A stretch of 64,000 bases of DNA from Utricularia gibba (Eukaryota; Plantae; Magnoliophyta): positions 372,001 to 436,000 of the forward strand of contig NEEC01000024.1 of assembly GCA_002189035.1 (NCBI GenBank), in the 5' to 3' direction. The translations under genes and the position numbers were made by a program. Below the pieces are notes generated by a model. The model saw nothing but the letters and a program-made list of their open reading frames with translations, was not told the DNA's origin and ran no database searches. Below, piece after piece: positions 1 to 64,000 of this stretch (its first letter is position 1; the number at the start of each line of letters is the position of its first letter).

Positions 1-510
1 CAATACCACTACTTGCCACCCAGACAAACCACAGATCCAACACTAACAAAATTCAATATAGATGTCAAGCGAGCTACACGAAGGACTGGTTTGGTTGCAT
101 GGAAGTGGCAAATCCAAGCTTTAATTATTATGGTGTACGTAACTTGAGTGTTACAAAAAACATTGCTTGATTGATAGTTATAGAATAGTATTAATTGTGT
201 TCGGTTGAAAGATTTGATTACTATACAAAATAAATAATGTTAAAGACTTGATTACCCCTTTTATGAAAAATAAATAAATGCACTCTTTTGAAGAGTGCGA
301 TGATGTTGTTTATGTTTCTCCTGTTCTCTTCATTTGTTTCTAGGGTTCGAAATTCAGAATTCATCTCTTCTATTTAATAATTGGTGATGGGGAATTAGAA
401 AAAAGTTGCTCAAAAAGACCTTTTTTTAGGAGAAGAGAAGAATCTTATCATTATCTTGAAGAAATGTATCAAAAAGGGTTGGAAACTAGAGAGCAGACTC
501 AAATTTTAAA

Positions 511-1414
511 CAATAATACCCTCACGGCCGAATTGCGCGCATGCCCGAGTGTTGCCAATGACCCAATGAGTCCAGATACGAGGTCACTACCTGTCCATTG
601 ATCCTGAGGTACGGCCATATACAAAACATTGTCTTCCTCCTGCCAAAAGGGCTCGAGTTGGTGCTTTCCACCTTGCTCCTCTCCAAAATCCGCAGGTAGT
701 GATCAGCTAACCATGAACCTTGAACAAGGGGACTGTTACAGAAAGACTGCAACATAGTCGCGCGAAGACATACGAAACCCATTCGGATTCAGAGAAAATG
801 TGAAGATAAGCTAACGATACATAGATCTGGGGGTGTTCCAACCCAGAAACGAAAGTTTCTAGCCGCAAACGGCCATACAAACTAAAGAAAATGAAACAAG
901 GTTCTAGAGAGAAGCTAGAGAAAAATTCCTCTAGAGAGAGAAACAAAAGGGAAAACTAAATTGAAAGTAAACTAAACTTGTCTGAATAGAACTGAACTTC
1001 ATTGAGAGTCTGAGCTTTCGTGTCCCTATGATTCTGCTGAACTTTAGATGACTTGCAAGCAACGTCTGACACTGGTACGCTAATGATGCCGCCTGTCAGA
1101 AACTCCCGTGTTCCGCACGTCAAGTCTCATGATTAGGCGTTTGCAGTCTTCCGGAAATCAAGGGAATGTCAGCTCGGGAAGATCCAATTTGTCGCCATCT
1201 GATGCCCTCTTTCTCTCACTTCCGGCCACGTGTGCGCCTCTAGAAAAACTCAATTAAAACAAGTAAAATTAATAGATAAAATACAAGATTTAGGATAATT
1301 ACCCTAAGCTAGATAAAAACCCAAATCTCACATTATAGACTCCTAATTAGACACTTCTAATCACATTTAAACATAAAAACAACCTTAGAAATAATAAGAA
1401 AATGACACTTAACA
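511..1414 (-). mobile_element. Athila-type LTR, subfamily 2, truncated at its 3' side
   Basis: On the - strand it begins TGTTAAGTGTCATTTTC at 1414. It is colinear with 15860-16755 and with the + strand fragment 57309-57728. Confidence 0.8.
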
Positions 1415-1805
1415 ATAGTGTATGCTGAAATTGTATTTCATGATTTGTGATAGGCATATTATATGATTTGCCATTGTTATATGTTTTGATTATGTGTCAT
1501 TATATTGCTGTTGTAAATTTTTAAATTGTTTGTATTATGTGATTGGTTTACGATGGATGATAATTATAATATAGGATGCTGTTATTATGTGGAAACTAAA
1601 TCAGGCAAAACCACGGGTGCTTATCACACCAGATAAAAAAACTGTTCACAAATCACTGAGTTTTGAATCACACGAGCAAAACAGCTCCAAGAAACAGGCT
1701 CAATCCAGCCAAACTTTTCCCTTAGGGCGCGTTTTATTGTTGGGTAAGGCCTAAACCCAGGTTTAGTTTATTTGGGTTTAGGTAATGATAACACATATTT
1801 TTGAG

Positions 1806-2937
1806 TGATTGAGTGCATGGAAATGACTCATATTGTGCTACAAAACTTAAGTTTTACTGCCTAGTTCTATATTTTTACACATAGTACCATAGTTGTGTTT
1901 TTTTAGTCTTAGTTGGGACTAAATTGATTTAGTTCCAACCTTACTTTTAATAGTTTTCTTTGAGTAATGCAGCACATGTCGGCAACACAAATCCCAAGGA
2001 ACCAAATATGTATAGTGTAGTAGCAGAGGATGAGGCAAAAGTTTGAAAAGAAGAACACAAAATCCAAGGAGAGGAAAAAGGAGGATTTTAGATAAAAAGG
2101 GGACAAGATGAAGAGAGAAAAAAGATCTCTCCATTGTGACATACGACATAGCTTTCTGAAGAAGTATTATGGGGGAAGAAGGAAGGGGACGATGAACCAG
2201 AAGAACAAGTTTCCCTTTTGAAGATTTTCTTTCGTTCTTGATGAGCATTATTCCTAGCTGAAACTAGTTTTAGTTTTCCCTACGTGAACAATTTACTGTT
2301 TATGCTCTGTTATGCATTTTGTGTTATTGTTTAACCTTGAGAACAAAATTTTGCTTAGAATATGTTATGGAAATGCTTTACTTTCCCTTGCTATGAGTGG
2401 CTAAGCACTTGGAGGGGTGCCTTGGGGCAAAAGGGGTGTAAAGTGTTAGTCAATCATTTGACCTTGTTAATCATAGATCACACCACTTCTTTATCAAACC
2501 AAGATAGATCCGGGAGGAGGAAGGAATGATATTCATCTTAAAAATCCTAATTAGAGGAAGACCAAAGATTAGGGGAAAAAAGGGTTTGGTAGACCTAAAC
2601 TCTTGCTTGTTAGACGTATGATTTGTGGTATATGTTAGGTTATTTTAGTGATAAACATGCAAGTCCTAGAAGTCCTAAGGCACACCCATCTCATTTAGGT
2701 ACAACCGAGTTTACAAGTTTGTCACTTTTCTTTGCTGTTTTTTAGCCAACTCTGTCTTAGTCCTAGTTAACACCAAATCTATCAATGTGACACTGATTGT
2801 ATGTATTAACTTTCACATAGCAAGCACCTAGCTCCTTGTGTTCAACCCTAGTCAACTATGCACATATTTTTCATATGATTTGATGTGAATTAGGTGTAAA
2901 AATTTTATTTGATAGGAAGATTTGCATATTAACGACA
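1806..2937 (+). mobile_element. Degenerate Athila-like solo LTR nested in the Harbinger left subterminal region
   Basis: Runs TGATTGAGTGC...AACGACA and interrupts the GGGTTT-rich subterminal tract. Contains Athila-LTR-like motifs ATGAGTGGCTAAG and CTCCTTGTGTTCAACCC. TSD is imperfect. Confidence 0.45.
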
Positions 2938-3396
2938 TTGCAAATTTTTTGTTTATTAGGTAAATGGATTTTATGGGTTTTGAAGATTATTCGTGTTTGG
3001 TTAATGGGTTTAAATTATTTGAGTTTAAGACTAATACACATTTGGTACGTGGGTATAAAATTGGGTTTCTGTTGAATTTTCATATGAAATTACCAATATA
3101 ACCTTCCCCAACAATAATTACTTCTTTTTATTACAATTTGTTTTCCCTTTCCTCCACCAACTTTCACACCCAGTTCATTGCGGTGCTGTCGCCTGACAAG
3201 ATCTCCATCGACTTCACCAGTAATTGAGGTTAAAAAGCCATGGGTTAACTCTAGATTGCATACCCCGTTCGTTGCGTAGAGTTTCTCACTTGAAATTCAT
3301 TGAATTTCGAGTCAATTTTATGGTTTACTTGTTCTACGTCCTCATTTTAGTTGCTTTGTTCTTGCTGTTTTCTTTCCTCCAGTACAAATTGAAGGC

Positions 3397-4343
3397 ATGC
3401 ATAGCCTAATCATGGTGGAAGACTCTCACAAAACTACAAAGCGCATCTGGAAGCCAGATGAGGAGAAGGACTTGGTGCATGCTCTGAAGCAGATAGTGAA
3501 AGAAGGCTGGAAAATTGAGAATGGTTTCAGGGGTGGGTATCATCGAGCATTAGAGACAGAGTTCTTGAACTTTGTCCAAGAACCGACATCCGCGCACACG
3601 CGCACATATCCAGCAAGATGCATACATGGAAAAAAGACTACTACCTCCTTGTACTCATGATGTTATATCCGGTGCTTGCCATGTTATTATGTCAGGATGC
3701 ACCCAAGCTGCGTGTCGTAAGATACAAAGTGTGGCCGTATTACATGGAGTTTTAGGAAATCGTTGGAAAGGATCAGGCTACAGGAGATAATATGATGAGC
3801 TATGTAGGTGCGACCAGGAAGAGGAAACTGATAGAAGATGTTGAGGTGAATCTGGATGCATCTTTGGATTGCCCTCGGGACCCTGATAGCACTGGACATG
3901 ATATGAACTTCTCGTATGCTAACACACCTTGTGACCCATTTGGTTGTGGTGCGGAGGGTGTGAACATCACACCTAGTAGGGACTCCGAGTCACACAATAG
4001 CACCGACTCCGCATGGAGGTCTAGACGAAGCGGGCGGGGACCAAGGGGAATCGATGATGATGCACAGTACCTCAAAGAAATGAAGGAGCTGAACATGTGC
4101 ACATGTGAGGAGCTATGTCACTTGGGATTAACAGTGGTGCAGCAAGCACGGGAGTTGGTGGACAATCAGTGTTAGGCAAGGGAGATCATTAGAGGTATAC
4201 CGCTGCAACTAACTGCCATCTAACATTTTACCATAGCAGAGATGATCAATTCCAACCATGCGAGGTTGCACTACTTCCTTTCCTTGAGTGACCGTGAAAG
4301 AGAGCTGATTGTGTGTGGTTTTGCATCCGAACATAGATCTTAA
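3397..4343 (+). pseudogene. Harbinger Myb/SANT-like DNA-binding ORF, frameshifted
   Basis: KRIWKPDEEKDLVHALKQIVKEGWKIENGFRGGY, then in a shifted frame RTDIRAHAHISSKMHTWKKDY. The C-terminal piece ...RLHYFLSLSDRERELIV... ends at TAA 4341-4343. Confidence 0.85.
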
Positions 4344-4811
4344 ATCTGTTGTGCGGTTTTTGGCATTATGCTGGACTCATGGGCTAGATGTATTTCCTCT
4401 TCTAATCATTTTTTAAGCAAATACATATTGTATTCCACGTGAAAATATAGGTGAAGGATGACTACATGTAACTGATATAAGCACTATGTAGGGTCGACAG
4501 TGTTCCGACCTCCCATTTGGAAGCACTACGTACGAACAAGCGCGGTGTTATGGTGTGAAGCACTACTCGATTAACGCAATGCTTCAAACAATGCCACATT
4601 CAGTGTGGTGCTACCAAGAAGTGATGCAACAACACAACATTGGTTTTGCCTATTACGAAGCACCACGTTTGGACATAGGGTTTAGTGGTTAGTGATGGCA
4701 CCGGATTTGAAAACATGCGGTGCTGCCACGATAGTTGTTTGATCAAATACTAACAAAGTTAGAATACCATAGTTCACGTCAGATCCATGCAAATTAAAGG
4801 TACATCATGTA

Positions 4812-6250
4812 TCACACAATAACCTTGTAATGCATCCACAATGGGTGTTCCTCGTCTGTCGGACATTGACCTACTCGTCGGCGATTGACATGCGTGGGTA
4901 CATCCATTACGTCAATGAGTACTTCTAGGAATGACCTAATATCACCCTCTCGAACTAGGGAGCAATCGTTGACCGTGGTGTACTTGAAGGTGGTTGGGAA
5001 TATGGCATTTTCAGGCGGTCCAATGAAAGTAAGTGATCATTAGGTGCAAGATGGTGGAGAATGAGGGTGATCCAAAAACTCACCGAGTTGTGTAGTGACT
5101 TGTACAGCACATCGTCGACCATTAGCGTATTAAGACAGTGATATTTGCCCTTGAACTCTGTGTTGGCGCTCCAAACATGGTTCAAAAGCTTCAACTTCGT
5201 GGTGTTGTTCCTGTTGTAGTGCAATTGTTCACTGAAACATGTCAAAAAAAACAACCATCAGCATCGTGCGGATCCCATTGTCTGCTAACTGGTCAATCTT
5301 ACCATCCTCTCGAAGACTAGATGGCGACGTCAAAGTGTTCCATGCAAAACTGTATCAACTCACGTGCACCTGGTCGAAGATACACTACAACAAATAGTAC
5401 CGACACATGCTACAAATATTAAATGCATATCAAATACAACACATTACCATTTCGCCCATAATAAACGGCATCCAGCTTCAGCGCTACCCACCTGACATCC
5501 TGAGGATACACAATGTCCGCAAGTACACCATTCACATCGAATATTATCAACATTCTTGGTGGGACTACAACGTTGCTCGACAGTCCACTATATGGCCATC
5601 TACCTTCATACCATGCAAGCCGTCCATAGAGTTCAAGATTCTCAACGTACTGTCTCTCTAGCTCAGCGTACTTTGCAGTGGCTGCACTGCACCCATCATC
5701 GCGTGTCGAGATCGGTGTTGGTCCATCACTTTTTCCCCCGCCTTCTAGCTGCGCATTTTCATCCTCTTCATACCATAGATGTTGTCTATGGTGTCGAGGG
5801 GTTCCATACTATAGATGTTGTGTTCTAGGGGCATTGACAAAGGGTGGCAAGACTTCCTCTAGTGACTTTGTTCTGCAAGAGAACAAATTCACAAACCTCT
5901 TTGCTGCACGCTTTTGCAATACCTCGATGCCTACAACAAGAACAACAAAAAGCATGACTTCTGTTGTAGACGAATTTATAATATTCGACATATTTGTATG
6001 TGATTACCTGATGGGTGTCCAACATTCCCTAGCACTATCAACGTTGTTGTCCATTCTGGAGCATTGGGTGCACATACACATACAAAACTAGTCCACCAAT
6101 CATCATCTGTGCTTCTCACATCTGTAACCAGAACCATGCCAGGTTTTCCATGAAGAGAATAGTGTGGACTCCCCTTACGTTGCACACACATGGAAACCGC
6201 AAAGAAGACATGCATTTCTGGAGGTATATCCTCCTCTTCACAGATCTGCA
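4812..6250 (-). pseudogene. Multi-exon FCP1/NIF-homology (HAD superfamily) phosphatase-like gene inside the Harbinger element
   Basis: Spliced translation: RMLIIFDVNGVLADIV | VYLRPGARELIQFCMEHFDVAI*SSR | ...NTLMVDDVLYKSLHNS | ENAIFPTTFK...GDIRSFLE...HPLWMHYKVIV*. GT-AG introns at 5385-5447, 5232-5302 and 5932-6007. In-frame TAG at 5317-5319 and near 5808. The 5' limit is uncertain. Confidence 0.75.
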
Positions 6251-6709
6251 GAAACGCGAGTACGAGCACCACAGAATGTGTGAGGTGCGAGAGTGGGATC
6301 CGGAGTACAGCAAGTATCTGCACCAAGAAAGGAGGCGGGGTCAGTTGCAATCCACACCAAAAGTGCTCAGTGCTGACGGTGAATCCTGATGCTCCAACTT
6401 TGGATGGCGGTTCGGAGTCGGATGTTTTGCCTGTTGTTTATCCCACATCACGTAACCGTCGGGTATTCAAAAGCGGGCACGTAGTTTGTCACACGTCAAC
6501 ATCTACAAAAAAAATAGAAATCTAACTAGATGAAAGAAAGGAAGAATCTAAAACGCTAATGCACTTGTTCCTACCGTCACGACATTGTTCCGATGAGGTT
6601 GTGAAGGAATCCCGTGTATGCGGTACCACTGCACATATGTCGAAAGGATGGAGGTGTAAGGGCATGATTAAATAAGTTGTTTTGGAAAGTGGGAAATGCG
6701 GTGCTCCTG

Positions 6710-6899
6710 TAAACATGCTTCGACAACCGATTTTTTTATGATGACTTAATATTCCTAAAAACATCCAAACTATCTCCAGAACCGTAACATATTTTCCAAC
6801 CTTTAAACTAGAACGATTTTCTAACAGGCTAAATAAAATACAAAAGACATCTCGGCTGATTCTCAAGTTCTCAATAGATGCGCTATTCACATCACTCAC
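6710..6899 (-). pseudogene. N-terminal stub of Harbinger transposase; no DDE core seen
   Basis: SDVNSASIENLRISRDVFCILFSLLENRSSLKVGKYVTVLEIVWMFLGILSHHKK matches the typical plant Harbinger transposase N-terminus (ENLRM.R..F..L..LL...V.V.E.V.MFL.IL.HHKK). Confidence 0.7.
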
Positions 6900-7539
6900 T
6901 AACCTACTAATATACTCAACTTGTTTAGGAATCTTGTCTATAAGGGAATTCTCACACTATATCCCCTACGGTAATTTTTACAATATAAGTATATTCACAC
7001 ATTCATCCCAACCAAGTATTCAGTTAATACTGCTGCAGCCACACTTAAGATGACATGACCCTCCATGGAAAAATCCATGTCCCCTCAACAATAGAAAAAA
7101 TCAAGCAAAATAAATCCACACAGCACCACTAATTTTGAAATTGGAAAATCACAGAACACACATACTATGCGGTGCTGCCGTGGACAAATTCACCAAGAAC
7201 AGAAAAGACACTTACCGGAAGACCCACCCTTTGCGGCCAAAGTGCTCGCGACGCCACTGGCAATTCACGAACCTAGCATTAGGTTTGTAGATCTGCATTC
7301 AAATGTGGATGACGTGGGGGTAAAATTGGAAGCCACGAGCCTTGTTTACCTAAATCGAGCACCCCTCATGGGTTTAGCTAAACACAGCTCGGCGGGTTCC
7401 TGCCAGGTATATAGGCACCTAGAGGGGTTTATTTTTACTTGTCTAAAACCCACGAACCAAACGTGGGTTTATGTCAAACCCACGCCACAACCCACCTAAA
7501 CCATTCAATCAAACGCACCCTTAAGAATAAGAAAACAGC

Positions 7540-9330
7540 AATGCACCAAGAATCGCTAGAAGTCAACTTGGATATGTTCTCTTTGCCTTCTCAGATCTAA
7601 ATGTATACCTAGATGAAAGCTTGTCTCTGCATTTGAGATGTTGCTCTCATTTTCTACGAAAAAACTTAATATAATGATCATACTCACTGGTCATATTTTA
7701 ATCTCTATTAGGTCTCTAACAAAGGGAACATAAGCTAGATTTAGGTTGCACTAATTTAGTCTTTAGCCCATGTAAATTGAGGATAACTGCAAGCCCAACA
7801 ATTTCCCGCATTCAGCTTATGTTTATCTCAATTTCTGACTTCCACCAATCCTAACCTGCTCATGTGAGACTGGTGTTTGACAAAGGACAACATTTTTGTA
7901 AGCACATCAGCAATTATTTCCAGATTGATAGCTCCACCTGAGATGATGTTTCGGATCCAATACTACGTAGTCAGAGTACACTATAGGCCTAGCTTTTAGG
8001 AAACTGAACTCATCCATGATTCTTCCAAGTCACAACACTTCCTTTACTATCTCTATTAATGTCATATACTCAACCTTGATAGTTGATAGAGCAAAAATTT
8101 TGTAGATGTGAGGTCTAGGTAACAGGAACTCCAACAACCATGTTGAGCATTCATGTTGTCAATTTTCTTGAGCCAATATGTTGTGCCATATCCGCATCTA
8201 TGTAAACTTGTGAGATGATGCTTCCCATACCGTAACTCAACTTGCATTATTTTGTGCCTTTGATATAATGCAATAGCCATTTCACACCATCCCAATGTTG
8301 CTTTCCAGGATTCTCCATGTACCTACTTATCACACTTATAGCACATGTTATATGCAGTCAAGTGCAAATCATCAAGTACATTAGGGAATCAACAATAGAA
8401 GAGTAAGATACCTTGCTCATCATCTCCCTTTCAATTTCTGTTTTTGGTGACATTTGGGAAGAAAATTTCAGATGTCCAAGGAGTGGTCCCAACACTGGTT
8501 TTGCTCCATCCATCTGAAATTTCTTCAAGACAAATTCAGTGTACTTATTTGGAGACAATGTTAAGGTCCTTTTGGTTCTGTCTCTTATTATGTCTAATCC
8601 AAAAATTTTCTTGGCTTCACCCAAGTCCTTTATCTCAAAAACAATAGCCATTTCTCTTTTTAGGTTTTGTAAGCATCTTATTTGGACTAGCTATTAGCAT
8701 ATCATCAACATATAATAGTAGAAAGATGCATTCAACATTTGATTTTTTCTTTTAGTAGGCGCAATGATCTCCTTCACATCTCTTAAATCCATAAGGGTAT
8801 TGAATTTATAATACCACTCATGAAGTGCTTGTTTAAGTCTATACAATCTTCCTCCAAGTCTAGACACAAGATCTTATTTTCCATGTTCTATAAATCCCTC
8901 AACTTGTTTCATATACAGTTCTTCATCGAGGTCCCCATGCAGATATGTCTCACTATTCAAGTTTTGAATCAAGGTGAGCCGTTAGGGACAACACAAGCCT
9001 TACTATATTCAACTTTATGATAGGTGAGAAGATTTCTTCATAATCTATGCCTTTCTTTCATCAATATCCCATCACTTCCACCATTGCTTTGTATCTAACA
9101 CTTCCATTTGGATTATGTTTCAACTTGAGTATCCATAAGTTTTCTAGAGGCTTCTTTCTAGTAGGTAGTTTCACAAGCTCATAGGTGCTGTTCTTTCTTA
9201 GAGATAAGCTTTCTTTACTGTCTGAGCTTCTCCCTCTTCTTTTATCAAGGCAATATCAAGCATATCTTCTCTAAATCAACAAGATATCTCGATGAAGGAA
9301 CATGTGGTCTTGATGATATTCAGATTTGGC
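7540..9330 (-). mobile_element. Ty1/Copia RT-RNase H remnant
   Basis: FEIKDLGEAKKIFGLDIIRDR...YSSIVDSLMYLMICT, followed by ENPGKQHWDG and an EHIQVD-like motif. Many stop codons. Confidence 0.85.
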
Positions 9331-9949
9331 ACTCCCCTTTAATCAAGTGCCTTTTAGCTTCCCTAAATTCTCTGTTATTAATATGACTTTCATCACCTTG
9401 TGTTGTGTTAATCTGTTGTATGTCAAAAATTGTTTCATTCTCTAAAAACTAGAATACTCCCAAGGCACACTATCTTACTAAACACATAATTAAATAGGTC
9501 GAGGCGTCACAAATGACTAGTGTGTGCACACTGTCTTACTAAACACTAGAATACTCCGAAGGATTCAAGAAAACAATGTCAAATTGACTCCTAATTTGAC
9601 ATACCTACAGTTACCCAAAAGTAAGTGAAATATCCTAAAAAATTTTATAGTAAGAATGCAAATAAAAATTAAGTGTTTGAAAGAAAACTTGACTAGTTGA
9701 ATAAATTAAGGGGTTGGATTTGATTACCTCCTCAAGTCGCTCTTGAACTAAGTGCACAATTTGCTTCTCCAACCTCACCACTACTTCTTTCAGTTTGCTC
9801 ACTACAGCAGTGCATCCACATATCTATCCATCTTCACCCTATGTTGTTGCTGATGGTGCTATTGCCGCTTCTCCAACTATCAGTACATGAAGAAGCTCCT
9901 TGTACTCTTCTTTATTCTCTTGGGGCATTACAAACACGTAATACCCCCT

Positions 9950-10930
9950 TCCTCTTGGTTACCCTTGCATTTTTAAAAAGTGCAATGTCAATGAGGAGTC
10001 TAGGTTCTCCATGTTGGATGAACATTGGAGATCAAACAACCATGTTGACACACAAATATGAATAATTTTCCAAATTGGATCCGCAAACAAATGAGTACTC
10101 TTAATTTTATATAAAACATCTACTTGACTAGTTAAAATATCATACATCTCCCAAGCATTGAGCTCACTTCCGGAAGAAAAATCAACGTAAGAATTATGAA
10201 ATTCTAACTAATCTACTTCTAGAGGGTCAAAGACATCTAATAGTAGACTCTACTCAATCAATGACAATTGATATTCCACCCCTAGCAATTGAAATGATAT
10301 CATTGGAGGTTCATCTATCCTAGACAATATGCCATAAATAAATGTTCCATGTAATTCATGATAGAGTTTAGCACATGCAGGTTGATTAATTTCAAAAAGG
10401 CATGACATAAGCATATGCTTTAGTCCATCCCTTACCTCAAATTCCATACCTAATGCATGGCAAAGGCCTAAAAATCAATATATCTTGTAGGTTCCAATGC
10501 TGCTCCTTTAAGCAAATTATACCAATCTTTCTCTCTTCTATTAGAGAAGTTTAAGTGCTCGTTGTTCAACTTGGATGGGTGTCCTATGAATATTTCAATG
10601 CCAATTCCACTCATCCATCTCTCAAATCCTTCTAATGCAGCCTCTCATTCCTGTTGACTCAAATGGGGTGAATACTTAGGGGGTTTGCTCTATGACTCAT
10701 AATCTTCCAAAATTTCTTCGTCTACTTGTTTCTGCCATACATTTGGTTGCTCCTTTTCTCCTGATCTCGCTTCATCTTCTAGTGCATTTTTCTCTTGCTC
10801 AACTTCTTGGTCTTGTTTGCTTTCTTCATTCCCTATGTGCTCCTCCACCGATTCAATCTCTTTTGCCTTTAGTTCGTTCTCATTCTTAGTAGGTTCAAAC
10901 TCCTCTTCTTGTTTCTCTTCTTCCAACAGT
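9950..10930 (-). mobile_element. Athila env-like (ORF2) remnant with an E-rich N-terminal region
   Basis: PTRYID...ALGMEFEV...LFEINQPACAKLYHELHGTF...ISFQLLGVEYQLSL resembles Athila env-like ORFs. E-rich ORF at 10690-10926. Confidence 0.55.
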
Positions 10931-10999
10931 TGCTCTGATGCTAAATCCTACTCCACGTCTATCATTTAAGTTTCTTCCAGCTTTCTTCTCAAGCTCTAT

Positions 11000-11964
11000 T
11001 GTGTGTGATTCCTCAACAAATTTTAATTTAGAAAAACATAGACCACAATAAAATGTAGTACAAGTGTTGATCTCAGGGAGATGAGTTTTGCGAAAAGTGT
11101 GTACTAAACTTTTACAAATTGTCATGGGTTTGTAAAAGAGTGTTTTTGAAATACAAAAACGAAAGATACAACATAAGTAATGGACCTTGACTAAGAGAAG
11201 CAGTTCCTGGGAATGAGATTCCATTTCCTCCTTTTTGTCTATCATCCCCTCGGCTTTCATTGATTCCTTCTGCATAATGGTTATAGGAGCAAGGAATAAC
11301 ATACTCTTCCTTACACTCTGATTGACAAGAAGGCACAGAAATAGTCTCATGCGATTCCCTCTTGGACAATTGAGACGAAAAGAGGATTGCTGTTGATTGC
11401 CCACAAAACCGAATCCTACATGTGCCCAGCTATTTCCAATGACTAGTGGCGGATGAGAGGTCAATACCCATCCACTGTCATGGTACCTCGATCACAAACA
11501 ATTCACTATTTCCCTCGAACCGACAGGGTTGGAGATGGTGCTCTTCACCTTGCTCTCAAGAAAATCCATGAGTAGTGGCTTGCTACTCATGAACCATTAC
11601 TAAGAGACATTATAGAAAGACTGCAACATGATACGTGGAAATATGCAAAATGTGGAAGAAATTTAGTAAAAAACCGAAATTGATGCACAAGAAGTGGAAG
11701 GAAATTTCATCTATTCCCAGAAACTAAAAGGGTTTAGCTAGGAATGGCCATGAAAACAGAAAATGAAACAGAAGGCTAAAGTGTTCTTCCTCCCTTGGTG
11801 GAGAGGAAGAACCAAGAATTCTAGTGCAAGAACAAAGTGTGATAAAAAAAGGTTCGAAAACAAGTGTTCCCTATTTTTTTTTTTAATTCACTCTCACGTG
11901 CATTAACTTCCTCTACTCCTCTTTCATTATTCTTTCTGTCTTGCATGCACGATCAACTTTCTCA
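11000..11964 (-). mobile_element. Athila-type LTR, subfamily 1, partial
   Basis: Reverse complement of about 41980-42900. Its terminus AAATTTGTTGAGGAATCACACACA lies near 11000. Confidence 0.8.
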
Positions 11965-12598
11965 TGTTAGGTGTCTCATAGAAATCGCATGTCTGAAAAG
12001 CAATAGAATTTAAAATTCTTTTTTGAGAAACCCAAAATGAAATCTTGGAATACGATATATGTCAGTTAAAGAGATACTGACAATATCTTTCAATGGACTC
12101 CGTTGTTCACCAACCGTCAGTAGTAGACAGCCTCTATGGATTCACACGTGAAGTACTCCGTCGATAACCTTCTCAAGGCCACAGAATGATGGTCGATCTC
12201 CTCAGATGCTAGTAGAGAAAGTCGTTCCTTGCAAATAAATCTCAAAGAGAAGGAAGATATGAAAATCTTTGCGGATCATAACTAACATGAGTGATAAATA
12301 CTTTATTGATCAATCCTATATCCAACTCTAAGTAGTCACATCCCTTCTCATTCATACTAGGCAAGCCATGGTTAGACTCGTATTAATAATAAGCGAAAAT
12401 GTGAACTTAAGATCAAGATTACTTTGTTGACCTCAAGTCTAAGTACGGTTGTCATATTCAAGATCTTGCTGCTGACACTTGGTTAGCTTCCCATAGTAGC
12501 ATCTTGAAGATGAGTCATCCAGTGAATCGATTCTTTAATCGACACCCACACAGTGGTTCTAATAATCTCATTATATCAATTGTGAGCATTGCCTAAGC
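11965..12598 (-). mobile_element. Angela-like Copia LTR, partial, internally deleted
   Basis: Starts TGTTAGGTGTCTCATAG, compared with TGTTGGGTTTCTCGTAG at 32171. Colinear with parts of 50565-51760. Confidence 0.8.
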
Positions 12599-12599
12599 A

Positions 12600-13642
12600 T
12601 GCATTTTCACTCATTACTAATGGGAGTCTAACCATGGCTTGCCTAGAATAGATAAAAAGGGAATTGACTCTTTAAGATAGGAGATAGTTGATTTATCAAT
12701 AAAGGATTTATCATTCATGTTAGATATGAGATCTTATTTCAAGTAATTGTATCAAAGCCTAACAATAAGTCCTGGACCTAGAGTAATGACACTCAAAGAG
12801 TTTAAGTAGGTCATTGAGTGTTAGTGCTTAAATGCAATTATAAGTTTGATACATCATAAAGACACCCATCCATGTTGTGGTATCGAATGAGATATTAGTA
12901 TAATGAAAGTTGTTCATTGTGTGGTGGATGGTCATATAAAGGCTCAATCAGTTCACCTAATCATTCTTATATCTTACGGATCATGATATGTTGTTAGACA
13001 TCACTTATGATCGATAATGATGGATTTAATTAATTAAGATTGAATTGATATATTCATTATTATGTCCTTGATTAAAGAAGCATATAGGGTCACACACAAT
13101 AGTGGAGTCATTCATCAATATAAAATAGATTCACACAATTACATGAGATGTAATTGGTAAAGTGGATAAATTAAATACAGAGTTATTTTGAGATTAATAT
13201 TGATTAAACTCAAAATAAAAGATCTAATATAGATAAGATTTGGAATATATATATCTCCACGACATACAATCTTTACAGAGATTTTATTAGATATGTTACC
13301 AAATATCTATATAAGATAATGAGAAAGATTTATCCGTAGGGATTTTCATATCTTCATTCTCTTTGAGATTTATTCACAAGGGGTGATTTTCTCTACTAGC
13401 ACCTGAAGAAAACGACCATCATTCTATGACCGTGAGGAGGTTATTGATGAAGTGCTTAACATATGGGTACCATAGAGGCCGTATGCTGTTGGCGAGTGGT
13501 GAATAAAGAAGTGTACTTAAAGGTATTTTCAGAATCGCTTTATCAGATATATACCATATTTCAAGATTTGCAATTTGGGTTTCTCAAAAAAATTCAAATT
13601 CCACTGCATTGAGAACATACAATGTCTATGGGAAACCTTACG
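12600..13642 (+). mobile_element. Angela-like Copia LTR, 3' two-thirds, inverted relative to 11965-12598
   Basis: Colinear with 37870-37960 and 55555-56415. Ends GGGAAACCTTACG, compared with GAGAAACCCAACA. Confidence 0.8.
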
Positions 13643-13975
13643 ATTCTCGTGCCTCCTTGTCAATCAAAGTGTAAAGAAGAGTAGACTATTTCTTGCTTCT
13701 ATAATCAGTTTTTCGGAAGGAATCTGTAAAAGTCAATTCAAGGATAAACAAAAAGTAAAAATGAAATATCTTTTCCAGGAATTGCTTCCCTTAGACAAGG
13801 TCCATTACTTACGTTATATCATTTATTCTTGTATTTCCAAAACCCCTTTTAAAATCCCGTGACAATTTTTAAAAGTTTAGTTCAAAATGCTTTTCGTAAA
13901 ACTCAGCTCTCTGAGATTAATACTCATACTACGCTTATTTTTGTTCCATGTTTTTCTAAATTAAAATTTGTATTT
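13643..13975 (+). mobile_element. Athila-type LTR subfamily 1, 3' part
   Basis: Similar to 42550-42880 (CGTGCCTCCTTGTCAATC...). Confidence 0.7.
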
Positions 13976-13999
13976 TTATTGAGAAGACAATACGTAACA

Positions 14000-15170
14000 A
14001 CCTTGTTGAAGTTGCATAATAAAATTAGCAAACTCCAGCCCGTCATCGCTCAAGTTCAGGCAACCTTAGAAAAGATGGAGAATTAGATAGGAGAGGATGA
14101 TATGAATATAAATTTTTTGGATTTTCAAGGAAAATTTGCACAAGAAGCTCTTGCACTTGCGCAAGGAAACAACTTGGGAATTTAGGGCAACATTTTGCAA
14201 AACCAAAATCCAAACCAATAGAAACCCTAGCGTCCATTTTTGCGGGATATGCTTATTCAATTCGTGGAAAAAAAAGAAGAAATCAATAACGAAATGATGG
14301 AGTAACTCGGTATAAAAACACGCATCTTGGATAGTCGGCTGAATAATGTTGCTCAAACTCACCATGCTTCGAAACTACCAAGTCAACCCGAGAAAAATCC
14401 CACTAAATGCAAAGGCGTAGCAACAAGACGTAAGTAGCTCTTGCACAAGTAGATGAGTTGCTAGATGTTCTGGTGTATGTATCTCCTCTTTCTTATAACC
14501 TTCTAACCCCTTATCCATAGAGACAGATCAAATCATTAGTGGATCAACAATATTCCAAATTTCTGGAAATAATAAAAACACTTCATTTCAACATCCCATT
14601 CACTAATGTGATGTTGCAAATGCCACTTATGAGAAATTCCTTAAGCATATTCCAGCCAATCACAGGAAAATTGAAAATGATGATGTTATTGAGCTATCTA
14701 AGCAATGTAGTACAGTTTTGATGCATGGATTGATCCAAAACCATGCTCATCTTGGAATTTTTTTTCAGTCCCTTCTATCATTGGAAAAAGCAATTTTGAG
14801 AAGTGCTTATATGATCTTGTTTCAAGTACCAACTTGATGTCTTATTCTTTATTCAAAGTATTGAATCTTGAAGAGCTTAGAGCCACGAAAATTCAGCTGG
14901 TATTTGCTGAAAAATGCATGAAGAATCCTAAAGTAGTGGTAGAAAACTGAAGTAGTGTTAGAAAACATATTGGTAAAAATTAGAAAATATTTTGTAACTT
15001 ATGATTTTTTTGTTTTAGATACGGTGTTTGATGTGGAGGTGCCAGAGCATTCATGGCAACCATAGGAGCTTTGATTGATGTAAGAGCAAGCAAATTAACA
15101 CTCAAATTAGGAGATTTGACTGCAACGAGCTTGCGCAAGGAGAAGCAGAAGATGCTGTTACATAGGAGCA
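14000..15170 (+). mobile_element. Athila-type gag C-terminus and aspartic protease remnant
   Basis: LHFNIPFTNVMLQMP, a degenerate protease motif (KCLYDLVSSTNLMSYSLF), and GRPFMATIGALIDV-like sequence near 15045-15085. Confidence 0.7.
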
Positions 15171-15429
15171 TGTGCAAACAATTTTTCTGAAGAAATCACC
15201 AAATTGGTCCTCAATATTTGGTAATAGATTTTATTTAGTCCTTTTTTTAATATGGAGCCAATTGAATCCATTTTCTACTATCCTTGCATTACTTCATTAC
15301 TCTCTGATGCAAATCTGTGAACTTTAACATATTGATCTACCCCACTCTAACAAACTTGACTTAGGAAACGATATTTGTTCTATGGTTTCTAATATAGTTT
15401 TAACTACCTCCAAATTGATGAAGCATAGG

Positions 15430-16755
15430 TCATGTGTGTCATTTCTACAATAAATTTTAATATTTTTAAAACTCGAAAAACACAAAAGCGTAGTACAGGT
15501 GTCGAACATAGGGAGTTGCTTTTCAGTGAAAGGTGATGTTGCACCGAATACAACTATCACAATTTGTAGACGGTTTTGTAGAGTAAAAGTGCGAAAAACA
15601 TAAATAATGAAGCTTGAGTAAGGGGGTAAGTGGGTTGTAAACAAACAACAAAAATAAACATAAGCGATGAACCTTAAATAAAGTGAATGTTCCTGTTTTT
15701 GGAATCCTACCCAGCTACGTTCGTCGCAACTCGAGTACTTGGTTATAGGAGTAAGGAATCGCATACCCTCCCTTACACTCTCTTGCAAGAAGGCACGGGA
15801 ATAGCGCGATGTTGCTCTTGGACGAACGTAAAGATAAAAGGTCCTGCCAATGTACCCTCATGGCAGAATTGCGTGCATGTGCCCGAATGTTGTCAATGAC
15901 CCAATGAGTCCAGATATAATGTCACTATTTGTCCATTGATCCTAAGGTACGACCACAGACAAAACGCTGTCTTCCTCCTACTAAAAGGGTATGAGTTGGT
16001 GCTCTCCACCTTGCTCCTCTTCAAAACTTGTAGGTAGTAATCAGCTAAACATGAATCTTGAATAAGGAGACTGCTACAAAAAGACTATAACATAGTCGCA
16101 TGAAAGCATCCGAAACCCGTTCAGATTCAAAAAAGAGATGAACATAAGCTAATGAAACATAAATCTAGGTGTATCCCAACCCAAAAACGAAAGTTTCTAG
16201 TCGTGAACGGCCACACAAACTAAAGAAAACGAAAGCAGATTCAAGAGAGAAGGTAGAGGAAAATCCTCTAGAGAGAGAAACAAGTCTAAACTAAACTTGA
16301 AAACTCTCTGCTCTCGTAAGAACATAACTAAACTTCAATGAGAGTCTGAGTTTTCGTGTCCCCTTGGTTCTGCTGTGAATTGGAGTGACTTGCACAAAAC
16401 TTCTACTCTGACACTGGTATGCTAATGATTTCGCATGTCAGGGACTCCTATATTCCGCACGTCAAGGCTCATGATTAGGCATCTACAGTCTTCTGGAAAT
16501 CAAGGAGACGTCAGTTTGGGAATATGCATTTTGTCGCCATCCACCGCCTTCCTTCTCTCACTTCCTACCACGTGTGCATCTCTAGAAAAATTTAAATAAA
16601 ATTAGCAAAAATATTAGGTGAAATACAAGAATTAGGATAATTACCCTAAACTAGATAAAAACCTAAATCTCATATTATAGACTCCTATTTAGACAACTTT
16701 AAGCACATCCAGACATAAAAACAACTTAAAAGAAAGTGAGAAAATGACACTTAAC
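15430..16755 (-). mobile_element. Athila-type solo LTR, subfamily 2, about 1.33 kb
   Basis: On the - strand it runs TGTTAAGTGTC...GACACACATGA (CA changed to GA). Flanks ATAGG and GTAGT are a possible decayed TSD. Confidence 0.85.
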
Positions 16756-17084
16756 AGTAGTAAAAAAAAAATAGCAAATGCTGAGCAATTGATCTCCATG
16801 CAGTGCAGGGTTCAGATCAAAGACAACAACAAATGATCACCTATGTTGCTACAGGAGCTGTCCGTCGCCTTTGCTGGTCTCTATCAGTGCAATCGCAAAA
16901 GGGGTGAAAACCCTGAAACATAATGTAAATGCTTTTCGCTGCACAAATGTATCAAATTATACTTTTACCCTTTCATTTAACAGAGGTAGACATCACTTAA
17001 CATCAAAGGATGTCTATGAAGTCACATTCACTTAATAAGGATTAAATTGATACCACTTCAAAAACGAGGACAAAATCGTTTTGA

Positions 17085-17357
17085 CATAGGAAGCACAAAA
17101 GACCAAATCGATTCCATGGCCTTATAAGAGATGATGAACCATAGAAACAACAAATCTTATATAATATTTTCAACTCTTTAATAATATTTTTGAATTAATT
17201 CTACATTGATGGAGTGAGAACATAGGAAGCACTAGAGACCAAATCGATTCCATGGGCTCATAAGAGATGATGAACCATAGAAACAAGAAATCTTATATAA
17301 TATTTTTCAACCCTTTAATAATATTTTGAAATTAATTCTACATTGATGGAGTGAGAA
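17085..17357. repeat. Tandem duplication, 2 x about 136 bp
   Basis: CATAGGAAGCAC...GGAGTGAGAA starts at both 17085 and 17221, with few substitutions between the copies. Confidence 0.95.
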
Positions 17358-17359
17358 AT

Positions 17360-18544
17360 CGATAGATGCCACATGGAAAAAATCATAAGAAGGCTACATA
17401 AATCGGTCAAAGGATTGGATATCAAATCGGTTCTCACTAGACGAGATCGGTATGGGAGCATGAAACAAATTCTGACAACCTATAATAGACGTGTAGGCTA
17501 GTAGGGATCGGAATAGGATAGTGACAACTATTTCAACAGAGATTGAAAAGTAACTAATTTATAACAACCCTAGAGTAGGCGATAGTTACATGTCAACAAG
17601 ACCACAAGTGTGGCCGACATAACTGCCGAGTGCAAACATTAACTAACATTCTTAGAAACTAGTTGGCCAAGCATCTCCTATAAATAGGAGAATGTTTGGA
17701 GATAAATCCTTTTAAAATACCTCCTCCTCATTTTAGTGAAATCCATTTCTCTAATGAGTTCCCCCAGTTTCGTGATTTTTCATCTCAACGGTTTTGATGG
17801 AGCATAAAATTGGCAAGTGCCATGTGGAGGCGAAAAGAGAAGATATTGATAAATCAACGAACTGGGAGGATAACGTAATCGGTTCTTCTTGGATGAAATC
17901 AGCTAGGAAAAGGTCTAAGATGTGTTCTTACAGTCTATCGTAGACCCACAGACTAATAAGTGTAAGAATTGGACTATAGTAACTATTTTGACAATCTGAA
18001 AAGTAGCCAAAGTGTAGGTGTGTTAGGGCAGTCGGTGGTTACCTGTTAGTAGGACCATATGTATGGTTACCAAGCGTAGAAAGTAGTTGACACCTGCAAA
18101 ATTCGGTCCGATCGGCCCCTTCTATAAATATGAGGAAGTTTGAGGAAACAAGGGGTTGAACTCTATACATTTGATTTATACCTTTTTCTCCTCTTACATC
18201 AGTGAAATCTACTTTTTTTATGAACTCTGACAATTTCATAGTTTTTTTGTCTCAGTGATTTCCATGTAAAAAACTCTTGTCTCTCCTTTTTCATATTTCG
18301 CATAAATCGGTCAGCTCACAACCAACGTAGACCGTTATCATATCTGCATTCACAACTCGAAATCGTTTCCCTTCATAGTGCTGATTTCTAACCACAATAG
18401 GTTTGCACATAAAAGTCTGCAACCCTTCTTTATTGCATTACACACTATTACTAATCGGATTCCAACATCATTAAATCGAACACCCGTTATCGATCTAACA
18501 CTCAAAAATCAAACTTCTACATTGATTTGATTTTCACCTACAAC
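17360..18544 (+). mobile_element. Two consecutive Tat/Retand-type LTR-like units
   Basis: Each unit has a CTATAAATA box (near 17680 and 18125). The first unit resembles 39580-39830. The second ends ...CACCTACAACA at 18544. Confidence 0.45.
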
Positions 18545-19542
18545 ATACATTTTAAAAAATAATAAAATAATTTCAAATCAACTTGCTATTCTAATATTTT
18601 AATACATGTTTGATACATCAAACCTATAATATTTTTGTGATACATGCAATATAAGATATAATTAAATTTATAATTATGATTATAATTAACAAAATCTCTT
18701 GGATGCAATGTGGAGTTTACTCTACAAGGGCCTTGTTTGAGTTTTCCAAATTCCTGAAACTCAGCTATTGCTCACGCTGCCCGAAACCCTTTTCTAAACG
18801 ATCCCTCGTCTACATGGACGCGCTTCATGGAACTGGGGACACCCAGGTGAAGGCACTTCTCGATTCTGTTTTCTCGCATGGGGCATTTTTCTCTGGTACT
18901 GATACGCTTCTTTTTATTTGGCAAGAGTTGTGAATTTGGAGGGGAAGCTCTTCGGTTTTGTGCAAAATCCTTCATTTTGCCCTAATATGATGCCGCCTAT
19001 GCTTAAATGTGTTTGTCTTGATTTTCTGCTTCTACTAAGTCGTTGTTGTACCTCATCCCGTGTTGTTATCGGGTCTGCTTGTCGGGTCAGAACGCAAGGA
19101 TGGACTGGTTTTTGTATGACCTGCAGGATATGCGTATCTGCTTGAGTACATTTTCATTTACTTTACGAGTTCCTAATCTATTGGAATAGACTTTGCTTTA
19201 CTAATACTGATGCATAAAAATTTTAAGTGCCCCTCTTACTAAATTAATTTGAGGCTCTTGGAAAACATTCGGCCGAGGGTGTCCTTATGTTTTGTTTTGG
19301 GTCTAAGGCGCTTGTATCCTTTGATCTCGAAGTAGAAGCAAAGTATATCAAGCCGTTTTCCAGAAGGGTGTGGGATACCTGTCTATCTGTTTGAGTAATG
19401 CTTTTCTCGTTTTGTTTAAGAAAATTGATCGCTTCAAATTCTGTTCTTATCTTCATTTAGGAATGTAACCTGCCAATGCTGGGTAGCGAGGACACTTTGT
19501 AGCTCAAAAAGGGAAATCTTTCTCGTTCGTATCAATGCTACC

Positions 19543-22137
19543 ATGAATAGTCCACGAAGTGATACCGCATGCAATTTTGAAGCATATGCAAGACCAGTTG
19601 TTGCTGCAGCTTGGAGGTAGCACTGAGTCTCCTTGCATATCCTTTTTCACTTTGAACTTTCTCTGTTCTGTATAATGAAAAATGGAGATTTATAACAAGT
19701 GATGCTTGTTCGTAAGGAATATTCCTAACAACTTCTGGTTATCATGAGTAGGGCCAGGTTCAAGATTCCCAGTCAGAACCTAAATGAAGTAAGGGTGACT
19801 GCTCATGTCTTTGACACAGCATCCTTGAAAGTCTTGGATGTAGCAAACATGCAATCTGAGTCACTATACCTTGAAATTTTTCCACGCAGTAATGTGTGGC
19901 CTACTTCTTTTAAGAGTTCTCCACCATCTGATCATGATATTGCCCTAATTTTCTTTTCAAGCGGAAGGTACCCTGCTGACTGTTGTGCTTCCGTTCTTCC
20001 TTCCATTAGCAGTCATACTGTGTTCGCTTTCAGGGATGAAGAAATTCTTGACAGCCTGCTGAAGCATGCTATCAGTGCTGACCTTGCTCTTAAGGGAGAG
20101 GTTGCTGAATCTGAGCTCTTGATATTTACTTCAGTTCATTTGCCTGATAAGGCTCGCCGTAAGTCTGGGTTCTGATGACATGGAGTTATCTGCTTCTTCT
20201 CTATCATTTAGTCGTTTTTTGTTATTTTTTAATCACCAGGATTTCAGGGAAAACTGTATTTCTGGGGTTTTTTCATGGGGCATGGATGCACCTCCAGTCA
20301 TGATACGGATAACCATGTCCAACTCCTGTCTTCCAGAACTAGGCAGATTTTATCTCCAGATCCCGGGAGACTTAGCTTTGTGACAGTGGGAAGTTCATTT
20401 ATTTCCTCCAGAGAACATAATCAGTGTATGCCCTTCAAAAATAGTGCTCGTTATTATACCTCATGCCTTTTTTCTTTAGTCACTTTTCTACGTGTATCGT
20501 AAATTGGACATCCATATACGGGCTGTTACATCAGACTTCCAATGTTATGATACTTCTGTTGTCCATCTATCACTTGTCTAAAATCTAGCATTCAATAGGT
20601 TTACTTTCTTCGCTGGTTTTCTACAGACCATCACTTGGCTTATCCTTTTGATGTTCTTTCCTTTCCCTCTGGGTAACGGATTTCAGTAGCAGATCCTGAA
20701 AAATCTGAAAGAAGAGGGAGACGCCTAGATGCTGCATGGGAACATGCCAGACCGTTAGACGCTCTAAGGCAGAAATCAGAGTGCAAGTATTGTGGTTTCT
20801 TCTCATCTCATGGTGGTATTTCACGACTCAAGGCACATTTGGGGGGAGGAGACCCGAGAATTCACTTACCTGGATGCACCAATGTGCCTCCACAAATTAA
20901 GAAAGTCATGGCTGAGTGGTTCATCAATTGGGTGAGGGCAACAAAGGCAGTATGGACTAAGGAAATCAGAGGTACACCTCGTCTGTAATATTTGAATTGC
21001 AACGTCCTATATGACCCATTCTAATTTCACCTTTATATTGCTTGTACATGCATGCTGTTTCATCCTTTCAACTTTTCTTTTTTCTCTTTGTTCTTCAAAA
21101 TGGAACAGAAACACTTTCTTATGGAGGAGGAATTCAGCATGATGCTCCATGGGGACCCTCCAAGCCTTTCGGTGATGCAGGAGTGAAGAGAGATGATGAG
21201 CATCTCGACTTTGGTTTCTTACAAAGCCATGCTTCAAACCATCATGCAAATACAGTTTGTGACTCAAAGGTGGCAGTAAAATCTTGGCCTAAGTCATCTC
21301 CTGAGACTAGTTCCATATCCACGAAAGCAAGAAAGACGAGGACTTGTGCTTCTGATCACCAAAAAGGAGTTGTAGCTGCTGTGAAAATTTCACGGGGTAT
21401 ATATATATATATTGAGTGATCTATCGATTGTAGTTGCAACTTTCCTGATATTCAGTTTGGGATTGCATGCGATGGCAGATGGTTCACAAGAAGAGAGAAG
21501 AGGAAGGCCGCTTGATGATGCTTGGAACCATGCGAAGCCGTTGGATGAGGCTAGGCAAAAGACACAATGCAGGTACTGCGGCTTTATTTCTTCATATGGA
21601 GGAATATCCCGGTTGAAGGCGCATCTTGGTGGAGGGTCTCCTCATATACAGCTTCTAGGTTGCCCCGGGCCCCCGTCGAAGTCAAAAGTGCCATGGGGCA
21701 TTGGTTCAATGACTGGTCAAAACATTCAAATGCATGTTGGGCTAGGAAGCATCCAGGTGCGTGTGTTCCTCCATCAAGTGTATGTTTTCTTCATACCAAG
21801 TAACAGTGCCTCGATTAAGCTGCCACCAGGTGGTTATACTGGTTCTGCACCTTTTGATAAAAGAGCAAGCACAGTGGAGGATGAAGCATGGGAACACGGG
21901 ATTCCTGTGGATGAAACCGGGCAAGCAATCAAATGCAGGCACTGTGGTTTTGTTTCTAAGCGTGGAGGAATTGCAAGACTGCGAGTCCACTTGAGTGGAG
22001 GTGATCGCACGATGCAGTTGGAAGGTTGCCCCGATGTGCCGCCGGAAGTGAGGTTATCCATGGGTGAGCAAGAACCGAAAAAACGGAAGAAGAAATCAAC
22101 ATCTGTTGAGTGCAGTGATGTGCATTTTACGGGGTGA
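19543..22137 (+). CDS. AIPP2-like SPOC domain plus three BED zinc fingers and a C-terminal NLS, about 586 aa predicted, with a 1-bp frameshift in exon 7
   Basis: Predicted exons: 19543-19616, 19752-19967, 20034-20158, 20240-20425, 20687-20971, 21109-21396, 21479-21756, 21830-22137. All introns are GT-AG and phase-compatible. SPOC motifs: ARPVVAAAWR, LEIFPRSNVWP, PSDHDIALIFF, DLALKGEVAESELLIFTSVHLP, RFQGKLYFWGFF. Three C-x2-C-x14-H-x12-C fingers. PKKRKKK near the C-terminus. The start codon and upstream exons are uncertain. Confidence 0.75.
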
Positions 22138-22521
22138 GATCGAAGCACCCGCCCCGACAGACTGACCTTGTATTCTGAGTGAATTGCCGCCTGGGTGTTT
22201 CGTTGACCCGTAAATTGTAAAAATAGTAACATTATTTGGCGAACCCTAAATAAGCAGAAGGCTTCAGGGCACCCATTCTATTAGTTCAAGAATCATCTTT
22301 ATCTACCACGCAACTCCACTCCACTCCACGGATTGATTATAAGTGCCCTAGAAATGAAGGACGCCAAGTCAAGTGCTGGTGGCTCCCCTCTCCCGTCCCC
22401 TCAACAACTGGGCCCCAGTAACATTAATGTGCCAGCCGCTCAACCGTACAGACAAGGAAAATATATATGCATATCGTATACACAAGATAAGAAGCTCCCG
22501 GTCCCCATCCCACTCCCAAGA

Positions 22522-22545
22522 GAAGAAGAAGAAGAAGAAGAAGAA
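22522..22545. repeat. (GAA)8 microsatellite in the VQ gene 3' region
   Basis: Eight perfect GAA units, counted directly. Confidence 0.95.
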
Positions 22546-22562
22546 ACAACTAAGTAGTCGGC

Positions 22563-23257
22563 TTACAATTCAAAGAGGCTGCGTATGAGATTGAGAGTGG
22601 ATGGAGAGTAGATGCTGAGTTGGGGTGAGAGGAGGAAAGAAGAAGCGCTGGGGCTTTGGAAGGCGTTGACGTTGTAGTTGTTCACATCTTCAGACTGATT
22701 CTGATTCCTTGCGCTTTGCAATAATGGACTAAAGTCGAAGAAGCTTGAGTCTGTTGCAGGTGAGAAAATGCTTCTTGGTATTGGTGGAAGTGAATGGGGA
22801 TTCGGAGAAAGAATTCCTGGGAACTGGCTGCTCCCTATCTGAACATCGGAACCAATCTCTATCCCTTCCAGTTGGAAAACACACTCTGAATCATGATCCA
22901 AAACTTGTTCAGAGGTCCTTGTTTTCTCGATCGATGCATAACGCGTTGCCGGAGAAACACCGCCACCGTCGATCTGGAAATCGAATGAGGAAGACCGACA
23001 CGCCTGCTGGGTGGATTGAGGAATGGCGGTAGAGGAGGAGCCCTGCCCCGTCAAGCGCTGAACTAGAGACATGAACTCATCGGGTTGCGCGTGAATGATT
23101 TTTGGAGAGACTGTGTATATGATGACGGGGGGCGGGGCTGCGCCAACGGAGGCTTTTTGATCTTGTGGGAATCCTTGCTCACTTTCAAGGGAGTCGGGCG
23201 TGGCCCGAGAAGCTCACGTTTTGGCGACCGGGCTGATGGATTTTCCGGGAAGTTCAT
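22563..23257 (-). CDS. VQ motif-containing protein, MKS1/VQ21-like clade, about 231 aa, with a 1-bp frameshift
   Basis: MNFPENPSARSPKRELLGPRPTPLKVSKDSHKIKKPPLAQPRP / VIIYTVSPKIIHAQPDEFMSLVQRLTG... contains the FxxxVQxLTG motif. The frame switches in the G-run at 23127-23137. The span is 695 nt, one short of 696. Confidence 0.9.
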
Positions 23258-24169
23258 CGGAGAAGAAGATTGATTATCTCCTTGGAATTGGTTGGTTGAA
23301 ATGGAAGACGAGCAGAAAATGATAAATGTATCAGCGAAGGAAGTCAATGAAGTATGAAAGATGAAATGCACACCAATGAATATATACGTGTGCGTACTCG
23401 TCTTTGAATTCGTCAAACAAAGGGGGTTGCCTTGCCGGTGCAGTTATAAAGCGAAACCCGGTTCACAGTGATTTCAGAGGAGGACCGAGGGATGCGCTGT
23501 TTGTTCGTCACCGGGGACAGGGGACTGGTCAACAGCGGGAATTGGGGTTCCGACGCTACTCACAATTCATGATAATATATTGTGGAGATGATCCACCCAT
23601 CACCATCATTCTGCTTCTGAAATTGCACTGACTCGGTTCTGAAATGGTTTTCGCCGATGAACCGGTCTCCACCAACACGCGTTGACACGCTTTATGTCGA
23701 TTTGAGCTGGCCCAAATTTTTCCCAACCACCCATCGCAAAATAAGACGGAGGAGGAAGAATGGCGTCAAGTCTGAGCAGATATGAGCGGGAAGCTTGAGT
23801 TCTAAAATCCGCCCCATTGGTCTCCCGGGAAACACAGAAACGCAAACAACAGCATGTTGATTGTGGTTTTGTTTGCGTCTATGCATCCAGACACAAAGCC
23901 CAAGGGTGCTAGTTCTTGTTGCTGCGCACGATGTCATGCATTGGATGCATGGTGGGCTTGTCATACTTGGTGTTGTGATAAGTGGAGAAACTACATACAA
24001 TTCATTCTCTAATTCTTGGGGCTCTAACGTGAGGAGTGTAAATTGCTCAATAGAAGATACTTGTGAAGAAACAGAATCGTGAATAAGATGTTATTTTGGG
24101 TTATTACCCATTGCAATATTTACATAAGATTGTTCCTTTTATAGACAAGGATTTAATGACTGTCCACTA

Positions 24170-24420
24170 TACCTATGCTTGTGTATAGGCTGTCATTGCA
24201 AAAGTGTTGGGGAGTGTAGTGGGTGAGATGGGGCTTGTATAGAATTTGTCCACCTCATGGGTCTTTTGGAGTCCAACCCACTTTCCTTTTCACCTTCTAG
24301 AGTCCAGCCCACTTCCTCTTTCTCTTTCTCACCATGCTTGAGACTTTTCCGCCATTTTGATTGGTGTGTGTTACAGCGATGACCTGCTTCATTAGACATC
24401 TTATGGAAATTCAATACCCT
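24170..24420. repeat. Fragment of the Tat/Retand 3' internal region
   Basis: Similar to 46250-46420 and 52710-52860 (CACCTTCTAGAGTCCAGCC, AGACATCT). Confidence 0.55.
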
Positions 24421-24499
24421 TTCATGATGAAGTAGGTCGTTAAGATTTGGAAGGACTTGGATATGTAGTTCATAGCTTCCTTTGATTGAATTGTCTTCA

Positions 24500-25075
24500 C
24501 TTCATCCTTGAATTAGGGTTTGATAATTCAGATTTTTGAGAGAAGAAATACATCCTTTTTTCAGATCTTTCATGCAAAAATTTGATTGAGCTTCATTAGT
24601 ATCATTAGGAATCTGCAGTAAAGGTATTAGACCTAACTTATCTCGTAGTTGAAGGAATTGTTTGGGATACAACAATTTCGTCAAAATATTTTCCACTTGT
24701 CATTTAGTTGAAATATGCTCGAGCTTGATTAATTTCTCCTTGATTTAGTTTATCACCACATGGAAGTTTATTTGGATGTGCTTGGTTCTTCCAAAGAAAG
24801 CCAGATTGTTTCCGATAGCAATAGTTGATTTGTTGTCTAGAAATATTGTGCTTCACTTGTCAATGTAGAAATCCAGGTCCTTTAGCAGTTTGTGAATCCA
24901 CATAGTGTGATTAGAGGCGGTAGTAGCAGCTATATATTCAGCTTTGGATGATGATTGTACCACTATGGATTGTTTTTTGCTATTCCATGCAAATGCACAA
25001 CCACTTATTATAAAGAAATATCCACTTGTAGACTTCATGTCTTTATTATTACCTGCATAATTACTCTCATAATGT
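24500..25075 (-). mobile_element. Ty1/Copia RNase H remnant
   Basis: KSTSGYFFIISGCAFAWNSKKQSIVVQSSSKAEYIAA and TKHIQINFH. Confidence 0.8.
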
Positions 25076-25599
25076 CTTTATTATTATTCCCACCTTGGAG
25101 GAGAGTTCACCCCTCGCCTTGGCGTTCATGGGTTGCTATTATGCTCTTCATGTTGTTGAGGTTCAAAAGCCCTATTCTCATGCCACCCTAGCGCAAGCAC
25201 TGATTGCAAATGGTTTTCATTCGCTCCTGTGTGATTGTGCCTTCCTAAACCATGTTCCAACGCCATGCTGGTTAGTCCTAGGTCTAATAATGCACCTGTG
25301 GGTCCTTTTCGGAGAAGTTCCACACCTCGATTCAATCCCAACCATGCTGCTGTTCGTTCCTTGCATGCTCTTGATCAGATCCATCACTACGCCTTTGATA
25401 TGACCCTACACGTTCACGATTAGCAAAAGACATGCCTATACCTAGTTTTTCATTTGTTAGCAAAGCTGATCCAATAACCCTGTTTGGCTAGTGTATATTC
25501 CCGTCCACTATCTAGTTCAGACATTACCAGATAGTCCTCCTCATGCCTAGAATGCCTCCTAGAAATGTTTTCCTTGCGTTGTGCTTGTGCTTAATGATT

Positions 25600-26300
25600 T
25601 TCCAACCAAATTCTCCAATAGATCCGGTCAATTTCAAGTTCCAGTGGATATAGCTTAGTTGAAGCCTTATGCCTGCGCAAGCAACACTACTTAAAAGCAA
25701 CTACTTGCGCAAGTATGCTAAACAGAATGTCTTCAAAAAAATCTCAAAATAATCAGAAATGAAATCAAAAAAGAAATTTCAAAGGAATACAATTGCCCGG
25801 CAACGATGCCAAAAACTTGATGGTAATTCTACAAGTGTACAGAAATCATCGAAGTAATATATAAAGATCGTATCCACAGGAAATTGTAATTAGAATTTTC
25901 TTTTCAAAACAATGAATCAAAAGACCAAAAACAAAGTGAAAGAATGGTTTTAAAACTATAAAGAAAAGTGGCTTTGGATCTAGAATCCACCTTGCTTAAA
26001 ACTCGTCCTTGTGTGTGTGTAAACCTTGAGGACTAACCTGTTTGTACAAGTTTTGAGGGTGTCATTCTAAAATAGTGCTAATCAGTGACCATTATAGTAC
26101 TGTCCTTTGTTTAGTAGGATTATAGAATCAACCATGCCACCAGAATCATTTTGCCTCTTGTGATAACCCATGTTTTCCCCACACCCAAAGCTGACCTCAA
26201 CACCTCTCACGTCGTAGACAAATTAGACAGAATGTGTCTTACCAACAATGTCCAATTGAGTCCTTCTCCTTAGATGTTTGAGATCGATCTTTGATTCTTC
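25600..26300 (-). mobile_element. 3' end of an Athila-type LTR with tRNA-Asp PBS and leader (a different family from subfamilies 1 and 2)
   Basis: On the - strand, ...ACCATCA (25818) is followed by TGGCATCGTTGCCGGG (25796-25811), near-complementary to the tRNA-Asp 3' end. Confidence 0.7.
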
Positions 26301-26849
26301 CACACTCCTTTAAGGTTATATGGTACTAAAGATCACGTTGGTAAAGAAAATGTTGCGAAAAACAGAATCAAACCCCAAATTAAATGATGAAGAACATAGT
26401 AAGTCAGTCACATGTGCAGGACTTGCGCAAGTAAGGCTTCACTATAAATCCTTAACCACAAACGCTCACACGCACATGCTCGAATCTAAACAACAAAATT
26501 TTATGAAAAAAAAGGAAAAGAATCTAAAACATGCTCGACTCAACTCTAAACCCTAAAACTGCCTCAAATTCTCCGGACTTCGGGTTGCAGTCTTTTTATA
26601 TCGGTGAGGATTTGTCGAGCTTATTTGATAGACTCATATCAAATCTTCTATCTGAATCTTGAAAGATGTGATGCAAATCTTCTAGGATAAGATCCAAATC
26701 TTTCAAGATAAGATGCGAATCTTATCTTGTACGAGAATCTTTGATTGAGTCTTCATCCAAATAGATCAAATCTTTGCCTCCACCAAAGTCAATTAAAAAA
26801 TCCTCCAAATTATGTCTTTTGATTACTTTTCATGGAACCAATTTTCAAT

Positions 26850-29230
26850 CACAACATTTTGGCACCCACCGTGGGGCAAGATCAATTGTCCCACACTCGA
26901 GAATCCACAAAAGCTATCCGCCAACTACTTAACATGGCGAATATGAATATCGTTGTTAACACCAGCATTAAAGGAAGTGCCAATGTACAAGATCTTGGCA
27001 TGATGGTGATAAATTAGGAACAACTCAAGGTATTGATGACCAAAACATTCTCGGACGTCATCTGGACTGAACTCGAATGCATAGGAGGAAACCTCAGAGA
27101 TGGTGGGAAGGGCTAGAAAGGAACCAGTGGAGCAAGAATATCTCTAGGAGTCAGAGATGGAGTCGGAAATTGAAGAACATCTAAGGTAGAGAAAGAGGCG
27201 TGACAAATTATTTATGTACCAGGACTAGACAAGAAGGAGAAGGCTAGGAAATCTTGGATCGAAAGAGGATGAATTGAGGAGAGAGCTAGAGGAAATTCAG
27301 ATGAAAAAGAGAGAAATTGGTTTTCAAACAAATTGAACAACTCAGAAAACTCAGGGGTTTAAAGAAGCCTTCAAAAAAAATGTATGAATGGGATGCGGGG
27401 GTGTATTGACCTACATTGATTTGGCCTTGAAAAGTAGTACTGAGGAGCTAACATTAACAACGGCCTTGCGCTTCGACCCTATTTCGGATGACCTCATTGG
27501 GGAAGAACTTGAAAGAGGATTTAGAGTGCTAGACGGTTTGCTGATATATGATGGAAAGGGGGATCCTATATCTCATGTGATCGATTTTGATATGAGAATG
27601 GCAATAATTCAACATATTGAGGCCATGGAATGCAAAATGTTCACTTGCTCACTGTAGAGGAGAGCGAAGACTTGTTTTAAACAACTGGATCTGTGTATTG
27701 TCTATCTTACAGGGAGTTGGTGTTTCTCTTCACCAGTCAATATGCTTTCAATATTGAAGTCCCACCATCCAAGGTGACCCCGAAGTTGAAAATTGTATTT
27801 CCAACATCAATATATTGTGGTATTTATGAATCAGCCTTTGAAGAACATACTCTCTCACCTCAAAATAGTAGGAAGAATTGCCAAGTGGGCGGTTGAGTTA
27901 AGCACTATGGATATCGAATTTACCTTTAGAACGCAAATAAGGCCCAACTACTAGCTGATTTTGTTGTGAAAATGACAAGACCCACAGATTGGTTCATTAA
28001 GACTAACGATCAATGGTGTATGCATGTAAACAAATCAACATATAATGGAGCTATAGGAGGAATAGACATCAAGATCTTGGAAAGAGATCACATCTATCTT
28101 ATTATGAAGTTCTTATTTCCAACTATCAACAACATAGCCGAATATGAAGCTTTGATTGAAGGGATTAAGATGGCCAAAGAAATTGGGGTCCCAAAGCTTC
28201 ATATCTATATAGACTTCCGATTAGTGCAAGTCCAGTTCTCTGGTGAATTTGAGACTCACGATCCCATGATGGCCTTATATTGTGTTAAGGTGAAAGAGCA
28301 TGCGAAAACTTTCAAAGAATTCACATTATCACATGTAGCTCACAAACAGAACATATTGGCAGACAACATCGCTTGGTTTACTACTAGGTTTTAGGATTTG
28401 AGAGAAGAAGCATAGTAATTCAGTTACAAGACCAACCTTCAGTAACATTGCTAGCAGTTAATCACATCTCTTACCAACCCATGAACAATATCTCTCCTCA
28501 GCTAAACTCTTAGGAGGATTGGAGGGAACCATACATTCAGTTCCTAAAAATAGGGGAAACTTCCACTAGCATGTTGGAGGCTCGAAAATTGGAAGTTAGG
28601 GCAAGAAGGTATTTGGTGCTCGAGGGAGTTTTCTATAAGAAAGCTTTTTGTAGACCCTTGTTGACATGCATTGGGAGAGAGCACTCTCAGAAGCTTATTA
28701 CTGATTTGCATGAAGAGGAGTGCGGTACCCATATCGACATATGGTCCTTGTGTAGAAAGGCATTGAGGAGTGGATACCATTGGCCAACCATGAAACGTGA
28801 TATTATGGATTTGTTAAAGAAGTGCAAAGCATGCCAATATCACTCTCGCGCCCATTCGATTGATGGAGAGTAGACATTATGGGACCCTTCCCCCAGACGT
28901 CCGGTCAAAGAAAGTTCATGATTGTGGCAATTGAATACTTCTTCTAATGCGTGGAAGTAGAAGCTCTGGCCAAAATATCAAAAGAAACCGTTATCTACTT
29001 TTTATGGAGAAATGTCTCATCTAGTTTGGAATACCCCATGAGTTGGTAATAAATAATGAAACTCAATTTGCAGAGGGCAAGATGGATGCTTTCTTAGACA
29101 TATATTCCATCAAACACAATTTCACCTCAGTATATCATCCATAGAGCAATGTTCTTAGAGAAGTCACGAATCGGACACTTCGACAAGGCATAAAAACTAA
29201 ACTTGAAGTTTTCAGTGGGTTTATGGTTAT
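26850..29230 (+). mobile_element. Tat/Retand Ty3/Gypsy remnant: LTR end, tRNA-Lys PBS, gag, additional RNase H, integrase
   Basis: CACAACA|TTT TGGCACCCACCGTGGGGC (26860-26877). Gag YDGKGDPISHV. Extra RNase H NNIAEYEALIEGIKMA. Integrase zinc finger DLHEEECGTH...GYHWPTMKRD...CKAC. Confidence 0.85.
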
Positions 29231-29329
29231 ATCACACAACTCTTTGGACCACCATGGATAAATCTCAGTTTTGAATGGTGTATTGATAAGTGTCATTTTA
29301 TACTTATTTAATATGTATGATTATGTGTT

Positions 29330-31900
29330 AATTTAAGATTAAGTCACCCAAATGAGGAGCTATATTAATAAGTATTTTATTTTACTAGAAAATACTAATT
29401 ATTATTATTTATCCATATTTTTGTATTGTTTTCATGTAGTTTCACCCAAAGTGGCAGGAGATAGTCTTGGAGTGTTGCATGAGGCTAACTGGAGAGTAGA
29501 CACCAACGTTTCATGACTTATACGCAACTTGCAGCAATTTGAGCGGAAGACTGATACTAGTCAAGGTCCATGATTTACGATATGTCAAAGTCTATATTAA
29601 TGATTGAGTGCTTATTTGCACGAATGGTAAAGCTAGCTGCACATGCAAAATAGAAAGAATGATGGAGAAAGAGCAGAGGAAGTTAATGCACATGAGAGTG
29701 AATCAAAGAAAAATTGGAACACTTTGAATGGGACTTTACTCCCTTTTATTTTTCACACTAGAACTTGTTCTTTCCTCTTCATTTAAGGAAGGAAGAACAC
29801 TTTACCTTTCTGCTTTCGAATTCTGTTTTCATGGCTATTCATGGCTAAACCTTTTTAGTTTCTGTGAGTAGATGAAGTTCCCTTCAATGTCTTGAGCACC
29901 AATCTTGGTTCTTTACTGAATTTCTTCCAGATTTTGCATATTTATGTAACGTCTCCAGGTCACGATCTATGAGTAGCAGGCCATTCCTCACGGATTTTTA
30001 TAAAGAGCAAGGTGAAAAGTATCATCTCCAAACCTATCGGTTTGAGGGAGATAGTGAATTGTCTGTGATCAGGATACCGCTATAATAGATGGGTAATGAC
30101 GCTGATAAGGCTTTAAATCGAGAACGGGTTATAGGACCCAATTTGTAGGGTTCAGTACAAGTTGTTCATTAAATAGAGTAGAAAAAAAAAAGAGAAAATA
30201 TAGGAGAGAGAGTAGCCTCCAGGCAGCACTCCAATAGCCTCCAGGCTATAAGTACTCGTTCAATTTCAGCCTCTCCTTGGCAGTAGGGTATATGCCTTAA
30301 GTTCAGCACTTGGGTTGGGCTTGTTCTTCTTCTTGTAAGTGGTGGGCTCGGTCCATGGAGTAAGGTCCACATCACACATAGAATTTGATTTTAAGGGAAT
30401 TCGATGACAATCCTCTTGTCTTTTCAATCGTCCAAGGGGGAATCACATGAGGCTATTCCCATACTTCTTTGTCAATCAGAGTGTAAGGGAGAGTAGGCTA
30501 TTCCTTGCTTTTATAACCAATTATTTGGAAGAAATTAGTGAAAGCTGAGGCGAGGATGGACAACGGAGAAATTGGAAACTCTTTCCCCTTTACTTATGGT
30601 GTAAGAAACTGCTTCTCTTATTCAAGGTCCATTACTTACGTTGTATTTTGAATTTCAATAGTCTTAAAACCCCCTTTTATAAACCCATGATGATTTGTAA
30701 AAGTTTAGCGTAAAACACTTTTCGCAAAACTCAACTCCGTGAGATCGAAAAGTGTACTACACTTATTTATGTTTTTACGTTTTTCAAATTTAGAATTTGT
30801 TGAGGAAGCAACATGTAACAATTGTTTGGTGCCGTTGCCGGAGAGTTGTGTATTTTCGTGTTTGGTGTTGAGTATAGTTTTTCTTTTTCTTTCTTCTTGT
30901 TTTTTTTTTTTTTTGTCTCTATTTTGATGTTGTATTTTTTGGTTTTTATGCATTCATCTCCACTGAAGAGCCACCAAAGGTTGAGATTGTAATGAGAATC
31001 CTTGTGTCCGTTAGATGTAGAGATTGAGTGCATATTTTTGGTGAAAAGAGAGAGAAAATTTTTAGTTCATCTGTTGACAAAGAAATGGCCACTCAACCAT
31101 CTACTAGAGTCCCCATAGTTCGTGAAGAATAGTAGCATCAACATCCTCAAATTTTTCCTATTGTATCAATCGCCAATCATGGCCTAGGAATAAGAACAAT
31201 TAAAGAGGAAATCACCGCAAGCCTTGCTGACTGACCACTTTACAACACTTTTTACATGGAAGAGGACTTTGAGCTATACCCATATCTATTCCAGACACTT
31301 ACTAAGTTTTTTGGGAGAGAGAATGACAACCCGAATCACCATTTACGAGAGTTGCCCACGACTTGTGCATCCATGCACCCAAAGGAAGCAACGAAGAACC
31401 AAGTCAAGCTGTGGCTCTTCCCCTTAAATCTCAATGAGCGAGCCTTGGAGTGGCTGTATGGTCTACCAACATGCTCTATTGCAATCTGGGAACAAATGGT
31501 TCAAAAATTTCTTGATAGATATGTGCCCCTAGGGAGAGCCTCATTGGAAGAAGAGCTATAGCCACTATTCAAAAAAGTGAAGGAGATAATTTGCAAGAGT
31601 ATTATGATAGATTCAATTGTATTTGCAACACTTATCTACAACATGGACTTACGAAAAGCCAAATCTTGCAGCATTTTTACAAATGACTGACCCACATGAT
31701 TAGAGGACAAATAGATGCTACTTGTAAAATCAATGCACAAAGTGGTAAAACACTACAGCTAAGTAAGCAATGCTGAATTGAAAACATTTGAGCTTCAGTC
31801 TTTGGAAGAAAAACATCAAAATATATACTCAACTCGGGCAACAAGTTGGTGTGCTGAAGGAAATTCTCAAAAGGAGACTTGAGTCCTCTGGAGCATCCAA
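29330..31900 (+). mobile_element. Athila-type 5' LTR (subfamily 1), tRNA-Asp PBS and gag remnant
   Basis: LTR ends ...CATGTAACA at 30820. PBS TGGTGCCGTTGCCGG at 30827-30841. Gag FELYP...FFGRENDNPNHHL...KLWLFPLNLNERALEWLYGLP. Confidence 0.85.
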
Positions 31901-32170
31901 ACACAAAGTTATGTTGGGAAACTGGAATGCAATTGGGAAGGCCCCTACTCCATCGTGAAGGTACTCAATAAGGGGCCATGTCTATGAGATTTCAGAATTA
32001 GAATTGGAATAAGAGGAAAAGAAAAGGTAGAATAGAGAAAGATCATACATAAACAATGACCAATTGGAAAGCATTATGTATTTTAGTAAGTTTATGATGA
32101 CAAAGATAAAACATGCAGCATGATCAATCAGAGAACACCGCATGTAAATATGGTATTGACATGTGTTTCA

Positions 32171-33670
32171 TGTTGGGTTTCTCGTAGACATCGTATGTCT
32201 CAAAAGCAGCGGAATTTTAAAATTTTGAGAAACCCCCAACGCAGATCTTGGAATACGGTATACATCAGACTAAGGGATGCTGAAATACCTTTCAAATGAC
32301 TCTGTTGTTCACCAACCGCCAATAGGAGACGGCCTCTATGGTATCCAAACGTGGAGCACTCCGTCGATAACCTTCTCAAGGCTCTTGAATGCTGGTCGAA
32401 TTCCTTAGGTATTAGTAGAGAAAAACGCCTCCTTGTGGATTAGTCTCTGAAAGCACGAAGACCCTTGGAGTAGATCTAAAGATCTAAATTTTTTGATAGA
32501 TATATGGTAACATATCAAATCATATCTCCGTAAAGATTTTATCTTGTGGAGATATGTATATGTTCGAAATCTTATCTATATATGATCTTTTATTTTGAGT
32601 TTAATCAATATTAATCTCAAAATAACTCTCAATTTAATTTATCCACTTTACCAATTACATCTCATGTAATTGTGTCATTCTATTTTATATCGTTGAGTGA
32701 CTCCACTATTATGTGTGACCCTATAGGCTTCTTCAATCAAGGCCTTAATAATGGATTTATTAATTAACTCTTAATTAATCAAATCCATCATTATCGATCA
32801 TGAGTGATGTCTAGCAACATATCATGATCCCCAGGATGTAAGAATAATCAGGTGAACTGATTGAGCCTTTCCATGACCAGCCACCATGCAATGAACAGCT
32901 TTCATCATACTTATATCTCATTCGATACTAGAACATGGGTGTGTGTCTTTCTGATGTATCGAACTTATAATTGCATTCAAGCACTAATACTCAATGACCT
33001 ACTCAAACAATTCGAGTGTCATTACCCTGAGCCTAGGACTTACTGTTAGGCTTTGATGCAATTACTTGAGATATGATCTCATTGCTAACATGAGTGATGA
33101 ATCCTTTATTGATCAATCAACTATCTCCAAACTTAAGGAGTCACATCCCTACTCATCCATATTAGGCAAGCCATGGTTAGGCTCCCATTAGTAATGAGCG
33201 AAAATGTGAGCTTAAGATCAAGATAACTTTGTTGACCTCAAATCTAAGCTTAATTGCACGGCTGTCATATTCAAGATCTTGCTACTGACACTTGGTTAGC
33301 TTCCCATAGTAGCATCTCGAAGATGAGTCATCCAGTGATTCGATTCTCTAATCGACACCCACACATAGGTTCTAGTAATCTCATTACATCAATTGTGAGA
33401 ACCATTGCCTAAACTGTTTAGGGAACTCAATGTGTGCCAGCTTATTCGTATTTGTGATATCTTAATTTCACAAATACTCTAGCTAGGGAGTTTTTAACTT
33501 GACCATGAGTGCTTGAAGAATCTCACATTATGATCTCATCATAATTTCTATAGCACATAGATCAAGTAGAGGATTTTATCAATGATATAAATTTGATCAC
33601 AATTCAAAGTAAATATCATAAGATAAGATTGGCCAATGAGTTGATTGTCTCTAGAACACATACACTAACA
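32171..33670 (-). mobile_element. Angela-like Copia solo LTR, 1500 bp, with TSD TTTCA
   Basis: TG...CA termini. TTTCA at 32166-32170 and 33671-33675. Confidence 0.95.
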
Positions 33671-35099
33671 TTTCATGCAGAATAAGAAAGTGCCATGTTT
33701 TTTTATTGTGGTGACGTGTCTTGTTTACAAATAAGCATGATTAATGCTATAAAGAGAAGATACGTGATGGGGAAAAACATTTTGGATAGAAAAAAAAACA
33801 TAGGGGATTGAAGTTCGATTTGTTGAGAGCTATGTAGCAGTTTCAAGATAATGGAATTTCCCAAGCTTATAGCATAGTTGTATACAAAGGTTTGGCTTTG
33901 GAAGGAGCCAATTCGGACAATATGTGCAGGATGCTAGGTTCTAAATTTTTTGTTGTATGTTCTACGTGCAAATATGTGCTTTCGTGATTGTCTATGTGTT
34001 TCATTGTTTTTTTGGCTATGATTCATTAGGTATGCGGAACGTGACCTTTATATCTTTATATTTTGGTTATGTCTCAAAAGGATTTATCGATTTGGAGATG
34101 GGAGCAGAATGTTATGAGTTTGCTTTTGAAACCTTTAAAATCTACCGAGCCACAAAATCTAGTTTTTGAGTCGAAGTTCTAATTTTTAAACTTTCTATTG
34201 GATGCTCAATCTTCTGTGATTTCTATATGAAACCTGCTCCTTAGCTTTCAAATGGTTCATTTGGTAATTTTAAACAAGGAAAAGTTCATAAAATATGACC
34301 TGGTGCTCATGTATAGGTGATATGTTATGAGATTAAGGTGCAATGCTTTAAAGTAGAAAACTTATGGGGGTGCTGTGGACATATACTTCACTATGTCAAG
34401 CATGCTTGAGACAACTCCTTATGGAGTGTTCATGGCCAGACGATATGAGGTTTAGAAATTGAGAAGGAAAAAGGGCAAAGTGGCTGCAACCGTGTAGAGT
34501 TAGTAAAGGTGGTGGCATCCCTCTATTGATTCCATGGGGTAAAAGCCAAAAAAACCTCTTGATCTGGGTCATAAGGAAAGGGATCTCATTGTTGATCATT
34601 TTGGTATCTCTTGATTGTGGAGCTAGGTTGCTGTTCGGAGTGGAGCTCGCCTCCAAACTAGTCCTTATGTTTCTAGGTTGTTTTTGTGAGTCTTTTAAAT
34701 GTTGAGTTTATGTAGGGAGTTGTTTCTGTTAAATTAAATATGTTGTCCATCATGCTTTATAGTGGTTATGTGAATTACTTTCTTTTTTTTATCTCTTCCT
34801 ATATGATGTTCCCTAAACTATATCCAATCCCTCTATGAGTGTAAGTTAATAGGATAATAGGGCTTTATGTACCTTCTTTGGGAAAAAGACATCAAGGCCT
34901 ATGTTCATAAGGTGTGAATATAGGCCTTGAATTCCAAAGATCGAAGAATGCAATACATTTGAGAAAGTTGGATGTGTGATCAAAATGCTGTTGAAATACC
35001 TTTTGGATTTCAACTATTTCGGCAATCTCTACCTAAGATCTATCCTTCTGCTTGCGCAACTGGACACCTTACAAGCAACGAATAATTCCTCTGCAATAT

Positions 35100-36900
35100 T
35101 AGAGAAGAGAAAACAAGATAGAAAAACCCTAGCAAGGTGATCTAAACCCAGGCATACTAAACAAATTCATACATTTACGTGTTTTGGCTACTCCATTGCG
35201 GGCACCCCCCGAAAACACACAACCCCTTAAAACCCAGGCATCTCTAACATAAGTAAGCCCTCACAAAAATTGGGCACTGGTTCTGATAGACACATGCGTA
35301 AGCATAAAAAAAGCCCTAAGTAAAGATCACACTACCGAATCTTGAGACGATAAGTGCACCCAAAGAAAATCTGACTGTGTTCCAAAAACATAGAAAACTT
35401 GGCTAGAAGAGGGTCTATTCAGATTGGAGAAGTGACTCAACCCATGAGGGGTTTCGACTCACTTCTCAGCAATAGTTCAGCACATGTAAGAAAAAACTTA
35501 GGCAACTAATTAAAGCAAGCAATGGCACAATAGAGAGCAAAACGGTAGAGAGAAAATGGAACTCCCAAATCAAATGAAAACATCCCAAATTGGGTCAGTA
35601 CAAATCAAGCCCTCAAAACGGGGCAAAACAGCTAATTTTGTTTCAAGTTCAAACATAAACATTCAAGGGAGGGGATCGGGGAAAAGGCTGACATGCCTGT
35701 TTAACCTTGAAGATAACCTTCCAACATTCTCTTCATTGATCCTCTCTAGGATAATGGCCTTCAACAGCGTCAAGTCAGCCCCCAATCTGAATTCCGAAAC
35801 CTCGAACAAATCCAGTCAGGCACGCTGAATGTTCTCATCCTTTTCAAGCAGAGAAATCTGCATCCAGCAAGGGTTGGTAATCGAAAGACTGAATATTATG
35901 ACCATCTGGTGCAACTGCAATATTGGAGTAGACCAATCAGACCCACCTTCACAGAGATCAAACAGTTCCAAAAAGCAGGTCGAGCAAACAAAAGCATTCG
36001 ACATTTCGCGGGAAGCTGATTCTTGATTGCAATGTTTTGCCTCCATAAAAAAAATGCGATCTTTTGCATGCATAAGGTCCGAGTTGGCCATCTAAATCCC
36101 TGCAGTCAAGCCCTCCTTCTTGGAGAATCATCGATCGCCTTCCTCATTTTTGCTACAATAGCTTCTCACTCCGATTCATGATGGGAGCATTCACCCATGA
36201 TCTCTTTAAGAGAGCTCTATTTGTCCCGCAAATGCTCTACTTCCATGTCCTTTGCCGCAGTCATGGCCTGGAGCTCCGTGACCCACACTAAGGGATTCAA
36301 GCTCTCTTGCCAACTGGCATCCAAGAGATAGTCCCTTAAAGAGGCAACAACTCAATTACAAAGTTGAACTACCTGAAATCAGAAAAGCTAAAGAAAAGTT
36401 GATTTCTTTCGAGCCTGGAAGTTTGCCAACATTGAGAGAAAGTGGCATTTTTTCTTTCCCGTTCCTAGTGGCAGCTGATGCTACATGAGTAGCGGGAACC
36501 GGATCCCAATTTTTGGAAGTTTCAGAACCCCCGTCTCCTTCTTGGAGATAATCAACACTATTAGACTCAACACCAAGAGTGTGAGCCTAAAGGAAGAATC
36601 AAAGTCAAACTAGGAATTAGAAAACTGGAGCTAGCATAAAGGGAAAACAAACCTCCGAATAGGGGCATACACTAAATTCCTAAACTTCATGCATCTTAGC
36701 ATGAGATTCATAATGAACGTAACTCTTGGTAAGCCTTCGATACATGACTCAGAAAAACTCTTTAGAAGGCTGATTAGGGCCCAAAATCTTTATTTTGAAA
36801 CGAATAAGGTGGTCAACAGGAAAATTCCACCTAGAACCTAATGGAGACGCGACTAAAACATCATATGACCACTAGTCATGGTGGATATCGGGGCCTTTGT
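35100..36900 (-). mobile_element. Tat/Retand 3' internal region with antisense ORF remnant
   Basis: Colinear with 62150-63470 (CCCATGAGGGGTTTCGA, CCACTAGTCATGGTGG). Encodes FVCSTCFLELFDL. Confidence 0.7.
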
Positions 36901-36904
36901 TAAC

Positions 36905-38965
36905 TGTTCTAAGTGTTTCTTATGTGTCATTATGTGTTAAATTAGGATTAAGATGCCCAAATTTGGAGTCATATTAACAAGTATTTAGAAAAATCCTATT
37001 TTTCTATTTTGTATATATATTTTTGTTGTCTTTTTCGTGAAATTTGACCAAAATATATCAAAAGGACCGACTTGGAGTGTTGTAGGAGACATGCAGGAGA
37101 TCAGACACTAACATTTTGTATCATGCACATGACATGGATCATATGTGGGTGATAGACTCACACTAGTCAGGACCCCTGACTTAAGACATATCAAAGTATG
37201 TAGCAATAAAAGGGCGCTGACTTGCATGCAAGGGAAAGCTAGTGGCGCATCCAAGACAGAAAGAATGATGGGAAAGGAGCATAAGAAGTTAATGCACATG
37301 GTAGTGACTTAAAAGAAATTAGGAACAATTTGGAGGAAAATTTTTTCGGACCTTTTTCGTATTTGAGTTCTCGAACTAGGACTTGGTTCTTCCTCTCCAT
37401 CAAGGTGTTAGTGTATGTGGTCTAGAGACAATCAACTCATTGGCAAATCTTATATTTTGATATTTACTTTGAATTGTGATCAAATTTATATCATTGATAA
37501 AATCCTCTACTTGATCTATGTGCTATAGAAATTATGATGAGATCATAATGTGAGATTCTTCAAGCACTCATGATCAAGTTAAATCTCCCTGGCTAGACTA
37601 TTTGTGAAATGAGGATATCACAAATATGTATAAGCTGGCACACATTGAGTTCCCTAAACAGTTTAGGCAATGGTTCTCACAATTGATGTAATGAGATTAC
37701 TAGAACCTATGTGTGGGTGTTGATTAGAGAATCGATTCACTGGATGACTCATCTTCGAGATGCTACTATGGGAAGCTAATCAAGTGTCAGTAGCAAGATC
37801 TCGAATATGACAGCCGTGCAAATAAGCTTAGACTTGAGGTCAACAAAGTTATCTTGATCTTAAGCTCACATTTTCGCTCATTACTAATGGGAGCCTAACC
37901 ATGGCTTGCCTAGTATGGATGAGTAGGGATGTGACTCCCTAAGATTGGAGATAGTTGACACAATAGTGGAGTCACTCAACGATATAAAATAGAATGACAC
38001 AATTACATGAGATGTAATTGGTAAAGTGGATAAATTAAATTGAGAGTTATTTTGAGATTAATATTGATTAAACTCAAAATAAAAGATCATATATATATAA
38101 GATTCGATATGTCAAAAAATATCTATCAAAAAGATTCAGATCTGGAGATATGCTCCAAGGTCTTCGTTCTCTCTCAGACTAATCCACATGGAGGCGTTTT
38201 TCTCTACTAGCACCTGAGAAATTCGACCAGCATTCAATAGCCTTGAGAAGGTTGTCGACGGAGTGCTCCACGTGTGGATACCATAGAGGCCATCTACTAT
38301 TAGCGGTTGGTGAACAACGGAGTCATCTGAAAGGTACTTTGAACACCCCTATGTCTGATTATACCGTATTCCAAGATCTGCGTTGGAGGTTTTTCAAAAT
38401 TTTTAAAATTCCGCTGCTTTTGAGACATACGATATCTACGAGAAACCCAACACAAGGGAGGAAGAACACTTTACCTTTCTATTTTGTTTTTTTTTTCATT
38501 TCTATTTTTGGCTAAACGTTTCTAGTTTCTAGGAATAGATGCAGTTTCTTTCTACGTCTTGAGCATCAATCTCGATTCTTTGCTGAATTTCTTTCGGATT
38601 TCAAATATTTCCATGCATCGTGTTGTAGTCTTTATGTAACACCTCCTAGTCATGGTCTATGAGTAGCAAGCCACTCCTCATGGATTTTGATGAAGAGCAA
38701 GGTGAATAGCACCATCTCCAACCCTATCGGTTCGATGGAGATAGCGAATTGTTTGTGACTGAGGTACCGTAATAGTGACCTCGTATCTGCCACTAGTCAT
38801 TGGCAATAGCTGAGCACACGTGCAGCATTTGGTTTTTTGGGCAATCGACGACAATCCTCTCGTCCTCTCAATCAGAGTGTAAAGGAGAGTAGGATATTCC
38901 TTGCTCCTATAACCAATTATTTGGAAGGAATCACTGAAAACCGAGGCGAGGATAGACAAAAAAAT
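36905..38965 (+). mobile_element. Athila-type LTR subfamily 1, 3'-truncated, interrupted by a Copia solo LTR
   Basis: Colinear with 41636-42700 once 37406-38457 is removed. Confidence 0.75.
37406..38452 (+). mobile_element. Angela-like Copia solo LTR with an internal deletion, TSD CAAGG
   Basis: TGTTAGTG...CCCAACA. CAAGG at 37401-37405 and 38453-38457. Confidence 0.95.
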
Positions 38966-39419
38966 AGACAAGCAAGCTATTATTGGATGAAGAGGAAATT
39001 GAAGGGCGCATTTGAAATAGGTGATTGGAATTGGTAGACTGAAGGGAGGAAGAGGCTTGTCAATTGTCACCCATCCCTCAAGGGATCTCGGCATTGTTTT
39101 CCTGAGTAAGAATATATTCGTCTAGGATCGAATATTGGGCACGAAGGGAGGAGATTGCTAGACTTATGACCCATCTCATATATATGAATTAGAAGGAGTG
39201 AAATGATCGGGATGAAAAGCAAACCCTAACAACCAAAGGTATGCGGAAGAAACATCAAATCTTGGAAAAGATATAGATATCCGCCAAAGAGTTTCGGAAA
39301 GCGGAAGAATGGGTGAAAAGGATGAAAGAGTACATGAGAATTTTATAGATTTTGGCAAGCTTTTTTTGCAACATTGAACAGTGGAATGACACATGGTGAA
39401 AAGAGAGATTGATCGAAAA

Positions 39420-40079
39420 GATTATTGAAGTAAATTAGTAAAATGCAAATCGGACCTATGAAAGTTTTGATCCACTGATCTACCATGAGTGTTAATCTCA
39501 CTAAATCAAAGAGTCTGAATGATGGAGTAAGAAATCAGTATGTGTCACTAGGAAAAGGTTATTAGAAGAATACGTCAATCGGCAGATGGATAGGATATCA
39601 AATCGGTTCCCACTTCAAGAAATCAGTTGAGAAGAGGGGGATGACTTCTGATGACCCATAATGGACACACAGGTTGGCAAGGATCAGAACAGAATAGTGG
39701 CGGCTGTTCAAACAAAATCTGAAATGTGGCCGACCTGTAGGAGGCAATGGACAAGCGGCAGTTGTATATCAACACCCTTAGAAATTGGTCAACTAGATTC
39801 CCCTCTAAATAGGAGGATGAGTGAAGAAGAAAGGATTATGCATTCTACGTATCACTTATAACCCCATCTTTCCCTCACTCAGTGAAAGCATTTCTTTGTT
39901 GATCCCCTCCATTTCCATGGTTTTGTCGTCTTGGTGGTTTTCACATAAAAACTCTTCAATCTCTTTTATTGCTTTACACATAACCATAAATCGAACTCAC
40001 ATACCTAGAAATCGAATACCCAATCTCAGTTCACCTCCATAACTCGGTTAGTTTTTGCGGATCCAATTTTTCAACAACA
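39420..40079 (+). mobile_element. Tat/Retand-type LTR-like remnant
   Basis: Similar to 17400-17780. Ends ...TTCAACAACA. Confidence 0.45.
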
Positions 40080-40099
40080 AGAGTATGTTTATCCTTCAA

Positions 40100-43050
40100 T
40101 ACATACAATCTAGCATAATTTTTACCGTCGTGATATCCTTGTTTAAGAAAGCAGTCATTTATTCTACTATACCATGCTTGAGCTGTCTACTTTAAACCAT
40201 ATAAAGCCTTGTGTAGCCTATAAATTTTATCTTCCATACCCTTGATAACATTGCAGGTGGTTGTTCTTCATAGATTTCTAATGTGAGACTCCTATTAAGG
40301 AAAGCTAACTTTATATTTAAATGGTAGATATGCCATCTCATATACGCTGCTAGAGCTATTATTAGCTTAATCATATGGAGTCGAGCCACTAGAGCAAAGG
40401 TGTTAGTCGTTTCCTTTCCATTGAACAAAACCTCTAGAAACCAGCCTAGCATTATATTTATTTATACTTACGTCTGATATTAATTTTGTCCTTAGCACCC
40501 ATTTCACTACAATGGGTTTCTTATTTGGTACTATGTCTACAAGCGTTCAAGTATGGTAATCTTCAATAGTCTTAAGTTCATATTCCATGGCTTTTCTCCA
40601 TTTCGGGTTCGTCAAAGCATGGTTCAAGTTGGTGGGTTCAAAATGAGTAAGTGGACACCTATCTTGATAAAAAGAGGTGATGAGGAGTTGGTCTAATTAA
40701 TCTCTTCCACGCCATCTCTTGTTTCTTCTTCAGACAGATAAGTTACGTTTCTAAATTCTTACCATTCATGTCATTTATATTAAGTAAGTCATTAAGATTT
40801 GGGGTTTGTTTAGATGTTCTTGCTTCAATTCTGATTATGTTCACAAGTTCCTCAGCAGGTGTGGATTCTTCTGTTTCCAGATTGTTTCAATACTCTTGGT
40901 CAAATACCCTCTTTAGATTCTGAGTTGTCCTCATTTCCGGAATTATTGAGGATCTCATGTTCAACATTCTCAACCTCTAGTATATGAATAATTTGCTGAG
41001 GTGTAGTAAAGTCGGCTTGACCTTGAGATGCAGGAAAATTGGTTTTGTTTTCATGTGATAGATCCCTTTGTTTTTCGATTTTGTTCTCCACTTGTTCTTG
41101 ATTTGTATTTTCGAATACAATATTGAAATTATCATTTTTGTAATTGTCACTTCCCATAGCTTCAGAAATTGATGTGTTAAACAAGGAAACGGCATTTTAA
41201 ACAGGATTGTTTTGAGATTTAGGAAATTGTGTATGTATCATTCCAGGTACGGTGGAGTCATAGATAGTATAGCTTGGTGTACTTGAATTCTTAGAACTTC
41301 AATTTTCAGTCTTTCAATTCCAAGCACGTAGTTCATAAAAATTCACATGTCTACTTAGTGTCATTTATCCCAAGGGGATCCTGTATTCTATATGCTTTTA
41401 AAATAGTGCTATAGCCAATAAATACACCTATGTAACTTCTCTAATCCAACTTTCTTCTTAGGGGCTTGGGTACAAGGAAAAAACAGATACAACGTAATAT
41501 TCGCAAGTGATCTCTTGTGCGAACCTTATAGTCCAGAGTTCATAAGGCATTTTGAACTCAGTAGTGCTTCCATTTCTAGTAGTAGACATCTAGCTATGTC
41601 CATCACTATTCAATTGCATTTTTCAATAACATCATTGTTAAGTGTCATTTTCTAGTTATTATTTAGGTATTATTATGTATTAATTAAGTGCTTAGTCGCC
41701 CAATTAGGAGTCTTATTATTAAGTATTTGATTTTTACTAAAAAAATCCTATTTTCCCATTTTGTGTATATTTTATGCATTTTTTCTCACACTTTGACCGA
41801 GGCATGTCAGGAGACTGTTAGGAGTGTTGCAGGAGGATTGCAGGTGGTCAGACTCTGAGTTTTCGTGCCTTGTACGCGAGTTGGAATGATTGTGGGCGGA
41901 AGACTGACACTGGTCAAAGCCCATGACTCATGGCATGTCAGAGTCTGCAGCAATTATTGGGCGCAAACTTGCACGCAAAGAAAGTCTGTTGGCGCACGCA
42001 AGACAGAAGGAATGATGGGAAGGGGACCCAAAGGAGTTAATGCACGTGGGAAGTCATATTTTCTCTTGTACTTAGAACTTTTGAGTTCTTCCTACCCTCA
42101 AGGAGGAAGAACACTTAGTTTCCTTTCGTTTATGTTTTCCATGGCCCCTTCGGGCTAAAACCTTTAGTTTCTGGGAAGTAGATGAAGTTTCCTTCCAAGT
42201 CCTGAGCAATACACTCAGTTCTTCACTGAATTCCATTCGGATTCCGCATACTTCCACGCGTCTTGTTACAGTCTTTCTGTAACGACTCTTAGTGAAGGTC
42301 CATGAGTAGCAGGCCACTTCTCGCGGATTTTGGTGAAGATCAAGGTGAAGAGCACCAACTCCAACCCTGCTGGTTCGAGGGAAGTAGCAGATTGTTTGTG
42401 GCCTAGGTACCGCAACAGTGAACAGGTTGTGACCTCGGACTTGCCACTGGCCATTGGCAATAGCTGGGCACACGCACACAATTTGGTTTTGAAGGCAATC
42501 GAAGGCAATCCTCTTGTCTTCCTAATCGTCCAAGGGGAATCACATGAGGCTATTGCCGTGCCTCCTTGTCAATCAGAGTGTAAGGGAGAGTAGGCTATTC
42601 CTTGCTCCTATAACCAGCTATTCGGAAGAAATCAGTGAAAACCAAGGCAAGGACGGACAAAGGAAGGAGATGGAGTCTTATTCCTAGGAACTGCATCCCG
42701 TAGTCAAGGCCCATTACTTAGGTTGTATCTTTCATTTCTGCATCTTAAAAACCTCCTTTTACAAAACCGTGACATTTTGTAGAAGTTGCTTGCAAACACT
42801 TTTCACGAAAAACAACTCCCTGAGATCGATACTCGTACTATGCTTTCTAGTGTTTTACGTTTTAAAATATTTAAAATTTGTTGAGGAAACGACACGCAAC
42901 AATCATTTTGTTGTGGAGTGCATGGTGCTATAAATTGATGTGTAATCCCATTTTTTCCACACGACGTCTTTAATTAACGAGTTGTATACTCTCCTCCATT
43001 GTTTGAAGGAATGTATTTAATTTTGCATCCACTTTCATTTTCTACTGCAA
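40100..43050 (-). mobile_element. Ty1/Copia integrase-RT remnant, split by an Athila solo LTR
   Basis: RT FALVARLHMIKLIIALAA...LNIKLAFLN. Integrase GGEY...GITHQFIAPCTPQQN|DVIEK reconstitutes across the insertion. Confidence 0.8.
41636..42901 (+). mobile_element. Athila-type solo LTR subfamily 1, 1266 bp, with TSD ATCAT
   Basis: TGTTAAGTGTC...GACACGCAACA. ATCAT at 41631-41635 and 42902-42906. Confidence 0.95.
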
Positions 43051-44453
43051 CCTTGAATCTTTTGAATTTAGAGACTACCTCATTTAAGCTTTTCATGAAA
43101 TAGACCTAGTAGAACTGAGAATAGTCATCAATGAATAATATAAAATATCTTCTTCCTACTTTTGTAACAAAATTTATTGAACCGAAGACGTCCAAATGAA
43201 CGATCTCTACAGGTATGGAGGAAATCCGATGAGTCTTTTCAAAAGGTAAGCTACTCAATTTCCCAGCTTACAAATTTCACAGCATTCTTTCGTTCCTGTT
43301 AGGTTTTTTACTCCATCTACTAGCTTAGACTTTAAAGTTTTATGAGTGATATACGGTTGTGATGTCTGTATCATCGATGCCATAGCAATATGTTTTGCCT
43401 AGAACTTGCACTAAGACATATATGATGTGCTTTAGAGTTGTCTCTTAGGGAATTGATAGGAAATACCCTATTGATCATAGTTATGCTCATAATCTCGTTC
43501 GCTGCATGGTCAAAGATCATACATGAGCTATTAGTGAACATAATAGAAAATTTATTACTTATTAGCTATCCTAGGCTGATCGGATTTTGAGATACCAGAG
43601 GTACATGAAACACATCTTTAATGCAGATGGTCTTTGATTGATGACTCTAGCTTTACTGTGCCTTGACCCAAACCCGATATGTTTGTTCCATTTGTGATTT
43701 GAATATTTTTAAGGGTCAAAGGAGTGTATTTAGTGAATGTAGCGAAGTCATTTGTTATATGATTAATGCATCCACTATCTAATAGCCAAGTCAAATTTCT
43801 CTTATTATCGGTTGTGGTTGTGAGTGGTGTGTTTTCTTTGTGTTAAGATATCGGCCATATCGTAAATTGCGTCAATTTCTTTTCTGCAATAGCTTTAAAG
43901 AATGCATTGTCTAGCGCTTTTAAGATTGCATAAGCAGAGAGATTGATACTAAGGGATGCTTTTATCCCTATCAGCTGGTAGTGAACCTGTGATATCTCTC
44001 CTTTTGTATACTGCATACCTTCTCCACATGTGGCAGTCGGATTTCATCAGCAGTTTTCAAGAGCATGTGAGTTAGCTATCTAGTAGTAGCAGCATGAACG
44101 TGTCTCTCCCTGAGTTTGAAAAACAAGAACGAGATTTGAAGAGCAGGTGGATTTCCATTTTTGATTTATTTTGTTGTGTTCAGAAAAACCAGCAATGAAT
44201 ACTATGTGCAGCATTAATTAGTCGAGGAGCAAAATAGGAATTACACATTTGCATACGTGAGGAGATAAGACTAAGAGTAGGAAACAAGAGCAGAAGATCA
44301 AGTACAGAGAGAAGAATGAAGATTTTCCAATGAGTTTAAACCAATTTTAAGAAAGAAGACAAAGGAGGGAAAGTTCCAGCATGAAGTCGAACTCACCTCC
44401 AGACATCAAAACGCTGCCTATGCAAAAGATGAATGTTGGAAATTTTTGCTAAA

Positions 44454-45420
44454 TGTCGTGGTCTACCATGTTCAAGACATCCAAAGAAATTTATAAAATC
44501 TATCTATTCTACGACACAAATCATAGAAATTAATGTAATGTGGCAAGCAGGGGTCGAATCCGTAGGGAATAGTTGCAATTTCTCATAGTCTTTTACATTT
44601 ACTAAAAAAGGGGGGTTTCTGAGGGGTTTAACTCTTATGTGCATGAGACAAAATCAAACCAATTGAAATAAACAAGTTATAGGGGTGAATGAGCATGGAA
44701 AATGACAGGAATGTATAAAAATGTAAAGCAGAGGTAATTTGGCTGGGTTTTACACTAGGATGTAGCTCATGTGTCACTCAAGAGAATCTATAGATTCAAA
44801 CCCAACTTTATCACACCCAAAAACAGAGTAAAGGATAGTGTGAACAGTAGACATGTTAAACTCAAGAACTAAAAACTGAGGAACTAAAACTTTAAAAAGT
44901 TCATAAGCTAAAATAAGGTCTACAAGAAATTTCTTATTCATAGCCAAGCACAAGGAACAAGTTCAAAGACAGAAATGGAAGTGCGGAAAGCCAAAATAAA
45001 TCATCAAATGGTTGCTATGGGTTATAGATCTGCTGAAACTGAAGATTTCATATGGGAATATGGTCTAGAAGTGTAGATCTGGAGGCTGCTGAAGCCGTTC
45101 ATCGGAGAACCACTATTCCCCCTACTTCACACTGCTCACTGTTCGCTCTTCTCTCTCTCTTGCATCGTCCTTTTCTTTTCCCGCTTCACGCTCCTCACTA
45201 CCAGTACTAGCTCCAACCCTGTTAAGACTCAGAAACACACTAAAAGAAATATTAGAGTTTTCAGCTCAATTGTTGCCAATGGAACCCAATTTCATAAGAA
45301 ACACCTTACAACAAACTAGATGCTAGAAAAGAAACAATTACACACACTAAATAGCATTTTACCCCATAAAACAACCCTAAAAACATATACAAAAATAAAA
45401 TAAAAACAGTGTTATCAACA
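44454..45420 (-). mobile_element. Athila-type LTR (a different family), no TSD found
   Basis: On the - strand it runs TGTTGATAACAC...GATTCGACCCCTGCTTGCCAC...ACCACGACA. Confidence 0.6.
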
Positions 45421-46249
45421 AGGAAGACGACGAAAGCAATTGTAGAGTGACACTGTAACCACCTCTATCGCCCAAAACGGCAGTAGAGCACTCAGAACTT
45501 TCCCAACTAGCTTTAGAACCAATCACCATGAGAAGAAGAAGATGAACGGTGCACTAAACTGACTTGGAGACCTGAACAAACACCTTACTTTCTGCACTTT
45601 CTTTCCCTGCATAACTTTCACGAACTTGCTCATATTTTACATTTCTAGCTCGAACGTTGACCACATTGTGTTGTTTACTTGCATGAACATGCTTTCCTGT
45701 TGTTTTCTTTACTACATTCACGCATGAATCGGAACAATAACCTGAAATTGTTTTTCTTTTAAGCATGATTAATTTTTGGTTTAAGTGAAATAATAACTTT
45801 TTAACTTTCCAAAAATACTGATTTACTTATTTTCCTGCCTGTTTTAGTGTAGATGCCGTCTCATGAATTTTTAGTAATTTCTTTTGAATAGAAAGCCACT
45901 ACCCGACAAAACCCCTTGTTAAATCTTTCTTGCGTATAGGACTTATAATTAAAAACCACTTGCTCTCTATAGATCAACCTAGACTTACTATTGCTGCATT
46001 ATTTTCTTTTTTAATGTGTTGTAGAATTCTAGTTCAGTTTTATAAATATCCTTAGATGCGGACAACCTTAGGAATTTTCCGTTAATTAGTATGGCACCTA
46101 TTAGTCTTAGTTTCTAGTCTTCAACTTTGATAGTTTTAGTTAAACAATCAAATGATTCACCTAGATTGAGTTTATGAGATCCTAGCACTTTCCATTAATA
46201 TGCTATTTGCATGACATTTGTTTCAAGGTGTTGAGTGTAGTGGGCGATT

Positions 46250-46830
46250 TGGGCCATGTATAGAATTTGGTTGAAACTTTCCTTTTCAGCTTCTAACCCG
46301 CTTTCTCTTTCTTTTTATCCCGTGGCTTGAAACTTTTTCCCCATTTCGGTTGCTGTGTGTTGCAGCAATGATCTGCTTCATCAGACATCTCATGGAAATT
46401 CAATATAATGTTTGCTTCGATGCAACACAAACTTGTAAAAATTAGGGTAGAGTACTCTCCATAAATTAGATTCAAAGTTGTAGAAATATTTTGCACTTTG
46501 CATTCTAATGGAGTACTAGATATGTATGTGCATGTGGAAGCTGATGGAGTGGGGGATTTGGCAAATGCCAATTGGAAATGGAAAAAAGATTCCCCTATAC
46601 ACTTCGTAAGGAGAGTGGGGAGTGCCGAAGTGATTTACATGAAAATCGGTAAGGACGGGGAAGACTGCTTCTGACAACCTATCATAGGCTGCAACGACCA
46701 TTGTGGTAGAGTTTGAAAAGTAGCAGAATCATAGGAATGTTAGAGCAGCCGGCAGTTATCTATCAGTAGATCTCGAGTACAGCAATCTGGCACAGTAAGT
46801 AGCCGACACCTGGTGCTATCAACAGGACCA
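46250..46830 (+). mobile_element. Tat/Retand 3' internal region, PPT and start of the 3' LTR
   Basis: PPT AAGGAGAGTGGGGAG (46608-46622) followed by TGCCGAAG. Colinear with 52710-53090. Confidence 0.7.
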
Positions 46831-46899
46831 CGTAAATTTCTTAAAATCGTTGCAAGAAATGAAATCTTCATATCAAATAAATATATAAGCCCTAATGTA

Positions 46900-48660
46900 C
46901 AAAAAATACAATTTTAGAAAACTTGTATAGTGGGTTTCGAGGTAGATCACGAGTAGCTGGTGCTTGAAAAGTGTTTTAGCAAATGCGAAATTCAGAATAA
47001 ACATTGTGCTTAGTCTAAGCTCAAACTAGTAGCAGTATATAAATTCAATAAACAAAATCAAGTCTCAATGTTGAACTATAAACATGGAATTAACATAAAC
47101 AACACATAAAACATGAAAACCATACAAACCTAACCTCAACCACAGTAAAACATAATAACTTTTGCATTATAAAATGCAAAGAAAATGTGTATCATCACAC
47201 TATGCTACAACGACACGAGACTTGTCCCCAAGTCCTAGCTAAGACTAACAGGAAACTAACTTCGTCAGCGCCAATGGTGAACATAAACAACTTTGATAAA
47301 TTTCGGATGCTTGAGCTATATGAATGCTGGTGTGCATGTCATGTTATCACTCAAATGTGCATTGATAGATTCCTCTCGAGGAGTATTTTTAAAGATTGCT
47401 TCCTCAAGTTGATTCGTGCAAAATCGCTTAGGAGTATGATTGCCAACTCATTTTTCTCTACCTTTTTTTCTTTCTTGTCTTTTTGGAAAGTGAATGGGCA
47501 GCTTGTTTTGGACTAATCCGGGTATAATGTCATGGCACTACTTATTGAGTCTGCACTCAATACCTCATAAGTTGGAGTTATGAAATGGCACTACCTATGA
47601 AATGCTTGGCAAACACTATGAAATGGCACTACCTATGAAATGGCACTCATACCTCATAACTCCAAGGTTCCTCCTACTCATCCAGATTAATCCATCCCTA
47701 CTCACCCTTTCACTACTTATTGAGTCTGCACATGCTCTTTTATTATGTTATGCTCTTTAGAACTTTGATCTCATATATTTTTTTCGAGGGTCTTTTTTTC
47801 TCTATTTTTTTAAGCTGACAACCAGTACCCAAAACGATTATGAAGTCGAATCTAGATGACACTCCCTAGGTTCCTCTAATCATGCACATCTCTCATAAAG
47901 TAAAGGTTGAAAACATGCTCCCATAAATACAAAACGCATAGAAAGCTCATACATCTAAATCATCTCATAGTCATAATGTTCAATCAAATGGCCATTCTAA
48001 GTAGGTTACTTACGTTAAATAATGAACAAGGGGTACTTAATTACTCGTAGCATTGACTAACAGACACTAGATTGCATACACAAACAGGATCCTAAAAAAA
48101 AAAAACTAAAAATAAGAATAAAAACTAAGGTACACGAAATAAGTTCAGCACTAGGTTACTTGTTAAGGTAGGACTCCATCACTCCTGTTTCAGCTCTTGC
48201 ATCTCACGAATTAAATCAGACACTTTTTAACTCAATTCCTTAATCATTTCTGGGCAGCAACATTCCATGCTGTTGTGTTCGGACATTGAACGAGCAGGGG
48301 TATTTGAGTAGCCTTCTCCTGAGGTAGAATTTCCGCACAAACCTGCTAAGGATCTAAAAATAAACCCACTCCCTTGAGCTTTGATAAGTCCAACAACTTT
48401 CAAGAAGTATGCATCTAAAGGTACTGTCTTAGTTTCAATAAGGAAAAATTCTAATTCAGACAGTTTCTCAGGACGTAAGATGTGAGCAAGATACGTGACA
48501 ATATGGCAAAAACTCAAGTGTTGAATTTTCTTGCGTCAATAGTCCCTATTCATTTGTTCAGCTAGTAAAAAGTTGAAAGATCCTAAACTGGGAAAAAGCA
48601 CCCTGAATGGGGACATAAGTATAAACAAAACCACATAACAAAGAAAGTACGAGTTCCGTC
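46900..48660 (-). mobile_element. Athila 3' internal region (env-like C-terminus and 3' UTR) with short tandem repeats
   Basis: IVTYLAHILR...PLDAYFLKVVGLIK resembles env-like sequence. CTTGGGGACAAG on the - strand near 47225. ATGGCACTACCTATGAA repeats at 47580-47650. Confidence 0.5.
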
Positions 48661-49700
48661 ACCAAAATGGCAAATAAAAGTTTAAGGGAGGGGTCGGTCG
48701 ATGGGTCAACATGCTCTTTGAGCCTCGTAGACAGCTTATCGAAGTTTCAAACATGTTCAGTTGAGCTTCTTGCATACTTTCTTTCTTGCGGAGCAAAGAA
48801 ATCTATTCGAAAGGCAAATTGGTGCACCTGCCAGTATATAAGCAAGCCGATCAGATCTTCAGCATAGATATCAGATAGCTCTAAGAAACAGGCAGAGTTG
48901 ACGAAGTCATTCAAGATTCTTTGCCGAGTTGACTCTTGACTCCATAATTCGGCTTCGAGGGTGGAGACGCGCCCTTTGCGTGCGATAACTCCGAATCGGT
49001 CTCCTCGAACTTGGTCTTGAAGGATTCTTTCTAGGGCATCATTGATTGCCATGCTCATTTTACTAACAACTTTCACCAGCTCCACATCATGACGGGTACG
49101 TTTCCCCAATATTGTTTTCCGGGAACTCTCCTCATCTTGAAGGAGTTCTATCTTCACGTCTTAGGCGGATGGCTTGGAGCTTCAAAACCTTTTTCGTAAG
49201 GGACCCGACCTCCCTTGTCAAACCCCAGCTAAGAGTTCTATCCTAGAAGGTGAATGATAACCGATTTAGGCACTAAGTATATTCGGAATCAGAGGAAAAA
49301 GAAGAAACAAAGCTCCTAGATCCCACAAAGTGCTGATTCTAGAAGAAGCCTGGAAAGGTTTCAAACGTCATCCTCCAAGGTGACCTGCAATTATAACGGG
49401 ATGCAAATTGGAGAGGATGCAGGACCCCTCGCTACATGAATAGGGAGCCTAGAGGTGGAGGGACCTTTTGAGTTAAAGTGCACCTCTGGATCTAGGATTG
49501 CAACAAAATTTGAAGAAGATAGAACTTTCCCCTTTCCTTTCCGAGTCGAGGGGCTGGCTGAGTTGGCTCCCAATTCTTAGAGAACTGCACCTCTCTATGC
49601 CCCTTAGAGAGATAATGGAAGTTATTAGATTGGACTCTCAGCGAATCGGCCTGAAAGAGAAATCAAGGATGAGATCAGAGTCTAAAAATCTAAAGTAGTA
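48660..49700 (-). mobile_element. Tat/Retand antisense ORF remnant
   Basis: LNDFVNSACFLELSDIYAEDLIGLL is nearly identical to LDNFVDSACFAELSDIYVGDLIGLL at 62824-63039. Confidence 0.75.
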
Positions 49701-50039
49701 TAATGCAAAAGACTAACATGCGGGGAAGGAACCACATCTAGTTCCTAGACTCTACACATTTCGGTAGAGAAGCATGGTGTAACCAAAGTCTCCAAGATCC
49801 TTCTCCTTACCATCTCCTTAATTCGAACATGTCATGTGTAGTGGAGAGTCTAAAAATGACACTCGTTCTCCTTATGTCAGTGGAAGGAATAAGCTTAATT
49901 ATTTGATAGGGGATTTTTCCATAGGCAACACTTGCACTATGGATATCGATATCCTATCAGATAGGAATCCTGACAACCCTTCCCCTTTCGTTCATAACGC
50001 ATCATTTCCATGGATTTTCATACATAAAGCTCGAAAATC

Positions 50040-52014
50040 CTAATTGACCCTAGACGCCTTGGTCACAAATAAATTATCAAACATCATATGCATCGATAAT
50101 TCACCAATATGATCATCATAATCAAAATTCGTGCAAAGGCCATCATGCCCCACGACTTTCACATATAAGCCATCATCATGCTGCGCATATACACGTAAGA
50201 TATGATTCTCGAAAGCATCAATCATCAATCAAATTTCGTGCATCCTAGGGCAGCAAAACAATCCAACATAATCAGATTTCGTTCATTACATGCTATTATC
50301 ATGATCGCCGGCAAGGCAACATACGAGAACATCTCGCAAAATCACATGCTATTACGATGATCACCGGCAAGGCAACATACGAGGACATCTCGAAAAATCA
50401 GCAACGATTATAACGTGTCACCGACAAGGCAACATACGAGAACATCTCGTAAAATCAGCAAAGATTCTAATGTGTCACCAGCAAGGCAACATACGAGAAC
50501 ATCTCGTAAAATCAGCAAAGATTCTAACGTATACACATATTCCGTAACTTGGCTCTGATACCACTGTTGGATTTCTCGTAGACATCGTATGTCTCAATAG
50601 CAACGGAATTTTAAAAATTTTGAGAAACCCCCAACGCAGATCTTGGAATACGGTTTACATCAGACATAGGGATGTTCAAAGTACCTTTCAGATGACTCCG
50701 TTGTTCACCAACCGCCAATAGCAGACGTCCTCTATGGTATCCACACGTGGAGCACTCCGTCGATAACCTTCTCAAGGCTGTTGAATGCTGGTCGAATTTC
50801 TCAGGTGCTAGTAGAGAAAAACGCCTCCTTGTGGATTAGTCTCAGAGAGCACGAAGACCTTGGAGCAGATCTCAAGATCTAAATCTTTTTGATAGATCTT
50901 TTGTGACATATCAAATCATATCTATGTGAGATCTTTTATTTTGAGTTTAATCAATATTAATCTCAAAATAATTCTCTATTTAAATTATCCACTTACCAAT
51001 TACATCTCATGTAATTGTGTCATTCTATTTTATATCGATGACTGACTCCACTATTGTGTGTGACCCTATAGGCTTCCTCAATCAAGGCCATAATAATGGA
51101 TTTATTAATTAACTCTTAATTAATAAAACCCATCATTATCGATCATGAGTGATGTCTAGCAACATATCATGATCCCCAAGATTAAAGAATAATCAGGTGA
51201 ACTGATTGAGTCTTTCCATGTTCAGCCACCATGCAATGAACAGCTTTCATCATACTTATATCTCATTCGGTTCCAGAACATGGGTGTGTGTCTTTCTGAT
51301 GTATTGAACTTATAATTGCATTCAAGCACTAACACTCAATGACCTACTCAAACAATTCGAGTGTCATTACCCTAGGCCCAGGACTTACTGTTAGGTTTTG
51401 ATGCAATTACTTGAGATATGATGTCATCGCTAACATGAGTGATGAATCCTTTATTGATCAATCAACTATCTCCAATCTTAAGGAGTCACATCCCTACTCA
51501 TCCATACTAGGCAAGCCATGGTTAGGCTCCCATTAGTAATGAGCGAAAATGTGAGCTTAAGATCAAGATAACTTTGTTGACCTCAAGTCTAAGCTTATTT
51601 GCACGGCTGTCATATTTGAGATCTTGCTACTGACACTTGATTAGCTTCCCATAGTAGCATCTCGAAGATGAGTCATCCAGTGAATCGATTCTCTAATCGA
51701 CATCCACACATAGGTTCTAGTAATCTCGTTACATCAATTGTGAGAATTATTGCCTAAACTGTTTAGGGAACTCAATGTGTGCCAGCTTATACATATTTGT
51801 GATATCCTCATTTCACAAATAGTCTAGCCAGGGAGAATTAACTTGATCATGAGTGCTTGAAGAATCTCACATTATGATCTCATCATAATTTCTATAGCAC
51901 ATAGATCAAGTAGAGGATTTTATCAATGATATAAATTTGATCACAATTCAAAGTAAATATCAAAAGATAAGATTTGCCAATAAGTTGATTGTCTTTGGAA
52001 CACATACACTAACA
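50040..52014 (-). mobile_element. Angela-like Copia 5' end: LTR 50565-52014, tRNA-iMet PBS and leader
   Basis: On the - strand the LTR runs TGTTAGTG...TCCAACA, followed by G and then TGGTATCAGAGCC (50551-50563). Confidence 0.92.
50289..50536. repeat. 4 x 56-57 bp tandem repeat in the Copia 5' leader
   Basis: Core C(G/A)(G/A)CAAGGCAACATACGAG(A/G)ACATCTCG starts at 50309, 50365, 50422 and 50479. Confidence 0.95.
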
Positions 52015-53660
52015 GAATACCTCTCTTTTTTTGGAGGGTTTTTGAACACACATCTTAACCCACTTTTTCTTGGGAGCTTCGGGTTGGGGAGACGATTGGG
52101 AGTCAGATTGAAGAAGGGGCAAAAACTCTAGATTGGAGCTGGGGGGGAATAATGAAGTTGGGCCATTGCCTATCACGACTGCGATCAAGAACCCAAGAAT
52201 TCGTCAATGAATCTTTTGAAAGCATCATGACCCTAGACTCGTACCAAACGGTATACTCAGTAAGGCTTTGATATACATTCCAACGAGATTCATTCGAGGG
52301 CTTCCAAGGGCCAAAAAGTTTTATCTTCAAAGGGGTTAAGGGGTTTGACCAAAAAGTTCCACCTAGTGCCCACTAGAGAAGCAATCGAGACTAAGGAGGA
52401 TCACCAATTATGATGGGTATTGAGTGCTTTAACTACGAAATCTGGGTGATCCTCAAATCGGTGAAATTGAAAGAGAGTGCATCTGTGCATCAGTGGTTTC
52501 GCCTTAGGGACTGCAACTATGGAAAGTGGGAAAAAATCCACAAGAGACATAGCTAGATCCATACACACCAAAAAGAACAAAAAGGTTATAAAGCAAAAGA
52601 TTGAGTTAGGCACAAGACAGTAGAGCGGAATCGCAAATGTATGAAGAAATCAGATTAAAACTTCTGGAAATCTTCGAGTTAGGTGCAAGACAGTATAGCC
52701 AGATCCATACCTAGCCAACTTTCCTTTTCACCTTCTAGAGTCCAGCCTTCTTTCTCCTTCTCTTTCTCCAATAGCTTGAAACTTTTCTCTCATTTTGGTT
52801 GCAGCAATGACCTGCTTTATCAGACATCTCATCGGAATTCAACATAATGTGTGCTTCGTTGCAACACAAACTTGAAAAAATTAGGGTAGAGTGCTCTCTA
52901 TAAATCAGATTAAACCTTCAGGAAATCTTTTGCATTTTGCATTCAAATGGAGTACTAAATCGGTAAGTCTTACGTGGAAGTTCACGGAGCAGGGGATTCG
53001 GCAAATGCCACGTGAAAATGTAGAAAAGATACCGCCCATACACTTTGTAAGGAGAATGGAGTACCGAAGTGATTTAGACGAAAATCAGTATGAACAAGTG
53101 ATGAGGGATAAATCGGATCAAGTTAATCGGTCTCTGAAAAATAGCCAAAAGGTGTTCTGACACCTTGGCAAAGGCCGACAGGCCGATAAGTGTCAGAGTT
53201 GTCAGCAACGGTCGTTTTGGATAGTCTAAAAAGCAGCCGAATTATGACAATGACAAAGCAGGCGGCGGTTATCCGAAAAGTAGGACCACCACATCTACAG
53301 CAGGCGCAAAAAGCAGCCAACACCTACATAATTCAGAATTCAGTCAGATCAACCTCACCTATAAATATAAGAAACCCCGAAGAAAGTGGGGGTTGGACTC
53401 CAAGCCTTCTAACTTGTATCTTCCCTCACTTCCATCTAGTGAAGTTATTTTCCGGTGAGCTCCGATAGCTCCGTGGTTTTTCTGTTCTCCGATGGTTTCC
53501 ACGTAAAAAATCCTTGTTTTCCTATATTTCATTTAACAGTATCACACCACGCATAACACCTGAACCTTACTCGGATACAACCCACCCAACTATATCCACA
53601 ACCCGAAAATCGATTTCGACTCTAGCCACAATTTTCGCCTTCAACATTTTGGTGCTCACC
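52015..53660 (+). mobile_element. Tat/Retand 3' region: antisense ORF remnant, PPT, LTR 53062-53646, PBS-like stub
   Basis: PNSIFCFITFLFF on the - strand is homologous to 63514-63900. PPT AAGGAGAATGGAG at 53049-53061. CTATAAATA near 53360. Ends TTCAACA|TTT TGGTGCTCACC. Confidence 0.75.
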
Positions 53661-53769
53661 ATCTCGAAATTGTGTCCCAGAAGCTGGTTATGTACCAGTG
53701 AGCAATCAACCTGAGCAATCTAACTTGCCAAATGTACCAAGCACGTTTTCTGTCAAAAGATCAATCTGA

Positions 53770-56415
53770 CAACGTAACCCTATTGTGAGATATGGTTTCA
53801 TTGTTGATGCCGAAGGCATGGGAGACCTTATATTAGATGAGGAACCTCGGACTTATGACGAAGCAATCAATAGTGCTGAGTCAAGTAAATGGCTTGTTGC
53901 CATAGGGGCAGAAATGGATTCCATGTATGAGAACAATGTATGGACATTGGTCAATGATCCAGAGGGAGTAAATCCTATTGGATGCAAATGGATATTGAAA
54001 AGGAAAACTGACATGGATGGAAATATATCTACCTATAAGGTGCGACTTGTGGCAAAAGGGTATCGTCAAAAACAAGGTGTTGATTATGGCGAAACCTTCT
54101 GACCTGTTGCTATGCTGAAGTCCATTCGAATTTTACTTGCCATTGCTGCTCATTTTGATTATGAGATATGGTAGATGGATGTGAAAACAGCCTTCCTAAA
54201 TGGAAATTTGGCTGAGAAAGTGTACATGACACAACCTGAAGGTTTCACACAAGATCCTAGTAAAGTGTGTAAACTGAACAAATCCATCTATGGGCTAAAG
54301 CAAGCTTCAAGAAGTTGGAACATCAAATTTGATGAGACAATTAAAGAGTTTGGTTTCTCTCAAAACGAAGATGAACCTTGTGTATACAAGAAGGTAGATG
54401 GCTTGACAATTGTATTTCTCATACTATATGTGGATGACATATTAGTAATGGGAAATGATGTTGCAACAATGCAATCAGTAAAAATCTGGTTCTCCAAGAG
54501 CTTTTCAATGAATGATCTTGGAGATGCGGCTTATATATTGGGCATAAAGATCTATAGAGATAGATTAAAGAGACTGATTGGATTATCACAATCGACCTAC
54601 ATCGATAAAGTGTTAAAGAGGTTTAACATGGCTGATTCCAAGAGAGGTTTAATGCCCATGACACATAAGGCACTTTCAAAAGCGATGTGCCCCAAGACAG
54701 AAGAAAAAAGGGATCAGATGGCTCGAATCCCATATGCTTCTGCTATTGGGTCAATAATGTACGCCATGCATCGTACTAGACCAGATGTGTCATATGCTTT
54801 AAGTGTTACAAGCATATATCAGTCGAACCTTGGAATGGATCATTGGACCGCTGTCAAGAGCATTCTTAAGTACTTGAGAAGGACTAAAGACATGTTCTTG
54901 ATATATGGTGGTAAAGGTCTCCAAGTGGAAGGATATGCTGATGCAAGTTTCCAGTCTGATCATGACGACTTGAAGTCTCAATCAGGATACATATAACCCT
55001 GAATGGAGGAGCAGTCACTTGGAAGAGTTCTAAGCAAGAAACGACTGCTGATTCAACAATGGAAGCAGAGTACATTGCTGTCAGCGATGCTGCAAAAGAA
55101 GCTGTTTGGATTAAGAAGTTTTTCAGCGATCTAGGAGTACTCCCAAATGTTGAGGATGCTATACTCCTATATTGCGATAACACTGGAGCTATTGCAAATG
55201 CTAAGGCACCTTGATCACATCAGAAATCCAAACACATGCTTCGACGCTACAATGTGATCAGAGAGATCATTGGTAGAGGCGATGCCAGAATTGAGAAAGT
55301 GGACACAAAGGAGAATGTAGCAGATCCACTTACAAAGATGCTTCCACATAAGGTCCATGAGATGCACATAGAATCCATTGGTATGAGATACATCAATGAT
55401 TGGCTCTAGTACAAGTGGGAGATTGTTAGTGTATGTGTTCTAGAGGCAATCAACTCATTGGCAAATCTTATCTTTTGATATTTACTTTGAATTGTGATCA
55501 AATTTATATCATCGATAAAATCCTCTACTTGATCTATGTGCTATAGAAATTATGATAGATCATATCTCAAGTAATTGCATCAAAACCTAACAGTAAGTCC
55601 TGGGCCTAGGGTAATGACACTCGAATTGTTTGAGTAGGTCATTGAGTGTTAGTGCTTGAATGCAATTATAAGTTCGATACATCAGAAAGACACACACCCA
55701 TGTTCTGGAACCGAATGAGATATAAGTATGATGAAAGCTGTTCATTGCATGGTGGCTGAACATGGAAAGACTCAATCAGTTCACCTGATTATTCTTTAAT
55801 CTTGGGGATCATGATATGTTGCTAGACATCACTCATGATCGATAATGATGGGTTTTATTAATTAAGAGTTAATTAATAAATCCATTATTATGGCCTTGAT
55901 TGAGGAAGCCTATAGGGTCACACACAATAGTGGAGTCAGTCATCGATATAAAATAGAATGACACAATTACATGAGATGTAATTGGTAAGTGGATAATTTA
56001 AATAGATAATTATTTTGAGATTAATATTGATTAAACTCAAAATAAAAGATCTCACATAGATATGATTTGATATGTCACAAAAGATCTATCAAAAAGATTT
56101 AGATCTATAGATGTGCTCCAAGGTCTTCGTGCTCTATGAGACTAATCCACAAGGAGGCGTTTTTCTCTACTAGCACCTAAGAAATTCGACCAGCATTCAA
56201 GAGCCTTGAGAAGGTTATCAACGGAGTGCTCCATGTGTGGATACCATAGACGTCGTCTGCTATTGGCGGTTCGTGAACAACGGAGTCATCTGAAAGGTAT
56301 TTCAGAATCCCTTTGTCTAATGTATACCGTATTCCAAGATCTGCGTTGGGGGTTTCTCAAAATTTTTAAAATTCCGCTGCTTTTGAGACATACGATGTCT
56401 ACGAGAAACCCAACA
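53770..56415 (+). mobile_element. Angela-like Copia 3' half: RT-RNase H, PPT, 3' LTR 55424-56415
   Basis: PIGCKWILKRK, KSIRILLAIAAHFDYEIW*MDVKTAFLNG, LYVDDIL, SQSGY. PPT AGTGGGAGAT at 55414-55423. Several stop codons. Confidence 0.95.
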
Positions 56416-57305
56416 AGTAGCAGTGGGGGTGATGAGAGATTATCCTTGAGTTTTTCGAAAGCGACTCGACAATCCTCGTTCCATTCCACAGTATTCGCCT
56501 TTCGGAGGGCCCTTAAGAACAATGCGGATTTGTCTACCAACCGAGATATGAATTGATTGAAGGCGGCTAGCTTACCTGTAAGGCTTTGATATTCCTTAAC
56601 TGTCCTCTAGGGCTGCATTTCACATATTGCCTTGATCTTTGCGGGGTCGGGCTCGATCCCCCTCTCTGATACGTAATAACCAAGGAATTTTTTGCTATGT
56701 TCACCAAAGCAACATTTTAAAAGGTTGAGTTTTAACCCGTATGATCGACATAGAGAGAAACAAAAATCCAAATAAGCCAAACGATCTTCTTCATCCATTG
56801 ATTTCACGATCATATCGACCACATAGATCTCCATGGAGGTACCAATTTCGGAAGCGAAGATTTTGTTCACAAGCCTTTGATAAGTAGCCCTAGCATTTTT
56901 CAAATCGAAAGGCATCGCGATGTAACATGACCGGGTGGCTGGTTGGTCGATATCCAGCATGCAAATGTCCCTTGATATTGGAAACTTAACTTTCAGGTGC
57001 ACGATTGAGGGTATCATGTCGAATTGGTTGATCCCTGGTTGGTCAAGAATGATGTTATATGAAACCTCTGAATCTAATATCAAGAATTCCAGCCTCTCAG
57101 TCCGGTTTCACTCTGCCACACCGAATGTCACGGGTAGGGCTATTTTCCCGACCGTCTGCACAACCTATTGATTGAAAGCATATAATTCCATGCGGATTGG
57201 GCAGATCTCTCCCTCCTTGGATGACGTAAGTAATTCGGGCACCTCTTTCTTCATGATGTTGCAGATGGATCCTTGGTCGATGAGGATCCTTCTTACCTTG
57301 ATGCT
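56416..57305 (-). mobile_element. Tat/Retand protease-RT remnant
   Basis: RRILIDQGSICNIM, YNIILDQP, MPFDLKNARATYQRLVNKIF, IYVVDMIVKS, AFEKLKDNLSSPPLL. Confidence 0.85.
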
Positions 57306-57308
57306 TCC

Positions 57309-60238
57309 GCATACCAGTGTCAGACGTTGCTTGCAAGTCATCCCAAGTTCAACAGAATCACAACGACACAAAATCTCAGACCCTCATTGAAGTGGGAGTT
57401 TTGTTCAAACGAAAAGTAGTAGTTACTTTAGTTTTCTTTTTTTGTTTTTCTCTCTCTAGAGGATTTTTCCTCTAGCTTCTCTTTAGAACCTTGTTTGCGT
57501 TTTCTTTAGTTTGTATGGTCGTTCGCGGCTAGAAAACTTCCGTTTCTAGGTTGGAACACCACCAGATCTATGTATCGTTAGCTTATCTTCACATTTTCTC
57601 TAAATCCGAACAGGTTTCGTATGTCTTCGCGCGACATTGTTGCAGTCTTTCTATAATAGTCCCTTTATTCAAGATTCATAGTTAGCTGATCACTACCCAC
57701 GGATTTTGGAGAGGAGCAAGGTGGAAAGTTGCTCCATGTTGAATTTTCAACATTTAAATTGTGTTGAATTTTTTTTTCCTGTTTTCGTGCTCCATGTTTT
57801 TATTTTCTTTTTAGTTTTTGTTTGTGAAAAATCCCCAGTATACTCCTCAAGTACATTTGCTTCCATGAATAAGGCTAGAATTTTTAAGATTGATCATGCT
57901 TAGGTTCATAAATTCCTTGCTGCAAGAAAAATACTTTAATTATTTTTCTTTCTAAATATCAAGCTTTGGTTGCATGTTTTAGGAAAGATTATACCATGGC
58001 TATGATTACATTTTCATTACTTGTATATATTATGCTGTGAATAAATTTTTGTTGCTCCTATAGTGACCAGACCGAGACACACAAAAAAAAAGGAGAAAAA
58101 AATAGGGGTGCCAAAGGTAAGGATGTTTGGCGAAACCGTGGTTAACACCACACATGAGGTTTTGTAATCCAAATATTCTTCCCCAAAGCGGGGACCTCTA
58201 TCAAAAAAAAAAAGCAGAAAGAAAAAGGTCTTGAGTCACTATAATGTATGTTTTTTGCTGTTTTGCCTTGATGATGTAGTGTATAAGTAATCATTGGTTA
58301 AATCTTTACCTGATCCATGCGAACTTGAGTGGCTTACCTTAATTTGATTGAAGGATAGGAAAAGAATTGGAGTAAACACCTACTATAGGAACAATGTACC
58401 TTAGTAATGCGTCATGACTTAGGTTCTGCCCTTTTTCGTGGACTGCTATAATTTTCATACTTGAGGACAAGCATGATTTAAGTGTGGGGCGTCATTTAAG
58501 TTAATTATTAGGTATTATTATGTGTTAATTATGTATGAAGTCGCCCAAATTAGGAGTCTTATTATTAAGTATTTGATTTTTATTAGAAAATTCCTATTTT
58601 CCCATTTTGTGTATATTTTATGTCTTTTTTCTCACACTTTGACCGAGACATGTCAGGAGACTGTCATAGAGTGTTGCAGAAGTATTGCAGGTGGTCAGAC
58701 TCTGAGTTTTCGTGCCTTGTACGCGAGTTGGAATGATTGTGGGCGGAAGACTGACATTGGTCAAGACCCATGACTTACGGCATGTCAGAGTCTGCAGCAA
58801 TGATTGAGCGCAAATTTGCAAGCAAAGAAAGGCTGCTGGCGCACGCAAGACAGAAGGAATGATGGGAAGGGAACCCAAAGGAGTTAATCCATGTGGGAAG
58901 TCATATAAAACCCTTTAGTTTCTGGGAAGTAGATGAAGTTTCCTTCCAAGTCCTGAGCAATACACTCGATTCTTCATTGAATTCAATTCGAATTCCGCAT
59001 ACTTCCACGTGTCTTTTTGCAGTCTTTCTGTAACGACTCTTAGTCAAGGTCCATGAGTAGCAGGCCACTTCTCGTGGATTTTGGTGAAGATCAAGGTGAA
59101 GAGCACCAACTCCAACCCTGCTGGTTCGAGGGAAGTAGCAGATTGTTTGTAGCCTAGGTACCGCGACAGTGGACAGGTTGTGACCTCGGACCTACCACAG
59201 GCCATTGGCAATAGCTGGGCACACGCGCACAATTCGGCTTTGAAGGCAATCGAAGGCAATCCTCTTGTCTTCCTAATTGTCCAAGGGGGAATCACATGAG
59301 GCTATTGCCGTGCCTCCTTGTCAATCAGAGTGTAAGGGAGAGTAGACTATTCCTTGCTCCTATAACCACCTATTCAGAAGAAATCAATGAAAACCGAGGC
59401 AAGGACGGACAAAGGAAGGAGATGGAGTCTTATTCCCAGGAACTGCATCCCGTAGTCAAGGCCCATCACTTAGGTTGCATCTTTTATTTCTGCATCTTAA
59501 AAACCCCCTTTTACAAAACCGTGACATTTTATGAAAGTTTCTTGCAAACACTTTTCACGAAAAACAACTCCCTGAGATCGATACTCGTACTACGCTTTCT
59601 AGTGGTTTACGTTTTAAAATATTTAAAATTTGTTGAGGAAACGACACGCAACAAATTTTTGGCGCCGTTACCGGGGAGTTGTGTATTTTTGTGTTTAGTG
59701 TTATGTATAGTTTTTCTTTTTCTTTTCTTTTTCTTTCTTTCTTCTTTTTTCTTTTATTTACGTTTTTTTGTTGAGGAAACGACACGCAACAGGTACGCTG
59801 GCAAGACCTCTTATTCTCACGTTCGTCCAAGAAGGAGCAACATCGGGCTATTCCCGTGCCTTCTTGCAAGAGAGTGTAAGGGAGGGTAGGCAATTCCTTA
59901 CTCCTATAACCGAGTACTCGAGAAGACCAGAGAAGAGTGAAGACGCAACGAACATAGCTAGAGGGGATTCCAAACCCAGGAACATTTACTTTATTTAAGG
60001 TTCATCGCTTACGTTTATTTCAGTTGATTGTACAAAACCCTCTTATTCCCTTAAGCTTCATCACCAACGTTTCTCACACCTTTTACCTTCAAAACCATTT
60101 AAAAATCATGGCAGTTGTATTCGGGGTGCCTCACCTTTCACTCAAAAACAACTCCCTGTGTTCGACACCCATACTACCCTTTTGTATTTTACGAGTTTTC
60201 ATAGTATTAAAAATTTGTTGTGAAAACGACACGCATCA
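57309..60238 (+). mobile_element. Nested Athila composite: subfamily-2 LTR left part, 3' internal region, PPT, subfamily-1 LTR, PBS, second LTR terminus, subfamily-2 LTR right part
   Basis: LTR2 57309-57728. TTGAGGACAAGC...AAGTGTGGGG at 58461-58489. LTR1 about 58490-59653. PBS TGGCGCCGTTACCGGGGA at 59660-59677. TTGTTGAGGAAACGACACGCAACA repeated at 59768-59791. LTR2 59792-60238, ending GCATCA. Confidence 0.8.
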
Positions 60239-62035
60239 GTGGCCAAATGGGCTATCGGATTGAGCACTATGGATATCGAATTTAGATCGGGAACAGCAAT
60301 CAAGGCACAGCCTCTCGCCGATTTTGTGGTTGAGATGACCAGGCCGATTGACCGATTCGTGGAAATCAGTGACCGATGGGCTATGTATGTCGATGGATCA
60401 ATGTAAAATGGGGCTAGAGGAGGAATGGACATCAGAACTTGAGACAGAGAACACATTTATATCATGGTCAAATTCTCATTCACCACCACCAATAATATCG
60501 TCGAGTACGAAGCGTTGATTGAGGGAATGAAGGTGGTGGAGGAACTTGGAGTTGCGGAACTTGATGCTCACACCGATTCACGACTAGTGTAAGGACAGTT
60601 TTCAACTCATGACCCCCTAATGGCTTTATCTTGTGTTAGGGTGAAGGAGTTAGCTAAGGCCTTCAAAGAATTTACCTTATCACATGTGGCACGCGATGAA
60701 AATGGACCCACGGATAGTCTTGCCCGGTTTATGGCAGGATTTTAGGAGTTAAGGGAGGAAAGTGTGACGATTCAATTGGGGGACCAACCCTCGGTAACCT
60801 AATGGGCAGTGAACCATATTACCCAGCAACCGGTGAATGGCATCTCCCCATAGCTGAATCTCCTCGAAGATTGGAAGTCATCTTATATCCAGTATCTATA
60901 AAGCGAAGAGATACCATCGGACAAATCGGAGGCTCAAAAATTGGAGGTTAGAGCAAACAAGTATATGCTAGTAGATGGAATTCTCTATAGAAGATCCTTT
61001 GGTGGACCTCTACTAAGGTGTATCGGGAAAGAGCATTCTCAAGACCTTATAACCAATTTACATGAGGGGGAGTGTGACAGCCATATCGCGATACGATCTT
61101 TGTGTAGAAAAGCGTTGAGAAGAGGATATTATTGGCCAACTATGAAGCAAGATATCGCAGAAGTGGTCAAGAGGTGCAAGGTAAGCCAATATCATGCGAG
61201 TATACCAAGAAAACCGGTAAACAACCTGACTGTTCTACCACTCTACTGTCCTTTTGACCACTGGGAAGTAGACATCATGGGACCTTTTCCCCAAACCTCG
61301 AGTCAAAGATATTAGAGGAAGCCGTTATCCGATTTCTATGGAGAAACATCTTCATCCGATTCGAAGTACCCTAGGAGCTAGTAACCGATAACGGGACCCA
61401 GTTTGCTGGGGGGAAGATGGACACATTCTTGGATAAGTATTCGATGAAGCACAACTTCACTTCGATATATCACACCTAGAGCAACGGTCATACAGAGGTA
61501 ATGAACCGAACGCTAAGGCAAGGTATGAAAACCAAACTTGAGAATTTCAGGGGATCATGGGTATACCAGTTGGTTGAGGTGTTATGGTCATATCGCACCA
61601 CCCCCTCAAACTACCACAGAGGAGTCCCCTTTCTCACTGGTTTACAGATCGGAAGCCATATGCCTAGTTGAGTTAACACTGAAGAGTTACAGGTTGGAAC
61701 ACTATAATGAACAAGAAAATGCCAATCTGCAGAAACTGGAGTTAGAGTTGTTGGAAGAAAAACGACAAAGTATTTATAGCTGATTAGGGGCTTACCAAAG
61801 AAGAAAAAAGAGGAGTTACAATAAATCAATATCCCCAAGGGAATTCTCGGAAGGAGATTTGGTGCTTCGGAGCATCCAACCACAAAGATATGTTGGTAAA
61901 CTAGAACGTAATTGGGAAGGCCCTTATCGGATTTCTAGGTTAATCGGAAAAGGAGCCTATCGTTTGAAAAAATTGGATGATGTTGAATTCTCGAGATCAT
62001 GGAATGCAACCCATCTAAGGAAATTCTGTGTGTAA
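60239..62035 (+). mobile_element. Tat/Retand pol remnant: RNase H, additional RNase H, integrase
   Basis: VAKWAI, AIKAQPLADFVVEM, TTNNIVEYEALIEG, LHEGECDSH...GYYWPTMKQD...CK, WEVDIMGPFP, DNGTQF, WNATHLRKF. Confidence 0.9.
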
Positions 62036-62799
62036 GCACCTTTGTTATCGACTCCTATTTCGTACTTTATCAATCTTGGTATTTTCTATCTTGAGGCTTT
62101 CAAGTAATTCCTCCGTAAAGGGAATGTATAACGCAATAGCAAAGCCCTAGCCAAGTCATGTAAGCCCAAGCAAACCATCTAAGTCTACACCCCCCGATGG
62201 GCACAGCAAACCAACTCGGGGCTCACAGTATTTGATCCCCTAAACCCAGGCACCATGGAAAAGGGTAAGCCCTAGCACAATTTGGGCCCCGGTTTCGGTA
62301 ACCACACGCGCGGGCCCTGAAAAAGCCCTTAAAGTACGAACTTTACTACCGAATCTCGAGACGGCAAGAGCACCCAAAGCAAATCTGCCCATGTTTTTAA
62401 ACCATAGGGTTTCGGCCAGAAGAGGGGCCACTCGGATTGCGGAAGTTGTGCAACCCATGAGGGGTTTCGATCTGCTTCCCTAGCAGCAGTTCGGCTCATG
62501 TAAGGAAAGGTTAAGACAAATAAAAGTTGAAAAGCCCAGCCAGACGGTTGGCAAAAAAACACAACTTTCAAATCGGGAAAGTTAATCAAAGTAAATACGA
62601 AGGGGGAAAGTGTTCCCAAAACAAATAAAACCAAGTCCCGAAACTAGGGCAAATCCAAACTGTTCGAACCCTAAATCATGGGAAAAAATACTACTTCTAG
62701 AAGAAAAAAATCTAAGATAGAGGATCGGTGGAGGGACGACATGTCCCTCTAGCCTTGCTCTCAGCTTGGCCTCATTCTACCACTGGATCCTAACCTGAA

Positions 62800-63909
62800 T
62801 TAGCACTATTAGGCGCTCTCGATCTACTCCAAACCTGAATTCCGGGGCTTCAAACACATCCAGCATATTCTCACTTCTTTGTCAAGGGGTAGTGATTGAT
62901 AGCCAAAATGTCCGGCTAAATTGATGCCTCTACGGTAGAAGAGCAGGCCAATTAGATCCCCCACATAAATGTCAGAGAGCTCGGCAAAGCAAGCCGAGTC
63001 AACAAAGTTGTCGAGGAGCAAAAATGCGATCTTGAGCATGCTTCAACTCCAACTCGGTTTCTTCAAACCTAACTTTAGGAACCGGATCAAAGGGGATGGG
63101 GATTATCGAGTCAGAAGTAAGAGGTGCTGCCGAGTTAGAGGGAATGTTGTGTGGAGATTGCAAGAGATGTTGGTACTCTAACTCAAAACTAGGAGGAATG
63201 ATGAAATCAAGCCACTGTACATCTCGATTGCGACCGAGAATCCCACAGGCCGATAAGGAATCTCGTGAAAGCATCAAGGCCCGAGACTTGAACCTAACAA
63301 AACATTCACCAAGTCTGCGATATACATCCCTACGTGACTCATTCGAGGGATGGAATCGGCCAAATGGTTTAAATTTTAAAGAAGAAGGGGGCTTCACCGG
63401 AAAATTCCATCTGGCACCCAACGAAGGAGCAATCCAAATAAAGGAAGGCCACTAGTCATGGTGGGTATCAGGGGCTTGAGGGCAAAGTCAAGGTGATCTT
63501 CAAATCAGCGGAATTAAAAGTGAGAAAAACCATGCATCGCGCGTTTAGCCTTACGGACCGCAACCTTGAAGAGTTGGAAGGAGTCCACTAGGGTCATACC
63601 CGTGTCCATACCTGCCGAATAAAAAAGGAAGGTAGTGAAGCAGAAAATCGAGTTTGGGGATAGGCAATAAAGTGGAATGGCAAATATGTCCAGAAATTGG
63701 ATGATAAGAGGGTGAAGCGGAAAGCGAAGACCACTTTCCAGATAAGCTATGAGAATTGGGAGACTAAAATGGGGAAGGGGTCGTTCTCCCACACCCCAAG
63801 GTATTTGGCTGTCCTTGGCCTGGCTGACAACATAGTTATCAAGGATCGAGTACTTAGCCCGAATAGCAGGAATGTTCAACTCGCTAGACTTCCTACCCAT
63901 CTCGACTGA
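62800..63909 (-). pseudogene. Retand antisense ORF, Transposase_28-like N-terminus plus a charged, coiled-coil-like C-terminus
   Basis: AYLESGLRFPLHPLIIQFLDIFAIPLYCLSPNSIFCF, then ETELELKHAQDRIFA and FVDSACFAELSDIY, in several frames. It lies downstream of and antisense to pol. Confidence 0.75.
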
Positions 63910-64000
63910 GGAAATCAGAAAACAGAAGAACTCAAAATAGGAGAAGAAAAACCCTAGGGGAAATGGAGGCCCAAAAAAATCATGAAACCCGCTGAAATTG

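Follow-up and report, generated by a model that had tools for sequence, protein, structure and literature searches.

A transcribed gene of Utricularia gibba that joins an AIPP2-type SPOC-like domain to BED fingers

The locus and its transcripts

The window, a stretch of 64,000 nucleotides from contig NEEC01000024.1 of Utricularia gibba (positions 372,001 to 436,000), carries on its plus strand a gene with eight coding exons located exactly at 19543-22137, which sum to 1760 nt as assembled and to 1761 nt with one added base. Spliced and repaired, the coding sequence of 1761 nt has no internal stop and specifies a protein of 586 residues, in which a SPOC-like domain is followed by a low-complexity linker, a first BED finger, a BED remnant, a second and a third BED finger, and a basic NLS. 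The features of the locus, including a 5' UTR exon that the earlier note did not see, are these:

18737..18846, plus strand: 5' UTR exon, defined by RNA contig joints and spliced onto 19461
19461..19616, plus strand: start-codon exon, with the ATG at 19543, defined by RNA joints
19752-19967, 20034-20158 and 20240-20425, plus strand: exons 2-4, AIPP2-type SPOC-like domain and start of the linker; introns confirmed by RNA
20687..20971, plus strand: exon 5, BED finger 1 with its C2HC ligands intact; zf-BED at 27.6 bits
21109..21396, plus strand: exon 6, linker and decayed remnant of a fourth BED-like unit; no Pfam match
21479..21756, plus strand: exon 7, BED finger 2; zf-BED at 34.5 bits; one C missing from the assembly
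21830..22137, plus strand: exon 8, BED finger 3; zf-BED at 28.4 bits; basic stretch; stop codon at 22135-22137
22075-22095, plus strand: NLS-like basic stretch PKKRKKK, within exon 8
22138..22492, plus strand: 3' UTR, from RNA contigs colinear beyond the stop codon

The structure of the gene is documented by RNA contigs from four runs belonging to two studies (X1, X2, X3 and X5), which were placed on 18000-23500. The RNA runs come from the same organism, and 0.53-0.66 of the sampled window words were present in them, as against an exonic share of 0.68. Each of the four runs shows GT..AG joints for all seven predicted introns, and the eight-exon model of the earlier note, 1761 nt long after a +1 repair, is therefore confirmed with exact splice signals. 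Single contigs (record 3 of X2 and record 5 of X3) span the gene from exon 1 to exon 8, and the SPOC and BED exons consequently form one mRNA; the earlier note had claimed a single transcript and named two separate loci as the outcome that would overturn it, and the junction check went in favour of the claim. At the 5' end the contigs show joints from 18844 to 19459 (X2, X3) and from 18894 to 19460 (X3, X5), the 5' UTR exon having an alternative donor near 18894, and in the isoform that ends at 18846 an in-frame ATG further upstream would, on translation, add about 33 residues. Exon 1, coding at 19543-19616, supplies the first 24 residues and the beginning of the W-R-x-x-F motif of the SPOC domain, and the N-terminus of the window protein aligns with the N-termini of the Buddleja and Castilleja homologues. 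Neither sequence scans nor the transcripts from 18737 revealed a PHD or other coding exon upstream, and an Rfam scan of the window gave no match. At its other end, the 3' UTR extends into the 3' end of a minus-strand VQ-motif gene that is oriented towards it.

The assembly presents one apparent defect, a 1-nt frame break in exon 7, where the run at 21663-21666 is without one C. The RNA contigs, which are the sole source for this base, all carry an extra C behind 21662 that restores the frame, and they do so in four runs out of four, X5 included, which represents a different genotype with SNPs. With the extra C in place the end of exon 7 reads ...WFNDW...KHPG and is homologous to the end of finger 1 in exon 5. 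In the neighbouring gene, at 23126, the contigs again have one base more than the assembly. Since the extra C recurs in every RNA run, the frameshift in finger 2 is most likely a homopolymer error of the assembly and not gene decay, and the +1 repair was correctly anticipated; it is possible, instead, that the assembled plant carries a private null allele at 21662.

The SPOC-like domain and the BED fingers

Pfam scans were run on exon-wise translations. The open frame 19744-20172, which consists of exons 2 and 3 read through the short in-frame intron between them, matches the family SPOC_AIPP2 (PF23121) with an E-value of 1.6e-23 and 83.8 bits (cutoff 28.1), while the scan of exons 4 and 6 produced no match. 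The fold was approached through an AlphaFold2 model of the first 170 residues of the Sesamum orthologue, built on a 90-sequence alignment and standing in for the domain of the window protein; its mean pLDDT was 89.3. The best Foldseek matches of this model in the PDB are the SPOC domains of SPOCD1 (8ou1), PHF3 (6ic8 and 6q2v) and RBM15 (7z27), that of SHARP being matched lower in the list, and the MED25 ACID and the Ku barrel are also matched, as expected for the fold class, with SPOC domains placed above MED25 ACID. The family thus has its beta-barrel in common with PHF3, SPOCD1, SHARP/SPEN and RBM15 (Foldseek probability 1.00, TM 0.54-0.64), at a sequence identity to the Sesamum model of just 13-18%; the AIPP2 type, for its part, is not known to bind phosphopeptides. 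Both the Pfam match and the fold of the orthologue bear out the AIPP2-like SPOC motifs reported in the earlier note. SPOC readers of the PHF3 and SPEN type hold phosphoserine in basic patches. Six columns (R25, K50, R69, K116, R138 and K142), counted in the alignment and not superposed on the PHF3 patches, are basic in 88-99% of 90 AIPP2-type sequences, and the window protein keeps all of them. Within the AIPP2 type, AIPP2 and PAIPP2 themselves are more distant from the SPOC domain of the family than small PHD-SPOC proteins are.

The profile zf-BED (PF02892) scores above its cutoff of 20.6 bits on exons 5, 7 and 8. In an alignment of 46 finger units the W, C, C and H positions never vary and the fourth ligand, C, hardly does; all zinc ligands are intact in the three window fingers, each of which pairs with the same-numbered finger of the other species. 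The earlier note had described three fingers of one common pattern, and the three fingers themselves hold, all above threshold, but the pattern is too strict at its end, where finger 2 has GCPRAPVEV and not GC..VPP. The PKKRKKK stretch that it proposed as an NLS was located at 22075-22095, and a basic cluster follows finger 3 at the matching place in the orthologues.

The fingers had also been called hAT-type, the N-terminal kind of plant hAT transposases. In the ESM Atlas exon 5 groups with zf-BED_2 clusters, one of which has among its structural neighbours plant proteins with DUF659 and Dimer_Tnp_hAT, and a BED finger of related type occurs in DAYSLEEPER, RICESLEEPER and the plant DUF659-hAT proteins. 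These resemblances agree with the label as a lead; an alignment-based link did not emerge. A word-based region search with the BED part of the Castilleja protein P0003 returned family members alone and no hAT relative, a PDB sequence search with finger 1 gave no match, the finger model found only weak BED matches in a fold search of AlphaFold Swiss-Prot (E 0.07-1), and structural matches of the fingers to domesticated hAT proteins were likewise weak (E 0.2-1). In contrast to DAYSLEEPER and RICESLEEPER, neither the window gene nor any family member scanned contains a transposase core, DUF659 or a hAT dimerisation domain, and the fingers sit after the SPOC domain, not N-terminal as in the hAT or SLEEPER type. 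Around the gene, between 16500 and 25000, a search for terminal inverted repeats yielded nothing beyond chance pairs that are short and poorly complementary. The Atlas features and the structure make it plausible, as a lead, that the fingers come from hAT transposases, but the further suggestion that the protein is directed to transposon-like DNA found no support, the studied tomato member binding instead to E4/E8 promoter regions.

Family membership and ancestry

When 1.84 billion representatives were searched in full by HMMER with the SPOC part, 277 matched at E ≤ 0.001, and among the best 150 of these a BED motif is present in just three:

P0001: Buddleja alternifolia, 765 aa, BED-bearing SPOC match
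P0003: Castilleja foliolosa, 660 aa, BED-bearing SPOC match
P0006: Solanum pennellii, 461 aa, BED-bearing SPOC match; cluster of n=54

All three have an N-terminal SPOC_AIPP2 domain and then 2-3 zf-BED matches. The P0006 cluster includes tomato E4/E8 binding protein-1 (NP_001233912, O24423, AAB67671), in which SPOC_AIPP2 occupies residues 11-139 and zf-BED content is present as in the window protein; the two are 42% identical over the SPOC domain and finger 1 (E 2e-67). With P0003 and a family profile as queries, this grew to about 40 clusters that pair PF23121 with PF02892 or PF26664 (zf-BED_2). These fusion clusters belong exclusively to Lamiales or Solanaceae within a collection that is length-filtered and incompletely sampled, and in Lamiales they cover Orobanchaceae, Paulowniaceae, Pedaliaceae, Lamiaceae, Phrymaceae, Acanthaceae, Bignoniaceae, Gesneriaceae and Scrophulariaceae. 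Below them the score falls sharply to SPOC-only eudicot proteins, including those of Ipomoea, Coffea, Cinchona and Abeliophyllum (Oleaceae).

PMC7461821 presents tobacco 3AF1 and tomato E4/E8-BP1 as BED-domain DNA-binding proteins, after Aravind 2000, and gives Coupe & Deikman 1997 (PMID 9225464) as the only work to show a plant BED protein binding DNA. The tomato protein was cloned in 1997 as a DNA-binding protein and is reported to bind promoter regions of E4 and E8, which are ripening genes. The name '3AF1' was sought in the Nicotiana cluster and is absent from it, so that the connection with 3AF1 is the one drawn in PMC7461821 and no other. The earlier note had taken the architecture to be uncharacterised, and this has to be withdrawn, as some 40 clusters share it, tomato E4/E8BP-1 among them; its own proviso, that the architecture might prove common and already described, turned out to be partly true, through those clusters and through the treatment of E4/E8BP-1 in PMC7461821. 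Judged by sequence, the window gene ranks as an orthologue within a known family restricted to lamiids, and its architecture is not new. Tomato E4/E8BP-1 and the homologues in Lamiales and Solanaceae resemble the window protein in that SPOC_AIPP2 stands at the N-terminus with C2HC fingers of the zf-BED_2 type behind it. In Solanaceae, however, the fingers number two, against three in the window protein, and the C-terminus differs, while the core-Lamiales proteins end in a conserved tail that is missing from the window gene.

Proteins of Sesamum, Paulownia, Handroanthus and Castilleja are 47-53% identical to the window protein and colinear with it over about 570 residues, and a maximum-likelihood tree places it within the core-Lamiales clade with support of 97/99. 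Its terminal branch is long, 0.78 against a median of 0.11, in a protein collection that holds no near relative and from which the window protein itself is apparently missing. The exons match those of the Paulownia gene (L001) one by one. This includes the region of exon 6, which aligns with a partly degenerate BED exon of Paulownia (L001 15114-15338) whose BED unit is still recognisable. The deposited Paulownia protein skips part of finger 1, and dN/dS was for this reason computed by the Nei-Gojobori method on exon-wise tblastn alignments. Over 383 codons the ratio is 0.27 (0.34 for the SPOC domain and 0.22 for the BED fingers), and because dS is 0.94 and near saturation it is a rough value. 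Purifying selection has acted on the window gene. The conserved C-terminal tail of the Lamiales proteins was sought in the window and is absent, the transcripts running straight to the stop at 22137, and the long branch together with this missing tail means that the role of the protein may have changed or weakened.

Finger-by-finger orthology across Lamiales indicates that the fusion is old and vertically inherited. Beyond the gene itself there is no synteny with Paulownia within the stretches compared. In Paulownia the fusion gene adjoins a SPOC-only paralogue, and locus tags suggest an adjacent SPOC-only paralogue also in Sesamum latifolium (Slati_2303800 and Slati_2303900) and in Erythranthe; none was found in the window. 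These adjacent paralogues hint that the recipient of the fingers was a tandem copy of an AIPP2-like gene.

Proposed function and alternative readings

In proposing a function, we need to account for a DNA-binding array and a beta-barrel of the AIPP2 type within one protein. We put at roughly three in four the probability that the locus is an intact, transcribed nuclear gene for a nuclear protein of the E4/E8BP-1 family, in which the BED fingers bind DNA and the SPOC-like domain docks a partner of the Pol II CTD. The C2HC fingers would bind specific DNA sites, by analogy with the report on tomato E4/E8BP-1, and the SPOC-like beta-barrel would form the effector end, most likely docking a partner from the CTD machinery, on the model of AIPP2 and PAIPP2, whose C-termini contain the SPOC domain and bind the Ser5 phosphatase CPL2. 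At the promoters so bound, the protein would tune or repress transcription, and the proposal leaves the sign of the effect either way.

The comparison with the BAH-PHD-CPL2 complex of Arabidopsis is informative in both its likenesses and its differences. AIPP2/PHD3 and PAIPP2/PHD2 have PF23121 in common with the window protein, their C-termini are fully responsible for binding CPL2, and the C-terminus of CPL2 that bears the RBM is required for binding AIPP2 and PAIPP2 (PMC7718874); later work extended the CPL2-PHD2/3 module to CHH methylation of transposons and to LHP1 (PMC12663933). The AIPP2 papers locate CPL2 binding in 'the C terminus' without narrowing it to the SPOC-like domain. AIPP2 and PAIPP2 are brought to chromatin by AIPP3 and by a PHD finger that recognises unmethylated H3K4, and they carry the SPOC-like domain at the C-terminus, whereas the window protein has no PHD, an N-terminal SPOC-like domain, and a targeting that would run from BED finger to DNA sequence. 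The PHD finger of AIPP2 and PAIPP2 comes with a polybasic region and binds AIPP3 and H3K4me0; no exon of the window gene gave a PHD match, and the family members scanned are also without PHD. By analogy with these proteins, the SPOC barrel may recruit CPL2 or make contact with the Pol II CTD. Elsewhere in the window, at 1725-7520, where an FCP1-like gene had been proposed, a DxDxT phosphatase motif was sought and not found.

A bolder version of this proposal, which we regard as speculative and on balance unlikely, would make the lamiid E4/E8BP-1/3AF1 factors natural 'zinc finger-SPOC' tethers, in which hAT-derived fingers, acquired beside a tandem AIPP2-like copy, pick the promoters and the SPOC domain recruits CPL2 or reads the phosphorylated CTD. 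There is a precedent of a kind in synthetic constructs, since zinc-finger-CPL2 fusions tethered to promoters lower Ser5P and silence their target genes (PMC10027610), and the natural protein would achieve the same site-specific Ser5 dephosphorylation and silencing if its SPOC domain recruits CPL2; the likeness would be an indirect one, the synthetic fusions using designed C2H2 fingers and the window protein BED fingers. Were the tether reading true, there would be a DNA-sequence-guided branch of BAH-PHD-CPL2 silencing, and the action of E4/E8BP-1 and 3AF1 would be explained. E4/E8BP-1 and its relatives have for decades been cited merely as DNA-binders with BED fingers, yet the N-terminal half is an AIPP2-type SPOC domain, which suggests a link to CPL2 or the Pol II CTD and which has apparently gone undiscussed. 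We found no paper linking AIPP2-type SPOC domains to BED fingers or to E4/E8BP, and the word SPOC is not applied to AIPP2 in PMC4380257, PMC7718874, PMC12663933, PMC10027610 or PMC7461821. What is gained is a hypothesis that ties sequence-specific promoter binding to recruitment of a Pol II CTD phosphatase.

The strongest rival casts the protein as an activator of transcription or a co-activator adaptor, its SPOC domain acting like the ACID of MED25 or docking an activating partner and having no link to repression of the CPL2 type. A review-type, secondary statement that E4/E8BP is a positive regulator of ripening and binds sequences of the E8 promoter (PMC4380257) speaks for an activator, as does the presence of MED25 ACID structures among the top fold matches of the Sesamum model, but the SPOC domains rank above MED25 ACID in that same search, the Pfam family is that of AIPP2, and the studied relatives of the AIPP2 domain act in silencing (PMC7718874, PMC12663933); we consider an activator improbable, though deserving of serious attention.

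Much further down is a decaying pseudogene, in which the frameshift of finger 2 would be real and the locus a transcribed relic. The frame break at 21662-21666 in the assembly as given would suit such a relic, as would the long terminal branch, the lost C-terminal tail and the BED unit already decayed in exon 6. However, the extra C in all the RNA contigs of four runs, the other genotype X5 included, contradicts a real frameshift, and the indel at 23126 in the adjoining gene points toward homopolymer errors of the assembly; the other 586 codons are open over 7 introns, with the zinc ligands preserved and a dN/dS of 0.27, all of which makes a relic very unlikely. Least credible of all, and close to dismissal, is the idea that this is no host gene but a piece of a mobile hAT element or a chimera formed by recent transposase capture, for although the zf-BED_2 type is also present in plant proteins with DUF659 and hAT-dimerisation domains and the window is rich in transposon remains, neither gene nor family has a transposase, DUF659 or hAT dimerisation domain, no terminal inverted repeats flank the gene, the Paulownia exon structure is identical and the fingers are orthologous one by one over Lamiales.

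The base dropped in exon 7 of the assembly has a practical consequence, in that automatic annotation may have broken the gene.

One-base deletions and the convergent VQ-motif gene

Downstream of the SPOC-BED gene lies a convergent gene, and a microsatellite occupies the 3' region that the two share:

22563-23416, (-), single-exon VQ-motif gene, convergent to the SPOC-BED gene, with the VQ motif FMSLVQRLTG and a Pfam VQ match
22520-22545, (GAA)n microsatellite between the two convergent genes

The assembly breaks the VQ-motif gene into two open reading frames (23416-23063 and 23072-22563), and the Pfam VQ match (E 0.002) was scored on this cut frame. All RNA contigs carry an extra G behind 23126, which would join the two frames. 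Compared with the transcripts, the assembly has two one-base deletions less than 1.5 kb apart, at 21662 (in exon 7 of the SPOC-BED gene) and at 23126, each within a homopolymer run. Where other parts of this assembly show an apparent frameshift, it needs to be checked against reads before a pseudogene label is applied. The 3' UTR of the SPOC-BED gene meets the 3' end of the VQ-motif gene, and assemblers fused transcripts of both into one contig; 22493-22558 was left out of read placement as a repeat.

In Paulownia, the alignment of BED finger 1 of the orthologous gene falls in two overlapping frames (13607-13938 of stretch L001), and the deposited protein P0168 omits part of this finger (…CRYCGFAHLGGG…), an anomaly that reflects either a further assembly indel or an annotation error.

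Transcript variants of the SPOC-BED gene

The isoform with the 18846->19461 splice contains an upstream in-frame ATG (MELGTPR…; 18823-18846 and 19461-19542), which, as read from the sequence, would lengthen the protein by about 33 residues; this N-terminal extension shows no conservation among homologues, and the ATG is absent from the alternative 5' isoform. A minor alternative GT..AG joint within exon 2 (19788-19890), present in a single contig of run X5, skips 101 nt and would disrupt the SPOC frame.

Genomic surroundings and origin of the fusion gene

A phosphatase gene of the FCP1-like kind, to which CPL2 belongs, would be an unusual neighbour for an AIPP2-type gene. In 1725-7520, none of the six reading frames contains a DxDxT catalytic motif, and two long open reading frames have no Pfam match. 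Upstream of the SPOC-BED gene, sequence likeness indicates retrotransposon remains:

8358-8651, (-), open reading frame with Ty1/copia-type reverse-transcriptase-like sequence (…KDLGEAKKIFGLDIIRDR…)

The window contains no SPOC_AIPP2-only neighbour of the SPOC-BED gene. Such a gene is found in Paulownia fortunei, directly downstream of the orthologue:

L001 20519-26169, SPOC_AIPP2-only gene, Pfo_021302

Because a SPOC_AIPP2-only gene adjoins the SPOC-BED gene in Paulownia and, judging by locus tags, elsewhere, the arrangement suggests that the fusion gene arose via tandem duplication. For Sesamum latifolium, the locus tags Slati_2303800 and Slati_2303900 suggest the same SPOC-only/SPOC-BED arrangement, and those of Erythranthe point to several copies.
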